A stretch of 64,000 nt of DNA from an uncultured delta proteobacterium (GCA_963760795.1 CAVXEP010000016.1:32001-96000), one strand, 5' to 3'; shown: positions 1-64,000, counted from the first letter of the stretch. Notes: generated from the sequence alone by a model not told the origin. Numbers and translations are program-made.

Positions 1-613
1 GGGCCAACTCGCCTTGGCCTAATGTCCAGGTTCCCGCCACTTTTGCCGGCACGATCCACAGATGCGCGGTACACCAGGAGTTGCAGCCCGGTAAACTGGC
101 GGTTTCATCTGGTTTCCAATCACCCATGTCGAAGGTGTTCGAGGCGATGCGCGTGCCCGGTTTGAGATCGAGGATCTTCGGCCGTAGCTTCAGGTTGATG
201 CTGGAGAGCAGGAACATGGTGATCACCTGGGCCTGGGAAAAGTCGCTCTCGAAAAGATCGGCTTTAACGAAACTCGCTTTATCGCTCACGCCTTCCTTGG
301 CCGCCGCCTTTTTCGATAGCTCCACCATGTCGGGGTTGTATTCGATGCCCAGAGCCTTGGAACCGCGCTTGGCTGCTGTGATGACGGTGCGGCCGTCGCC
401 GGAACCGAGATCGATGACGTAATCCTTGGGCGTGACCTTGGCCATGTCGAGCATCTTGTCGACCAGACCTTGCGGCGTCGGCACCCAAATGACGTCTTTG
501 CCGTCTTGGCCGACCTGGGGCTGAAACTCTTCCGCGGCGCGCGCGGACTGTGCCGCGCTGAAAACTAGACAAAGTATTAAAGCTAACAATCGTATTGAAG
601 TATTCGCTGGCAT
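1..613 (-). CDS. Class I SAM-dependent methyltransferase with N-terminal signal peptide (3' end runs off the window)
   Basis: Not in ORF track. Manual translation from ATG at 613: MPANTSIRLLALILCLVFSAAQSARAAEEFQPQVGQDGKDVIWVPTPQGLVDKMLDMAKVTPKDYVIDLGSGDGRTVITAAKRG...GIEYN...ADLFESDFSQAQVITMFLL; SAM motif I DLGSGDG; GAGGAGAGG RBS upstream. Confidence 0.9.
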   Translation of the reverse strand, partial: MPANTSIRLLALILCLVFSAAQSARAAEEFQPQVGQDGKDVIWVPTPQGLVDKMLDMAKVTPKDYVIDLGSGDGRTVITAAKRGSKALGIEYNPDMVELSKKAAAKEGVSDKASFVKADLFESDFSQAQVITMFLLSSINLKLRPKILDLKPGTRIASNTFDMGDWKPDETASLPGCNSWCTAHLWIVPAKVAGTWTLGQGELA

Positions 614-705
614 GGCCTCTCCTCGTGAAGTATCTCGCTTTGCTACGGTCCACCTCAATACTCTAAGCAAACAAAAATGTCCAGGAAACCTCCGACCCGG
701 TCCGA

Positions 706-746
706 CGATTTGAACGGCTTGAACGTTTTGAACGACTGGAACGGCC
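706..746. repeat. 9-bp-period intergenic tandem repeat (TTGAACGnn / GTTCnAATC family)
   Basis: gatttgaacggcttgaacgttttgaacgactggaacgg. Confidence 0.8.
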
Positions 747-753
747 CAGGGTT

Positions 754-2040
754 CTAAGATTCTAATTGTCGGATCGCCGGGATGCGCCACGCGACCAGGG
801 CGGTGAGGACGATGACGATGGCGCCCATGATCGCGACCGTTGTTGGCGCGCCGAGGAAGTGCGCCGATGTGCCGGCGAATAGCGCGCCCAGCGGCATGAA
901 GCCGCGGTCGAGCATGTAGAGACTCAACACCCGGCCGCGCAGTTCATCGGGGACGATCATTTGCAGCATGGTGGCGGTGCTGGCGAGGAAAAACATCTGA
1001 AATATACCGACGATTACCAACGTCACCAAAGCCAGCGGAAACCAAGTGATCTGCGAGAACAGGATGATCGCGGCGCCGAGGACGAAAATGCTGCCGACCA
1101 AAAAGCGCCCCTGCCTCTTGATGCGGTTGCCCATCGAGGCCAAGGTCAAAATTGCTATTACGGCGCCGATACCGGGGGCGGCCATCAGCAAGCCCAATCC
1201 TTCCGGACCGATCTTGAGCACGTCCTTTTGAAACACCGGCATGAGCGTCTGGTAGGGCACGGCGAATATCCGCGGCACGTAAGCGAGCGCCATGAGGGCG
1301 AACACCGCCGGCGTCGACCAGACGTAAGCGAAACCCTCTTTGAGATTGGCCAGAGCTGAAGTGTGTCTGGCTTCGGCCCGCTGGGGCGGGACATTCATTC
1401 TATAAATCATCCACAGCACGCCGGCGTAGGCCACAGCTTGGACGAAAAAATTCTCGGCCGCGCCAACCCAGGCGATCAGCGCTCCGCCCAACGCCGGGCC
1501 TAGCACTTTCATCATATTGAAGCCGCCGGAGTTGATCGCCACGGCGTTGGCCAGCTCGTCTTTGGGCACCGAGCTGGGAATCAAACTCATGCGCACCGGC
1601 TCGGTGATGGTCCAAGCGATGCCGGTGATCAGTGTGAAAACAAAAATATGCCAGACATGCAGGTAAGGCGACCAGACCAAGCCGCCGAAGATGACGGCGG
1701 TGGCGATCAGCACCCATTGAGTGCCGATCAAGAGTTTTCTCCGGTCCATGCGATCGGCGGCAACCCCCGCCATCGGTCCGGTGACTAAAAACGGCAGCGC
1801 GCGCAGACCGTTGAGAGCGCCGAGAAGCACCGAATTGCCGGTGAGATCGTAGATCAGCCAGCCCAATGTGACTTGCTGCACCCATTGGCCGGCGCTCATC
1901 ATCACCGTGCCAGTCCAGAGATAACGAAAGTCGGCGTGGCGCAGCGACGAAAAGGTGCGCAAGCGAGCGCGTGCTGGAGTTGCTGTGGTTGCGGTGTCGA
2001 GCGGCGCTGTTAGTTCATCGTCCAAGTGTCTAGTTTCCAA
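754..2040 (-). CDS. MFS transporter (DHA3/MFS_3-like)
   Basis: About 12 hydrophobic segments, motif A GVAADRMDRRK, C-terminal PDELRGRV; start uncertain. Confidence 0.9.
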   Translation of the reverse strand: METRHLDDELTAPLDTATTATPARARLRTFSSLRHADFRYLWTGTVMMSAGQWVQQVTLGWLIYDLTGNSVLLGALNGLRALPFLVTGPMAGVAADRMDRRKLLIGTQWVLIATAVIFGGLVWSPYLHVWHIFVFTLITGIAWTITEPVRMSLIPSSVPKDELANAVAINSGGFNMMKVLGPALGGALIAWVGAAENFFVQAVAYAGVLWMIYRMNVPPQRAEARHTSALANLKEGFAYVWSTPAVFALMALAYVPRIFAVPYQTLMPVFQKDVLKIGPEGLGLLMAAPGIGAVIAILTLASMGNRIKRQGRFLVGSIFVLGAAIILFSQITWFPLALVTLVIVGIFQMFFLASTATMLQMIVPDELRGRVLSLYMLDRGFMPLGALFAGTSAHFLGAPTTVAIMGAIVIVLTALVAWRIPAIRQLES

Positions 2041-2225
2041 AACCGTATAGTATCATGAATTTTAATAAGTTCACTTCGTTCGAGAAAATCATCTCTGCTT
2101 TCCCGACCCTTGCGGGCTCGGCATCGCTCGGCCTTTGCCAAATACATCGGGTTGGGAGCACTCGTGGCTCTCGCTTGCGGCGATGCCACTCCGATGGGTT
2201 CTGTATCGCCTTGGCGGCGATTATT

Positions 2226-3267
2226 TCATTGCAGCGCGTAGAATCGTTTGGCGTTCTCACTGAGGATTTTGCGCTTGGCTTGCTCGGATAAATCCCGGCG
2301 GTGCCAGAACTCGGGGATGTCGACGGCGAATTCGCCGGCTTGGCGTTCGTGGGGGAAGTCGGTCGGGATACATGACATGATCTTCGCCGAGTTCGCGGAC
2401 GACGGCGTCGAGAGTCTTTTCGTCGGTTTCGCAGGTGACATAGATGTTGCCGCGTTTGAAGTATTCGCTCGGTTTGATGCTCAGTGGAAAATGTTTGCGC
2501 TTGCGGTCGATGTGAAACTTTTCGTCCATGCGGTCCATCATGTAGGGAATCCAACCGGCGCCGGCTTCGAGAAAGCCAACTCTCAGCTTGGGAAATAAAT
2601 CGAACACGCCGTCCAGGACCACGCTGGTGAGCTGGATCATCTGCGCCAGCGGATGTTCGAGGGTGTGGATCATCGACATGGTCTGCAAAAAATCGAAGCC
2701 CAAGCCGCGGCTAACGGCGCCGTGCACGGTCAGCGGCACGTTGAGCGCTTCGGCTTCCTTGTAGATCGGGTGAAAGTCTTGGTGGCCGTAGCCTTTGTTG
2801 AGCATCGTCACCGCCGGCAGCAGGCCGGCGACCATGCCGAGTTCTTTGACCGCGCGGCGCAGTTCGCTGGCCGCTTCTTGCGGGTTGTGCACCGGCAGCA
2901 TGGCGACGCCTTTCAAGCGCGGGTCGACTTTGCAGTAGCGATCGGCGAGCCAGTTGTTGTACATGCGCGCGACCACGCATGCCCAATCGGGATCTTGGAT
3001 AAGACCGAAGGAGAGGCCGGCGGTGGGATAGAGCACGGCGGCGCTGATCTGCGAACCATCGATGAACTCGATCCACTCCTTGGCGGAGATGCGCGTGACT
3101 TTATTCAAGCCGCGGACGAAGCCGCGCGGCCAACCGTCGAGGGAGGGAAAGATCGAAAAAACTCCCGAGCGCCGGTGGCCGGTGTAGTCGCCGTCGAAGT
3201 ATTCTTCCAGTTCCGCGTCGGTCTCCAAGACGTGACCGTCGGCGTCTATGACTTCTACTCCGTCCAT
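2226..3267 (-). CDS. Amidohydrolase_2 family metalloenzyme (frameshift near 2365)
   Basis: MDGVEVIDADGH..., LTVHG, FLEAGAGW; C-terminus continues in another frame as (Y)PTDFPHE...KILSENAKRFY; extra C in a CCC run. Confidence 0.9.
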
Positions 3268-3520
3268 CGCGGGCGTTCTCCTGGCAAGAAAATCTGCAGA
3301 GCCCTGGCTTAGCATCCGGGCACAATTTTTGTCAACGCAGGGACGTGCGGCAAATCTATCATGCAAGTGAAAGCAGAATCCAGATTCAACTCGGCGAGAA
3401 TAAACCTGAATTACCGTGTCGGCGAGAAGGACGGTTTAGGGAATCCTGATGTTGCTTGGCGTTGACAGCGCTTGGAAGCGCGTGCTTTAACGGGTCAATC
3501 GTATACTTCGGAGAACGCCG

Positions 3521-3637
3521 GTGATCGACGGTTATCAAATCTATGACGCTGATGCCCACGTCAATGTGGCGCCGCAGATGTGGGAAGATCTGCCCAAGGA
3601 GTTCGCGGTGGCAGAAGCAGAGGATCTTATACAATAA
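3521..3637 (+). pseudogene. Truncated Amidohydrolase_2 N-terminal relic (38 aa)
   Basis: GGAGA RBS then GTG: VIDGYQIYDADAHVNVAPQMWEDLPKEFAVAEAEDLIQ*; matches the N-terminus of the 49099-50258 protein (MLQGYRVFDADAHGSINPSMWEDLP). Confidence 0.8.
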
Positions 3638-3681
3638 TCCGATTCGGCTATTTGGCGAAGTGTGAGGCTGCTTCCTGACTC

Positions 3682-3809
3682 CGTCATTCTCGCGTACGCG
3701 GGAATTCAGGTGACGGACAGTGTCCGTCATACCGTTGAAAAACGGTATCTAGGTTGAGGGGATGGACCCCGGTCGTCACCGGGGTGACGATAGAACGGGA
3801 ATGACGGAT
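3682..3809. repeat. Nested REP/MITE-like palindromic element, copy 1
   Basis: Outer arms CCGTCATT...AATGACGG enclose GTCATACCGTTGAAAAACGGTATC and GGACCCCGGTCGTCACCGGGGTGAC; reverse complement recurs at 19871-19997. Confidence 0.85.
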
Positions 3810-3835
3810 AGGCGGGTGACTTTCAGTGAAACTGA

Positions 3836-4825
3836 ATGAGGTACGTCATGTTGCGTAGAACTAAAGCAGTTCAACTAATCTATCTGCTACCAGCGCTTTG
3901 GATTTTGCTTAGCTCTGTCCAAGCGCCGGCCCAGACTCACGTCAAGATCGGCATCGTCAGTCCGACCTTCGGGCATGCGCCATTTTACGTCGCGCGGGAG
4001 AAGGGATTCTTTAGGGCTGAAGGCTTGGTCGGTGAAGTGATCGTCATGAATCGGGATGACCTGATCTTGCAATCGTTAGTTGCCGACTCGATCCAGTTCG
4101 GCAATATTTCTCCCGGCGCATTTTTCCCGGCAAGGGATCAGGGTCTCACGGATCTCAAGATTATCGCCGGTTCGTTTAACGGCACGACCTATTCGATCAT
4201 TGCCAATGCGAAATTTAAAAGCCTAGAGCAGCTCAAGGGAGCGAAGCTGGCGGTCTCCAGCTTGCAGGCCGGTTCGACGCAAGTTTTGAAATACATCCTT
4301 AAACAGCGTGGTCTGGTTTATCCGCGTGATTATAACTTGATCCGCGCCGGTGGCACGACGCTGCGATGGGCGGCGTTGCAAACGCAGCAAGTTGACGGCG
4401 CGATTTTAGCGGAACCCGTAAGTGTCATCGCGGTGGAGAAGGGTTTCGTCAATTTGGGCGACGCCTATAAGTTGGTACCGGGATATATGCTAGCTGGCGT
4501 ATTCGTCCGCGAAGGGTGGGCGGCGAAGAACAAGGATCTGACACTGCGTTTTCTGCGCGCGTTTCACAACGCGTTAAAGTGGTTACACGACAACCGCGCT
4601 GAGGCGCTCGATCTCTTGCCGAAGATCACCACTCTGCAAAAGCAGTATGTGCAGAGCGCTTGGGAGACTTATACCAAAGCCGTTTGGCCGCGCGACGGAC
4701 GGGCGAGCGCCAAAGGCCTGCAGCTAGTGATCGACATGGTGGTTGAAGAGGGATTGCTCAAGAAGCCGGTGAAGCCCGAGGACGTGATCGATCATTCCTA
4801 CTTGCAGGAGATTGGCGCGCGCTAA
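3836..4825 (+). CDS. ABC-type substrate-binding protein, NMT1/THI5/SsuA-like
   Basis: Signal peptide, APFYVAREKGFFRAEGL, LEQLKGAKLAVSS, C-terminal DVIDHSYL. Confidence 0.9.
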   Translation: MRYVMLRRTKAVQLIYLLPALWILLSSVQAPAQTHVKIGIVSPTFGHAPFYVAREKGFFRAEGLVGEVIVMNRDDLILQSLVADSIQFGNISPGAFFPARDQGLTDLKIIAGSFNGTTYSIIANAKFKSLEQLKGAKLAVSSLQAGSTQVLKYILKQRGLVYPRDYNLIRAGGTTLRWAALQTQQVDGAILAEPVSVIAVEKGFVNLGDAYKLVPGYMLAGVFVREGWAAKNKDLTLRFLRAFHNALKWLHDNRAEALDLLPKITTLQKQYVQSAWETYTKAVWPRDGRASAKGLQLVIDMVVEEGLLKKPVKPEDVIDHSYLQEIGAR

Positions 4826-4830
4826 TTATT

Positions 4831-5013
4831 TGTTCAAGTCGTTCCAATCGTTCAAGCGGTTCCAATCGTTCGGTCGATTTTGACTGTTGTGGCACGTTTG
4901 TATTAAGAGTGGATATGAAAACACGGAGGTGACCATGGAATTGGCGAGGCATCCGGCGCAGAAAATGTGTGGCCGCGTTAGGGTTCAAGGTTCAAAAGTT
5001 CAACGGTTCAAGG
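4831..5013. repeat. Two short-period GTTCAA/GTTCCAATC tandem tracts
   Basis: gttcaagtcgttccaatcgttcaagcggttccaatcgttc (4831-4871) and gggttcaaggttcaaaagttcaacggttcaagg (4981-5013). Confidence 0.75.
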
Positions 5014-5088
5014 TCAGAAATTCAGCTTGGTTTATTCGTGAAAAACATTGTTTACTCCTTTCACCGTCTTGGAGGCTGTGACGCAACT

Positions 5089-5169
5089 GTCATTCCGAGG
5101 CGAAGCCGAGGAATCTCGTCTTCGTAAGTGGCAGACAAGACGAGATCCTTCGCTACACTCAGGATGACA
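5089..5169. repeat. REP-like doublet (GTCATTCCGAG...GAATCTC / GAGATCCTTCG...GATGAC)
   Basis: Inverted arms; related copy at 56449-56528. Confidence 0.75.
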
Positions 5170-5259
5170 GAACTCGGACTTCCGCGCATTGCTCCACAGT
5201 CTCTCTAGGGAGAAACGGTGGGATGGGGCGAGGCTATTTTCCAATCGGAGGGGATCATC

Positions 5260-6343
5260 ATGGGAATCATAGACGCCGATACGCATATCGATGAAACCGA
5301 GGACACTTGGGAGTTCATGACGGGCGACGATCTCAGGTTCAAACCGACGACACAGTACCCCGCCAATCCCGATCCGACCAAAGTTCCCGACCCGTTATTG
5401 GCTGATCGATGGGCGGCGCCAGCTGCGTTTTATCCGCGGCGACGAAGAATCGGGGACGGTGGTGGAATCGCGGGAACTGCTGGATGTCCAAGTCCGGCTC
5501 AAACATATGGACCAGCTCGGCACCGATATTCAAGTCATCTACCCGACGGTTTTTCTCATGGAGGCGACCGAGAAGCCCGAAGTCGCCAGCGCGCTGCGCC
5601 GTAGCTACAACCGCTGGCTTGCCGATCGCTGTGGGCGATCGGCTGGCCGGTTGCGCTGGGTGTGCCTGCCGCCGCTGCATAATATGGACGAGACCGTCAA
5701 AGAGCTGCGCTTCGCCAAAGAGCATGGCGCGTGCGGCGTCTTGAAGAAGGGCGATCGCGAGGCCGACAAATGGATCACCGATCCGTACTTTCTGCCGCTT
5801 TACGCAGAGGCGGAAAAGCTCGACCTGCCGATCTGCATTCATACCGGTTCGGGTATCCCGGATTTTTCGCCGGCGCGGGATTTTTCTCTAGCGCAGTTCT
5901 GGCGCACTAAAGCCGCGGCGGTCAACGGTATCGAGACCTTGATCGTCAACAACATTCCGGCGCAGTTTCCCAAGCTGCGTTTCGGCTGCATCGAAGCGGG
6001 CGCTTCGTGGGTCAACTTTGTCGATTATGACCTGCGCCGGCGGATGAAGTCGCGCACTGGGCGGGTGAGCGTCCTGGGCGGTCCGCCGACGATAATCAAG
6101 AGCAATGTCTACCAAGAAAACCGCATCTACGTCACCTGTCAGGTCGATGAAGATTTGCCGTACATCCTGCAATATGTCGGCGAGGACAATCTGATCGTCG
6201 GCTCCGACTACACGCACCGCGATCCGTCGATGGAGTTGGAGTTTCGTACACTATTGCAGCAACGAGCCGACCGGGGCGAGATTCCAAAGACGGCGGTGGA
6301 GAAGATCCTCTATGATAATCCCAAAGCGTTCTACGGGTTATAG
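5260..6343 (+). CDS. Amidohydrolase_2 family metalloenzyme (frameshift near 5386), tandem paralogue A
   Basis: MGIIDADTHIDE... joins ORF 5459-6343 after removing one base in gttcccgacccg (paralogue reads KLPPARYW); CIHTG, CIEAG, GSDYTHRD. Confidence 0.9.
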
Positions 6344-6454
6344 ATGATTTGACGGCGCCGCCGGGGAACGGGTGGCTAGCTTGCCGCTCTTTAAAAACCC
6401 GCCGATCCGTATTAAGCAATGAAGAAACTAATCCAATCGTAAGGAGAAGCCACC

Positions 6455-7543
6455 GTGCGCATAATTGACGCTGACACACATATCGACGAAACCGATGCCA
6501 CTTGGGAGTTCATGACGAGCGGCGATCTGGCCTACAAGCCGACGACCGCTTATCCATCCAACCCCGATCCGAAACTGCCGCCGGCGCGCTATTGGGTGAT
6601 CGAGGGCAAGCGGCAAGTGCGCTTCATCCGCAGTGACAAGGATTCCGGTACCACCGTTGAGACCCGCGAACTGCTCGACGTCAACGCCCGGCTCAAACAT
6701 ATGGATGAGCTCGGCACCGATATTCAGGTGATTTATCCGACCTTGTTTCTAATGGAAGCGTCGGAGAATCCCGAGGCGAGCACGGCGACGCGGAAAAGCT
6801 ACAATCGCTGGTTGGGCGAGCGTTGCAGTCATTCGGGCGGCCGCCTGCGCTGGGCATGCATGCCGCCGGTGCAGAAAATCGATTCGGTGCTGGAGGAGCT
6901 GACCTGGGCGAAAGAGCATGGCGCCTGCGGCGTCGTGAAAAAAGGCGACCGCGAAGCTGGGAAATATCCCGCCGATCCCTATTTCGAACCGCTTTATGCG
7001 GCGGCGGAAAAACTCGATCTGCCGATCTGCATTCATACCGGCTCCGGCATTCCAGATTTTTCGCCGGCGCGGGAGTTCTCCCATGGCCAGTTTATGCGCA
7101 CCAAAGGGGCGGCGATCAACGGTGTGCTCGGATTGGTCTTGCACAAGATCCCGATGAAGTTCCCCAAGCTGCGCATCGGCTGTATCGAGGCCGGATCCAT
7201 GTGGACGCCGTTCGTGGCTTACGATTTGAAACGGCAGGCGATCAAGCAGCAGGGGCGCGAGTCGGTGGGTGTTCTCGGCGTGCCGCTGATCGATATTTCA
7301 ACCAATGTCTTCAAGGACAACCGGATCTGGGTCACCTGCCAGGTGGACGAGGACTTGCCGCTAATCCTCAAAACCGTCGGCGAGGATAATCTCATGGTCG
7401 GTTCGGACTATACCCACCGTGATCCGTCGATGGAGCTGGAATTTCGCAAAGAGTTGCAAGCCCGCGCCGACAAGGGCGACATCCCGCAGGCGGCGATTCA
7501 GAAAATTCTCTACGACAATCCGAAGGCGTTCTATGCGCTATAG
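6455..7543 (+). CDS. Amidohydrolase_2 family metalloenzyme, tandem paralogue B
   Basis: IIDADTHIDE, LPICIHTGSG, CIEAG, VGSDYTHRD, KILYDNPKAFY; AAGGAG RBS. Confidence 0.93.
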   Translation: MRIIDADTHIDETDATWEFMTSGDLAYKPTTAYPSNPDPKLPPARYWVIEGKRQVRFIRSDKDSGTTVETRELLDVNARLKHMDELGTDIQVIYPTLFLMEASENPEASTATRKSYNRWLGERCSHSGGRLRWACMPPVQKIDSVLEELTWAKEHGACGVVKKGDREAGKYPADPYFEPLYAAAEKLDLPICIHTGSGIPDFSPAREFSHGQFMRTKGAAINGVLGLVLHKIPMKFPKLRIGCIEAGSMWTPFVAYDLKRQAIKQQGRESVGVLGVPLIDISTNVFKDNRIWVTCQVDEDLPLILKTVGEDNLMVGSDYTHRDPSMELEFRKELQARADKGDIPQAAIQKILYDNPKAFYAL

Positions 7544-7572
7544 TCTTAAATTAGTATCTATGAAGCACACTC

Positions 7573-7650
7573 CGTCATGCCGGCGAAAGCCGGCATCCAT
7601 CTTCGCTTCTCCGACAATAACCCTGGATTCCGGCCTGCGCCGGAATGACG
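7573..7650. repeat. REP/RPE-like palindromic doublet
   Basis: CGTCATGCCGGCGAAAGCCGGCATCCA ... TGGATTCCGGCCTGCGCCGGAATGACG. Confidence 0.85.
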
Positions 7651-7744
7651 AAATGAATAAGAGAGCGTATAGCGTATTAAGTTGTGACACAGTGAGGTGC
7701 GGTTGATGTTAACTATGGCAAATTTAACAGGAGGAGGACATTAA

Positions 7745-8296
7745 ATGATTGTTCTCAGCCCGGAAGGGAAAGCGCAGACCTCGGCGGCGAAAATCGCGGG
7801 TATCGCCCAGTTCACCGATCTGCGCGGCAAAGTAGTGGGGCTGCTCGATAACAGCAAACCCAACGCCGACAAGCTGGCGGAGCGTTTCGCGGAATTGTTG
7901 AAAGAAAGATACGGCGTCGCCGGCCTGATCACGCGGCGTAAGCTGACCGCCCAGCAAGGAGCGCCCAAACAGTATCTCGACGAGCTCGCGTCGCAAGCCG
8001 ACTTCGTCATTTGCGGCCTCGGTGATTGAGGCTCCTGCACGTCGTGGAGTGTCCACGACTCACTCGAGATCCAAAAGCGCGGACGGTTCGCGATCACACT
8101 GATCACCCACGCCTTCATCGCATTGGCAAAGTCCGAAAAGGAAGCTTTCGGCGCGCCGGATCATCCGGTGCTGGTCGTGCGGCATCCCATCGGCACGGTC
8201 AAGATCGAAGATGTGAATGAAAAGGCCGACGCGGCGTTCGATCAGTTGGTAAATATTCTGCTTGCGCCCGAGGCGGCGCGAGCGAAGGTCGCCTAG
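7745..8296 (+). CDS. UGSC-family selenoprotein (183 aa, Sec at TGA 8027-8029)
   Basis: AGGAGGAGG RBS; N-half LRGKVVGLLDNSKPNAD...FVICGLGD, then TGA GGC TCC TGC = U-G-S-C; frame stays open for 88 more codons (TSWSVHDSLEIQKRG...PVLVVRHPIG...AKVA*); SECIS-like hairpin 11 nt downstream. Confidence 0.93.
8041..8059 (+). promoter_or_regulatory. Putative bacterial SECIS hairpin
   Basis: GTCGTGGA-GTG-TCCACGAC perfect 8-bp stem with G-containing apical loop, beginning 11 nt after the UGA. Confidence 0.8.
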
Positions 8297-8304
8297 CAAA
8301 GATA

Positions 8305-8335
8305 GTTTCAAGTTTCGGGTTTCGAGTTTCGTGTT
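8305..8335. repeat. 7-bp-period tandem repeat (GTTTCnn)
   Basis: gtttcaagtttcgggtttcgagtttcgtgtt. Confidence 0.6.
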
Positions 8336-8387
8336 GAACCACGGACTCGGAATCCGAGACTTTTTGTTTTGTATCTGTTCCTAAGTT

Positions 8388-8471
8388 CGTCATACCGGCG
8401 AAAGCCGGTATCCATCTTGGTCTTCGGTTCGCCGGCAACAAACCTGGATTCCCGCTTTCGCGGGAATGACG
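8388..8471. repeat. REP/RPE-like palindromic doublet
   Basis: CGTCATACCGGCGAAAGCCGGTATCCA ... TGGATTCCCGCTTTCGCGGGAATGACG. Confidence 0.85.
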
Positions 8472-8510
8472 AATAGAAATTTCGAGTCTATTCTTGAAGG
8501 GTGGAATTCT

Positions 8511-9563
8511 ATGGCAACGGCAGCATTAGCAGCGGAACGAGTCGAAATACCGGATGACCTCTGGGAGGCGCAAGCCTTCTTCGAAGAACAGGGCTGGTCC
8601 GATGGCCTGCCGATCATCCCGCCCACGGAAGCGCGGGTCGCGCAAATGCTGGCGGCGACCAAGCGCAAAGCGGATGAAGTGATCGGCGCGGTGCCGCCAC
8701 GCTGGGCGCAAGCGACGGTGGAAAAAATCGCTATCAACGGGGTCATGGCCGGCTGCAAGCCTGAGTATATGCCGACGCTGATCGCCGCGGTGGAAGCGAT
8801 CACCGATCCCAAGTTGAATCTCTACGCCCTGCAAGCCACCACCGGCGGGCCGGCGGTGATGATCATCATCAACGGGCCGGTGCGCCAACAACTGAACGTC
8901 AACGGCGGTTCCAACGCCCTTGGCGAAGGCTGGCGCGCCAACGCCACCATCGGCCGCTTCGTGCAATTAGTGAAGCGCAATATCGGCGGCTCGTATCCGG
9001 GCTCCACTTGCAAAGCCACGCTAGGGTGGCCGGGAAAATATTCCATCTGCGTCGGCGAAAACGAGGAAGCGAGTCCCTGGGAGCCGCTCCATGTCGAGCG
9101 CGGTTTCAAAGCCGATGAGAGCACGGTGACGGCGATCAGCGCGGATGCGTCGATCCGCGCGTCGGACCTGGACAGCTCGAAAGCGGAAGGCGTGCTGATC
9201 AATTTCGCGCAAAAAATGGAAGGCCCTTCCGGGCCTGAGGCGATCATGGTCGTCTGCCCGGAGCATGCCAAGATCATCGCCGACGACGGCTTCAGTAAGA
9301 AGGACGTGCAGAAGTTCATTTGGGAGCGCGCCGCGTACCGGATGAAAGATTTGCCCGACGAAACCTTCTTCCAGCGGGTCAAGCGGCGATCCGATCTTAA
9401 ACTGACTCGCGACAGCATCATTCCGGTCACCGACAAGCCCGAAGATATTCTCGTCATCGTCGCCGGCGGCGATGGCTCGCAGTCGCAGTATATTCACGTC
9501 TGGGGGCAGAGCACGCCGGAAGGCGGTTCGACGCGGTCGGTGACTAAAGTTATAAAAGATTAA
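8511..9563 (+). CDS. Conserved uncharacterised UGSC-partner protein (DGLP..PPT family)
   Basis: Motifs GWSDGLPIIPPTEARV, ATVEKIAINGVMAGCKPEY, RANATIGR, GENEEASPWEPLHVERGF, DILVIVAGG; family I recognise as the usual neighbour of UGSC proteins. Confidence 0.85.
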   Translation: MATAALAAERVEIPDDLWEAQAFFEEQGWSDGLPIIPPTEARVAQMLAATKRKADEVIGAVPPRWAQATVEKIAINGVMAGCKPEYMPTLIAAVEAITDPKLNLYALQATTGGPAVMIIINGPVRQQLNVNGGSNALGEGWRANATIGRFVQLVKRNIGGSYPGSTCKATLGWPGKYSICVGENEEASPWEPLHVERGFKADESTVTAISADASIRASDLDSSKAEGVLINFAQKMEGPSGPEAIMVVCPEHAKIIADDGFSKKDVQKFIWERAAYRMKDLPDETFFQRVKRRSDLKLTRDSIIPVTDKPEDILVIVAGGDGSQSQYIHVWGQSTPEGGSTRSVTKVIKD

Positions 9564-9565
9564 GG

Positions 9566-9672
9566 GTTCCAATCGTTCAAAACGTTCCAGTCGTTCCAAT
9601 CGTGTCGGAAAATCCTCGACCGATAAGCCTCTTACCCTCGCCCATTCCGATGGGAGAGGGGAGGGTGAGGGT
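9566..9672. repeat. Composite intergenic repeat, copy 1 (45-bp 9-mer tract plus CCCTCGCCC...GGGTGAGGG hairpin)
   Basis: 9566-9610 is identical to 14461-14505; followed by a hairpin at about 9634-9672. Confidence 0.85.
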
Positions 9673-9681
9673 CTGATACCC

Positions 9682-10671
9682 ATGTTCATTCGCCTAATCA
9701 CTCTCTTCGCCGTTCTTTTACTTATTCTTTCTTTGACAGTTACGCCCACCTTCGCCGCCGACAAGCTGCGCATCGGTTACTCCGGCGCTACGATCACCAA
9801 CTCGATGTTGTGGGTGACTCACGAAGGCCGGCTGTTCGAAAAGAACGGCATCGACGCCGAAGTTCTCTACTTGCAGACCACTTTGGGGCAGACCGCGTTG
9901 ATCGCCGGCGAGATTCAGATGTGTGTCTACTCGGCCAGCTTGCTCACGCCGGCGCGTTTGCAGGGCGCCGATGTGGTCATGCTGCTGAGCTTTCTGCATA
10001 AGCCGATTTATCGTCTGGTGGTCAAGCCGGAGATTCGCTCGGTTGCCGATCTCAGAGGCAAACGGGTAGGAGTTACGCGTTTCGGCACGGTGAGCGACTG
10101 GACGACGCGCTTGTTATTAGCGCGCCTCGGGCTCGACGCGGAAAAAGACGTGATCCTGGTGCAAAGCGGCGATGTGCCGGTACTGGTTAATTCGCTTGCC
10201 GTGGGAAAATCCATCGACGCCGCGATCATGCAGCCGCCTTATGACAAAAAACTCGCGGCGATGGGTATGCGTGTTCTCTTGAACATGCAGGAGATGGACA
10301 TCGTCTTGCAGCAGACCGGCCTCAACACCACGCAAAAGTTCATCGCGCGAAATCCAGACATCGTTAGGCGGGTAGTGAAATCGATGATCGACGGCATCCA
10401 TTTCATGCGCAACAACCCCGCCGTCGCCAAACGCGCCATCGGCAAACACATGCAGATCAAAGACGAGCGCGACCTGGAAGATTCGTATCAACTCCTACGC
10501 AGTTTCATCCAACCCAAGCCCTATCCGAATCTCGAAGGCTTCAAACCGATCTTCGAGGAAGCCGGCAAACGTTTGCCCGCGGCCAAGACCGCCAACGCGA
10601 AGGATTTCGTCGACACGCGGTTTATCGAGGAGCTAGATAAGTCAGGGTATATCGACGGGCTGTATAAATAA
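9682..10671 (+). CDS. ABC-type substrate-binding protein, NMT1/THI5-like
   Basis: Signal peptide ending TFA-AD, KLRIGYSG, DLRGKRVGVTRFGT, C-terminal DKSGYIDGLYK. Confidence 0.9.
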   Translation: MFIRLITLFAVLLLILSLTVTPTFAADKLRIGYSGATITNSMLWVTHEGRLFEKNGIDAEVLYLQTTLGQTALIAGEIQMCVYSASLLTPARLQGADVVMLLSFLHKPIYRLVVKPEIRSVADLRGKRVGVTRFGTVSDWTTRLLLARLGLDAEKDVILVQSGDVPVLVNSLAVGKSIDAAIMQPPYDKKLAAMGMRVLLNMQEMDIVLQQTGLNTTQKFIARNPDIVRRVVKSMIDGIHFMRNNPAVAKRAIGKHMQIKDERDLEDSYQLLRSFIQPKPYPNLEGFKPIFEEAGKRLPAAKTANAKDFVDTRFIEELDKSGYIDGLYK

Positions 10672-11047
10672 TCTGGCTGCAAAACTTCAGTTGCGCACCA
10701 GCGGGAAGATTATATGCCGCATCGATTGATCCGAACCGGGCGACGAATGTAAAGTTCGTAGACAGATGAGAACCGGTCTTCACGGATATTGTTGATGCTC
10801 GTGAATGTACGTAAAGAGCTTTCAGGCTCTGTTGGATCGCCTTCTCAATTCGTCTTTACAACTTATTGTTCCGCTGTAATAGCGATTTAGATCGAATTCT
10901 ATGGGCCTTGTTACACGGAAGCTATGAGCTTCTATATTGATAGTGCCACGTGCATGGGATTGCGGGCGCGGATCGCCCTGGGACAACACATGTGAGTCGC
11001 AACTGTCCGCTGCATGCTGCGTACCCGATTATTCACTGGAGAGCCAC

Positions 11048-12115
11048 ATGCCTTTGTGGGCTTTGCTGATACCGATCGCAGCCACCGCACTGCTAGCTGT
11101 TGCCGTCGCGCTACCGGTCGGTGTGGCACTGGCCATCGTCTGCGCACTGGCGCTGATGGGCGCCGTGATCGCCGCGGTTCACCATGCCGAGGTGGTGGCG
11201 CATCGTGTCGGCGAGCCCTTCGGTACATTGGTGCTCGCGATCGCGATCACGATCATCGAGGTGGCGTTGATCGTGTCGATGATGCTCGCCGGCGGACCGG
11301 ACAAGGCCACGCTGCCGCGCGAGACGATCTTCTCTGCGATCATGATCATCTGTAACGGCGTGGTTGGCCTGTGCCTGCTGCTCGGCGGCCTCCGCCACCA
11401 CGAGCAGTCGTTCCACGTCGAAGGCGCCAACACCGCCCTAGCGACGGTGATCGCACTGGCCACGCTAGCGCTGGTGCTGCCGACGTTCACGACAAGTTCC
11501 GCCGGGTCGACCTACACGGTGGCGCAACTAATTTTCGCTGCGATCGCGTCGCTGGTGCTGTGGGCGAGTTTCGTGTTCGTGCAGACCGTGCGCCATCGCG
11601 ACTATTTCCTGCCGGTTCACAACACGGCTGACGACGCCCTCCACGCGGCGCCGCCGTCGACCCGGCTCTCGTGGGCGAGCTTCGGCATGCTGTTGGTCGG
11701 GCTGGTGGCAGTCGTCGGGCTGGCCAAGGTGCTGTCCCCGAGCATCGAAGCTGCGGTGGCTGCGGTGGGCGCGCCGCCGGCCGTCATCGGCATCGCGATC
11801 GCGATGCTGGTCCTGCTGCCCGAAATGTGGGCAGCGGCGCGCGCGGCGCGAGCGAACCGGCTACAGACCAGCCTGAACCTGGCGTTCGGCTCCGCGCTCG
11901 CCAGCATCGGCCTGACGATCCCAGCGGTTGCCTTCGCATCACTGTTAGTCGGCATGCCGCTAGCGCTGGGGCTGGAGGCGAAAGACCTGGTGCTGCTGGT
12001 GCTGACTTTCGTTGTTGCGTCGATCACGCTGGTCTCGGGCCGCACTCACGTCATGCAAGGCGTGGTGCACCTCGTGATCTTCGCCGCTTTCTTGTTCCTG
12101 GCGTTCGTGCCGTAA
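11048..12115 (+). CDS. chaA: Ca2+/H+ antiporter (CaCA family, ChaA-like)
   Basis: HHAEVVAHRVGEPFGTLVLAIAITIIEVALI, VLLPE, NRLQTSLNLAFGSALASIGLTIP; GGAG RBS before ATG 11048. Confidence 0.9.
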   Translation: MPLWALLIPIAATALLAVAVALPVGVALAIVCALALMGAVIAAVHHAEVVAHRVGEPFGTLVLAIAITIIEVALIVSMMLAGGPDKATLPRETIFSAIMIICNGVVGLCLLLGGLRHHEQSFHVEGANTALATVIALATLALVLPTFTTSSAGSTYTVAQLIFAAIASLVLWASFVFVQTVRHRDYFLPVHNTADDALHAAPPSTRLSWASFGMLLVGLVAVVGLAKVLSPSIEAAVAAVGAPPAVIGIAIAMLVLLPEMWAAARAARANRLQTSLNLAFGSALASIGLTIPAVAFASLLVGMPLALGLEAKDLVLLVLTFVVASITLVSGRTHVMQGVVHLVIFAAFLFLAFVP

Positions 12116-12692
12116 CGCTCCCACGCCGGCCATCATGCCACTCGCACTCACCCGCCGCAGCTGTTACGTGTCTCTCGCGACGGCCGTTGCATCGGCTTGC
12201 TAATGCAAGCAAATGCCGCATGACAACCGGTTGGGCGCTTCTATCTTATAGGGGAGGAGCTAGGAGTCAGAATTTTATAACTGGCTATCTTTGGATATGC
12301 GGCTTCGCGAGCTTACCTTCCTGATATGGGGTGTAGGTCCCTGGTCTTCCTATCTAAACAAATAAACAGACTCCGGAAACATACCATAAGATGGGTAGCG
12401 GCTTTGGTCATCGCATTACTCCCGTAAAAAAAGCTTGTCATCTACCAGCGCGTTTTAGTATGACGTTGCCTTCGGAATGTCGAGAGGGGTGATTGTGATT
12501 AACGACACCGTCCCTACATCGAAGAGTTCTTGTCGCTGTTCGACCTCCTGCACCAATGGTTCGGGAGGCAGCGGTCGTCGCCAGTATGGTTAGGAAAACT
12601 ATAGATCGGACACGAACTGTGAATGCGTCTCGCTGGTTTGTCGTCGATCAGATACAAAAAAATGATTTCATCGCTTTTGTAAGGAGAACGAT

Positions 12693-14396
12693 ATGGCGCA
12701 AGGAACAGTTCATGTCGACGAGAGCGGCGCGGTTCCGAAGATTGACATCTCGATTATCAACGAGAAATCGGTTGAGGTCTCGATCTTTCGCCTCGACCCA
12801 AATACTTTTGAAGAAGAACCGGTCGTGGAATTGGGATCCGGCGAGGAAGTAAACATTCCCGTGTGGGTGACGGACTGCCTGGTGGCAAGGATCGGCGCGG
12901 AACTGGTCGGCGAATTTGGCGTTTCCGAGGAGTTGCGTGAATGGCGCTTACCCAATGGGGAGCCCGAGAATGGCCACCACTGTCGGTTCCTTGTTGACAA
13001 TCATCGTGCAGAATCGGTGCGGCTTTTGTGTACGGCAGGCGAAGATGGAGAAACACTGCTGATTCAGGTTCTCGATCCGGGTGCTCAGACCGTCCTGGAT
13101 TCTTTTTCCGGGGACTATTGGGAGGCGATGATCGGCGACCAGGTCGTCTCGGCATATCAGCCGAGCGCGCGGCTGCCTGTATGGGAGATCGACAACCTAG
13201 TCTGTGACTTCGTGCCGGAGCTTGATCCCCTCCATAACGAAAATCTCAATGAGACGAGCGAGCCTCGGCTCATCGATCAACCTGCCATCGGCGAGGTCAG
13301 GGCAGTAATGGTGTTCGTTGATTTCTCCGACGTACCGGGCAAGAGATCGCCGGATGAGGCTCGCAAGTGTGTCGTAGGCGAATCGGCCGAATGGTTTCGC
13401 CGGGAATCTTACGGTCGGTTGCGTTTCTCGGTTGAGACTCCGCTCCTGGAGTGGCGCCGGATGCCGCGCGCCGCGACTGCTTACGACAAGATTCGCAGTG
13501 ATGGTGCCGAGCATGCGTCGTATATCACCACTGCGCTGCGACTATTTGCCGCTGACGAGATCGACTTTGCGCAGTATCAAATAGCGTATATCGTGGCAGC
13601 TGAAACTCCCGTGGATGCCCCTTATGTCGGAGTGTTGGACCTGTCTCCGACTTTGAGCGCGGGGATCCCGATCGCGACCAACAATGGCGCGGTGCACCAT
13701 GTAGTGACTTTTGGTCGCGACAGTTACCATCGGGGATTTCGCGTTCTCGTGCACGAAACTGGCCATCTATTTGGATTGCCGGATTTGTATCGGTTTCATC
13801 CCGACGCGAGCGGTGCGTGGCTGACGCCAACCGGCGCTTGGGACATCATGTGTGACCTGGATCATGGCTGGCATTTTCTCGGTTGGCATAAGTACAAGCT
13901 CGGTTGGCTCGACGAGTCGCAGCTGATTTATTTCAGCTCGGGTGAGCTTTCGGTACGGTTGACTGCTCTGGAGTCGGCTCAAGGCGTCAAAATGATCGTT
14001 CTCCCGAGCGAACACTCTTCGCAACTTTATATCGTCGAGATCGCCCAGCCTCTCGGTGATAACGAAACATTTCGCGACAAAGGTTTGTTGATCTACGCGG
14101 TGGACGCCTCAGTGGCCACCGGCCATGAACCGGTGAGTGTGCTGCGCTGTGGATCTCGCTCGGAAGATCTCACGGTGGGCATGCGCTGCAACGACTTCGT
14201 CGCGCCGGGGGAAAGCCATATCGTGCGCTTGCCCAACGGCGAGCGGGTTGAAGTGTTCAACCGAGAGCGGCATGGCGCCGACTTCGAAGTTACGGTGGTC
14301 AGCACGAGCGCTGGGGAACCTGGCGATAGGGAGCCGATACCATGCCGTATCTGTCAAGATGCCGCCGCTCATTCGATATGGGTGAGAGCAACTTAA
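12693..14396 (+). CDS. M6 (immune inhibitor A)-type zinc metalloprotease with two N-terminal VHL-beta-like repeats
   Basis: VMVFVDFSD, RESYGRLRF, HETGHLFGLPDLY, GAWDIM, GWHKYKLGWL; AAGGAG RBS; no signal peptide. Confidence 0.85.
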   Translation: MAQGTVHVDESGAVPKIDISIINEKSVEVSIFRLDPNTFEEEPVVELGSGEEVNIPVWVTDCLVARIGAELVGEFGVSEELREWRLPNGEPENGHHCRFLVDNHRAESVRLLCTAGEDGETLLIQVLDPGAQTVLDSFSGDYWEAMIGDQVVSAYQPSARLPVWEIDNLVCDFVPELDPLHNENLNETSEPRLIDQPAIGEVRAVMVFVDFSDVPGKRSPDEARKCVVGESAEWFRRESYGRLRFSVETPLLEWRRMPRAATAYDKIRSDGAEHASYITTALRLFAADEIDFAQYQIAYIVAAETPVDAPYVGVLDLSPTLSAGIPIATNNGAVHHVVTFGRDSYHRGFRVLVHETGHLFGLPDLYRFHPDASGAWLTPTGAWDIMCDLDHGWHFLGWHKYKLGWLDESQLIYFSSGELSVRLTALESAQGVKMIVLPSEHSSQLYIVEIAQPLGDNETFRDKGLLIYAVDASVATGHEPVSVLRCGSRSEDLTVGMRCNDFVAPGESHIVRLPNGERVEVFNRERHGADFEVTVVSTSAGEPGDREPIPCRICQDAAAHSIWVRAT

Positions 14397-14460
14397 CGTA
14401 GCCGCTTCTTGTGGACAATCTGTGAGGATGGGCGTTGATGAAAGTGAACAAGGCTTAGGA

Positions 14461-14580
14461 GTTCCAATCGTTCAAAACGTTCCAGTCGTTCCAATCGTGT
14501 CGGAACGATTCTAATTGCGTACCCTCGCCCGCTTGTGAGAGAGAGCCGGTCCTGAGCGTGTCGAACGAGAAAGGTGAGGG
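14461..14580. repeat. Composite intergenic repeat, copy 2
   Basis: 45 bp identical to 9566-9610, followed by ACCCTCGCCC...AGGTGAGGG. Confidence 0.85.
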
Positions 14581-14686
14581 CGCCCTCCAGTCTAGTTATC
14601 CTTGCCGCTTGGGCCGCTATTGCTCCACTGCAGAATTCGGCTTCAACCTTAACCATTTCGATCGGTCTAATCTCCCTGTATCTATC

Positions 14687-16996
14687 TTACGGCTCCCCCG
14701 GCAGAGGACCGAAGGCTCGTGGTGGTCGGCGGTGCTTGGTGGCCGCTTCGTAGGCTGAAGCGGCTTTTAGAATCGTTCCTTCTTCGCCCGGACCCGCCCA
14801 GAACGCTATGCTTATTGGCAATCCCGGCGCGTCGAGCATCGTGCGCTCGCTGCCGGAAATATTTCGATAGCTGCGCGTGTCGGCGCTGAGGGTGAACTTA
14901 GGCTCGTAGACGACCTGATTGAAGCCCGCCGGAACGACGACTTCGGGAATACCGGCGTCGGCGGTGAAGGCGAAGCGATTGCTGGGCCGGCTATTCACTT
15001 CGGGTTCCACCGGGCCGCCGATCTTGGGGATTGGAATCGTTGTCAGCGGGTTCACTAACACGTCGAGATTGTTTTCCCGCATCACCTTCAGCACCACGCG
15101 CTGCATGACTTCGCGCATCTTGATGCGTTCGGTAATGCCGGCGGAGCGGATGTCGTCTAGGTTTTGCCAATTGATAAACGCCGCCAGCTTGTCGCCGGAG
15201 TAGTAGGACGCGTTGGCATTGAGCGACGGCCAGTCTTTGACCCTGGGGTCGTTACGCCGCAGCAAATATTGGCTCAGATGAAAGCGGAAACTCGAGGTGC
15301 GCTGAAACAGCGTGACGCGCCTGAGATTCAAATTCGCTGGAAAGGGCTCTAACCCCTCGGCGGCGCGGGCCATATATTCCGCCGGTGACAAAATGCCGCC
15401 GCCGGGCGTCTTGCCGATGTTGACATTGACTTTGCTCGCGAACTCGGGGAACTCGGCCTCGCCGCTGCCGGTGGTTTTGTAAAGATACTCGGGCATGTGA
15501 AATGGCAGAATTTCCGCTAACGCTTCTTGGAAGCTTGGTTTCAAGTTAGGAATCGTCGGGTCGTCGGGATAGAGCGGATCGACGGATTCGAACAACTGCG
15601 CGCCCAATTTGTCGCGCAGGACTGATTTGATCTCCTTATCGATTTGATCGCTGATCGCGGCATCGTTTGGCGTGTGTTTGACCATGTACTCGCGCACGAT
15701 GCCGATGCGCATGCCCTTCAAGCTCTTGGCTCCGGCAAAGCTGGCGTAGGAATTTTGCGGGAATAATGCCTTCGGCAGCGCGGTATAAATGTCGCGCGGG
15801 TCGTAGTAGCCGAGCTTGGGATCTTTCAGAGCGTCGAGCACGATGGCGGTATCTTTGATCGTCCGACAGTGAATACCGGCGCGGTCGATAAACGGGTCGG
15901 CGCCGATGCCGCCGCCGAAAGCCATGATCGCTTTGCCGGTGGTCAAGTTGGCGACGCCGTTGTAGGCCGCCGGCACGCGGCAGGAGCCGCCGGTCTCTTC
16001 GCATATGGAGCAAGTAACCAGATTGGCCGACACCGAAACACCCGAGCCCGAGCTCGATGCGGCCTGCGCGCCGGCGCGCTCGGTGTCGTAGGGGTTGCAC
16101 GGATTGCCGGCCCAAGTGCTGCGCGAATTGCCCGCGCCGAGCACCACCGCGGTGGCCTTGGCCGCGCCGCCGGGATCGCCGCTGCCGCCGTTGTATTCGC
16201 TCAAGTTGGCTTTGGCGAGAATGATCGCGCCCTTGGCGCGGAGCTGCGCGACGATGGTCGAATCCGCCGGCGCCGCGTCCATCGCGTAGTTCACGTCGGC
16301 GCCGCCGGTGGAGCGCATGTCTTTAGCGTCGAAGATATCCTTGATCGAAAACGGCGCGCAGTATAGCGGCATCGCGGCCAAATTAGGATTGGCGCCGAAA
16401 AGCCGATCAAGTTCGCGTGCCCGCTCGATGCCGTCGGGCTGGGCGCGAAACGCTTCGCAGGTTCGAGGACAATTGCCGGGCAGGGCTCCTTTGGAGGGAT
16501 GGAGATCGCAGGTCGCTTTGCATGTCGCCGAGCGTTCGCCGCGGATGTTGACTGTGCTTAGGGAACGCAGCTGCCCGGCATTTTTCACGCCGCGGATGTA
16601 GCCGTAGGTTTGCTGTGTGGCCGGATCGGAGATCGTCGCTTGCATGACACCCGGCTGCATCGGTGTGCCGGTGTATTTGCCGATGTCGGGGAAATGGTTT
16701 TTCGGATCATTGGCGTCATTGGGATTCACCGGCGCGACGCATTGGCCGTCATAAGCGCGGATGCGGTTGATGTAGGCCTGGACAACTTTCTCGCAGGTGA
16801 TTTGGCGTGTCTTGATCGCGCGCTGAATGTCTTCGATGCGCGCCTCCTCAAGACGAAACTTCCAGCCTGTTGACGTCTTGGCGGGAGTCGCCGGCTTGGC
16901 AACTTGCGCGTTGCTCACTGGCTTCGCCCATGGCAATAGCTCCGTCGCCAGAGCGAAAGCCAGGGTACAAGCGATTATCCGTTCCGGTTTTATCAT
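14687..16996 (-). CDS. Exported amidase-signature family enzyme with large insertions
   Basis: Signal peptide; catalytic Lys in FSIKD, SSSGSG, nucleophile in EETGGSCRVPA; C-terminal AYEAATKHRRPP. Confidence 0.9.
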   Translation of the reverse strand: MIKPERIIACTLAFALATELLPWAKPVSNAQVAKPATPAKTSTGWKFRLEEARIEDIQRAIKTRQITCEKVVQAYINRIRAYDGQCVAPVNPNDANDPKNHFPDIGKYTGTPMQPGVMQATISDPATQQTYGYIRGVKNAGQLRSLSTVNIRGERSATCKATCDLHPSKGALPGNCPRTCEAFRAQPDGIERARELDRLFGANPNLAAMPLYCAPFSIKDIFDAKDMRSTGGADVNYAMDAAPADSTIVAQLRAKGAIILAKANLSEYNGGSGDPGGAAKATAVVLGAGNSRSTWAGNPCNPYDTERAGAQAASSSGSGVSVSANLVTCSICEETGGSCRVPAAYNGVANLTTGKAIMAFGGGIGADPFIDRAGIHCRTIKDTAIVLDALKDPKLGYYDPRDIYTALPKALFPQNSYASFAGAKSLKGMRIGIVREYMVKHTPNDAAISDQIDKEIKSVLRDKLGAQLFESVDPLYPDDPTIPNLKPSFQEALAEILPFHMPEYLYKTTGSGEAEFPEFASKVNVNIGKTPGGGILSPAEYMARAAEGLEPFPANLNLRRVTLFQRTSSFRFHLSQYLLRRNDPRVKDWPSLNANASYYSGDKLAAFINWQNLDDIRSAGITERIKMREVMQRVVLKVMRENNLDVLVNPLTTIPIPKIGGPVEPEVNSRPSNRFAFTADAGIPEVVVPAGFNQVVYEPKFTLSADTRSYRNISGSERTMLDAPGLPISIAFWAGPGEEGTILKAASAYEAATKHRRPPRAFGPLPGEP

Positions 16997-17140
16997 GGCC
17001 GTCCTCCGAGAAACTGAATTGCCATTTTCCTATCACAGATCGGGTTAAACGAGGATTATTTTTCTAAGCGGCAAAGTTGCACCCAACCCTTGGACTTTCG
17101 TGGACTTCGGTCTTTGTGTTAAGAGTTTAAATCTAAACAT

Positions 17141-17233
17141 TCCCCGCAGCTTGCTGCGGGCACCATCAAATGGGGAATCCAAAGGGGGCGAGCATCCCCT
17201 TTGGTCGCGTGCGGGGTTAATACCCCGTACGCG
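17141..17233. repeat. Cluster of three GC-rich hairpins in a divergent intergenic region
   Basis: CCCGCAGCTTGCTGCGGG; CCAAAGGGGGCGAGCATCCCCTTTGG; CGCGTGCGGGGTTAATACCCCGTACGCG. Confidence 0.7.
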
Positions 17234-17323
17234 AAATGCCTTGTTTATTTGTTCAAGCGGTCCGAAGCGGTCATTGCGGTTCGGAAGAGCCGACTGGTTC
17301 GAATCAAATTGGGTACACCAATC

Positions 17324-18304
17324 ATGAAGCGAATAATTGAAGGTTTCTTAACGCTGTTACTATTGGCGCCACAGGCTGTTCCTGCCGCCGACAAGATCCG
17401 CATCGGCTATTCTGGACTAAGCCCGGCCACCGCGATGCTGTGGGTTGCGCAGGAAGGCAAGCTCTTGGAGAAAAACGGTCTCAATCCTGAGGTGCTGTTT
17501 TTGCGCAACAATCTCGGCCAGTCGGCGATGATCGCCGGCGAGATCGACATGGGCAGTTATTCGGCGAGCCTGATGGCGCCGGCGCGGGTGCAAGGGGCGG
17601 ATCTGGTGATGATTGTGAGCTTTCAACAGAAGCTCAACTACCGGCTGGTGGTTCGACCGGAGATTCGCACGCTGGCGGACTTGAAAGGCAAGGTGCTCGG
17701 GGTTACCCGTTACGGCACGGTGAACGATGCCACCATGCGTTTGCTGATCAATAAGCTCGGTCTCGATCCTGACCGCGATGTCAGGTTGATTCAAGTCGGC
17801 GATTCCGCGCCGGTGGTCGCGACTTCATTGATCGCCGGCAAGACTTTCGACGGCGCTTTGCTGCAGCCGCCTTATTATAACAAGGCGGTGGAGTCCGGCT
17901 TTCGCGTGTACGCCAACATGGAAGATATGGACATTCCATTTCAACAGGTGGGACTCAATACCACCCAGCGCTTGATCGCGAAGAGCCCAGACATGGTGCG
18001 CCGCGTGGTCAAATCGATCCTCGAAGGCGTGCAGTTAATCCGCACCAATCCCGCCGTGGCCAAGCGCGCCATCGCTCGCTACATGCAGATCAAGGATGAG
18101 AAAGTGCTGGAGGAGTCCTACCAGCAGTTGAAAGGAACTGCGGAAATCAAACCCTATCCCTCCGCGGAGGGTTTCAAGACGATCTTGGACGAGCTGGCGA
18201 AAAAACTCCCAGCCGCGCGCACGGCCAATCCTCGCGACTTCATGGATGCACGCTTCATTCAGGAATTCGACAAGTCCGGGTATATCGACGGGTTGTATAA
18301 ATAA
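17324..18304 (+). CDS. ABC-type substrate-binding protein, NMT1/THI5-like (paralogue of 9682-10671)
   Basis: MKRIIEG signal peptide, KIRIGYSG, DLKGKVLGVTRYGT, same C-terminus DKSGYIDGLYK. Confidence 0.9.
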   Translation: MKRIIEGFLTLLLLAPQAVPAADKIRIGYSGLSPATAMLWVAQEGKLLEKNGLNPEVLFLRNNLGQSAMIAGEIDMGSYSASLMAPARVQGADLVMIVSFQQKLNYRLVVRPEIRTLADLKGKVLGVTRYGTVNDATMRLLINKLGLDPDRDVRLIQVGDSAPVVATSLIAGKTFDGALLQPPYYNKAVESGFRVYANMEDMDIPFQQVGLNTTQRLIAKSPDMVRRVVKSILEGVQLIRTNPAVAKRAIARYMQIKDEKVLEESYQQLKGTAEIKPYPSAEGFKTILDELAKKLPAARTANPRDFMDARFIQEFDKSGYIDGLYK

Positions 18305-18546
18305 TCGAAGAGACCGGCGTATTTTACCACAGGAGGCACAAAAGCACAGCCGCGTCGGAAGCGGAAGTTAGTCTGCAATGCATGCAGAGGGTACAAAGTT
18401 GGGGCTTTGGGGCGGGTTTAAGCTTGCCTTCGGCGTTGCTCCGTTCACGGTGGCGAGTTCTACGTGATCATCGACACCGAAGCCGGAATGATGGTAAGTT
18501 TCGTGCGCAGTTAGTGACATTCAGCGAATCACAGAGGAGTAAGATT

Positions 18547-19803
18547 ATGACCCAATATATCTTGACGTTAATTTTTGGAGTCTATCTGCTTATGTTGGTG
18601 CCGGTGGCCCATGGCGCGCAGGCGCCGGTGCAGTTGCCGGACGGTGAGGGAAAGCCGCTGGTTCAGGGCATGTGTACCGCCTGCCATGATCTCAACCAGC
18701 TTACGCGCAGCTCCGGTTACACGCGTGACGAGTGGAAGGAACTCGTCGGCACGATGATCAACTTGTCGGGGACGCCGCAACTCGACAGCATCACAAAATA
18801 TCTTGAAACCCATTTCCCGCCGAGTGCGAAGTTCGCTCCGACACTGGTCTCTGGGCCGGTGTCGATAACTTTTCGTGAATGGCAGGTGGCGCAATTGGGC
18901 CAGCGGGCACGCGATCCCGTGGAGGCGCCGGATGGCTCTATCTGGTATTGCGGGCAATATGGCAATCTTGTCGGTCGGCTCAATCGTAAGACCGGGGAGA
19001 TTGTCGAATACACCCTGCCGGAAAAGGCCTTGCCGCACAGCGTGACGCCCGACCGTGACGGCAATATTTGGTACACCGGCAATGGCAACGGCACCATGGG
19101 CAAGCTCGATCCCAAAACCGGCATGATCACCGAATACAAGATGCCCGATCCAGCCGCCAAAGATCCGCACACGGCGGTGTTCGATTCCAAGGGAACGCTC
19201 TGGTTCACCTTGCAAGTGGCGAACATGATTGGCCGGTTGGTGCCGTCGACGGGCGAGATCAAGCTCGTCACCTCGCCGCGGACGAATTCCCGGCCGTATG
19301 GCATCAAAGTCGCCGCTGACGGCGCGCTTTGGGTGTCGTGCAACGGCGCCAATTGTTTGCTCAGGGTCGATCCTGACACCTTGGCAATTCGTGAATTCAA
19401 TTTGCCCGAAAAGACCACAGTGCGCCGGCTCGATATCGCTGCCGATGGAATGATCTGGTACGTCAACTCGAGCCTTGGCCGCCTCGGCCGCTTGGATCCA
19501 AAAAACGGCCAATACAAAGAGTGGGATTCGCCTAGTGGTCCGAGCTCCCATCCCTATGCCATCGCCGTCGTCGACGGTATCGTCTGGTACAATGAATCTG
19601 CCCGGCGTCCCGATGCGCTAGTGCGCTTCGATCCTGCCACCGAAAAATTCCAAAGTTGGGCGATACCTTCCGGAAACATTTACGCCGGTATGCTCCGACA
19701 TATGCGGCCGACCCGCGAGGGCAATCTGTTGATCCACCAGACCAGCACGAATCGCATCTATGAGGTGAATCTGAAACCCGGGGCGAAGCGTGTGGCCAAC
19801 TAG
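18547..19803 (+). CDS. Exported cytochrome c / virginiamycin B lyase (Vgb)-like beta-propeller fusion
   Basis: GAGGAG RBS; signal peptide; CTACH haem motif; repeated DGxIWY...GRLDPKTG...EY blades. Confidence 0.85.
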   Translation: MTQYILTLIFGVYLLMLVPVAHGAQAPVQLPDGEGKPLVQGMCTACHDLNQLTRSSGYTRDEWKELVGTMINLSGTPQLDSITKYLETHFPPSAKFAPTLVSGPVSITFREWQVAQLGQRARDPVEAPDGSIWYCGQYGNLVGRLNRKTGEIVEYTLPEKALPHSVTPDRDGNIWYTGNGNGTMGKLDPKTGMITEYKMPDPAAKDPHTAVFDSKGTLWFTLQVANMIGRLVPSTGEIKLVTSPRTNSRPYGIKVAADGALWVSCNGANCLLRVDPDTLAIREFNLPEKTTVRRLDIAADGMIWYVNSSLGRLGRLDPKNGQYKEWDSPSGPSSHPYAIAVVDGIVWYNESARRPDALVRFDPATEKFQSWAIPSGNIYAGMLRHMRPTREGNLLIHQTSTNRIYEVNLKPGAKRVAN

Positions 19804-19870
19804 CGGCTAGTGGGAATAGCGTTGGCGGATGACGGAGAGACGACGAATCGATCTGCGCATTGGATATCGT

Positions 19871-19997
19871 TCCGTCATGCCGGCTCTATCGTCACCCCGG
19901 TGAAGACCGGGGTCCATCGCCTCAACCTGGATACCGTTTTTCAACGGTATGACGGACACTGTCCGTCACCTGGATGCCGCGTGCGCGGGACTGACGA
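19871..19997. repeat. Nested REP/MITE-like element, copy 2 (inverted relative to copy 1)
   Basis: TCCGTCATGCCGGCTCTATCGTCACCCCGGTGAAGACCGGGGTCCA...CCTGGATACCGTTTTTCAACGGTATGACGGACACTGTCCGTCACCTGGAT...TGACG. Confidence 0.85.
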
Positions 19998-20122
19998 ATA
20001 GAAGGAAAATCGATTTCAATTAGCATATGTGAGATTGTTGGCTCATGAGTCTGATAGATTTATTTTTGGGGTGTTTTCGCGTGAATCTTTAAATTGCACA
20101 CGGCACTTTTTGGGAGTGGATT

Positions 20123-21199
20123 ATGATTATCGACGCCGATGCTCACATCGAAGAATCCGTGGCGATGTTCGAGCGTTTGGACAAGGAGTTTCAGCCCCGC
20201 CGGCCGTTACCGGTTCGACTTGAGCGCGACACGATTTATGGCCGGTACAACGCCGTGTGGCTCATTGACGGCGAGACTTACCCAAAGCTGGTCGGCAAGG
20301 GCGGGACGATTTTTCGCACGCCGACGTTGATGGAGGCGGCGAGCCAGAAGCGCGAATCCATCGGCGCTCAGGAGCTTATCGATGTCCCGGCGCGCATTCG
20401 CGACATGAACAAGGTCAAGATCGACACGCAGGTGGTCTTTCCGAGCTTATTCCTGACGCACACGGCTGAAGATCTAAAGCTGGAAGCGGCGCTGTTGCGC
20501 GCCTACAATTCGTTCCTCGGCGAGTGTGCGACGACGTCGAAAGGGCGCATTCGCTTCGCCGCATTGGTGCCGATTCGCGATGTCGCGGAGTCGATCAAGG
20601 AGATCAAACGCGCCGCCAGGATCGGCGCTGCCGCAGTCATGCTGCAAGGCATGGCGTGGGACAAGCTGCTCGGCGATGAAAGCTTGTTTCCGTTCTATCA
20701 AGTCGCGGCGGATTTGAACTTGCCGGTTTGCGTGCACCTGGGCTGGGGCTGTCCGGCGTTGACCCGCATCTTCGACGCCACGACAAATTTTTATAGCGCT
20801 ATTCTGCCGGTGCTCATGGGCTTCAATAGCATCATGAGCTCGGCGGCTTTCGAGAAGATTGCCAATCTCCGGTTCAGTTTCCTCGAAGCCGGGGCGGCGT
20901 GGCTGCCGTTCATGATCAAGCAAGTGCGGCGCGACAACATGCGGCGCAAGCTGGCCAAGGATCCCATCGAGTATTTCAACACCGGCAGGGTGTTCGTCAG
21001 CGCTGAACCGGACGAAGATCTGACCGGCATCGCGGCTCTTGTTGGCGAAGATTCCTTCGTCCTCGGTTCCGACTATCCCCACGGCGATCCATCGCGCCAG
21101 GAAGATATGGTCGCCGAATTCAGAGAACGCAAGGACCTCTCGCAGACGATGGTCGAAAAGATGCTGTGCGACAATCCCAAACGACTTTACGGATTCTAG
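20123..21199 (+). CDS. Amidohydrolase_2 family metalloenzyme
   Basis: IIDADAHIEE, VCVHLG, FLEAGAAW, GSDYPHGD, MLCDNPKRLY. Confidence 0.92.
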   Translation: MIIDADAHIEESVAMFERLDKEFQPRRPLPVRLERDTIYGRYNAVWLIDGETYPKLVGKGGTIFRTPTLMEAASQKRESIGAQELIDVPARIRDMNKVKIDTQVVFPSLFLTHTAEDLKLEAALLRAYNSFLGECATTSKGRIRFAALVPIRDVAESIKEIKRAARIGAAAVMLQGMAWDKLLGDESLFPFYQVAADLNLPVCVHLGWGCPALTRIFDATTNFYSAILPVLMGFNSIMSSAAFEKIANLRFSFLEAGAAWLPFMIKQVRRDNMRRKLAKDPIEYFNTGRVFVSAEPDEDLTGIAALVGEDSFVLGSDYPHGDPSRQEDMVAEFRERKDLSQTMVEKMLCDNPKRLYGF

Positions 21200-21346
21200 G
21201 TTATCGGCGAGATTCCGGTTGCTCAGAGTAGTCGACTTCCAACCTTTGATCGAAGTGCGGCGCGAGTTGGGCTGCGCTGAACAACCGTCGGTGATCATTG
21301 GACTCGGCGCGGGAGAAATTCCCGCCTTCACTTGCGTCCCTGCGAG

Positions 21347-22144
21347 TCAGCGGCTGGCAGCGGACGGCATCAAGTTGTTGGCACGCAGGAATTCTATGAC
21401 GAAGGCATCGAAGCCGGCGGGATCTTCGATATTGCAGGCGTGGCCGGTCTTGGGCAGGATTTTGTGCACGGCGCCGGGAATGAGCGACGCGGTTTTCTTG
21501 CCGCCGGCCAGCGAGTTGTCGTATTCGCCGTTGATCACCAGCGTCGGGACTTTCATCGTCGCCAGCCGCGGCGTCATGTCGAGACCGCCGCGGGCGCGAA
21601 AGATTTGTCCAATCGATTCTCCCGACAGCCAGGGATCGCGCTCGACGAAAGTGTTCAACAGATACTTGCCCAGTTTGGTTTCGGGAAATTCCGGCGCGAC
21701 CAGTTCGCGCAAGTGCTGGATATGATATTTCTCGATGCCGACTTTGGTGTAGCCGTGGATGCGCTCGTCGATGGAGCCGCCCGGACCGCTGCTGCCGCCG
21801 ACTAGAATGATGGCTTTGAACATTTCCGGATGATCGAGGCCGAGTAAAATCGCCATGCCCGAGCCGACGCTGACGCCGCCGAGGATCGCTTCTTTGATAT
21901 CGAGGTCGCGGCAAACGCCGAGCACATCGTCAGCCATGTCCTTGAGGCTAAAGGGCGTCTCCGGTTTGTCCGAGCGGCCGTAGCCGCGAATGTCGATGGC
22001 GACGACTTTGAAGTAGGTCGAGAAGTGGGCGATCTGGTACATCCACAGGTTATGATCGAACGGATTGGCATGGACCATGACGAAGGGGAGACCTTCGCCG
22101 GAGACTTCGTAATAGATCTTTAAGCCGTTCGAAGTACTGTACAT
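21347..22144 (-). CDS. Alpha/beta fold hydrolase
   Basis: DIRGYGRS, nucleophile elbow GVSVG, INGEYD, GHACNIE. Confidence 0.9.
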   Translation of the reverse strand: MYSTSNGLKIYYEVSGEGLPFVMVHANPFDHNLWMYQIAHFSTYFKVVAIDIRGYGRSDKPETPFSLKDMADDVLGVCRDLDIKEAILGGVSVGSGMAILLGLDHPEMFKAIILVGGSSGPGGSIDERIHGYTKVGIEKYHIQHLRELVAPEFPETKLGKYLLNTFVERDPWLSGESIGQIFRARGGLDMTPRLATMKVPTLVINGEYDNSLAGGKKTASLIPGAVHKILPKTGHACNIEDPAGFDAFVIEFLRANNLMPSAASR

Positions 22145-22157
22145 GGTCTAATAAATC

Positions 22158-22270
22158 CGTTCAAAACGTTCCAAATCGTTCCAATCGTTCGCTCAGGTGG
22201 CGCTCGTTCAAGACATTCGAATGCGTTTCCGACGGTTGGAACTATTGGAACGATTGGAACGCTTGGAACC
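22158..22270. repeat. Inverted pair of 9-mer tandem tracts
   Basis: cgttcaaaacgttccaaatcgttccaatcgttc ... ttggaactattggaacgattggaacgcttggaac. Confidence 0.8.
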
Positions 22271-22276
22271 GAGCGA

Positions 22277-22981
22277 TTAATTCGCTTTCCTCGGCCGTTC
22301 CTGTTTGATCTTTTCTTTGACTTCGTCGAGCTTCATTACATCGGTGTACTTGTGGTGCATGTCGAACAGATTGACCTTGTGCGACAGCTGGCTGCGGTCG
22401 AAGACGCATTCTTCGACGATCGACACATGATAACCGAGCGAGTAGCCGTCGACGCAGCTGGCGCGCACGCAGCCGCTGGTGCTTTCGCCGCAGACGATCA
22501 GGCTATCGCAGCCCAATTGGGTCAAGTGCGCCACCAACGGCGTGCCGAAGAAACCGCTGGCGCGTTCTTTAAAAATCACCACGTCGCCGGGCTGCGGTTT
22601 GAACTCTTCCTTGATCTCGAAGGCATCGGGATCGATCTTAGCGCGCTGGCGGTTGGTCGCGTTGATCAGGTCGGGCTTGGCTTCTACTCTGGTTTCGCTG
22701 GTGGTGTAGAAAACCGGGATCTTCAAGCTGCGCGCCAGGGCGAACAGCTCCTGAGTCGGTTTGATCGCGTTATGCGCATAGACGCCGCAGGAACTCTTGT
22801 AGGTGTCGATCAATTCGTGGGGCTCTTTGGCGCCGCCTTGATAAGCCAGGTTGTAGAGATCGATGGCCAGCAGCGCCGGTCTTTGGCCGATGAAGGTTTC
22901 GCGATGATAGGGCGTGTAGGTTTTGAGGATTTCCGGTGAGACGATATCTTTCCAGCAATGATCTTCGAAATCGGCAGCCAT
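22277..22981 (-). CDS. Isochorismatase-family cysteine hydrolase (maleamate / N-carbamoylsarcosine amidase-like)
   Basis: ALLAIDL, KERASGFFGT, GESTSGCVRAS; GGAGG RBS. Confidence 0.9.
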   Translation of the reverse strand: MAADFEDHCWKDIVSPEILKTYTPYHRETFIGQRPALLAIDLYNLAYQGGAKEPHELIDTYKSSCGVYAHNAIKPTQELFALARSLKIPVFYTTSETRVEAKPDLINATNRQRAKIDPDAFEIKEEFKPQPGDVVIFKERASGFFGTPLVAHLTQLGCDSLIVCGESTSGCVRASCVDGYSLGYHVSIVEECVFDRSQLSHKVNLFDMHHKYTDVMKLDEVKEKIKQERPRKAN

Positions 22982-23011
22982 AATGGGCCTCCTAATGATT
23001 TATCGCTTTTC

Positions 23012-23089
23012 ATGTAACTGGAGCGCTGCCGGGTTGTCAAGGAAGCCGGGGCGATTTGCATTGACCGCGCCGGTGCCATTGGTTATACC
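23012..23089. promoter_or_regulatory. Divergent sigma70-like promoters
   Basis: Minus strand TTGACA-17-TTACAT (23040-23012); plus strand TTGACC-17-TATACC (23061-23089). Confidence 0.5.
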
Positions 23090-23128
23090 GGTTGCGGAAA
23101 TCGTCGTGCTAGTTACGGAGGATCGCTC

Positions 23129-24825
23129 ATGAAAGATAGCCAAAAAGTCATCGTTGACCCGGAGACAATTCGTCAAACTGACCGGTGCCACGGCAGCGGG
23201 CGCGCTGTGGGCGCCGCAGTTATTCGCGGCTCAGCCGGGGCGCAAGCGCATCGTCATTCACGGCGAGCGCCAGGTGACCAGCCTCGGTTATCATAACCGG
23301 CGCGAGACCGAGCATGTCTCGATGGTCGATGCCGGTCTGGTGACGCAGAATCCGGTGACACTCGAACGGGTGCCGGTGTTGGCCGAGGAATTGCCGTCGG
23401 TCAAGAAGGGCACCTGGAAGATCGACATGCAGAAGAAGACGATGGTCACGGTCTACAAGCTGCGGCCCAATCTCAAGTGGCATGACGGCAAGCCTTACAC
23501 CTCGAAAGATTTCGAGTTCGGCTGGCAGATCGCCAAGCATCCCGAATTTCCCATGCCGGATCGCCTGGTGCCGGAGATGATCACCAAGATCGAGACCCCC
23601 GACGATCGCACCATCGTGATTCACTGGAACGATCTCTACAATGAAGCCAATGCGATTCAGTACACCCATGTGCGCGCCTTCCCGCGTCACCTGCTGCTCG
23701 ACGCTTTTCAAGGCGGCGACATGAAGGCGTTCGCCAATCTGCCGTACTGGAATAAAAACTTTGTCGGCGCCGGTGCGTTTAAAGTCGTCGAGTGGGATCA
23801 GGGCAGCCGCATGGAGTTGGAAGCCTTCAATGACTTCGTCTTGGGCCGGCCAAAAATCGACCGGATGACTTTCAAAACCGTCGAAGATACCAACACCAAT
23901 TTGGCCGCGGTGCTGGCCGGCGAAGTGGACTTCTGCATGCGCAGCACGATCTCCTTCGACGGCGCGACGATCTTGCGCGAGCAGTGGGAGAAGCAAGGCA
24001 AGGGCAAGGTGCTGACCAGCCCGGCGTCCTGGACCTGGCTCAACCTGAGCCGCGACAATCCCTGGTTCAACGACGTCAGAGTGCGCCGGGCGCTGCTCCA
24101 CGCCATCGACCGCGACACCATGACGCAGAATATTTTTAAAGGCGAACGGATCACCTCGCATTTCCCCATGGGCGCGGGCGCGCAAGAGCTATAAAAAAGC
24201 GCTGGCGTCGGCGACGATCTACAAGCATGACCCGGAGCGGGCGAAGAAACTGCTTGCCGAGGCGGGCTGGAAGCCAGGCGCCGACGGCGTGCTGGTCAAC
24301 GGCAAGGGCGAGCGCATGGAGTTCGAGTTCCGCTGCACCGCGGAGCGGCGCGACCATGAGCAGGCCCAAGCGATCATCGCCGACTACTGGAAAAAAATCG
24401 GCGTGCGCACGGTGATCAAGAACATGCCCAACCGCCTGCTCAATTCGGCGGAGAACCGCAGCCGCTGGCCCGGCGCCTTCATCGGCTCGCATAACGCGAC
24501 GGTGGAGGAGTGGCCGGAACGCTTTCACAGCAAAAACATTCCCAGCGCGGAGAACAAATTCTCACTAGAAAATGTCTCGGGCTGGAACGATCCCAAGAAG
24601 GACGCCATCCTCGACGACATCAATTCGATCATCACAGCCGAACGCTCCGAACAGCTCCAGGTCGAATACTGCAAGATGTTTAGCGAGGCGCTGCCGCACC
24701 TGCCGCTGTTTTTCTCGCCGGAAGTGCTGGTCGTGAAAAAAGGGCTGACCGGAATCACGCCGCGCCAGGAGAGCGGCGGGCAGAATTCGAGCTCGTGGAA
24801 TACGCATACTTGGGATAAGGCTTAA
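23129..24825 (+). CDS. Peptide/nickel ABC substrate-binding protein (family 5) with Tat signal; frameshifts near 23140 and 24170
   Basis: LTRRQFVK Tat motif, LRPNLKWHDG, DVRVRRALLHAIDR; continues in another frame as YKHDPERAKKLLAEAGWKPGADGVLVN...WNTHTWDKA. Confidence 0.88.
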
Positions 24826-24832
24826 GACAAGG

Positions 24833-24905
24833 CCGTTCAAGGGTTCAGATGTTCAAGGTGTTCGATGCGAATTCGTTGAACGGTTGACACTTGAACTTTG
24901 AACCG
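24833..24905. repeat. Inverted short-period GTTCAA/TTGAAC tract
   Basis: gttcaagggttcagatgttcaaggtgttcg ... ttgaacggttgacacttgaactttgaac. Confidence 0.65.
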
Positions 24906-24945
24906 GTCGAGTGCCAGCGTTAACCTGACGCGATCGAAAATATTT

Positions 24946-25919
24946 ATGTTGCTCTACGTTCATTCGCCGGCTATTTCAGACCGTGCCGTTGTTGCTGGTG
25001 ATATCGGCGCTGATTTTTACGTTGTTGTATCTGATGCCGGGGGATCCGCTTTATCGGATGCTCGAAGGCGTTCCCAACTTGCGGCCGCAGGATTTTGACC
25101 GGCTGCGCAAACTCTACGGCTTCGACGATCCGGTTTACCTTCAGTACGGCAAGTGGCTCTGGCAGCTGCTTCAGCTCAATCCCGGCTACTCGCGGGAGTA
25201 TGGCCAGCCGGTGTTCGATATTATTCTGCCGGCGTTGAAAAATACCCTGGTGCTGACCATCGCCGCGGTGGTGCTCGGCAAAATCATCGCCATCGCGTCT
25301 CGGCATCTTTTCCGCGGTGCGGCAGTATTCCATCGGCGACTATATTCTCACCGCGACGACTTTTGTCGCCTATTCGGTGCCGGCGTTTTGGCTGGGGCTG
25401 ATGTTGATTATCCTATTCTCGGTCAAGCTCGGCTGGCTGCCGACCTCCGGTATCGTCAACAGCGAGCTGGCGCCGGGTAGCTGGGCGGCCACGGTGGACT
25501 GGATGAAACATCTGATTTTGCCGGTGGCGGTGTTGGCGATCTCCGAGATCATTCAAGTGCAGCGCTTCATGCGTTCGAGTTTGCTCGAAGTGCTGCGCCA
25601 GGATTATTTGACGACGGCACGCGCCAAAGGATTATCCGAGAGCGTCGTCATCGGCCGCCATGCGCTCAAGAACGCGCTGATTCCAGTGGTGACGATCATC
25701 GCCGTGACCATGCCGCGAGTGGTCGGCGGTTCGACTGTGGTGGAAACCGTGTTCGCCTATCCCGGCATGGGCCGGCTGCTCTATACGTCGATCATGGGTA
25801 ATGACTATGTCGTCGCCATGACCGTGGTGATGATCATCGCCGTGACCGTGGTGTTCTTCAATTTATTGGCGGACGTGGTTTACGGCTGGCTCGACCCGCG
25901 CATCCGCTATCAGAGTTGA
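24946..25919 (+). CDS. Peptide ABC permease DppB/OppB-like (frameshifts near 24960 and 25297)
   Basis: MLLY(V)IRRLFQTVP..., LMPGDP, SVPAFWLG, EAA loop DYLTTARAKGL, WLDPRIRY. Confidence 0.88.
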
Positions 25920-25931
25920 AGGGAAGAGATT

Positions 25932-26046
25932 TAACCACAAAGAGCACAAAGTTCACAAAAATTGGATTCGGAAATTAGCCGCAAAGAACCCAAAGGGCAC
26001 AAAAAAGGATCGGGACGTAAGGGTGGGTTTTAAAACCAGCCCGTCT
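25932..26046. repeat. ACCAC/GCCGCAAAG 9-mer tracts plus GGGTGGGTTTTAAAACCAGCCC hairpin
   Basis: accacaaagagcacaaagttcacaaa; gccgcaaagaacccaaagggcacaaa. Confidence 0.65.
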
Positions 26047-26058
26047 CACTGGTGACAA

Positions 26059-26964
26059 GTGACAGTCGAAAGTCCATTGGCAATTGCATTGAATCCCATA
26101 CAAGGCGCCGAGCCGGTGGGCTATTGGCGCGTTGTTTGGCGGCGCTTCAAACAGCACCGGGTTGCCTACGTCGGCTTTTTTTTCTTTGTTACTTTATTAG
26201 TCGCGGTGATCGTCGGTCCCTATCTGGTTCCATTTGAACTCGACCAGGTGTCATTGGCCGAGCGCATGCAGACGCCGTCGGCCCGCCATTGGCTCGGCAC
26301 CGATGAGCTCGGGCGCGACACCTGGGTGCGCATCATGCATGGCGGCCGGGTTTCGCTGACCGTCGGATTGGCGGTGGCGCTGAGTACCGTTCTCATCGGC
26401 GGATTGATCGGCATTCTCGCCGGTTATGTCGGTGGCGCGCTCGACAATGCTTTGATGCGTTTGGTCGATACGATTTACACGATCCCGCGCATCGTCTTGC
26501 TGCTGGTCCTGTCGAAATTAGCCGGGCCTGGCTTGCTCAACATTATCGTCATTCTCGTCGCCCTGGAGTGGACCAATGCGGCGCGCTTGGCGCGCAGCGC
26601 CGTGCTGTCTTTTCGCGAGCAAGAGTTCGTCTTGGCGGCCCAATGCCTCGGCGCATCGCGCTGGCGCGTCATGCTGCGCCACCTGCTGCCCAACGCCCTC
26701 GGTCCGTTGATCGTTTCGGCGACGCTCGACGCCGGCGCGGCGATCCGCGCCGAGACCACGCTGAGCTTTCTCGGCCTCGGTATCCAGCCGCCGACGCCGA
26801 GCTGGGGCAACTTGCTCACCAACGCCGCGACCAATATTTTTATCGCGCCGTTGCAAGTATTCCTGCCCGGGCTGTTTATCTTTTTCGCTCTGATGAGTTT
26901 TAACTTGCTCGGCGACGCCCTGCGCGATGCCCTCGATCCGAAGATGTCGAAGAGTCGGGGATGA
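26059..26964 (+). CDS. Peptide ABC permease DppC/OppC-like
   Basis: HWLGTDELGRD, GGRVSL, EFVLAAQCLGAS, LSFLGLGIQPPTPSWG, GDALRDALDP. Confidence 0.93.
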   Translation: MTVESPLAIALNPIQGAEPVGYWRVVWRRFKQHRVAYVGFFFFVTLLVAVIVGPYLVPFELDQVSLAERMQTPSARHWLGTDELGRDTWVRIMHGGRVSLTVGLAVALSTVLIGGLIGILAGYVGGALDNALMRLVDTIYTIPRIVLLLVLSKLAGPGLLNIIVILVALEWTNAARLARSAVLSFREQEFVLAAQCLGASRWRVMLRHLLPNALGPLIVSATLDAGAAIRAETTLSFLGLGIQPPTPSWGNLLTNAATNIFIAPLQVFLPGLFIFFALMSFNLLGDALRDALDPKMSKSRG

Positions 26965-27045
26965 TGGGTCGAGGATTGACGATCGCGATCCCCGATCGGC
27001 GATTTTCGATTTTCCATCCTCGATCTTCTACCCTCCATCCTCGAC
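26963..27045. repeat. 7-bp-period inverted tandem tract between convergent genes
   Basis: gatgggtcgaggattgacgatcg ... cgattttcgattttccatcctcgatcttctaccctccatcctcga. Confidence 0.65.
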
Positions 27046-27051
27046 CCTGTT

Positions 27052-28340
27052 TTATAACGGTCTGACCGCGTCCCAAGGTTTGATTAGCATTGCCGTGAGA
27101 ATGGTGCCGAGCACCAGCAAGCCACAAAGTCCCCATAGTGTTGCCGCGTAGCTTTGACTGCGGTCGTAGATTGCGCCGGCGACGACCGGGCCGATGACGC
27201 CGCCCCAGGTGTAGAAGAACGCCATGGTGCCGCGGATGGTGGCGAAGTATTTACGGCCGAAGAAGTCGCCGATGGTGGCCCAGACGACGGGAAAGGAGGC
27301 ATCGATGACAGTGAAGAGAATCGTGAATAGCCAAAGCGGCCAGAGTCCGCCGCCCCAGATCAGAAACAGTATTGACCCCGCCGCGGCCAACATGCAGCCG
27401 GCAAGCAGCTTGGGACGATTCATCATATCGGCTAGAGGGCCGATGACGTAGTGGGCGGCCCAGTTCAGAAATGCGAAAGCAGCGAGTAAGTAAGCGCCAT
27501 GTTCCTGGCTCAAACCCTTCCAGACCATGATCGGTATGAAGTGCACACTGATGGTGCTGTAGGCCGCCACGCGCACGGTCATGCCGATGGTGAATAACCA
27601 GAAGACTCTTGGTCTTCATCGCTTGACGCACGCTGGGGTCTTGGTCGGCGGCTTTCTCCTCCGAACCTTTTTCCGACTTGCCGCTGTTGCTTGCCGCCGT
27701 TCGCGGCGCGTCGCCGTCGGGCAGGAGCCCCATGCTTTCGGGCGATGGTCGCACGCCGATGCCGATGGGGATGCCGATAACTAAAAATAGCACTCCCGCG
27801 ATGATGGCGCCCCAACGCCAGCCCCAGTTTTGCACGGCGATGGCGAGTAGCGGCGTCAAGAGCGTGCCGCCGATGGGCACGGCCGAACTGATCACCGTCA
27901 TGGCGCGGGCGCGGTAACGAATAAACCAGGTGTTGCCCACCGCCATGGAAGCGTGGACGAAGCCGGGCGTGAACGACAGCGAGATGACACCGAGATAGAC
28001 GATGAGAAAATTTGTGTAGTTGTCGACCCAGGCGAGCATGATGTATCCCAAGCCGCAGAGGATGGTCGCGACGAGAATAATCGGCCGGGGACCGAAACGG
28101 TCGATGAGATAACCGACGAAGGGACCTTCGAGAGCACCCTCGGCGCGGGCGAGGGAAAATGCCAGCGAGGTCGCGGCGCGGCTCAAGCCCAAATCTTGGC
28201 TGAGCGGTAAAAAGAAAACGGTGAAGCCGTAATTGTGCAGCCCGCCGCCGAGCACTCGCAGCGCCGAGACCAGGCCGACCATGCGCCAACCGATAAAAGT
28301 CTGGGATAAAAATTGCCGAAGAGTTTTCAGGGTGATGCCT
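27052..28340 (-). CDS. MFS transporter (OFA/MCT-like; frameshift near 27605; start uncertain)
   Basis: YGFTVFFLPL, GYLIDRFGPR, NTWFIRYRARAM, PESMGLLPDG; C-half GDFFGRKYFATIRG...GAIYDRSQSY. Confidence 0.85.
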
Positions 28341-28480
28341 CGATGTTGCCTAAGCGCTCTGTCGTTTCTCCCAAAAGCGGCGCGGGAAGGCAAGGCAAAT
28401 ATTTTATGACAACGATGCGCAGCACTCAGGTTTGCACCGATGGGAAATATCCGTTAGTTTGAAAATCTACCGTTGGCCCA

Positions 28481-29773
28481 TTGGACACCGCATTGGCATC
28501 ACGCAACCCAAGTACCTCGACAACTGCGAATACGTCAAAGCCGAAAGTCGCTTTCGCGGCGCTCAAGCATAAAGACTACCGCTGGTTTCTTATCGCCACC
28601 ATGCTGGCGATGATGGCCGACAACATCGAGCATGTGATCAGCTACTGGGTCTTGTTCCAAAAGTTTCAGTCGCCGGTGCTCGCCGGGTTCGCCGTCATCA
28701 GCCATTGGACGCCGTTTCTCCTGCTGTCGGTCTATTTCGGCGGCTTGGCCGACCGCTACGACTGCCGCAAGCTGATTCAAATCGCGCAAATCATGTACAT
28801 GGGCGTGACGGTGGTGTGGGCGATCTTGTTTTTGACCGATACGATTCAAATCTGGCACGCCTGCGTTCTTCTCATCATTCACGGCATCGCCGGGGTGTTC
28901 TGGACTCCGGCCGAGATTCTCCTGATTCATGATATCGTTGGCGGCGACGATTTGCCGAGCGCGGTCAGGCTTAACGCCACCGCGCGCCAGCTTGGCATTC
29001 TTTTCGGTCCGGCGGTGGGCGGCGCAATGATGTTATGGTTAGGCGCGCCGGCTGGTCTATTGATCAACGCGCTCATCTACGTGCCGTTTACCGTCTGGTT
29101 GATGCTGGTCCCTTACACTGGACACCTGCGCGAGGGCGCGCCGGCGCGCCGCGGGCTGAGATGGCGCGACGCCTTTGCCGTGCTGCGTGAGGTCGCGCAA
29201 CACCGCTCCATCGTGACGATGATTGTCCTCGGCGGCGCGGCGTCGTTGTTCGTCGGTAATGCGTTCCAAGCGAGCATGCCCGAGTTCGCCCATGATCTCG
29301 GCACCGACAAGGCCGACTTTGCCTACAGCGCACTGCTCGCCGCCAATGCCGCCGGTTCGGTTTTCGGCGGGTTTGTCCTCGACGGCAAGCAATGGGTGCC
29401 GCCGACGGTGAAAGCGGCGATCGGCTGCGCGATTCTTTGGTGCCTAACGATGACGGTGTTCGCTTTTTCCACTAGCTATCCGCTGTCGTTGGCGTTGTTG
29501 TTTATCGCCGGCGCGCTCAATCTGGCTTTCTACTCCATCGCACAGACGATTGTTCAACTAGAAGCGCCGATGCATCTGCGCGGCCGCCTGATCGGTCTGT
29601 TTTCGATGTCGGCCTTCGGTCTGCGCGCTTTTAGCGGTGTCACCGTCGGAGTTATCGGCGGTTTGATCGGCGTGCACTGGTCGCTGGCGCTAAGCTCGCT
29701 GGTATTGCTGGCGGTGACGTTGGTTTTGTTTGCCTTTGCGCAAGAACGTCAGCCGATTGTCGAGCCGGGGTGA
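28481..29773 (+). CDS. MFS transporter, tandem paralogue 1
   Basis: MMADNIEHVISYW, GGLADRYDCRK, HDIVG, MPEFAHD. Confidence 0.9.
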   Translation: MDTALASRNPSTSTTANTSKPKVAFAALKHKDYRWFLIATMLAMMADNIEHVISYWVLFQKFQSPVLAGFAVISHWTPFLLLSVYFGGLADRYDCRKLIQIAQIMYMGVTVVWAILFLTDTIQIWHACVLLIIHGIAGVFWTPAEILLIHDIVGGDDLPSAVRLNATARQLGILFGPAVGGAMMLWLGAPAGLLINALIYVPFTVWLMLVPYTGHLREGAPARRGLRWRDAFAVLREVAQHRSIVTMIVLGGAASLFVGNAFQASMPEFAHDLGTDKADFAYSALLAANAAGSVFGGFVLDGKQWVPPTVKAAIGCAILWCLTMTVFAFSTSYPLSLALLFIAGALNLAFYSIAQTIVQLEAPMHLRGRLIGLFSMSAFGLRAFSGVTVGVIGGLIGVHWSLALSSLVLLAVTLVLFAFAQERQPIVEPG

Positions 29774-29861
29774 GTGGGGTTCGCAGTCAAGTCCACCCCG
29801 AGTTTTCGATTCGTGGCAAAGATGATGTTTGAAATCCCGCGCCGTCGACGGAAGTGAAAGC

Positions 29862-29953
29862 CGTCATGCCGGCGCAGGCCGGCATCCATCTTTGCTCCAT
29901 CGATCGCCTCGGTGCCACTATGAAATTATGGATTCCGGCTTCCGCCGGAATGA
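29862..29953. repeat. REP/RPE-like palindromic doublet
   Basis: CGTCATGCCGGCGCAGGCCGGCATCCA ... TGGATTCCGGCTTCCGCCGGAATGA. Confidence 0.8.
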
Positions 29954-30069
29954 TGGAAATTAGAGTCGATGAACTCGCATCCTTCGATTTCAAAGGCGAG
30001 GGTTCACCAATGTACATTTGTTTGCGTCACCCATCGATATTGGCTACTGTCCGAAGATAATCTAAAAGT

Positions 30070-31338
30070 TTGGAGATTGTATTGGCAACTGCTGAACCGC
30101 AAAAAAAGCTTGCCTTCGCGGCGCTGCATCATAAGGATTTTCGCAGTTACTTTTGGACCACGGCGCTGGCGATGATGGCCGACAGTATCGAGCATGTGAT
30201 CAGTTACTGGCTGCTCTATCAAAAATTCCACTCGCCGGTGCTGGCCGGCTTCGCCGTGCTCAGTCACTGGACGCCGTTCCTGTTATTTGCGGTTTATTTC
30301 GGCGCCATGGCAGACCGCTACGATTGCCGCAAGGTCATCCAAGTAGCGCAAATCATGTACATGGGCGTGTCGGCGGCTTGGGCGTTTCTTTTTTGGACCG
30401 ATACGATTGAACTTTGGCATGCCTGCGTGTTGTTGGTCATTCACGGCATGGCCGGCGTGCTCTGGGGGCCCGGCAGCCAATTGCTGATTCACGACATCGT
30501 CGGCCGCGAGCAGTTGCAGAGCGCTATCCGTCTCAACTCGACAAGCCGGCAATTGGGTATTCTCTTCGGTCCCGCGGTGGGCGGCGGATTGATGTTGATC
30601 TTCAGTCCCGCGGTCGGCTTGGTGGTGAACACGTTAATATATTTGCCGCTGACGATCTGGCTCCTGACCGTGCCCTACACCGGTCACAGCCGCGCGGGTG
30701 CGGCGCCGGCGCGGCGCGCCATTGGTTGGGGCGATGCGCTTCAGGTGCTCCGTGAAGTCGCCAATAATCGGCCGATCGTCACCATGGTCATTCTTGGCGG
30801 CTGCGTGTCGTTCTTTGTCGGCACCGCTTTCCAAGCAACCATGCCCGAGTTCGCCCATGACCTTGGCACCGAAAAGGCCGGGTTTGCCTACAGCGCGCTG
30901 CTCGGCGCCAACGCCGCGGGCGCGGTCGTCGGCGGCTTTCTCCTCGAAGGCCGAGCGTGGCTGCCGCCCAGCGTCAAGACGGCGTTCATCAGCGCGATCC
31001 TGTGGTGCGTCGCCATCGCGTCCTTCGCGCTTTCGGAAAATTATTACATGTCCTTGATACTGCTCTTTTGTGCGGGCGTGTTAAATCTGACGTTTTCCTC
31101 GATGGCCCAGACCATCGTCCAGTTGCGCTCGCCGGCGCCGCTGCGCGGCCGGGTGATCGGCCTATACTCGATGGCGAGCATGGGGTTCAAGGCGTTTAGC
31201 GGGATCACGGTGGGCGTGGTCGGCGGCTTGATCGGCGTGCACTGGTCGTTGGCGCTGAGCGCGATGGTGCTCATGACGATAACACTGGTTCTTTTCGCCT
31301 TCGCGATTCCCGGCTTGAGGCAAGGGGAGTCGGGCTAG
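30070..31338 (+). CDS. MFS transporter, tandem paralogue 2
   Basis: MMADSIEHVISYW, GAMADRYDCRK, MPEFAHD. Confidence 0.9.
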   Translation: MEIVLATAEPQKKLAFAALHHKDFRSYFWTTALAMMADSIEHVISYWLLYQKFHSPVLAGFAVLSHWTPFLLFAVYFGAMADRYDCRKVIQVAQIMYMGVSAAWAFLFWTDTIELWHACVLLVIHGMAGVLWGPGSQLLIHDIVGREQLQSAIRLNSTSRQLGILFGPAVGGGLMLIFSPAVGLVVNTLIYLPLTIWLLTVPYTGHSRAGAAPARRAIGWGDALQVLREVANNRPIVTMVILGGCVSFFVGTAFQATMPEFAHDLGTEKAGFAYSALLGANAAGAVVGGFLLEGRAWLPPSVKTAFISAILWCVAIASFALSENYYMSLILLFCAGVLNLTFSSMAQTIVQLRSPAPLRGRVIGLYSMASMGFKAFSGITVGVVGGLIGVHWSLALSAMVLMTITLVLFAFAIPGLRQGESG

Positions 31339-31425
31339 TCTGTTCACAACCTTCGAACCGTTCAAAACGTTTGAGGCTCGATAGATTTGACCCGTCGTGG
31401 CAAGTCCCAGCGAGTAATTTGACGA

Positions 31426-32706
31426 ATGACTGCAAAAACTAATTCTCCGAGGGATGCGCCGGCAGCCATATCCGCCGGCCGTGTCGCTTTCGCCGCGCTG
31501 CACCATCCCGACTATCGCAAATATTTTGTCGTCATCATGTTGGCGCAGATGGGCGACAACATCGAGCATGTAATCAGCTACTGGCTGCTCTACCAAAAAT
31601 TTCACTCGCCGGTGCTGGCCGGGTTTGCCGTCATCAGCCACTGGACGCCGTTTCTATTTTTCGCCGTCTATTTCGGCGCGTTGGCGGATCGCCATGATTG
31701 CCGCCGGCTGATCCAAACCGCCCAAGCCATGTACGGCTTGGTATCGCTTACCTGGGGCATCTTATTTCTCACCGACACTATCGAAGTTTGGCATGCCTGC
31801 GCGCTGCTTGTGCTCCACGGCCTGTCGGGCGTCTTGGGCCAGCCCGCTAGCCAACTGATCATTCACGACATCGTCGGCCGGGAATATTTGCAAAGCGCGG
31901 TGCGGTTGAACTCCACGGGACGCAACATCGCGGTTCTTTTCGGTCCCGCCGTTGGCGGTGCGACGATGCTTTGGTTCGGCGGGCCGGCCGGTCTGTTTAT
32001 CAATGTATTGATGTACCTGCCGACGATTCTCTACCTGTTCATCCTGCCCTACACCGGCCATGGCCGGGATGAGCCGAATGCGCCGACAGCCGGCCGGGTA
32101 AGTCTCCGCAGCGCGCTGCAATTGTTGCGCGAAACCGCGTCCAATCCGACGATCCTGTCGATGATCTTGTTGGGCGGCGCCACGTCGTTGCTCGTCGGTA
32201 ATGCATTTCAAGCGCAGATGCCGGAGTTTGCCCATGACTTTGGCCACGATAAGCAAGACTTGGCGTACAGCATGTTGCTCGGCGCCAATGCCGCCGGCGC
32301 GGCGGTCGGAGGCTTGCTCCTGGAAGGCACCGGTTGGCTCAAGGCTAATGCGCGTAACGCATCGATCTGTTCGATCCTGTGGTGCATGACCATCGTCGGC
32401 TTCGCCGCCGCGACCAACTACATACTCGCGTTGACGCTGCTTTTTGGCTCCGGGATGCTCAACCTGGCGTTTCTCTCGATGGCGCAGACGCTGGTGCAGT
32501 TGCAAGCGCCGCCGCAGTTGCGCGGTCGACTGATCGGCCTGTTCAATACTTCGAACAACGGCCTGCGCGCCTTCAGCGGCGTCACGGTCGGCGTCGTCGG
32601 CGGACTGATCGGCATTCACTGGTCGTTAGCGATCAGCGCCATGGTGTTGTTGGCAGTGACCATCGCGCTCTTCGCCCTGGTGATTCCCAGCCGGAGCGCG
32701 GAGTAG
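31426..32706 (+). CDS. MFS transporter, tandem paralogue 3
   Basis: QMGDNIEHVISYW, GALADRHDCRR, MPEFAHD. Confidence 0.9.
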   Translation: MTAKTNSPRDAPAAISAGRVAFAALHHPDYRKYFVVIMLAQMGDNIEHVISYWLLYQKFHSPVLAGFAVISHWTPFLFFAVYFGALADRHDCRRLIQTAQAMYGLVSLTWGILFLTDTIEVWHACALLVLHGLSGVLGQPASQLIIHDIVGREYLQSAVRLNSTGRNIAVLFGPAVGGATMLWFGGPAGLFINVLMYLPTILYLFILPYTGHGRDEPNAPTAGRVSLRSALQLLRETASNPTILSMILLGGATSLLVGNAFQAQMPEFAHDFGHDKQDLAYSMLLGANAAGAAVGGLLLEGTGWLKANARNASICSILWCMTIVGFAAATNYILALTLLFGSGMLNLAFLSMAQTLVQLQAPPQLRGRLIGLFNTSNNGLRAFSGVTVGVVGGLIGIHWSLAISAMVLLAVTIALFALVIPSRSAE

Positions 32707-32757
32707 TAGCAGTCGAAAATAAAGCAAGGATTGTGAAAGGTCTTTGGATTTTCTCTG

Positions 32758-33717
32758 CTAAGCTGCTTGATGGGCGCTTTGGAGGCGGAACTCGTTGTTC
32801 TTGAGGGCGCGGTAGCTTTCGAGCAGTTGATTCTTTTCCGCTTCTGAGATGCCCAACTGCGGGCGGCGCACGGTGGCGGTTTTGATCAGTCCTTCGTAGT
32901 GCAGCACGACTTTGATGCGCGCGACGGCTTCGACGATCGGTTCGCTGAAGACCAATTCTTTCACCGACTCCAGTTCTTCTTGTATTCTAAAAGCTTCGTC
33001 GAACCTACCGGCACGGCCGGCGAAATCCATGGCGCCCCATTTTTCGGTGGCGACGTTGGCGACGCCGATGAGCGCGCCGTTGGCGCCCAATTGATAACAC
33101 TCGGCGACGAAACGGTCGTTGCCGGTGAGGATTCTCATCGGCGGATTTGTCGCGCTGTAGTTGCTTGGCGGTGCTGGTAAATAATTCTTTATCGAACGAA
33201 GCTTCTTTGAAGGCGACGACATTGTCCAGCCGGGCGATGCGGCAGATGGTGTCGGGATCGTAGTAGTAGCTTTTTACCGGTATCTGAAACAGCACGACGG
33301 GGAGCTTGGTTTCGCGCGCCAGATCTTCGAAGAAGCGCACTTTCAGATTGTTATCGACCTTGCCCCAGGAGAACAGCAGTGGCGGAAAAATCATCACGCC
33401 GTCGACCGCGAGATTTTCCAGATCGTTCATCAGCGCCACCGCTTCGTCGGTGGACTGGGGCGCGATGGCGGCGATGTGGACTTTGCCGGCATCGCGGGCG
33501 ATCTTGCCGCAGACTTCGTAGACCTGGCGTTTTTCCTGAATGGATAAAACCGGGCTCTCGCCGATGCGCGCGCAGGAAACCAGGCCGGCGACACCGGGAG
33601 GGCGGCAAGATGTTTGGTCAACCGGCTTAAGCTCTCGCCATCCAAGGAGCCGTCGTGGTTAAACGGTGTAACGTAGGGGATAAATAGACCGGTGAATTTG
33701 TCGTGAATCGCTGCCAT
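32758..33717 (-). CDS. DHDPS/DapA-like class I aldolase family protein (frameshifts near 33600 and 33150)
   Basis: GLFIPYVTPFNHDGSLD, reconstructed GLVSCARIGE, DGVMIFPP, LFQIP, Schiff-base FKEAS, LTGNDRF, VRRPQ; GGAGG RBS. Confidence 0.85.
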
Positions 33718-33817
33718 GAGATCCTCCAGGGAGAGCGCTTGAATTTGCCGCAGAGCCAAGTAGAACAGAATCCGCCAATGGGTTCAAGTTTTACTTGGTT
33801 TGGGAGCATAGAAGACT

Positions 33818-35373
33818 ATGATCAAACAGATTTCACCCAGCGATACGTCCCAGTTGACGGCATCAGATGGCTTGTTCGCGGTCTTCGACGTGCGCGAACG
33901 CGGCGAGTACAACGACGGCCAGATTCCGCATGCGACTTCGTTGCCGCGCAGCCAGATCGAGTTTCGCATCGACGCTTTGGTGCCTAACCGAAAAGTACCG
34001 ATCGTCGTCTACGACGAGGGCGGAAGGCGGGCGGAACTGGCTGCCGATACCCTGGCTGATCTCGGATATCAGGATGTGGCAGTTATGCGCGGTGGCTTAG
34101 GCGCATGGGAGAAGGAGCAACGGCAGACCGTCAGCGGCGTCAACGTGCCGAGCAAGGCGTTCGGCGAGCGAGTGCATCACGAGCGCGCAGTGCCGGACTT
34201 GTCGCCGGAGGAGCTGAAATCGTTGCTCGACAGCAACAGCGACTTGACGATCCTCGATGTTCGCACGCCGGAGGAATACGGCAGGTTTTGCATACCCGGT
34301 GGCATCAATGTTCCGGGCGGTGAATTAATTCTCTGGGCCGAAGAATTGCGCCACAAGCCGGCGGTAATCGTCAATTGCGCCGGACGGACGCGCAGTATCA
34401 TCGGCGCCGCGGCGTTGCGCCGTATGGGCTTGACCAACGTGCGCGCGCTGCGCAACGGCACCATGGGCTGGGTGTTGGCGGGATATGACTTGGAAACCAA
34501 GCCAGCACCAAAATGCAGTGGTACCGCAAAACCAGAGTCAAGCGATTGCGGTGGCACTGGAGATCGCAGGCGATGAAAAGATTGCCTGGACCACGCCGGA
34601 GCAACTCGTTGATCTAATTGCGCATGCCGCCGATGGTGTCAATTACATCATCGACGTGCGTTCCGAGGCCGAGTTTGCCGCCGGTCATATTGCGGGTGCG
34701 CTCAATGTCCCGGGCGGACAAGCCGTGCAGCGTGCCGATGATTTTGTCCCGGTGCGCAACGGTCATATCGTGTTTGTCAGTAATCAATCGGCGCGCGCCG
34801 TGATGGCGGCATACTGGTATGGGCAGATGGGATTCAAGCATGTCAGCGTCCTGCAAGGCGGCCTGGAAGCCTGGCCGGGGAGCGGCGGAAAGCTTGTTAC
34901 TGTTGTGACAGCGGCTGAGCCGTTGGGCTTCGACTTGGCAAAGCGTAGCGCGCGGATTATCGATGCGACAAAGCTGCGGCAGCTGAGCAGCGAAGGGTCG
35001 TTGATCCTCGATGTCAGTACCAGCTTGGAATATGAAAGCGCTCACATCCCGGGAGCCGAGTGGATTTCCCGTGGCTGGATTGACATCAAGCTGCCGGAGC
35101 TGGTCCCAGATCGCACGCAGCCGATTGTTCTGACCTGCGCCGATGGGCGGCACTCGATCTTCGCGGCGCGCCAGCTTGCACAGACTTGCTTACAGCGATG
35201 TACAGGTTCTCGACGCTGGTGTGCGCGGTTGGATGGCTGCCGGACTTGAAACCGCCGCGGGCCTGGAAAAATGCTTGGTCAAAGCCAATGACGTTGTGTT
35301 GTCGCCGTCAATCCGCGGCAACAAGGAAGATATGCTGAATTATTTGAATTGGGAGCTGAAGCTGAAGCACTAA
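33818..35373 (+). CDS. Four-domain rhodanese/sulfurtransferase (frameshifts near 34510 and 35190)
   Basis: DVRERGEY, SGVNVPSKAFGE, DVRTPEEY..VNCAGRTRS, DVRSEAEFAAGHI..PGGQ, HIPGAEW, ending YLNWELKL. Confidence 0.88.
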
Positions 35374-35437
35374 CCTGGGATCGGCTCTCCCGCCGTAGAC
35401 CTCGTCGTGGCACTATTCCCAGCCGAGTGATTGCGTC

Positions 35438-36005
35438 TCAACAATTGTCGTACTTGGCGCTGGCGAAAAATTTGACCGAGCGACTGACTAATGTCGAATT
35501 GCAGACGTTGCATGTTGGCCAGGTCCTTGCCGTAGACATGAACCTCCACAGTATTTTTTTGCGTGGTGTTGAGCATCTGGTGGATGTCGTCGTCCGGCGC
35601 GACTAGAGTTGAAACCGTTCCCGCCTTGTTGCTGTTGACTCCGGTTGGCTCTAGTTCGGCGTAACCTGCTTTGCTGCCGTCGTCGCGGCGCTTGAAGCGG
35701 GTTTCCTGCAACTCATTATCCACCACGCCCACCAGCCCCCAGGTGTCATGGTTATGGGCTTTGGCGCCGTCGCCCGGACCCCAGACCACCGAGGTGACAT
35801 TGAACAACCGCGCGCGGTGCAGCATGTAGCGGCCGTAGGTCTTGCCGCCATGGCGTTTGAACTGCGGCTCGATGCAGGCGGGATCTTTGACCAATTCCGC
35901 GAGCAGCGGTTTGGCCACGGCGACGATTTTCTCCTGCTCCTGGTAGCGGCCGGTGATGTCGGTTAAATCTTTAATGAATTGTTGCAGCGAGTAAGGTGAG
36001 TTCAC
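35438..36005 (-). CDS. Cysteine dioxygenase type I / 3-mercaptopropionate dioxygenase-like cupin (probable frameshift near 35490)
   Basis: VVWGPG..AHNHDTWG, DIHQMLN, EVHVYG; an alternative frame gives a natural end VSRSVKFFASAKYDNC*. Confidence 0.82.
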
Positions 36006-36153
36006 TTTGATTTACACCACCACGGACATGAAATTCACGAAGTCAAAAAAGTGAGGGCGGGTTAAGTACCCGCCCTCTGATTTCCATTTTGCGATCTATG
36101 CGTGGCTCAGTTCCTTCGCATCCGCGCAGGACAAGCTTTGCGGCCAATCGTTC

Positions 36154-37206
36154 TTACGCCGCCTGCTTTTGCACGCGCGGCAGTTTCGATGCGTCGATGT
36201 CATAGAGCCGGCAGACGTTGTCGCAGACGACTTTGCGTTGCGTCTCTTCCGGCAAGTGGCCGAGATCGCGTTGGATGATCTTGATCGAGTTCGGCCAGGT
36301 GGAATTGGGATGCGGGAAATCGTTGGACCACATGATGTTGTCCTGGCCCCAGAAGGCCAGGTTCTCGCCGCAGACATGGTCGTTGAAGAAGCAGGCGAAG
36401 ATCTGATCCTTGATATAGCTGCTGGGGTTGCGCGAGAAGGCCGGCGGATTCTCTTTCTTGAAGCGATTGTAGTAGTAATCCCACTGCTGAAACATCCATG
36501 GCATCCAGCCCGATTCATTTTCCACCGAGACGATTTTGAGCTTGGGATTTCGTTCGAGGACGCCGCAGAAGACCAGCTCGAACAACGCGTTGGCGATGTC
36601 CATCAGCTTTAGATTGACGCTGCCGCGATAGCGCTCGACGCCCTTGCGGTTTTTGTCCTTGTTGTAGCTGTGGCCGGTGAGGATATGCAGGCTCACCGGC
36701 GCCTCGAGATCGGCGCAGGCGGCCCAGAACTTTTCATAATGGTCGGAGGTGAAGGGGATGTCTTTGTGCGGCGCCTGCCAGATGATCGCGCCCTTCAATC
36801 CGGCCTTGTGGCAACGCTCAAGCTCCTTGATGCCGTTGTCGACGTTATAAACCGCGATGGCGGGAATGCCGATCAACCGGGCCGGGCCGGCGCTGCAGTA
36901 GTCGATGAGCCAGTCGTTGTAGACGCGAAAGCATTCTTCTTGCAGTCCGGCGTCGTCGAGGCCGAAAAGGTCCAAACCTAGCGTCGGATAAAGCACCTCG
37001 GCGCTCAAGCCGTCGGATTCCATTTCGCGCATGCGCGCGTTGGCATCCCAGCCGCCTGCATGTTGCTGGAACCCTTCGCCGACCTGGTGCGGCGGAAACA
37101 GCGGCGCGGTGTCGCGGTATTTTGCCGACACGCCTTTTTTCCATAGGTCTACCGGTTCCATGACATGGGAATCGGATGAAATGATGAGATCGCTGACAAA
37201 AGCCAT
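36154..37206 (-). CDS. Amidohydrolase_2 family metalloenzyme
   Basis: ISSDSHVMEP, VSLHILTG, VENESGW, WSNDFPHPNSTWP; AGGAGG RBS. Confidence 0.92.
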   Translation of the reverse strand: MAFVSDLIISSDSHVMEPVDLWKKGVSAKYRDTAPLFPPHQVGEGFQQHAGGWDANARMREMESDGLSAEVLYPTLGLDLFGLDDAGLQEECFRVYNDWLIDYCSAGPARLIGIPAIAVYNVDNGIKELERCHKAGLKGAIIWQAPHKDIPFTSDHYEKFWAACADLEAPVSLHILTGHSYNKDKNRKGVERYRGSVNLKLMDIANALFELVFCGVLERNPKLKIVSVENESGWMPWMFQQWDYYYNRFKKENPPAFSRNPSSYIKDQIFACFFNDHVCGENLAFWGQDNIMWSNDFPHPNSTWPNSIKIIQRDLGHLPEETQRKVVCDNVCRLYDIDASKLPRVQKQAA

Positions 37207-37244
37207 ATATCGATCCTCCTTGATTTGGGACGATTGAGGGATTT

Positions 37245-37275
37245 AGCCGCACCTTAATAGATAGAAGGTGCGGCT
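37245..37275. terminator. Perfect 11-bp inverted repeat (terminator or operator)
   Basis: AGCCGCACCTT-AATAGATAG-AAGGTGCGGCT, abutting a TTGACA on the minus strand. Confidence 0.45.
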
Positions 37276-37296
37276 GTCAATTGGCGAAAGACGAGC

Positions 37297-37373
37297 TGGA
37301 GTGATGGAGTAATGGAGTGGTGGAGTGTTGGGTCTCGGTCGGAACCCAGTACTCCAATACTCCATTACTCCAG
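37297..37373. repeat. 8-bp-period inverted tandem repeat (TGGAGTRn / TACTCCA)
   Basis: tggagtgatggagtaatggagtggtggagtgttgg ... ccagtactccaatactccattactcca; half copy at 43700-43727. Confidence 0.8.
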
Positions 37374-38024
37374 TTATTCATTCTCGTCCGGTTTGCGCCA
37401 GACCGATGCCAACCATGGTTGTTGTTCGCGCGGTAAGCCGGCGGGGCGGTAGTAGTGATCTATCAAGGTGAAGCCGGCACCCGTAACCAGGGCTTGCCAA
37501 GTTTGCCAATCATGGTAGGCACCGAAGCGTTCGCCGTTCCAGCCCTCCTGGTCGTCACCGCGCGGGTTGGAGCTGAACAGCACGCCATTGGCTTTCAAAG
37601 TCGCCCACAGTTCTTTTAAGACACGCGGCAACTCTTGGCTGGGCACATGGAACAGCGCAGCGTTGGCGAAGATGCCGTCGAAATATTCCGCCGGCAATTG
37701 CAGCGTGAGAAAATCCTGATGCCAGACTTCGCAGCCAGTGAAGTTGCGCGCCATCTCGGCGAAGCGCGCCGAGCCGTCGAGACCGACGGGCTCATGGCCC
37801 AAATCTTTGAAGGCCTTCAAGTCGCGGCCGGGGCCACAGCCGAAGTCGAGGATGCGAAAGGGTGGCGTGCCGACCATCGCTTGCGACAATGCCTGGATGT
37901 TTTGGCTGACGTCATGGTCGCGGGTATCGCGCCAAAAAATTTCGGCGCGCCGATCGTAGTGGTTGACCGTGACCGTTGAAATGCGGCCGAGCTCTGCGCT
38001 GCTAAGTTTGGGATCCCTGACCAT
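37374..38024 (-). CDS. Class I SAM-dependent methyltransferase
   Basis: TRDHDVSQNI, ILDFGCGPGRD, FDGIFANAALFHVP, YYRPAGLPREQQPWLASVWRK. Confidence 0.9.
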   Translation of the reverse strand: MVRDPKLSSAELGRISTVTVNHYDRRAEIFWRDTRDHDVSQNIQALSQAMVGTPPFRILDFGCGPGRDLKAFKDLGHEPVGLDGSARFAEMARNFTGCEVWHQDFLTLQLPAEYFDGIFANAALFHVPSQELPRVLKELWATLKANGVLFSSNPRGDDQEGWNGERFGAYHDWQTWQALVTGAGFTLIDHYYRPAGLPREQQPWLASVWRKPDENE

Positions 38025-38086
38025 GATCGCCTGAACGAACCATGGCCAAATTTTGATTGCAAGAGAAGCCGAGCCAGCGGGAGCGA

Positions 38087-38719
38087 TTAGAAATCGTAGC
38101 CTTCCCAAAGTTCGGAGGGGCCGTTGCGGCGTTGTTGGTCGAGCTGTTGTTGGTTGCGGTACAAGATTACGGTGGTGAGCTTGGCGGACTGCAGTTGGTT
38201 TTGCCGGTCCCAGTATTCGACGACCAGGTGATCGGCATCCTTGCGCAGGTGCTTGAGCCGCCCGTTTTTGCCGTCGACGATCGCCCCCATCGTGCGCAGC
38301 CGTTCGCCTAAACTGTAAATATCGGCGCGCCGGTAATTGTCCAAGCGATACGCCCGATTGAGTTGGTCGAGACGCTGGATCTCGGCGGGCTCGTAGCGGC
38401 GGCTGAAGGACGTGGTGGCCGCCGCCGGCAGTGCCGGCGCGATGCCACGCAGCTTGTTCCAAGCACTGGCAAAGAACCCCTCCGGGATCGTCTCAAATGG
38501 GTTGGGGTGGCTCTCACCGCGCGCTTCGAACACCGTCCCATCGGTCTCAATTTCTAGAACTCTGGGGAATAATTGGGCTAAATCCTGGCCGACGACTCGC
38601 AATGCCGTAGCGTAACTGGGCTCGGCGACCTCGGCCCCGGCGATGGCCGTACCGGCGTCGGCTTGCTGCGGTGACATGAGCGAAATTTTAATCTGCTTTG
38701 CCGGCCAAGGCAACGACAA
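38087..38719 (-). CDS. Conserved hypothetical protein with internal two-fold repeat
   Basis: SYATALRVVGQDL ... SLGERLRTMGAIVD; co-oriented with its neighbours; start may be the ATG near 38677. Confidence 0.7.
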   Translation of the reverse strand: MSLPWPAKQIKISLMSPQQADAGTAIAGAEVAEPSYATALRVVGQDLAQLFPRVLEIETDGTVFEARGESHPNPFETIPEGFFASAWNKLRGIAPALPAAATTSFSRRYEPAEIQRLDQLNRAYRLDNYRRADIYSLGERLRTMGAIVDGKNGRLKHLRKDADHLVVEYWDRQNQLQSAKLTTVILYRNQQQLDQQRRNGPSELWEGYDF

Positions 38720-38756
38720 AATAATCTGCGTGCTCGAATGTGCGAGGCGGACCTGG

Positions 38757-39749
38757 TCAAGTAGCGTTGCGAATTTGCACGTGCGGATTGATTAAGCTGG
38801 ATGGGTTGCCGTCGAGGTAGGCCAAGAGGTTGGTGATGGCTTGCTCGTAGCGCTCCCTGAGAATCTCCACCGTGGTGTAGCCGCGATGGGACATCAAGAT
38901 GGCATTATCGAAATGGCGCAGCGGGTGACCCATCGGCAACGGTTCTTGGTCATAGACGTCGAGGCCGACGCCGCCCAACTGGCCGCTTTCGAGGGCGGCC
39001 AGCATGGCCTTTTCGTTGATGATCGGGCCGCGGCCGGTGTTCACCAGGAACGCGCCGCGTTTCATAGAGGAAATTTCTTTTTCACCGATTAAGCCCGTGG
39101 TCTGGGCACTGAAGTGGACATGGACCGTGACGAAATCGGATTCTTTCAGCAGGGTTTCCATCGGCACCGCTTCGGCGCCGACTTGGGCGGCCCGTTCCGG
39201 CGTCAGGCTGCGTGACCAGCCCAATACCCTGGTGTTGAAGGCTTTCATGATGCGCGCGACTTCGTTGCCGATGCGGCCTAGACCAAGGACGCCGATGGTT
39301 TTGCCTTCGAGCAGCATGCCGGTGAGCGCCGGCCAGCGCTCCTCGCGCATGCGTTGATTGATTTGGGGAATTTTGCGCGCCAACGCCAGGATCAAGCCGA
39401 CGGTGAGTTCTTTGGTCGCTGCACCGGTATCGCTAGGTGTGCCGGAGATGGCGATACCTCGCTTGGTGGCATTGGCCAAATCCAAATGGACACTGGTGCG
39501 GCCGGTCTGCGAGATGAATTTCAACTTCGGCAGTTGGCCGTATTCCTTGTCACTGAAAAACGTCCGTTCGCGCATGAGCAACAGCGCATCGAAGTCGCGC
39601 AAGCGCTCGACGATCTTTTCACTGGAGTCCAGCCGTTCGCGCAGGAGCGTGATGTCGGCGCGGGCTTTGAGTTTGGCGTAGGCCGGCACGGTGTCGGCGA
39701 TCTTCTCGAAGTCGTCGAGAATGGCGATCTTGAAACTGCTGGTTGCCAT
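38757..39749 (-). CDS. D-2-hydroxyacid dehydrogenase family protein
   Basis: IAILDD, MRERT, GVLGLGRIG, LVNTGRGPI, LDVYDQEPLP. Confidence 0.93.
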   Translation of the reverse strand: MATSSFKIAILDDFEKIADTVPAYAKLKARADITLLRERLDSSEKIVERLRDFDALLLMRERTFFSDKEYGQLPKLKFISQTGRTSVHLDLANATKRGIAISGTPSDTGAATKELTVGLILALARKIPQINQRMREERWPALTGMLLEGKTIGVLGLGRIGNEVARIMKAFNTRVLGWSRSLTPERAAQVGAEAVPMETLLKESDFVTVHVHFSAQTTGLIGEKEISSMKRGAFLVNTGRGPIINEKAMLAALESGQLGGVGLDVYDQEPLPMGHPLRHFDNAILMSHRGYTTVEILRERYEQAITNLLAYLDGNPSSLINPHVQIRNAT

Positions 39750-39755
39750 GGGATT

Positions 39756-40436
39756 TTATCTCGTCGCGGTCACTTCGACTTCGCAGAACTTTCCTTCCGA
39801 GGAATAACCGTCGACGATGACATACTCCATTCGTGGAATTTTTGCCGTTACCTGGCGCGAAAACAACGCTTTCAAGTTCGCCAAATCCTGGCTGCGGTGG
39901 AAATAGAATGAAACCTGCGCGACCTTGTCCCAGGAGCTGCCCGCGTCGCTGAGAGAGCCGGTGATGCGCGGCAGAATGTTGTCGAATTGGTCGGCCAACG
40001 TCGGCAGCACGGTAGTGACGCCCGAAAGCACCACCACGGAGTCGTAAACCAAGAAGCGGATGGGCACGATGGCTGGCTCGTATTCGACGATCTTTTTTTC
40101 CAGATCGGCGCGGGCGGGGCGCATGGCGAGCAAGTCGACGGCGACCTTGGCCGGCGAATCGAAATGGCCCGGCGCGATGTAGCTTGAGCTGGCTGAGCGC
40201 GCCTTGCCCGAAAGTACTTTAACCCGCTCGTTGCTGCCGGCGTCTCGGCTGGCCCGGTCGCGGCCCCAGAGCCGCGAGCGCACGGTGTTGTCGAGGGACA
40301 AGCCATGGGCGCGTAGTTCACGATCAAAGCGTTGAAAAAGTTCGCGCGCTTCGCTGCCGGCATCGGCGCCGGATGGCGCTTCTCCCGACAGCTCGATAAA
40401 CTCATGGCCTAGCCAATTGAAGATTCTTTTGCGCAT
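39756..40436 (-). CDS. RidA/YjgF-like protein with tandem domains
   Basis: GLSLDNTVRSRLW..ARSASSS..VAVDLLA, then LSDAGSSWDKVAQV..CEVEVTA; GGAGG RBS. Confidence 0.7.
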   Translation of the reverse strand: MRKRIFNWLGHEFIELSGEAPSGADAGSEARELFQRFDRELRAHGLSLDNTVRSRLWGRDRASRDAGSNERVKVLSGKARSASSSYIAPGHFDSPAKVAVDLLAMRPARADLEKKIVEYEPAIVPIRFLVYDSVVVLSGVTTVLPTLADQFDNILPRITGSLSDAGSSWDKVAQVSFYFHRSQDLANLKALFSRQVTAKIPRMEYVIVDGYSSEGKFCEVEVTATR

Positions 40437-40574
40437 GACGGATTCCTCCGATCTGAACGGCGCGATCCTATTACAGGGCGGCGTTAGGATCAACGCCAAT
40501 CCTGGTTCGATCGCGCCGGTGACAACGCCGTGGCTGCACCATCGCGCTAAAATCGCTGGCCCGAACAGGCACGG

Positions 40575-40721
40575 TTATTTTCTCGTGAGGAGAAACAGAA
40601 AGTCTTTGACTACCGCGAGCAACGACTTTTCGTAAAATGTTAGCGACAAGAAATTAGCTATCCCGATTGCCGCGACGAAGACAATAAAAAAGAAAAATAA
40701 CGCGCCTAACTTCGTCAGCAT
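40575..40721 (-). CDS. Small (48 aa) single-pass membrane protein
   Basis: GAGGGGG RBS; MLTKLGALFFFFIVFVAAIGIANFLSLTFYEKSLLAVVKDFLFLLTRK*. Confidence 0.6.
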   Translation of the reverse strand: MLTKLGALFFFFIVFVAAIGIANFLSLTFYEKSLLAVVKDFLFLLTRK

Positions 40722-40753
40722 GATTCCCCCTCGCTCTGCCCTCGGATAACCTG

Positions 40754-42298
40754 CTAGGGCGTTAGTCCACAGCAATTTGCTTGCGCGGACTTTGATCCGG
40801 TTGGCGCCGCCTCCCAAACGGTGCGCAGGTCCGGTGAGTAGGGATAGCGGATGCCGTTCTCCTCGAGAATTTTCCCGGTCGCATTCAAAAGATCGGCGCG
40901 ATTGAACACCATGGTCTCGTGGGTCAATACACCTGACGAGGCAAACTTGAAGCTGATCTGCTCGTCGCGATTGTCGCGCAGCAGTTCGACCAAATGGCGC
41001 ATGTTGCGCACCGGCACGCCGTTGACCTCGCTCAGTACCGAGCGATTGGGGTCGTCGTAGCCCTTGGTGATCCGATCCGGGAACAGCGGCGAGGCGACAA
41101 CGATGAGCTCTTCGTCATCGAAGGCCGGCCGGTCTTGGCGCCGGGTCACCAGCGGACTCGGGCGCCGGCCGAATGAAGTCGGGCGTTGGTTGCCGAGCCG
41201 TTCGAGGTAATCCTGGGTGGTTTGTGAAAAGACGAACGGTCCGAATATGAAATAGCGCGGACTGGCGTCCATCAAATAAGGGATCACCAGCTCTCTTTGC
41301 GAACGCACCGGCAAATCGATCGATATCAACTTGCCAGCGCGGAATACGGTCAGCGGCAGCGAGCCGTTCTTGGCATGCTTCTGGACCAAGTAGGATGCCG
41401 ACAAACGCAGGTCGTAACGAATGGCAACTTTGCCGTCGCTGTCGATGGGCGTGTCGCCAACTTTGGTGATGACATCCCACTCTTTCAACGGGTAGTTGGA
41501 ATCGTCGCGGTAAGGCTGCGAGACCATGACGCCGTTGATGCCCTTGGGCAGGCCGAGGCGCTGGCGCAGGGCATCGTTCTCTACGGTTTGGATCAAATCA
41601 TGAGTCTGCGGTTTGCCGTCGTACACGCCGTCTTTGATGTCGGTGAGAAAATGTTGAATTTCCTCGATGGGAATCAGATAGCCGATGTTCTGGGCGTTTT
41701 GAATTAAGCTAAACACCAATCCAACCAGTTTGCCGTCGGTTACCGCCGGGCCGCCGCTGTTGCCGAAATTGAGCGCTGCGTCGACCTGTATGCGCAAACC
41801 GGTGGCCTGGTAGTAATAGTCGGTGTACTCGATGCGCGATACGATCCCTTGGGTCACCGAGAGCTCCGTGCCGCCGGTAGGATAGCCGTAGACATTGATG
41901 TTGTCTTTGACCCGCGGCAGTTCCTCGGCGAAGGGTAGGGCGCCGCGCTTATCGAAAAATGATTCGTCGTCCAGTTTCAAGATCGCCAGATCCATTCCTG
42001 GGGTGATCGCTTCGACCCGCGCCGAAATATGGTTCGCCGATTGGTTCGGTTGCACGTAGATTTGGCTGGCGTATTTCACCACATGGGCGTTGGTGAGAAT
42101 CCGTCGGCCGTCGATAACCACGCCGGAGCCTTTAACCTGCTGAGGACTATTTTTCGTCCACGGCCGGAGTAAATCCGGGGCATGCTGGACCGCATGAATC
42201 TTGACGACCAGGTCGCGTATCTGATCCTGCGCCGAGGCTTGGCGCGCAGCTAGGGCGAAAAGCAGGACGCTGAATAGTCCGGTAACAGTTCGGCGCAT
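40754..42298 (-). CDS. HtrA/DegP-family serine protease with PDZ domains (plant Deg2/9-like architecture)
   Basis: Signal peptide; ILTNAHVV, DLAIL, AALNFGNSGGP triad; AAGGAG RBS. Confidence 0.92.
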   Translation of the reverse strand: MRRTVTGLFSVLLFALAARQASAQDQIRDLVVKIHAVQHAPDLLRPWTKNSPQQVKGSGVVIDGRRILTNAHVVKYASQIYVQPNQSANHISARVEAITPGMDLAILKLDDESFFDKRGALPFAEELPRVKDNINVYGYPTGGTELSVTQGIVSRIEYTDYYYQATGLRIQVDAALNFGNSGGPAVTDGKLVGLVFSLIQNAQNIGYLIPIEEIQHFLTDIKDGVYDGKPQTHDLIQTVENDALRQRLGLPKGINGVMVSQPYRDDSNYPLKEWDVITKVGDTPIDSDGKVAIRYDLRLSASYLVQKHAKNGSLPLTVFRAGKLISIDLPVRSQRELVIPYLMDASPRYFIFGPFVFSQTTQDYLERLGNQRPTSFGRRPSPLVTRRQDRPAFDDEELIVVASPLFPDRITKGYDDPNRSVLSEVNGVPVRNMRHLVELLRDNRDEQISFKFASSGVLTHETMVFNRADLLNATGKILEENGIRYPYSPDLRTVWEAAPTGSKSAQANCCGLTP

Positions 42299-42446
42299 GG
42301 GTGCTCCTTGATGGATATGTCGTAGAACTTAATTGGAACGGTTCGGATTATATACGAAAAGAGTGGCTATAGGTAAGACGCCTGTGCTTAATCCATCCTT
42401 TGACTGGCCGGCAAGGCTCTAGTACACCCGATGGAGCCAACTGAAC

Positions 42447-43310
42447 ATGAGCTCCGAGGTTACCGCACTGCTGGCGTCCATTTCTTTTGCTCTGTTTGCC
42501 GTCTATGGCTGGCTTGGCCTGCGCCATTCGACGCCGCTAACTGCCACCATCGTTTCCTTGGCCGCGCGCACGATCACCCTTGGCGTAGCGGTAATTTTGT
42601 TCGGCGGCGTGCCCGGCTTCGCGATGGCGGCGTTAGTCGTGTTTGTCATCCTCGGCGTGATGCAGACGGGGATCAGCTTGCTGACTTTTATCGGCTTGCA
42701 AAAGATCGGCACGTCGCGCAGCCAGCCGCTGCGCAATAGTTATCCATTATGGAGCGCGGTAATCGCTATCTCACTGATGGGTGAAAGCGCCGGCGTCGCG
42801 GTCATGCTCGGCACTCTCCTGGTGGTCGCCGGCGTGGTGATGATTTCCTGGAAGCCGGAAGCGGCGCCGCCGAGCTACCGCTGGTGGCATGTGGTTTTTT
42901 CTGCCGTTGCCGGATTTCTCGCCGGCGTGGCGTTCCCGCTGCGGCGCTACGGATTGACAATGACCAACGAGCCGGTGTTTTTCAGCTTCGTTGTTGCGAT
43001 CGTCTCTTTGTTCGGCGCCATCCCGTATACGCTCTGGACCAGTGGAGAGCGGAAACTGGTCTGGCATCGGCGCGCGGTAATCGACTTTTCCCTATCGGGA
43101 TTCTTCGAAGCTCTCGGCGCCTTGCTGACCCTGATGGCTCTCACCACCGGCCGCGTCGTCATCGTCTCGCCGATCGTTGCCACCACGCCGCTCTTCAGCC
43201 TGGTAATCTCGATGATATTCCTGCGCGGCAAGGAAAAAGTCACGGCGATTACTATTCTCGGCACGATCGCGGTGGTTGCGGGGACTATTGCGATTGCGCT
43301 GGGACGCTGA
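42447..43310 (+). CDS. EamA/DMT family transporter
   Basis: About 10 TM segments in two repeats; GRVVIVSPIVATTPLF..LRGKEKVT. Confidence 0.88.
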   Translation: MSSEVTALLASISFALFAVYGWLGLRHSTPLTATIVSLAARTITLGVAVILFGGVPGFAMAALVVFVILGVMQTGISLLTFIGLQKIGTSRSQPLRNSYPLWSAVIAISLMGESAGVAVMLGTLLVVAGVVMISWKPEAAPPSYRWWHVVFSAVAGFLAGVAFPLRRYGLTMTNEPVFFSFVVAIVSLFGAIPYTLWTSGERKLVWHRRAVIDFSLSGFFEALGALLTLMALTTGRVVIVSPIVATTPLFSLVISMIFLRGKEKVTAITILGTIAVVAGTIAIALGR

Positions 43311-43389
43311 ATATTCTTGACAGGCACAGCTCACGGGCATAACGATTGGAATCAGCCCGTATTAGTTGGGAAATTCTCAGGAGGCAAAC

Positions 43390-43695
43390 ATGTGGTATTT
43401 AACTCTGCGCCAGGCAACCAAGCCGCGCGATCAGTGGACGGTGTCGTTGGATCAACATCTTGTCTGGATGAAGCAACAGCATGATGCCGGCAGGATACTT
43501 TTTTCCGGGCCGACTACCGACCGGAAGTATGGCATCTATGTGATTCGCGCCGATTCTAAAGAAGAGGCTTCGAAGCTTGCCGCCAGCGATCCCTACACCG
43601 CGGCGGGTTTCTGTTCCTTCGAACTGCTCGAGTGGGAAGTGCATCAGATCATGGGCGCGGGGAATTTTACCGCGGCGGGTCTTGGGCACAAGTGA
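43390..43695 (+). CDS. YciI family protein
   Basis: HLVWM..ILFSGP..ASDPY; AGGAGG RBS. Confidence 0.85.
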   Translation: MWYLTLRQATKPRDQWTVSLDQHLVWMKQQHDAGRILFSGPTTDRKYGIYVIRADSKEEASKLAASDPYTAAGFCSFELLEWEVHQIMGAGNFTAAGLGHK

Positions 43696-43731
43696 CGGAT
43701 TGGAGTGTTGGAGTAATGGAGTGATGCGGGA

Positions 43732-44856
43732 ATGCGAAGAATTATATCGTTCGGTATTTTTGTCGTTATCAGTTGCTATTCAAACTTTTCGTCTTCCACG
43801 GCGAACGCTCAATCGGACTGGAAGAAGCAGTGGGAGACGACAGTTGAAGCCGGTCGGAAAGAGGGAGAGGTCGTCATCTATGGGCCGCATAACCCGGCGT
43901 ACCAGCAGATCTGGGCGATTTTTCAAAAGTCCTATCCAGAGGTCAAGTTCGCTTTTGTGCCGGGCAAGGGCTCCGAACATGTGCAGCGGATTGTCGCTGA
44001 ACGGCGAGCGGGAAAGTTTCTCGCCGATCTCATCATGGGCGGTTCTTCGACCTATGCGGGATTCGCGCCGGGCACTTTGGAGCCGCTTAAGCCGCTGTTG
44101 ATTCTGCCGGATGTGAACGACTCGGCCAACTGGTTCGATGGCCGACTGCACTTCGCCGATGCGCAGAACAATGCCGGGGTGATCATCTCCGGTGAGATCG
44201 GCACACGGCGCGGTTCGTACAACACCAAGCTCGTCGATCCCAAAGAGATTCAATCCTGGTGGGACCTGCTCAAGCCCAAGTTCAAAGGCAAGTTGGTGAC
44301 CTTCGATCCGCGCGTGGCAGGCGGCGGCGGTGAAACTTTTATGTTTTTTTACTACACGCCGGCATTGGGGCAGAGTTTTATCACACGGATTTTGACCGAG
44401 ACCGATATTCTCATCACCCGCGATCTGCAACAGGGAACCGACTGGTTGGGTCAGGGCAAGGTGCTGTTTCAGATCGGCAGCGGCCAGCCGGTGATGAAAG
44501 CGAACAAACAAGGCTTGCCGGTGGACCTGATGCCGCATGCATTGAAGGAAGGCGACATCATGGGCGGCGGTTCCTGCTGCCTCGCGGTGATGAGCAAAGC
44601 GCCGCATCCCAACGCGGCCAAATTATTCGTCAACTGGGTACTGTCCCGTGAAGGTCAGATCGCCTGGCAAAAATACGCTGAAGTAAATTCGCTGCGGGTG
44701 GACATTCCCAAGACTGACTTGCCGCCGGATGACGTGCCGCAGAAGGGCGTGAACTATTTCATGCTCAACTCGGCAAGATATAACGGCATGGAAGGACGCA
44801 AGGCGCTGCATCAGATCGTCGAGGACGCGCTGAAGAAGGCCGGCAAGGCCAAATAG
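43732..44856 (+). CDS. Extracellular solute-binding protein (AfuA/SBP_bac_6-like)
   Basis: Signal peptide; AGRKEGEVVIY, SWWDLLKPKFKGK, APHPNAAKLFVNWVLSREGQ. Confidence 0.9.
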   Translation: MRRIISFGIFVVISCYSNFSSSTANAQSDWKKQWETTVEAGRKEGEVVIYGPHNPAYQQIWAIFQKSYPEVKFAFVPGKGSEHVQRIVAERRAGKFLADLIMGGSSTYAGFAPGTLEPLKPLLILPDVNDSANWFDGRLHFADAQNNAGVIISGEIGTRRGSYNTKLVDPKEIQSWWDLLKPKFKGKLVTFDPRVAGGGGETFMFFYYTPALGQSFITRILTETDILITRDLQQGTDWLGQGKVLFQIGSGQPVMKANKQGLPVDLMPHALKEGDIMGGGSCCLAVMSKAPHPNAAKLFVNWVLSREGQIAWQKYAEVNSLRVDIPKTDLPPDDVPQKGVNYFMLNSARYNGMEGRKALHQIVEDALKKAGKAK

Positions 44857-44974
44857 CGGCCGGAGGATTGGCCGCAAAGAACGCAAAGTACACAAAAGAG
44901 AATCGAACCTTTGGGTGCCTCATGCGTGCCCTCCGTAGTATGAGATAAGGCGAGGTCCCGATGCAGGAAGTTAG

Positions 44975-45937
44975 ATGAAGCAGATGCAAAAAATTGGTTT
45001 GATTGGACTTGGAAATGCCGGGCGGCCGATGGCGGAGAGGATTCTGGCGGCGGGTTATGCATTGACGGTGTTCGACATCGATGCCGCTGCGGTGGCTGCG
45101 GTGGTGCAGCTCGGTGCCCAGGCTGCCGACACGGCGGCGCAAGCAGTAGGCGACATTACCATCACTTTGGTGCCATCGTCGGTGGAGGTGCGCAGTGCGG
45201 TGTTCGGTGCTAACGGCGCGTACCAGGCGTTGCAGCCGGGCATGGTGTTGGTTGACCTAAGCGGCACTGACCCTGACTGTGCCAGGGAGCTGCAAGAACG
45301 GTTACAGGAAAAACGGGCAACCTTTATCGGTGGGACGATTCATGCCAGCGGTGCGCCGGCGGTGGTCATTCCCAAGGGGCAGTTTGCCATTGTCATTGGC
45401 GGCCCGAAGAGCCAGATCGAGGCAACGGCAGGCTTTCTAAATCATGTAGCCCAGACCGTCGTTTGCCTGCCGGAACCGTGGATGCCCAAGGCGTTCAAAA
45501 TCGCCATCATCTTGTACTCGACCACCAACAACATCATCACCGCGGAAATATGTTCGTGGCTGACGGCCCAGGGCGCCGATCCCAAGTTGTTCCTTCAGCT
45601 CATGCAGACAACCGGCTCGCCGGCTTCGGCGGCGCGCATGGAAGAGTTCATGAAACGCAACAACAATAACGGCGGCGCGCTCAGCAATAGCTATAAAGAT
45701 TTCCGCCAGGCCTTGAACATCGCTGCCAAGCTGGAGATTCCAATGCCGTTGGCATCGATGGCGAATCAAATTCAGGAAATGGGCCGCGCAGCCGGCTTCA
45801 AGCGCTTCAACAGCCCGGCGGCCATGGGCAAGCTGTACGAGCTGCTCACGGGTGAAGATTTGAGCGGCGCGACCCTGAACTCAGAAAAACGCGTTGTCGA
45901 GAACCGCGCGCCCCAAGTGGTCTGGTTAGGCGAGTGA
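44975..45937 (+). CDS. NAD(P)-dependent oxidoreductase, 3-hydroxyisobutyrate dehydrogenase family (divergent)
   Basis: IGLIGLGNAGRPMA Rossmann motif, YKDFRQAL. Confidence 0.85.
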   Translation: MKQMQKIGLIGLGNAGRPMAERILAAGYALTVFDIDAAAVAAVVQLGAQAADTAAQAVGDITITLVPSSVEVRSAVFGANGAYQALQPGMVLVDLSGTDPDCARELQERLQEKRATFIGGTIHASGAPAVVIPKGQFAIVIGGPKSQIEATAGFLNHVAQTVVCLPEPWMPKAFKIAIILYSTTNNIITAEICSWLTAQGADPKLFLQLMQTTGSPASAARMEEFMKRNNNNGGALSNSYKDFRQALNIAAKLEIPMPLASMANQIQEMGRAAGFKRFNSPAAMGKLYELLTGEDLSGATLNSEKRVVENRAPQVVWLGE

Positions 45938-45982
45938 TGTCGAGTTTGTCCTATCGACGGAGCGTGTCAATTTCGCCAACGA

Positions 45983-46690
45983 TCAGGCGAGTAACCGGCC
46001 AAAGCCGGGGACGGGCGCTTTGATACTCAGCGTTTGCATTACCCACCATAGCGCAGCCGCAGTGGACGCGACCACCGGCAGCCGGGTGTCGTTTTCCAAC
46101 TCCTGCACGTAAGCAACAGTGCGCCAGCGGCCCTGCAGCAGCAGGCTTTCGGCGCCGGGATTTTGCCGCCACAGTTCGCGGGCGACCTTGTAGGAAGAGT
46201 AGTCCGGCAATTTGACCTGGTCGACCGGTTTGGCAACTTCCAAGCCCTTGATCGCCAGCACTTGGATCCCGCCATCGTTATAATATTTTTTAACGGCTTG
46301 GTTTATCGATTCTTTATAAGCGGTGGCAATCACGGTGGATTTGACGTTCAAATGTTTGAGCGCGTCGACCGTGGCGCTCATCGCGGTGCTCACCGGCAGA
46401 CCGACCTGCTGGGACAGCTTGGCGACCACCTCTTGCTCGACGGCGTAACCGCGCTGGGTGCCGAGAGTGATTCCGCCCATGAGAATCGCGTCGCACTCCT
46501 CGGCTTTGAAGATGCCGAGGCCCGCGCCGAGGGCGTCGATCGCTTTGTTGAATTCCACCTCCGTGTGGGATTGAACGTTTAGGCCGGAGGAGACGATGGT
46601 AAATCCTTCGGGGAGGATTAGATCCCAATCCGACGGCGTTTCAAATACCGATGGCGACAGGTAACCGATGCGCGCTTTCCAACCAGACAC
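45983..46690 (-). CDS. Maleate isomerase / Asp-Glu racemase superfamily protein lacking catalytic Cys
   Basis: WKARIGYLSPS, VSTAMSATVDALKHL, IATAY, ELENDTRLPVVAS; Cys positions read ILMGG and LLQG. Confidence 0.8.
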   Translation of the reverse strand: MSGWKARIGYLSPSVFETPSDWDLILPEGFTIVSSGLNVQSHTEVEFNKAIDALGAGLGIFKAEECDAILMGGITLGTQRGYAVEQEVVAKLSQQVGLPVSTAMSATVDALKHLNVKSTVIATAYKESINQAVKKYYNDGGIQVLAIKGLEVAKPVDQVKLPDYSSYKVARELWRQNPGAESLLLQGRWRTVAYVQELENDTRLPVVASTAAALWWVMQTLSIKAPVPGFGRLLA

Positions 46691-46950
46691 CTTGCGCTCC
46701 TTTCAACCCATTACTTTCGACCAGCGGTGCAGCCGTTTCTTATCCCATGCGGCAGCGAATAGGAAACGATCATGGTAAAGACATTCGTAGTCCCTTAAGA
46801 AGCTATCATTTCGAGTAGAATTCTCACAGTAATTGATACATAACCGAGTGAAAATGCTATTCTAACGTCTAATCGACGAAAGCTAACTGATTCACTGTTG
46901 GTCAGGTTTTTAGCAAACGAAAGGATTAATTGCGATATTGGTAATGAATT

Positions 46951-48126
46951 ATGTATTTTAAAAGAGAATTTTTTAGATTCACCGTTCTCTGGATGCACTT
47001 CGGTTGGCTGATGGCAGGAGCCATGCTGGCGGCAGTTGGAACAGTTGCCGCGATTGAAGCGCCAGCCGGGGAATTCAATCGGCGCGCCACCGCCACGGCG
47101 CAGATCTTAGCCGGAATAACGCCGAACCCCGCCGATCCAGTGTTGAATCGTTTGCTCGAGCTCGATGTTTGGAAAGAACACCAGAAGTGGATGACGGCGC
47201 AATGGGCTGAGGTGCGCGGTCGGATCAAGACCGTCGAAGGATGGCGCGATCACGAACTCAAAGTCGTCAATGCCCAGAAAAAGACTTTGCTCTATCCGTT
47301 CAGCGGCCCGGATTTTTTCAACGCTTACGCTTTTTTCCCGGATCATTCTCGCTATGTTTTTTTTAGTCTAGAGCGGCCCGGTGCCTTGCCCGATCTCGAA
47401 TCGGTGACGACGCTACAGTTCGGCAAGCTATTGACCGACGTGCGCGGCGCCTTTCGCGATATATTCGAGCGCAACTATTTTATTACTTCCTACATGAATA
47501 AGCAGCTCACCACGCCCTGGGTGCGCGGCACCGTGCCGGTGATGGCGACGATGATGGCGCTAATGAATCGCCGCATCGTGCGCATCGAGCCTCTCGATTT
47601 GTTTCCGGAGCTGACCAAAGCTTATGACACGCCCGATGGCAATCGGCCGCGCGTGACCATGCGTGGCGTGCGCATTGAGTTCTCCAATCCTACTGCGCCG
47701 GGTGTCCAACAGCTGTATTATTTTTCTTTAGATGCGACCGATAAGGCTTTGGAATATTATCCGGATTTTATCAACTGGGTGGGGCAGAACCGGCCTGCCA
47801 GTGCGCTGATCAAATCGGCGTCGTACCTGTTGCACGATAGCCAATTTTCCAGGACCAGGACGATGCTGCTGGAGTCAGCGGATTTATTGATCCAAGACGA
47901 CACCGGCATTCCCTTTCGCTACATCAACCAATCGCCTTGGCAGGTAAAGCTTTACGGCAAATACCACAGGCCGATCAAGCCGATGGGATATGGTTATCAA
48001 AAAGATCTCGACAGCGCCTTCAAGGCGAAAATACCGACCAGCGACTTGCCCTTCGCCTTTGGTTATCATTGGCGCGCCAGCCAGGGTGGCTTGATCTTGG
48101 CGAGTAAGGACCGCAATTCAAATTAG
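46951..48126 (+). CDS. Conserved exported hypothetical protein (YPFSGPDF family)
   Basis: Signal-peptide-like N-terminus; LLYPFSGPDF, IKSASYLLH, IQDDTGIP, LYGKY..PI, LPFAFGYHW. Confidence 0.8.
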   Translation: MYFKREFFRFTVLWMHFGWLMAGAMLAAVGTVAAIEAPAGEFNRRATATAQILAGITPNPADPVLNRLLELDVWKEHQKWMTAQWAEVRGRIKTVEGWRDHELKVVNAQKKTLLYPFSGPDFFNAYAFFPDHSRYVFFSLERPGALPDLESVTTLQFGKLLTDVRGAFRDIFERNYFITSYMNKQLTTPWVRGTVPVMATMMALMNRRIVRIEPLDLFPELTKAYDTPDGNRPRVTMRGVRIEFSNPTAPGVQQLYYFSLDATDKALEYYPDFINWVGQNRPASALIKSASYLLHDSQFSRTRTMLLESADLLIQDDTGIPFRYINQSPWQVKLYGKYHRPIKPMGYGYQKDLDSAFKAKIPTSDLPFAFGYHWRASQGGLILASKDRNSN

Positions 48127-48136
48127 CCTGCGCCAA

Positions 48137-48948
48137 TTGTGCATCGTCAGCTGTCTTGTCTTGATGGCACAAAACTGCGCCGCCCAGATCGTCCGCCGCT
48201 CGTTTCACACTAGCGACGGCGTGGCGCTTTCCCTCCTCGAATCGGGGCGGGAACATGCTAGCAGCGACAAACTCAAGATCGCTCTCATCCCCGGCTGGTC
48301 GATGCCCGCAAGTATCTGGCAGAAGCAACTCGAAGAGTTCGGCCGCAGCTACCATACCCTCGCCGTCGATCCGCGCGGCCAGGGCGAATCGCAAGTGCCC
48401 AGCGGACGGTTTCACTGCTGAACGGCGCGCTGGCGATCTTAAAGAGTTCCTCGACCCGCTCAAAAACGTCTTATTGGTTGGTTGGTCTCTAGGCGCCATC
48501 GAGTCGTTGCAGTACGTGCACATGTTTGGCGCCGACCGGCTGGCGGGCATGGTGCTGGTGGATAGTTCTGTGGGTGAGGAGCCGGCGCCGGCGCCGGACG
48601 GAGCATTTTTGAAAGCGTTGCGCGATGATCGCGACAAAACTTTGGATGGCTTTGTCCGGGCGATTTTCAAGTCCGCTCCGCAGCGATGCCGCAGTGGCGC
48701 AGCTGGTCGCCGGCGCCAAGCGCATGTCGGTGGAGCAAAGCATCGCGCTGTTATCCTATCCGTTTCCGCGCAGCCATTGGAAAGAGATCGCTCACGCCTT
48801 CAAGAAACCGCTGCTCTATGTCGTCACGCCGCAGTTCGAAGCGCAGGCGCACAATCTTCAGAAAAACCGCCCCGGCACAGAGGTGGAAGTCTTCAAGGAC
48901 GCCGGCCACACCCTATTTGTCGACCAGCCGGAACGGTTCAATTCCTGA
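48137..48948 (+). CDS. Alpha/beta hydrolase, non-haem haloperoxidase/arylesterase-like (frameshifts near 48410 and 48675)
   Basis: FHTSDGVAL, IPGWSM, DPRGQGES, VGWSLG, DAGHTLFVDQPERFN spread over three frames. Confidence 0.82.
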
Positions 48949-49098
48949 TCCGAAATTTGCCGATCGTTCTCGCGACGCTAACGCGTTCGCTACCGGCGGA
49001 GACTTGTTTGGTTGTTGCCGGTCAATTCCCAGCGAAGCTAACGTCGGCACAGCCACCCAGAGAGAGAATTCAAAACCTCGGAGCGGCTTTGCTTAACT

Positions 49099-50258
49099 TT
49101 ACGGCGCGCCGAAGAAGCGCACGGTGTTGTCATAGAGCAGTTTGCGCTTCTGAGATTCTGAAAGATCCTGCCGTTCGAGAATTTCCAGGGCGGCGTTGTC
49201 GCGACCTTCACCATGGGGGAAGTCGGAGGAGAACAGTACATGATCTTCGCCGATCAAATCGAACAGCTGTTGCAGCATGCGGTCGTCGGCTTCGGCGGCG
49301 ATGAAAATTCTGCCGGATTTGACGTAATCGCGGATGCTGGCGCGCGGCAGGTCGCCGGCGTTCGGCATGCTCAAACCGAACGGATGGGCGCCGCGGTCGA
49401 GCGGCAAGTAGTGATCCATGCGCGAGACCATGTAAAAAATCCACTCGGCGCCGAATTCTAAAAACGCCACTTTCAAGTCTTGATAGCGGTCGAGCATGCG
49501 GTGGCCGACGATGGCCATAAAGGCCAGCTGGGCCGGCAGCGACATGCCGATGATGTGGCCGTCGTAAATGCTCCGGCCCAACTGCGCCAGCGGCGGATAG
49601 CTCATACCCATGTGCACGCACAGCGGCAGCTCGGTGCGGGCGAACTCATCCCAGATCGGCAGGAAGCTCGGATCGGAAAGCAGCCGTTCGCCGGCGGTGC
49701 CGAAGACCACCGCGGCGCGGGCGCCGAGGCGCTGCATCTCCTCGATGGCGAGTAATGCCTGGCGCGGCTCGCGCAGCGGCAGCAGGCCCGACCATTTGAG
49801 CCGCCGCGGATTCGCGGCGCATTGTTTGGCGACGAAGCGATTATAGGCGCGGCACAGCGCCGCTTCGAACTCCGGGTCGCTGGTCATATGAGCGTAAAGC
49901 GTGCTCGGAAAGATCATCTGGACGTCGAAGCCCATGCGATCCATATCGGCCAGCCGTGCGCTCGGGTCGTTGAGTGTCATGCTGCCGACCGAACAATGCT
50001 CGCGGTTCATGTTAGCGCCAAATTCGCTTAACACATTGCGCGGCGTGTTGGCTTGTTGGGCGCCGGGGCCGAGAGCGTGGGGCTCCAGCGAACCTTCGAT
50101 CAGCCAGCCGGCGTTGAAATTCCCCAGACCCGTTGTCGTCGTGAATCGTCACCGGGCGCGGCCGGCGGGCGCGAAACTGCTCGCGGTAAATCTTCCCACA
50201 TGCTGGGATTGATCGAGCCATGAGCGTCGGCGTCGAAGACGCGGTAACCTTGGAGCAT
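49099..50258 (-). CDS. Amidohydrolase_2 family metalloenzyme (frameshifts between about 50030 and 50180)
   Basis: MLQGYRVFDADAH.., WLIEGSLEPHALGPG, LCVHMG, FLEFG, SSDFPHGE. Confidence 0.88.
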
Positions 50259-50319
50259 GATCTAAACTCTTCCTTTCGATTGGTGCTTCGAATGATGTGA
50301 CATGTTCCGTCTTTTTCTA

Positions 50320-50604
50320 ACTCACCACGAAGGCACGAAGAGCACGAAGTTCGGAAAAATATTTATCTGAACCCTTCGTGTCCTTCGTGCCTCCTTCGAA
50401 AATACACGTGCAGCGATGATCTCGCATCGATGAACGACTCTCTGTTCCGTCATACCGGCGCAGGCCGGTATCCATGCCCGCCTCCCGCCTCTGGATGCCG
50501 GCCTGCGCCGGCATGACGATTCCAAGGAATGAACTCTCGGGAGGGTGCTTCCGGTATTTTCATGCTCTATAGGCGAGCGTAAGCTCACGGACACTTCGTG
50601 GTGA
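50320..50604. repeat. ACGAAG-type inverted tracts flanking a REP doublet (50448-50518)
   Basis: actcaccacgaaggcacgaagagcacgaag ... cttcgtgtccttcgtgcc; CGTCATACCGGCGCAGGCCGGTATCCA...TGGATGCCGGCCTGCGCCGGCATGACG. Confidence 0.8.
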
Positions 50605-50652
50605 ATATTCCCTCACGTCAAAATTAGAAAACCATGACTTTACTTCGGTGGT

Positions 50653-51675
50653 TCAGCGCAGTTTGCGCCGGGCATCGGCCAAAAAGCCGCTTTCTTCAAG
50701 ACTTCGGACGAAGGCCGGGTTGTTGAGCTGGTTGATATCGACTTGGGTGACTTTCGGATTGATGCGCGCGACGATTTTCTGAACGAGTTTCCAGGCGGCT
50801 AGATCGGGCAACAGATCGATGGTCGCCATTTGCCCCAGCACTTTGTACGAGGCCTCGGCATCTTCCAATCTTGGAAAGCGGAAACTTTTGCGCAGGATTT
50901 CCGTCACATCGAGTTTGGCGCTGGGGTCGTGAATCAACAGGACTGAATCGACCAAGCCTTTGAGCAACCTGGTGATGGTGTCGGGGTTGTGCGACGGCGA
51001 GTCGCGCAGGAAACAGATGGTCGTGCCTTGATAGGGGATCGGCAGTTTGCCGATGTCGGCGAGCACATTGGCGCCGGCGCGTTTGGCGGCTTCGCTGAAG
51101 CTGTACGGAATTACCGTGGCGTCGACGCCGCCGGAGCCCAACGCTTGGGTGACCGTCGCGGTATCGCCGAGGATGCGCATCTTGAGATCGTACTTATCGG
51201 CATCGATGCCGAGGTGATCCAGGGCGATCATCGTCTGCAGCCAAAAGCCGCCGCCGATGCTTTGCACGCCGAAAGTTTTGCCGCGCAGATCTTCTAACGT
51301 GCGAATCTCTTTGCGCGCGACCAGCTCGCGGGGAATTTTTGCCACGGCGGAGGCGACACACTGGAGGCGCATGCCGCCGGCGCTGGCGCTGAGCGCGTTG
51401 GCCGGCGAACCGTAGTTGTATTGCACCTGGCCTGAAGCGAGGGTCGACATGCTGAGCGAGCCGTTGCGCAGCTGCACCATGCGGACGTCCAATCCATATT
51501 TTCGGAAGGTGCCGCGCTCGACGCCGACCCACATGGGTCCGGCGGTTTCATTTTGGCCGGCGTAGGCGACCAGGATCGGCGCCAGAGGTTGCGCGCGGGC
51601 TGCAAACGAAATGAGGAGAAAAAGACTCACCACGAAGGCACGAAGGACACGAAGGTTTCGGATGGTTGTTTTCAT
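50653..51675 (-). CDS. ABC-type substrate-binding protein, NMT1/THI5-like
   Basis: PMWVGVERGTFRKYGLDV, DLRGKTFGVQSIGGG, FVRSLEESGF. Confidence 0.9.
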   Translation of the reverse strand: MKTTIRNLRVLRAFVVSLFLLISFAARAQPLAPILVAYAGQNETAGPMWVGVERGTFRKYGLDVRMVQLRNGSLSMSTLASGQVQYNYGSPANALSASAGGMRLQCVASAVAKIPRELVARKEIRTLEDLRGKTFGVQSIGGGFWLQTMIALDHLGIDADKYDLKMRILGDTATVTQALGSGGVDATVIPYSFSEAAKRAGANVLADIGKLPIPYQGTTICFLRDSPSHNPDTITRLLKGLVDSVLLIHDPSAKLDVTEILRKSFRFPRLEDAEASYKVLGQMATIDLLPDLAAWKLVQKIVARINPKVTQVDINQLNNPAFVRSLEESGFLADARRKLR

Positions 51676-51706
51676 ATTTGAACCCCGCACCTTTGCGACA
51701 TTTAGC

Positions 51707-52736
51707 CTAGATTTTGTAGTAGCGCCGCGCGTTCTCGCCCAGGATCGCGGCTTTGTGCTCGTCCTTTAGATCCTTGCGCACTTGGATTTCGTCGATCTCT
51801 TCCAAGCAATTGTCCAGGGAGATTTCATGGGGAAAGTCCGAGGCGAACATGAACGGCGCCGGGCCGACGCGCTCGATGGCGTAGGCGAGCGCTTTCTCGT
51901 TGCCTTCGCAGCTGCAAAAGATTTTACCGCTGGTGAAATAGTCCACCGGTTTTCGTTTGATCTTCAGACCGCCGTACTCTTGTTCTCGCGAAAGGCGATC
52001 GAGGACCATGGGGATCCAGCAGGTGCCGCCTTCCAAGAAGCCGACGCGCAACGTCGGAAACTCATCGAACACGCCGTCGACGATCATGCCGGTGGCGGCG
52101 ATGGCCAGAGGCACAGGCATGCCCAGGGCGCGGGTGGCCGGGAAAACCGTGTAGGTGTTGAAACCCAAGTCGCCGTAGCAGCCGCCGTGCACCGCGAGCG
52201 CGCAGTCGAGTTTGGCGGCTTCCTCGTACACCGGCCAAAAATGTTTCGCGCTCAAGTGCGGGTTCAGACCATTGGACGGCAGCATGGCGCCGACCATGCC
52301 CAGCTCTTTTACCGCCCGGCGCAGTTCCGTCACCGCGGCCGGCACATCCTGGAGCGGGATCAAGGCGATACCTTTGAGGCGCGAGTTGTATTTCATATAG
52401 TTCGCGCACAGCCAGTCGTTGTACGCTTTCGCGTAGGCGATCGCCCAAGGTGCAGAAAGCCACTTGCCCGTAGGCGAGCCCTTCGGTGGGGAAGAGCGCG
52501 CTGAATTCGAGCCCCATCTTGTCGAGAAACTGCACCCACTTCTCCGGGCCGACGCTGGGATCGAAGGTGCCGGGCTTGCGCTCTTCCAAGCGCGGGGTGT
52601 GAAAGCGGTCGAGGCTCGGCAGGACCCGCCGAGGATTCATATGGCCGGTGGTCTTGAACGGTTCGCCGACCAGTCTGATGATCTCGTCGGTGTTTTCCAT
52701 CACATGACCGTCACAGTCGACAAACTTGTTTGGCAT
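51707..52736 (-). CDS. Amidohydrolase_2 family metalloenzyme (frameshift near 52455)
   Basis: FVDCDGHVME, LAVHGG, FLEGG, FASDFPHE, ILGENARRYY; GGAGG RBS. Confidence 0.9.
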
Positions 52737-52880
52737 TGGTTTTCCTCCGATCGTTACTCTGTCTTGAATAGTGGGGGCGATGGCCCGCTGTCAAATGGAA
52801 TTTCTAACCCGTGACTCTAGACCTCAGACTTGTCATCAGCACCGTTCTTGGTTTATTGCTACAACCAAGGAGACGGATCC

Positions 52881-53693
52881 ATGCCCTACGCGAAAGCCAA
52901 AGATGGTGTCGAGATTTACTATGAGGCGATTGGGAAAGGCACGCCGTTGTTGTTTTTGAGCGAGACCGCTTGCGACGGCGCGGTGTGGAATCTTTATCAG
53001 ACGCCGGAGTTTTCGCGCGATCATTGCGTCGTCACGCTGGACTATCGTGGCACAGGCCTGTCGGGAAAGCCGTCAGCGAAATATAGCACAGCCATGTTCG
53101 CGGAGGATGCCGTTGCGGTATTGGATCATCTGGGCCTCGACGGCGCCATCGTTTGCGGCCACTCCATGGGCGGGCGGGTGGCGCAATTGCTCGCCCTCGA
53201 TCATCCGCGCAAGGTCAGTAAACTGATTCTCGCTTCCAGCGGCGCGGCTCATCCGGGCGACCGCGGCATTCCGCTGCGCATCGCCAAGGAAATGGTCGAG
53301 TGGGGCTACGTGAAATATGTCCGGGATCACACCATCGTCGTCGGCTGGACCGAAGAGTACGCGCGCAATCATATGAACGAGATCGAAAAATATCTCCAGG
53401 TGCGCATGGCCAATCTCTGCCCGGTGGAGTTTTATTTCCGCCATGTGCTGGCGCGCCAGGAACATGACACCGGCGGGCGGCTGAAGGATATAAAAATTCC
53501 GACGCTGATTTTCGTCGGCGATGACGATCACTTCGTCGTCAGCGATATGTCGCATCGTAGCGGCGCCGATATCTTGGCCAAGGGGATTGCCAACTCTAAA
53601 CTGATCGTCCTGCCGGGTGCGCGGCATAGTTATTTCTATACCGAGCCGGAAAAGGTCCATGGCATGATGCGCGAGTTTCTGCAGGAAAATTGA
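52881..53693 (+). CDS. Alpha/beta fold hydrolase
   Basis: DYRGTGLS, GHSMGG, FVGDDD, ARHSYF; AAGGAG RBS. Confidence 0.92.
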   Translation: MPYAKAKDGVEIYYEAIGKGTPLLFLSETACDGAVWNLYQTPEFSRDHCVVTLDYRGTGLSGKPSAKYSTAMFAEDAVAVLDHLGLDGAIVCGHSMGGRVAQLLALDHPRKVSKLILASSGAAHPGDRGIPLRIAKEMVEWGYVKYVRDHTIVVGWTEEYARNHMNEIEKYLQVRMANLCPVEFYFRHVLARQEHDTGGRLKDIKIPTLIFVGDDDHFVVSDMSHRSGADILAKGIANSKLIVLPGARHSYFYTEPEKVHGMMREFLQEN

Positions 53694-53915
53694 CAAAGAT
53701 TGTTCACCACGAAGGTCTAGCCGCACACCGCAACCGAATTGAAGAATGGCCGCAAAGAACGCAAAGGTGCGCAAAAACCAGATCTGGTAGGGGCGAATTG
53801 CGATACGCGCTCGCGGATGACGGCGCGGCGATCGCATGATTGCGCAGACGGAAAACTATCACGGTAGAGCACCAAGTTCACGAAGGAAAGGCAAAAGATC
53901 TAGACGGAGGAAGCC

Positions 53916-55235
53916 ATGGCTTACAGTGCAAAAGGCAGAACTAAAAACTTTCCGGTGTTCGACTGCGATAGTCACATTTACGAACCGCCGGAGATTTGGG
54001 ACAAATATATTCCGCAGAAAAATCGCGATTTTGCCAAGACGCACTTCTATCGGGATTCGGACCGGTTGTTTTTGGTGCGCAACTCGCGCATCAGTTTTCG
54101 CGATCCCGACACCTGGAAATATCCCGGCGAGACTTGGCATCCGGGATTGACCAAGAAGATTATCGGCCAGACTCAGCCGGGCACTAAAGACTGGGACGAA
54201 ACCATCGGCCGCAACAAGAGCGCCCGCGATCCCCACGCGCGGTTGAAAGACATGGATGCCTCCGGCATCGACCAGGTGATGATCTTTCCGTCGACCTTTG
54301 TTTATTTGCCGCTGGTGGCAAACGCCGATGCTGCCTACATCTGCGCGCGGGCATACAACGACTGGGCCTACGATTATTGCAGTGCCGACAAGAAGCGCCT
54401 GTTTCCCGCCGCCGTGCTGCCGACGCAGAACGTCGATTTCGCCATCGAAGAGTTGCGCCGGGTCGCCAAGCGCGGCTTCAAATCGGCGTTAATCCGGCCG
54501 ATCATCGCCCAGGGCAAGTATCCGACCTTTCCTGAATACGATCCGCTATGGCGCGAGTTCGAGGAGCTGGGCATCGTCCTCGGCATGCACACCTTCCCAT
54601 CGCGCGGCGAGGCGATGTCGCCGGAGCTCGACCAGCGCATGGGCGCCAACCGCAAGCGGCTATTTTCCGACGAAGACATCATGGTCTATTCGCCGGGGCA
54701 GTTCGTCGCCAACATCATGCAGATCATGGGCTCCAAACAGGCCGGCGACGCGGCCTACGGTTTCATGGCCGAGGCGATGACCTGGACCGGCGTGGTGCTG
54801 ATGACCGGCTGGCTGGAGAAATTTCCCAAGCTCAAAGTGGCGATCCTGGAGTCCAACTCCAGTTGGCTGCCGCTGGTCCTGGAAAAAGCCGAAACCTATC
54901 TCGATCTCTACAAACATATCGGCGAAAAAATCGGCGATCCGCATGAGGTGTTTTACAAACAGTGCTTCATCGCCTTCGAAAGCGACGAGATGATTACGCT
55001 GCGGTTATGGGATCTGTTCGAGAACATCGCTCTGTGGTCCTCCGACATGCCCCATCTCGACGCGTCCGATGTCTGGGAAGCGATCGATCATATGGACAAG
55101 TACAAAGTGCCGCAAAGCGCGCGCGAGAAAATGCTCGGCGGCAACGCCCGCCGGCTCTACGGCATCGAGCCGGAGCTATGCGTGACCAAGGCGCCGGATG
55201 AGTATAAGCCGCAGACGATGTCGCGGTTTGCTTGA
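53916..55235 (+). CDS. Amidohydrolase_2 family metalloenzyme
   Basis: VFDCDSHIYEP, LGMHTF, ILESN, WSSDMPHLD, LGGNARRLY; GGAGG RBS. Confidence 0.92.
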   Translation: MAYSAKGRTKNFPVFDCDSHIYEPPEIWDKYIPQKNRDFAKTHFYRDSDRLFLVRNSRISFRDPDTWKYPGETWHPGLTKKIIGQTQPGTKDWDETIGRNKSARDPHARLKDMDASGIDQVMIFPSTFVYLPLVANADAAYICARAYNDWAYDYCSADKKRLFPAAVLPTQNVDFAIEELRRVAKRGFKSALIRPIIAQGKYPTFPEYDPLWREFEELGIVLGMHTFPSRGEAMSPELDQRMGANRKRLFSDEDIMVYSPGQFVANIMQIMGSKQAGDAAYGFMAEAMTWTGVVLMTGWLEKFPKLKVAILESNSSWLPLVLEKAETYLDLYKHIGEKIGDPHEVFYKQCFIAFESDEMITLRLWDLFENIALWSSDMPHLDASDVWEAIDHMDKYKVPQSAREKMLGGNARRLYGIEPELCVTKAPDEYKPQTMSRFA

Positions 55236-55239
55236 ATGA

Positions 55240-55395
55240 ATTGAACGCGTTCAAAACGTTCGAGTAGTTCAAGCCGTTCAAATCGTTGACGGAAGAAACT
55301 CGGTCGGATTTGTCTGAATGGTTGGAACTGGGGGGCCATGTCGCGCATCTATCCGAAAACGATTTGAACGATTTAAGCGTCTTGAACGGTTTGAG
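55240..55395. repeat. Inverted pair of 9-mer tracts between convergent genes
   Basis: cgttcaaaacgttcgagtagttcaagccgttcaaatcgtt ... aacgatttgaacgatttaagcgtcttgaacggtttga. Confidence 0.75.
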
Positions 55396-55421
55396 CTTGG
55401 GCGGGGTGCTTCCCCGCTCGT

Positions 55422-56403
55422 CTATCTTTTATACAGCTGCTTGACGAAGCCGGTCGCTTCGACTTCTCGCACCAAACTCGCGTCGACAAATTGTCGCGGA
55501 TCGGCGCTTGCCGCTTTCGGATCGCGCGGCGCCATTTCGTCGAGCAGGGTTTTTACCCCTTCCGGGGTCGGCAGCAGATTATCGGGATAGGCTGCGGTAT
55601 AGGTCTGCCAGGCGCGCTCGAGCCCTTCCTGGTCGGAGACGCGTAGATATTTGCCCCAGATCGCTTTCGACTCTTCTTTATGGGTCTTGTTGAAATGAAT
55701 CGCTTCGATCATGGCGCGGGTGAATTTCAGCAGCAGCGGCCGCTTGGCTTTGACGATCGCCTCGCGCGTTAGCACGCCGTTCCACCAAAACGGAATCTTC
55801 AACGAACCGATATCGAACAAGTGGCGGAAGCCCAGCTGCAAGGCCTGGCGCACAAAGGGCTCGGGCATGATGGTGAAATTGATCACGCCCTTGGTCAGCG
55901 CGGCGAAGCGCTCGGGGTTGCCGCCGGCGGTGATGATCCTGGCGTCTTTTTCCGGATCGATATTCAAACGGCGCAGAGCGAAGCGCAGTCCCATGTCCGA
56001 CGTGCTGCCGATACGATTGACGCCGCCGATCTTGCCTTTGAGCTGGTCGGCGGCGGTAATGTTTTGCTGGCTGATGATGTGATCGACGAAGGTGCGGACG
56101 ATGCCCAGGATCATCACGGTGTCAGCGCCGGCGAGGCGCGAACTGACCAGCGTCGTTACCGAGATCGCCGAGACATCGATTTCGCCGGCGAGCAGCGCTT
56201 GCAGGACGATGGGGCTGGCGCTGATGCTGATGATCTCAGGTTCGACGCCGTACTTCTGCAGCAGCTTTTTCTCTTGCAGCACCCAGATTGCAGCGTTGGC
56301 CGGGCTGGCGCCGGCCCAGGCGATGCGGATGCGCTCTTGAGCGTGCGCCATGGCTGCTTTGGCACAAGATGATAAGAAGCAGGCTGCACAGTTTGACGAT
56401 CAT
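55422..56403 (-). CDS. ABC-type substrate-binding protein, NMT1/THI5-like (probable frameshift in signal peptide near 56365)
   Basis: RIRIAWAG, QLKGKIGGVNRIGS, FVDASLVREVEATGFVKQLYK; ATG 56403 with GAGGAAG RBS is 1 nt out of frame. Confidence 0.88.
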
Positions 56404-56448
56404 GCTTCCTCTTCGGCTAAGGACTTTACAGAATGCGCGAGCTTAGAT

Positions 56449-56528
56449 TGTCATGCTGAGCAACAGCGGAAGCATCCACTTTCATATAATAGCAAGACGA
56501 GATTCTTCGCCTTCGGCGCAGAATGACA
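56449..56528. repeat. REP-like doublet (related to 5089-5169)
   Basis: TGTCATGCTGAGC...GCATCC ... GAGATTCTTCGCCTTCGGCGCAGAATGACA. Confidence 0.7.
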
Positions 56529-56559
56529 TCGTGCGCACGCTCAGACGATTAATCAATGC

Positions 56560-57294
56560 TTACCCCGGCATCTCGGCGAGCAGCTTGCCGTAGCCTTTGA
56601 TCGGGTGGCGCAAGCCGAGACTGAGTTGTGTGCCCCAGGCGCGCGCCGGGCCGGCGTGGACGACGGTTAAACCCGTTTGGTTTTCCAGCCGCTCGACGAT
56701 CTCCACCGATTTCCATGCCGAACCGAGCATGTAGATGCCATCGGCGTTTTTGTGCTTGCTCGCGACGCTGAGCATGAACTCAAGAACTTTCTCCGGCGGC
56801 ACTTTAGGAACGTCGGCGAAGGGGGCGCCGATGCCTTCCATGGCCAGGACTTCAAAGCCGGCATCGGTGAAGTAGCGGGCGAAGATGTTGTTCATCTTTT
56901 CCGGAAAGTAGCTGGCGCCGACGAATTTCTTCATGCCCAACGTGCGAAAGGCTTTGACGTGATTTTGCCCCGAGGTCCACATGGGCACGTTGTATTTCTT
57001 TTCCCAGCTGGCGATGAGCTCCTGTTCCTTCTTATACCCCAACAGCATGAACGGCGGCGCGCCGCTCGGGCGAACCAGATTGGCGCCCATCTTGGCGAAC
57101 TCGGCGGCTTTCGCCTCATAGCCTGGCATCGAGGTGCTGAACTCTTCCTCGGTGCCGCGGGTGAAGTTCATCGTCGAGTAGAGAAACTTGATTTTGGCGG
57201 GTATCAAGGTGTCGAGATCGAGCTCTTGTCCCGCTTCCGGACGATTGGTCGGACGGACGGTGCCGACGACGTATTCTTTTTCATCTGCCGCCAT
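56560..57294 (-). CDS. Maleate isomerase / AMDase superfamily protein lacking any Cys
   Basis: RPSGAPPFMLLG, WTSGQNHVKAF, YFTDAGFEV, DGIYMLGSAW, PIKGYGKLL; GGAGG RBS. Confidence 0.8.
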   Translation of the reverse strand: MAADEKEYVVGTVRPTNRPEAGQELDLDTLIPAKIKFLYSTMNFTRGTEEEFSTSMPGYEAKAAEFAKMGANLVRPSGAPPFMLLGYKKEQELIASWEKKYNVPMWTSGQNHVKAFRTLGMKKFVGASYFPEKMNNIFARYFTDAGFEVLAMEGIGAPFADVPKVPPEKVLEFMLSVASKHKNADGIYMLGSAWKSVEIVERLENQTGLTVVHAGPARAWGTQLSLGLRHPIKGYGKLLAEMPG

Positions 57295-57431
57295 GTTTAA
57301 TTCCTCCATTTAGAATTACGGTCCGAATCTAATCACTTACAGCGGGCCGCGGTCAAGGGTAGCTTTGCTGGACAATTTGGCGGTGCTTACCTATTATCGG
57401 CCTGCCCGTAAGATCGCGCGGCAGGTGAGCG

Positions 57432-58274
57432 ATGGATGAGCGAGTGAACAGAATTGGTTTTATCGGTTTGGGGCGCATGGGCGGCCCGATTGCGCGTAAT
57501 ATCTTGAGCGCCGGTTTCAAGCTCACGGTATACGATTTACTGCCGGAGAACGCCGTCGAGTTGATCGCCCGGGGCGCAGCTTTCGCGCCATCGCCGCGCG
57601 CCGTGGCGGCACAGTCGGCGATCGTCGCGCTGGCGGTGGTGGACGACGCTCAAGTGGACGATGTGCTGACCGGGGCCGAGGGCGTGTTCGCCGGCGCCGA
57701 CCCAGGAACAATCGTCGTGGTTCACAGCACAGTGTTGCCGGCATCGATAAAGCGCTTGGCCGAGATCGCCAAAGCGAAGGATGTCCATGTCATCGACGCG
57801 CCGGTTAGCGGCGGCGAGGCCGGCGCTCGGCAGAAGTCGCTTTGTTACATGGTTGGCGGCGACATCGCGTTGTTGGAGCGCTGCCGGGAACTGTTTGCCA
57901 CGTCCGCGCAGGAGATCATTCATATGGGCGAGTTGGGCAGCGGCGCGGCGGCGAAGCTGATCGTGCAAGTCGCAACCTGTCTCAATATGCTCGCGGCCAG
58001 CGAAGCGGAGCTGATGGCGGCGCACTGCGGTCTCGACTTTGGCGCCATGCAGCGCGTGCTGAAAAACAGTTCGGGACAAAGTTTTGTCGTCGACAATTGG
58101 CTCGACCGTTTCAAGCTGACGGAGGATCCGCTCGCGATCCGGCGCCGGCGCACCGAAGTGTTTCAGAAAAGCTTGATGCCGGCCCTGGAGTTGGCTCGCC
58201 AACTGGGGTTTGCTCTCGACGGCGCGAACTTGGCCGAGCGCTTGATGCCGAGAATCATGGGACTGGAAAAATAG
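57432..58274 (+). CDS. 3-hydroxyisobutyrate dehydrogenase family oxidoreductase
   Basis: IGFIGLGRMG, DAPVSGG, GSGAAAKL. Confidence 0.92.
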   Translation: MDERVNRIGFIGLGRMGGPIARNILSAGFKLTVYDLLPENAVELIARGAAFAPSPRAVAAQSAIVALAVVDDAQVDDVLTGAEGVFAGADPGTIVVVHSTVLPASIKRLAEIAKAKDVHVIDAPVSGGEAGARQKSLCYMVGGDIALLERCRELFATSAQEIIHMGELGSGAAAKLIVQVATCLNMLAASEAELMAAHCGLDFGAMQRVLKNSSGQSFVVDNWLDRFKLTEDPLAIRRRRTEVFQKSLMPALELARQLGFALDGANLAERLMPRIMGLEK

Positions 58275-58288
58275 CCCGTGGATGTTCG

Positions 58289-59263
58289 ATGGGAGACACC
58301 GTGAGATTTGCCGCGATACTTTTACTGTTGCTGCTGGCCGCCGGCATCAGCCGCGCCGAGGTCTTCAAGGTGGCGATGCCGAGCACGACCCAGGCGGTGC
58401 TGGCCTTCACCATCGCCCGCGACAAGGGCTATTACCGCGCCGAGGGGCTGGATGTCGAGCTCATTCTCATGAGTGCGCCCACGGCAAGCCGGGCCCTGTT
58501 GAGCGGCGATGTCAGCGTGGCCACCGTCGGCGGCGCCGGCTTGCCGCCGGTGCTGCGCGGGTCGCCGATGAAGTTTTTGTTCACGACTTACAACCGGGCG
58601 ATGTTTTGGCTCTACGCTAAAGCGGAGATCCGCGACGTCAAAGCGCTGAAGGGCAAACGAGTCGGCGTTTCCGGTATCGGCAGCGGGCCGGACTCCTTGC
58701 TGCGCGAGGTTCTGCGGCTCAACGGTCTCGATGCCAATCGCGATGTGACGATTCTTAGTCTCGGCGTCATGCCGACGATTTACGCCGGACTGCAAAGCGG
58801 TATGGTGGACGGCGCGATGCTATCGCCGCCGGTGACCTTCAAGGCAGAAGAGGCGGGCTTTCGCGAGTTGGTGGCGTTTCCAAAACAAGATCTGGTCGAA
58901 CCGCAAGGCGCCATCTTGGTTCGCGATGCTCTATTGCAATCCGATCCGGCCCAGGTCGAACGCTTCGTCCGCGGCAGTTACAAGGGATTTCTCTATCTGA
59001 GAGATAACCGCGCCGGATCGATTCCAATCGTCGCGCGCTACTTGCAGGTGAGCGACGTTCAGGCAGGGAAAGCCTACGATCAAGTGGTGCGGCCGGCGCT
59101 GACTCAAGATGGCACACTCAGTCCGGACTTGCAGGCCAAAGCGGTGGAGCATGTGCTCAAACGGCTCGATCTCAAGGACGCGCCGCCATTGGCGAAGGTC
59201 TTCGACTTCACGCTGACGCGCAAGGTGATGGCTGAATTGCAGAGCAAAGGGTGGAAGCCGTGA
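58289..59263 (+). CDS. ABC-type substrate-binding protein, NMT1/THI5-like
   Basis: Signal peptide; IARDKGYYRAEGLDVE, LKGKRVGVSGIGS, VFDFTL; start is ATG 58289 or GTG 58301. Confidence 0.9.
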   Translation: MGDTVRFAAILLLLLLAAGISRAEVFKVAMPSTTQAVLAFTIARDKGYYRAEGLDVELILMSAPTASRALLSGDVSVATVGGAGLPPVLRGSPMKFLFTTYNRAMFWLYAKAEIRDVKALKGKRVGVSGIGSGPDSLLREVLRLNGLDANRDVTILSLGVMPTIYAGLQSGMVDGAMLSPPVTFKAEEAGFRELVAFPKQDLVEPQGAILVRDALLQSDPAQVERFVRGSYKGFLYLRDNRAGSIPIVARYLQVSDVQAGKAYDQVVRPALTQDGTLSPDLQAKAVEHVLKRLDLKDAPPLAKVFDFTLTRKVMAELQSKGWKP

Positions 59264-59281
59264 GCTTGAATGGGAAGAGAT

Positions 59282-59362
59282 TTAACCACAAAGGGCACAA
59301 AGGTCACGAGAGATATTCGGATTGGGCGAGATTGGCCGCAAAGAACGCAAAGTTCGCAAAGG
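59282..59362. repeat. ACCACAAAG/GCCGCAAAG 9-mer tracts
   Basis: ttaaccacaaagggcacaaaggtcacga; ggccgcaaagaacgcaaagttcgcaaa; similar tracts at 25932, 44869, 53703. Confidence 0.7.
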
Positions 59363-59424
59363 GAAATGATGCTGAACTTGGCGCCTTCGCTGGCGGGAGT
59401 AATTTCCGAGGAAGTAATATTTAA

Positions 59425-60382
59425 ATGGCTTTGCAACTTACCATGACCTGCGCGGAGTACGATCGCAGCCGGCCGTTGATCGATGGCACCGTGAAGGCGC
59501 GGGACATCGATTTGGCTATTCACGTCAATTCCGATGACCGCAGCCGGCAGCGCGATATTCGCGAGGGCAAGTTCGACATCGGTGAGTTTTTCACCGGCAT
59601 TTACATGGCCGACCTGGAGCATCGCACACTCGGATTGACGGCGATCCCGATCTTCGTCAAGCGCATGTTTCGCCACTCGTATATCTATGTCAACAAACAC
59701 TCCGGGATTCGCACGCCCCAGGATCTCCACGGCAAGCGTGTCGGCCTGCAGACCTGGTTCACGACTACGGCCTTATGGGCGCGCGGTATCCTGGCGGACG
59801 ACTATGGCGTCGATCTGAGCAAAATTTGCTGGGTGGCCAACTGGAATGAAAAAATCGGCAACTGGCAACCACCGTCGTGGCTACAACTTGAGATTGCGCC
59901 GCCCGGTGCCAAGCTGCATGACTTGCTGATCGCAGGAAAAATCGACGCCGGCATCACCACCGAAACTTGGGCGCCCTTCGGCCATCCGGATATCGACTTT
60001 TTGCTTCCCAACTACGCCCAAGAGGAGCGCGCTTACTATCGCAAGACCGGCTTCTTTCCGATCCAGCATATTCTTGTCATCAAAAACGAGGTGCTGGAAA
60101 AGCAGCCTTGGGTGGCCATGAGTATGTTCGACGCCTGGCAATCGGCGAAGCTGGAGTGTTATCGCTGGCTCGAGCGGCAACGAGTTCACATGACCGGTTT
60201 GTGGTACCGCTCGCTTTGGGAAGAGGAGCGGGCTGCCGCGGGCGCCGATCCATACCTATGGGGATTTAACCAGAGCTCGCGCCGAAGTGGATAAGATGCT
60301 CGAATATGCCTTTCGCCAGGGATTGGTGACCAAGAAGTTCCAGCCGGAGGAGATGTTTCATCCGAGCATGCTGGAGACATGA
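59425..60382 (+). CDS. 4,5-dihydroxyphthalate decarboxylase-like protein (OphC/Pht5-like; frameshift near 60275)
   Basis: YDRSRPLIDG, AIPIFVKRMFRHS, DLHGKRVG, YRKTGFFPIQH; alternative frame completes EVDKMLEYAFRQGL...EEMFHPSMLET*. Confidence 0.82.
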
Positions 60383-60456
60383 AAACGGTAAGGGGTAAGG
60401 GGTGAAGGGTAAGGCGTCCCACCGCCGCCCCGAAGATCAGATTGGAGAGGTTACAG

Positions 60457-61590
60457 ATGGATTTTAGCGAATTTGTTCACACCGGACCGGAAACGCTAGC
60501 CGGGCGATTTTTGCGCCGGTTCTGGCAACCGGTCGCTTGCTCCCATGAGCTTAGCGCCGGTCAGGCGTTGCCGATTCGCATTTTGAGCGAGGATTTTACC
60601 CTCTACCGCGGCGCCGGCGGGACGGCTCATCTGGTCGGCAACCGCTGCGCCCATCGCGGTACCCAGCTGTCGGCGGGCTGGGTCGAAGACGACTGCATTC
60701 GTTGTTTTTATCACGGCTGGAAATACAACGGCGCGGGACAATGCGTCGAGCAGCCGGCAGAGGGCGAAAGCTTTGCGTCGAAGGTGCGCATTGCCAGTTA
60801 TCCGGTTAAGGAATATCTCGGCCTGGTCTTCGCTTATCTGGGCGAGGGCGAGGCGCCATCGCTGCCGCGTTATCCCAGGTTCGAATCTCCGGAAATTTCC
60901 CTCGACGTCGCCGGTCTCAAACGTATCTGCAACTACTTCAACAACGTCGACAATTCGCTCGACAACGCTCACGTGCGCTTCGTGCACCGGCGCCACCGCG
61001 ACGCGTCCGAGGACCATGTCGTGCTTGGCGATCCGATTATTTCCGTCGAAGAATCCGACTGGGGCATCCGGCGCTACGTCAAATATCCCGACGGCAAGGA
61101 TCTGACTTTTTTCTTCGGCATGCCCAACATTAATTTTATCAACGGCCAGGTGGTCGATCCGGTGATCAAGCGGGCTGACGTGATGGTTTTCAAAGTCCCG
61201 GTGGATGATGAAAACCATATTCACTTCGAAGTGCGCGCCATCGCGCTCTCCGGCGCGCGGGGCCGGGCGTGGATCGAGGAGCGGCGCGCGCTGCGCGCCA
61301 AGGCGGAAGAAGACCGCCCGGAACTGGTGCGGGCGATTCTCGCCGGAAAACTGCGCCTGAGCGATATCGATCCGCAGCGCATCGATTTCGTCATGTTGGA
61401 AGATGAGATAGCCCAGACCGGCCAGGGCCGGATCGCCGTGCGCGGCAACGAACACTTGGGCCGCAGCGACCGCGGCGTGTTTCTCCTGCGCAAAATCTGG
61501 GAACGGGAGTTGCGAAATCTAGCGGAAGGCCGACCGCTTAAATCTTGGACCTATCGCCCGGACATGGTGCCGACGTATCCGGAGGGGTAG
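60457..61590 (+). CDS. Rieske non-haem iron oxygenase, phthalate 4,5-dioxygenase/LigXa-like alpha subunit
   Basis: HTGPETLAGRFLRRFWQP, CAHRG..CFYHGW Rieske motif, DNAHVRFVH, EDEIAQ, EHLGRSDRGV. Confidence 0.92.
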   Translation: MDFSEFVHTGPETLAGRFLRRFWQPVACSHELSAGQALPIRILSEDFTLYRGAGGTAHLVGNRCAHRGTQLSAGWVEDDCIRCFYHGWKYNGAGQCVEQPAEGESFASKVRIASYPVKEYLGLVFAYLGEGEAPSLPRYPRFESPEISLDVAGLKRICNYFNNVDNSLDNAHVRFVHRRHRDASEDHVVLGDPIISVEESDWGIRRYVKYPDGKDLTFFFGMPNINFINGQVVDPVIKRADVMVFKVPVDDENHIHFEVRAIALSGARGRAWIEERRALRAKAEEDRPELVRAILAGKLRLSDIDPQRIDFVMLEDEIAQTGQGRIAVRGNEHLGRSDRGVFLLRKIWERELRNLAEGRPLKSWTYRPDMVPTYPEG

Positions 61591-61678
61591 ACGAGGAATT
61601 AGGTTTGGTTGCTGATTTCGAGTTTTAAGTTCGCGAGCTATAGGTGTCAATTAATCCAAGGCGATCGCGTTAGCACAG

Positions 61679-62665
61679 TTAATCATCGGTTGCTCCCCCA
61701 GACTTCGCCAAGTCTTCGACTTTGATCTTGTCGACATTCATCTTTTCGGCGGCGTTGGTCATCCGTTCCAATACTTCATCGAAACCCAGCGGCGCTGCGT
61801 CCTTGGGGCGAAAGCGGATCGGGTTGATGCGCGCGACCACGAAGCTTTTGAGGTACGGACTGGTCAAACCTTTGGCTTTGAGCGCTTCGACTTTTTCGAT
61901 GACAGTTTTATCGAGATCCATCAAAGCTTTGGCCCGCGCACGGCGAATCTCGATGGCCGAGACAAGAGATTTTTTTAGAAACTGATCCGAGCGTCGCAGG
62001 ATCGGATGATAGGCGCCGCCGCTGAAGCGGCCGTTTTCAAGATAGCACAGGCCGAGGGTGATCAGCGCGGCTTCCTCGAACTCCAGCGCGTAGCTTTCTT
62101 CGCTGGCGTCGTCCAATGTCGCCAGCTCCTGGTACATGCGGATGACTTCCAGGGCGCGCTCGCGCAGGTTGTGCGCCTTCTCCGTGTTCAACGCGAGAAT
62201 CTGATAGGCGGTCGCCGCTTCGGGGACGACGATGGCGATGACGGTCTTGGCGCCGAGGGTTTTCATCGCCTGCAAGCGATGATTGCCGTTGGGTGTCCAG
62301 TAGCGCGTCGGGCTGTCTTTGACTTCTTTACGCACGGTGACGATGGGGTCGAGAAAACGGCCGAGCCTGGCGATGACGCTTTCGAGCTTGCGCGCGTGGG
62401 TATCGGATAGGTTGCGTTGGTACGGCGTCGGTTCGACCTGGTCGATGGGCAGAGCGGCGATGATGAGCCAGTGATCGCCGAACGGTTCGCGGTAAGTGGT
62501 TAGAACGGTGCCGCCGTCTTGGTCGATGGCATCTTGCAGTGCGGCGACGCTATTGGGCGGCGTGGCCGAAAGAACTTCTTTGGCACCCAACCCAGTCGAC
62601 TTGCCGGCGAGCTTGCGCCGCTTGCGCGGACCGGCGGATTTTTTCTTGGCTTTCTTGTCAGGCAT
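61679..62665 (-). CDS. Stand-alone ParB/Srx N-terminal domain protein
   Basis: VEPTPYQRNLS, FLDPIV, TPNGNHRL, LALNTEKAHNLRE. Confidence 0.8.
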   Translation of the reverse strand: MPDKKAKKKSAGPRKRRKLAGKSTGLGAKEVLSATPPNSVAALQDAIDQDGGTVLTTYREPFGDHWLIIAALPIDQVEPTPYQRNLSDTHARKLESVIARLGRFLDPIVTVRKEVKDSPTRYWTPNGNHRLQAMKTLGAKTVIAIVVPEAATAYQILALNTEKAHNLRERALEVIRMYQELATLDDASEESYALEFEEAALITLGLCYLENGRFSGGAYHPILRRSDQFLKKSLVSAIEIRRARAKALMDLDKTVIEKVEALKAKGLTSPYLKSFVVARINPIRFRPKDAAPLGFDEVLERMTNAAEKMNVDKIKVEDLAKSGGATDD

Positions 62666-62700
62666 GGGCGCTGCTTAGATTATTTAATTTTTAGGCTCCC

Positions 62701-62916
62701 AGTAGGAAGGGCGGGTTTAAAACCCGCCCTTACGAAACCTTCGTGCTCTTCATGCCTCCTTAGAAAATACATCTGAGGGGATGATATGCACAATGAAGCA
62801 TCCGGCCCGCCATGCCGGCGCAGGCGGCATCCAGCCCATCATCCACCTGGATACCGTTTTCAACGGTATGACGGACTCTGTCCGTCACCTGGATTCCGCC
62901 TGCGCGGGAATGACGA
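62701..62916. repeat. REP cluster: AGGGCGGGTTTAAAACCCGCCCT hairpin plus partial copy 3 of the nested element (62810-62916)
   Basis: CCTGGATACCGTTTTCAACGGTATGACGGACTCTGTCCGTCACCTGGATTCCGCCTGCGCGGGAATGACG matches 19926-19997. Confidence 0.8.
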
Positions 62917-63038
62917 ATCGAAAAGGGAAGCAACTTCTAGGAATGCGAACCATTTTCACGCTCTGTAGCCGTGCGTAAGATCATGATTCACTTCGTGGTG
63001 AAAACCTCTCCACAGCAAATTCAGTCCATTATGCAAAT

Positions 63039-64000
63039 CTACTGTTGCAAGCGTCGGATGGTCGGCATCGCCACGGCGATGACAAATGCCATGCCGCCGA
63101 CCATCAGACCGCCGAAGGCCACCGCGATCGGCGCGCCGGCGAATTCGGCGATGGCGCCGGCGATCAAGCCGCCGATGGGCATGAGCTCCCAGGCCAATCC
63201 ATGAATACCCATGACCCGGCCGCGCAATTCGTTGGGTAAGTTCATCTGCAAGATGGCGTGGATCGTCGTCATGTAGAACTGCCCGGCCATGCCCAGGGCG
63301 AAGGCGGCGACGAGGGAGAGCGGAAACCAACTCGACATGGCGAACAAGATCAAGGTGACACCGAACACCACCGCGCCATTGATCGCCTGCAAGCCTTTGC
63401 CGGGGAAGTGGCTCAAGTAGGCGGCGAGCAGGACTCCGGCCAGGGCGCCGCCGCCGCCGGCACTTTGGAGGAAGCCGAACCCCTGGGAGCCGACATGGAG
63501 CACGTTGCGGGCAAACACCGGCATCATGATGACGTAGGACATGCCGAACACGCTGTTGAAAAACGTCATGCCGATGAACACCCAATAGATTTCATTTTGA
63601 CGAATGAAGCTCAGCCCTTCGGTCATATCTTTGAGCAGGCCGCGGGAGTTTGACGCCGCCGGCTTGCCGGCGAGATGGATGGCGAGCCACAGCCCGATGG
63701 CCACGGCCGAAGCGAGGAAACAGACAAAATAAGTCGGTCCGATGCCGACCAAGTAAATCAGCATGCCGGCGACCGCCGGGCCGACCAGCTTGTTCAACTG
63801 CCAGATGGTGCCGCCGATGGCGACGGCGTTGGGGATGTCTTCCTTGGGAACCATTTGGGGTAAGAGCGCCATCCGGCTCGGCCGGTCGAATGCGCGCACG
63901 CAGCCGGTGAGAAACGCCAATACCATGACATGCCAGAGGGCGACCCACTTGAGCATGACGAGCGCTGTGAGAATCAGAAAGACCAATGCCGAACCCACCT
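63039..64000 (-). CDS. MFS transporter (5' end outside window)
   Basis: AFDRPSRMALLPQMVP, MPVFARNVL, PNELRGRVMG. Confidence 0.9.
   Translation of the reverse strand, partial: VGSALVFLILTALVMLKWVALWHVMVLAFLTGCVRAFDRPSRMALLPQMVPKEDIPNAVAIGGTIWQLNKLVGPAVAGMLIYLVGIGPTYFVCFLASAVAIGLWLAIHLAGKPAASNSRGLLKDMTEGLSFIRQNEIYWVFIGMTFFNSVFGMSYVIMMPVFARNVLHVGSQGFGFLQSAGGGGALAGVLLAAYLSHFPGKGLQAINGAVVFGVTLILFAMSSWFPLSLVAAFALGMAGQFYMTTIHAILQMNLPNELRGRVMGIHGLAWELMPIGGLIAGAIAEFAGAPIAVAFGGLMVGGMAFVIAVAMPTIRRLQQ

Follow-up and report, generated by a model that had tools for sequence, protein, structure and literature searches.

A UGSC-family gene with an in-frame TGA codon in an uncultured delta proteobacterium and the uncatalogued partner family encoded beside it

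In bacterial mRNAs the SECIS, a hairpin bound by SelB, follows directly on the 3' side of the UGA; that of fdhF in Escherichia coli carries a bulged U. Among the systems that resemble the locus described here, the thioredoxin-fold CxxC/UxxC oxidoreductases (Trx, Prx/AhpC-TSA, Redoxin) place their redox dyad at the N-terminus of a helix that follows a beta strand, and the glycine reductase and D-proline reductase components GrdA, GrdB and PrdB are small selenocysteine proteins or domains with a nearby cysteine that work with a larger catalytic protein.

The closest described relative is the UGSC family itself, known from the selenoproteome surveys of Zhang and Gladyshev and called a selenoprotein of unknown function in 2007 (PMC1976440). 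In the GOS survey of 2008 it ranks with the selenoprotein families most abundant in the environment, with 255 selenocysteine and 21 cysteine forms; in the survey's passages on the family, a 'Trx-like fold' is suggested and a fusion with a domain called 'Unknown_1' is recorded (PMC2398784). Where they mention UGSC, the reviews of 2022 and 2026 (PMC9312934, PMC13188914) still place it among the largely uncharacterised selenoprotein families, and the other papers found to name it are selenoproteome or trace-element surveys and reviews.

The window, by which we mean the whole stretch of 64,000 nucleotides analysed, carries a gene with the same U-G-S-C motif, the same length and the same kind of cysteine homologues as this family, and its product passes both of the models that define it. 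Taken as a whole, the reading of the locus as one 183-residue UGSC selenoprotein gene accompanied by a redox partner appears highly probable from comparative sequence evidence; its parts differ in strength and are discussed in turn.

The UGSC gene and its in-frame TGA

A first-pass annotation of this DNA had proposed a hidden selenoprotein, in which a frame ending in ICGLGD before a TGA continues through GGC TCC TGC ACG TCG TGG and stays open to a TAG, giving 183 residues, with no obvious ribosome-binding site or start in the second half. Sequence and translation agree with this description (the codons around the TGA are ATT TGC GGC CTC GGT GAT TGA GGC TCC TGC ACG TCG TGG). The ORF list under table 11 gives a 94-residue ORF at 7745-8029, and the single table-11 ORF in the same frame 3' of the TGA is a TTG-started one of 57 residues at 8123-8296, with none near the TGA itself. 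When TGA is translated as U, the product has 183 residues with U95 inside GD-U-GSC-TSW, where GD-U-GSC corresponds to residues 93-98. This read-through protein passes NCBIfam NF041046, "UGSC family (seleno)protein", which we take to be the model by which NCBI (PGAP) names the family in genome annotation, scoring 131.4 bits where the cut-off is 125. It also passes Pfam PF24696, "UGSC" (149.8 bits; cut-off 25), in one unbroken match that covers residues 3-173 of 183 and spans the TGA. By these matches the gene adds one more member to a selenoprotein family that is catalogued but functionally uncharacterised, and the proposed in-frame UGA selenoprotein with its U-G-S-C motif is borne out. The family had indeed been reported before, being in print since 2007-2008 (PMC1976440, PMC2398784). 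The word 'hidden' was an overstatement: the curated NF041046 covers the family, and it is only by generic gene callers that the gene is truncated. The features of the locus are collected in the table.

Table. Features of the UGSC-partner locus, in coordinates of the window
Feature	Position	Strand	Description and basis
Palindromic repeat ATTCCGGC-CTGC-GCCGGAAT	7627..7646		Upstream of the UGSC gene
Shine-Dalgarno-like GGAGGAGG	7730..7737	+	7 nt upstream of ATG 7745-7747; read from the sequence
UGSC-family selenoprotein gene (probable)	7745..8296	+	183 aa; stop TAG 8294-8296; translation, NF041046, PF24696
In-frame TGA, very probably selenocysteine U95, motif GD-U-G-S-C	8027..8029	+	Translation; Cys or TGA in homologues; reads
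SECIS-type hairpin	8041..8059	+	Stem 8041-8048 with 8052-8059, loop GUG 8049-8051; fold and comparison
Weak terminator-like hairpin with T-run	8346..8358	+	Between the UGSC and partner genes; not above chance
Palindromic repeat, second copy	8448..8467		Overlaps ATG 8466 of the partner ORF
Partner gene	8511..9563	+	350 aa from ATG 8511, or 365 aa from the alternative ATG 8466; translation

Is the TGA a stop after all? If it were, the 94-residue product would be a fragment and the frame downstream a decaying remnant, whether of a pseudogene or of a split gene. Gene calls in the databases often do stop at GLGD (P0012 is an example), as does the table-11 ORF that ends at 8029, and TGA serves as a stop in the window, where it terminates 9 of 39 long frames. 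The Pfam match, however, continues unbroken across the codon to residue 173, and the codon itself is kept with great constancy. Within the same order, a family search found UGSC in 56 of 61 genomes, and 119 of the 122 match rows from these 61 genomes contain exactly one TGA, at the same column; two of the three exceptions are contig-end fragments that fall short of the selenocysteine column, and the third is a fragment of 56 residues with three stops. Five of the rows come from the unpublished genomes G004 and G035; leaving these two genomes out gives 114 of 117 rows and 54 of 59 genomes. Further afield, the best 80 of at least 594 loci, drawn from many phyla, hold 83 UGSC domains, whose selenocysteine column reads TGA in 78 and TGC in one (L087, a Sphingomonas MAG); two domains, both degenerate second copies, have neither codon, and in two the column is not covered. 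TGA thus stands in 78 of the 81 covering domains. Because a remnant would not keep the same TGA column so widely, and with a downstream hairpin under selection and the selenocysteine machinery present in the genome (both described below), a genuine stop is highly unlikely.

The same column can be followed in the 17 protein homologues of alignment A1, in which S97 and C98 of the U/C-G-S-C motif are invariant. At the position of U95, seven homologues have cysteine and ten have tryptophan, the latter on short contigs; these tryptophans most likely represent TGA codons translated as Trp by gene callers. An in-frame UGA is thus found aligned with cysteine, both in the seven A1 homologues and in the TGC form mentioned above. 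The motif itself tolerates some variation: among 76 selenocysteine domains we count UGSC 61 times, UGAC six, UGGC five, UGSS two, and UGTS and UGTC once each. The cysteine at +3 is absent from three of the 76 (the two UGSS and the UGTS), and from these counts selenocysteine is the more constant of the two residues.

Tryptophan in ten of 17 database homologues might also be taken at face value, as the product of a reassigned code in which TGA stands for Trp or Gly (table 4 or 25). The nine long frames of 39 that end in TGA indicate that TGA is an ordinary stop here rather than a reassigned sense codon, and each family match contains one TGA, not many. True cysteine forms align at the column, where tryptophan would not replace a redox cysteine. 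The genome moreover encodes a dedicated tRNA-Sec with anticodon TCA (76.7 bits) together with selA (612 bits), selB (410 bits) and selD (379 bits), all above curated cut-offs. The selD gene has an in-frame TGA of its own within the Gly-rich loop (...SKAAG-U-AAKLGPGDL...). All four components, tRNA-Sec, SelA, SelB and SelD, are accordingly found in the same genome (G000), which is metagenome-assembled in 35 contigs, 88.9% complete with 6.15% contamination, so that the linkage of the sel genes on contigs C11 and C13 to the window on C16 is one of binning. We give a reassigned code next to no weight.

A sequencing or assembly error that turned TGC or TGT into TGA, in what is really an ordinary cysteine protein, has scarcely any probability left either. 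Cysteine forms do exist (seven of 17 in A1 and the one Sphingomonas locus), but contigs from two independent DNA studies (X1, X2) and one RNA library (X15) cover the codon, and across four runs from soil or rhizosphere, two from DNA studies and two from RNA libraries, no alternative letter is listed at 8027-8029. All 29 close relatives compared likewise have TGA at the selenocysteine codon. The RNA-library contigs partially cover both the UGSC gene and the partner gene.

Among the checks named in the first-pass annotation were homologues that continue past the TGA with an aligned cysteine, sel genes in the genome, and the letters at 8027-8029 in reads. These three turned out in its favour, since homologues run past the TGA with Cys or TGA aligned (C 7 and W 10 of 17 in A1), the genome has tRNA-Sec, selA, selB and a selenocysteine-containing selD, and neither TGC nor TGT is listed among the contigs of the two DNA studies and the RNA library. 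From sequence comparison, the TGA at 8027-8029 very probably encodes selenocysteine within a single 183-residue UGSC-family gene.

The hairpin downstream of the UGA

Eleven nucleotides 3' of the UGA, the predicted fold begins a perfect 8-bp stem, GUCGUGGA-GUG-UCCACGAC. Two general analyses do not single it out: the 66-nt stretch that holds it folds with no better energy than shuffled sequences (z = -0.16), and a scan of 7700-8400 against Rfam at E up to 10 matched no family. Given this z-score, support for the hairpin comes from sequence comparison and not from energy.

The comparison is informative at two levels. At the level of synonymous sites, we compared 29 distinct sequences that all encode the peptide GSCTSWS, including one from the unpublished genome G004. 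Their codons +4 to +10 read ACG TCG TGG AGT RTC CAC GAC with zero synonymous changes, and the sole replacement in the hairpin codons is Val/Ile in the loop. Outside the hairpin, residues that are invariant use two to four codons each in the same 29 sequences: D-9 by GAT in 18 and GAC in 11, G+1 by four codons, S+2 by three, C+3 by two and T+23 by four. At the level of base pairing, a gapless alignment (A3) of 101 sequences, the window and 100 others, has the eight stem pairs formed in 88.6% of cells; sliding the 3' arm by 1-3 columns lowers this share to 20-46%. Changes on both sides of a pair occur in 52 cells compared with 15.3 +/- 3.1 in shuffles, a value reached in none of 500 shuffles, although related sequences can beat shuffles without any structure. 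At pair 27-33, 68 of the 101 sequences have G-C and 27 have C-G, and even amino-acid replacements compensate one another so as to keep the pairing, as in TSWSVHD to TSGSVLD. Of 102 distinct sequences, 78 have their apical loop at +22, where it is GUG in 57, GUA in 18 and GUU in three.

With kinship in mind, we regard the slid controls and the synonymous-site pattern as stronger arguments for the hairpin than the shuffle test. As far as aligned relatives can tell, the hairpin is shown to be under selection of its own, and a conserved structure of the kind looked for in a bacterial selenoprotein is thereby found next to the UGA. Contig mapping adds a further observation: a spike in depth is limited to the bin 8002-8068, loose ends lie before 8024/8027 and after 8059, and many otherwise unrelated contigs match the window over about 8024-8059 only, the stretch of UGA plus hairpin. 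Such sharing fits a constraint at the nucleotide level.

In its position 11 nt after the UGA, its location within the coding sequence and the G-U in a small apical loop, the UGSC hairpin resembles the bacterial SECIS. It differs in that its stem is perfect, its loop has 3 nt, and its sequence is nearly fixed across phyla. By analogy with the established bacterial mechanism, SelB carrying Sec-tRNA(Sec) would almost certainly recognise this hairpin on the translating mRNA and insert selenocysteine at U95.

The partner gene and its pairing with UGSC

Downstream of the UGSC gene on the same strand lies a second gene, which we call the partner. Its likely start is ATG 8511, because most of the homologues listed have 350 residues; the alternative ATG 8466 falls inside the second copy of a palindromic repeat. 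This repeat occurs in three copies in the window with none expected by chance, and it shows very high contig depth and joints between copies. A scan for promoters and terminators found nothing above chance, with four terminator-like sites against 3.4 expected.

The partner belongs to a very large family that has escaped naming. No match was found in Pfam (E up to 0.001) or in NCBIfam, and none of the 120 homologues listed has a Pfam domain, every name given by their sources being 'hypothetical protein'. At E up to 1e-3 the family comprises 5,564 clusters at 50% identity, and at least 6,453 of 8,000 scored candidates are matches. An alignment of 65 sequences (365-residue numbering) has P49, A95, G96, G137, R164, E198 and G334 invariant, and C97 and C195 nearly so. 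At two loci the partner ORF is extended at its N-terminus: neither extension matches Pfam, and that of L118 looks like a spurious high-GC extension of the ORF (the other is L125).

Is the juxtaposition with UGSC more than accidental? The genome of the window already contains two further UGSC copies with one TGA each. The copy on contig C7 is part of a 551-residue in-frame fusion, with a GH-U-STC variant of the motif and a C-terminal domain to which the partner is 39% identical (E 2e-44); the copy on C13 is followed by the same C-terminal domain in a shifted frame, here 46% identical to the partner (E 6e-75). Of 32 UGSC loci from the order, 31 have the partner next to UGSC or fused to it, and at the remaining one the contig stops 225 nt past UGSC; the fused class has open frames of 511-560 codons. 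A scan with one genome per species returned at least 594 partner relatives among 600 pattern matches listed, and the best 80 of these loci were analysed. They come from Binatia, Methylomirabilota, Burkholderiales, Dehalococcoidia, Poribacteria, Vicinamibacteria, Entotheonella, Streptomyces, Sphingomonas, a Robertmurraya isolate and others. Since the closest partner relatives among the matches listed are Binatia-type MAGs, at 83-84% identity, the window probably belongs to a Binatia-type lineage.

In 66 of these best 80 of at least 594 loci, tblastn and a profile search place UGSC near the partner or fused to it. The 83 UGSC domains involved are always on the strand of the partner, upstream of it in 54 cases and downstream in 29. 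The flanks analysed at the other 14 loci contain no UGSC; in three of them (two Vicinamibacterales, one Anaerolineaceae) the partner is instead fused N-terminally to an AhpC-TSA/Redoxin domain, with the motifs CATC, CATC and CPTC. When every ORF within 6 kb was clustered without bias in the same best 80 of at least 594 loci, no third conserved gene emerged: the partner is present in 79, and no other family exceeds 15. The commoner neighbours are TctC receptors (15 of the 80 loci), CoA-transferase III (10), SDR (10), enoyl-CoA hydratase (9) and MmgE/PrpD (7), followed by TPP enzymes (6), SBP_bac_5 (6), NMT1 (5), amidase (5) and Amidohydro_2 (4); thioredoxin reductase is missing from the ten annotated neighbour clusters of these loci. 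In the window, the genes beside the pair include two of Amidohydro_2 type and two for NMT1-like binding proteins. Such neighbours give a hint of metabolism of carboxylates or CoA esters, none of them being universal. The conserved 'Unknown_1' domain recorded in fusion with UGSC in the GOS survey (PMC2398784) is probably the partner family described here.

UGSC could of course be a free-standing general antioxidant or thiol oxidoreductase that happens to lie next to the partner. Its grouping with Trx-like redox proteins, in the passages of PMC2398784 and PMC13188914 that classify it, would suit such a role, as would the 14 of the best 80 of at least 594 partner loci with no UGSC nearby and the weak terminator-like site between the two genes. 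Chance adjacency, however, sits poorly with a pairing seen in 66 of those 80 loci in both gene orders on one strand, with in-frame fusions of the two proteins, with the lack of any other conserved neighbour and with the CxxC domain of thioredoxin fold that is fused at the same position in three loci. We consider a free-standing role quite improbable.

The alternative is that UGSC serves the partner. Three observations suggest this: the fusion or adjacency of the two, in either order and across phyla, the lack of any other conserved gene around the pair, and the fact that a thioredoxin-fold CxxC domain can replace UGSC.

Predicted folds and a possible chemistry of the pair

An AlphaFold2 model of UGSC built on A1 (pLDDT 88, pTM 0.84) consists of five alternating beta-alpha units. 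U95 caps helix 96-111 right after strand 87-93, and C98 follows one turn further. Searches with the model in Foldseek and VIA-align returned, among the rows shown, generic flavodoxin, CheY, B12-binding and Rossmann-type folds with none outstanding (best Z 10.9; Foldseek E 6.5e-5, TM up to 0.52), and a Pfam scan at E up to 0.1 matched PF24696 alone and no thioredoxin-type family. Judged by the model and the fold-search rows shown, the domain appears flavodoxin-like, and the 'Trx-like fold' suggested for the known family in PMC2398784 is not supported. The likeness to thioredoxin-fold oxidoreductases would instead be local: the model places the redox dyad at the N-terminus of a helix after a beta strand, and the geometry of U95 and C98 resembles a CxxC redox centre, which makes a selenenylsulfide or selenol-thiol couple likely. 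UGSC differs from those proteins in the order of its elements, five beta-alpha units, and in having no thioredoxin Pfam match. Since an AhpC-TSA/Redoxin domain occupies its place in three partner fusions, UGSC probably works like such a domain.

The partner is predicted with high confidence (pLDDT 93.4, pTM 0.91), and its model has no convincing structural relative. Foldseek gave no match at E up to 0.001, the best VIA-align hit has Z 6.0 over 88 residues with none at Z of 8 or more and rows mainly over residues 196-354, and a sequence-profile search of the PDB with the partner alignment reached E 0.54 at best. Class I fumarate hydratases, which appear in Foldseek at E of at least 1.6e-3 with TM 0.13-0.28, and the cyanuric acid hydrolases (CyuA) in the rows after them, were considered as relatives and set aside as too weak. 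An Atlas search retrieved the partner's own family alone, automatically named 'Thioredoxin family protein' and having no common Pfam domain; we treat the name as a lead only.

What could the two proteins do together? U95 and C98 may constitute a selenol/thiol redox centre, and UGSC would then be a redox module dedicated to the partner, on which it would reduce (or reoxidise) a cysteine centre or an adduct of the substrate, the partner acting as the catalytic subunit. From the anatomy of the loci, we hold this division of labour between a UGSC redox module and a catalytic partner with moderate confidence, as somewhat better than an even chance. The three selenocysteine domains of 76 that lack the +3 cysteine mean that an internal Se-S couple cannot be universal, and their occurrence argues that the internal Se-S bond is not essential.

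The retention of selenocysteine where that cysteine is lost can also be read in another way. In a substrate reductase of the glycine or proline reductase type, the selenocysteine would attack a substrate bound to the partner, forming a selenoether that a cysteine resolves. The UxxC motif is common to UGSC and PrdB in the table of the GOS survey (PMC2398784), and the neighbours include genes of carboxylate and CoA-ester catabolism (TctC 15, CoA-transferase III 10, enoyl-CoA hydratase 9 and MmgE/PrpD 7 of the 80 loci). Neither UGSC (E up to 0.1) nor the partner (E up to 0.001) matches a Grd or Prd family of Pfam, and in these scans no sequence relationship to GrdA, GrdB and PrdB was detected for either protein of the pair. 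Replacement by a plain CxxC domain of thioredoxin fold fits electron transfer better than covalent catalysis, and no accessory neighbour is universal. The lineages and neighbours of UGSC-partner loci presumably also differ from those of Stickland fermenters. On balance, a reductase of this type seems to us rather unlikely.

Returning to the redox module with its catalytic partner, we tentatively propose, at something short of an even chance, that the pair represents the two halves of a widespread and undescribed selenium-dependent enzyme. The partner would be catalytic on a small carboxylate or CoA-ester, the flavodoxin-like selenol module UGSC would deliver or remove reducing equivalents, and some lineages would use a CxxC domain of thioredoxin fold in its stead.

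For the annotation of this genome, the outcome is that 7745-8296 should be described as one selenoprotein gene rather than as a 94-residue ORF followed by non-coding DNA. The interest that remains lies in the chemistry of the UGSC-partner pair, and its significance is not specific to 7745-8296 of this window. The pairing with a very large uncatalogued family, together with the replacement of UGSC by a CxxC domain, offers a concrete route to the biochemistry of UGSC.

Further copies of the module and the selenocysteine machinery

The UGSC gene and its partner are not the sole members of their families in this metagenome-assembled genome, which also carries a selD, selB and selA cluster; its SelD is itself a selenoprotein, with U placed within the Gly-rich loop. 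In the second UGSC copy (locus L019) the partner domain follows, but with its reading frame shifted, and the same place in relatives is occupied by an in-frame fusion of 540-560 codons. This copy is either a frameshifted pseudogene or the product of an assembly error; similar frame breaks within the partner occur at two loci of related genomes (L024 and L048). The third copy (locus L021) is an in-frame fusion of 551 aa with a divergent motif and a hairpin of its own after the UGA, at the same offset but different in sequence. It is adjoined by a gene for a TctC-family binding protein, named by reading the sequence, with the cluster representative alone confirmed. There is also a fourth homologue of the partner, at 45% identity. 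One TAA was counted within its match, and the UGSC search of the genome gave no match nearby; it may represent a stand-alone or broken copy.

The pair in the window is flanked by three Amidohydro_2 genes, two genes for NMT1/THI5-like binding proteins and one for an MFS transporter, a mix of types found again beside the module in some other genomes.

Locations of module copies, related domains, neighbouring genes and repeats
Feature	Contig or locus	Position	Strand
Second UGSC copy, motif AD-U-GSC	C13	about 26,680-28,230	minus
Third UGSC copy, motif GH-U-STC	C7	150,395-151,594	minus
Fourth partner homologue	C2	200,608-201,645	minus
selD, selB, selA (locus L016)	C11	1,948-7,514	
Genes flanking the pair	window	2257-7543; 9682-10671	
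UGSC-like domain, GEGGNP... at redox column	L086	8052-8586	
UGSC-like domain, GMSGGS... at redox column	L121	10147-10675	
Palindromic repeat (motif search)	window	7627-7646; 8448-8467; 29932-29951	
Imperfect inverted copy of repeat	window	near 8389-8415	

The redox column and the codon before UGA

At two multi-copy loci, a UGSC-like domain lacks both Sec and Cys in the redox column; these two domains may be inactive or structural paralogues. Immediately before the UGA (window 8024-8026 and homologous loci), Asp is encoded by GAT in all instances among the 29 distinct sequences of close relatives (27/27) and never by GAC, while nine codons upstream Asp is written with both codons in the same set. 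Both codons are also present before the UGA in the wider set of 101 sequences. The use of GAT before the Sec codon may be a context preference specific to the lineage.

The palindromic repeat bracketing the gene

Copies of a palindromic repeat bracket the UGSC gene. Its motif, ATTCCSGC-N3-5-GCSGGAAT, in most cases with GACG after it, occurs three times in the window against a chance expectation of zero. In the soil metagenome contigs, depth rises to 130-1,580 at the repeat, against about 10 alongside, and joints connect its copies to one another. From this pattern, the repeat appears to be an interspersed, REP-like element of high abundance.
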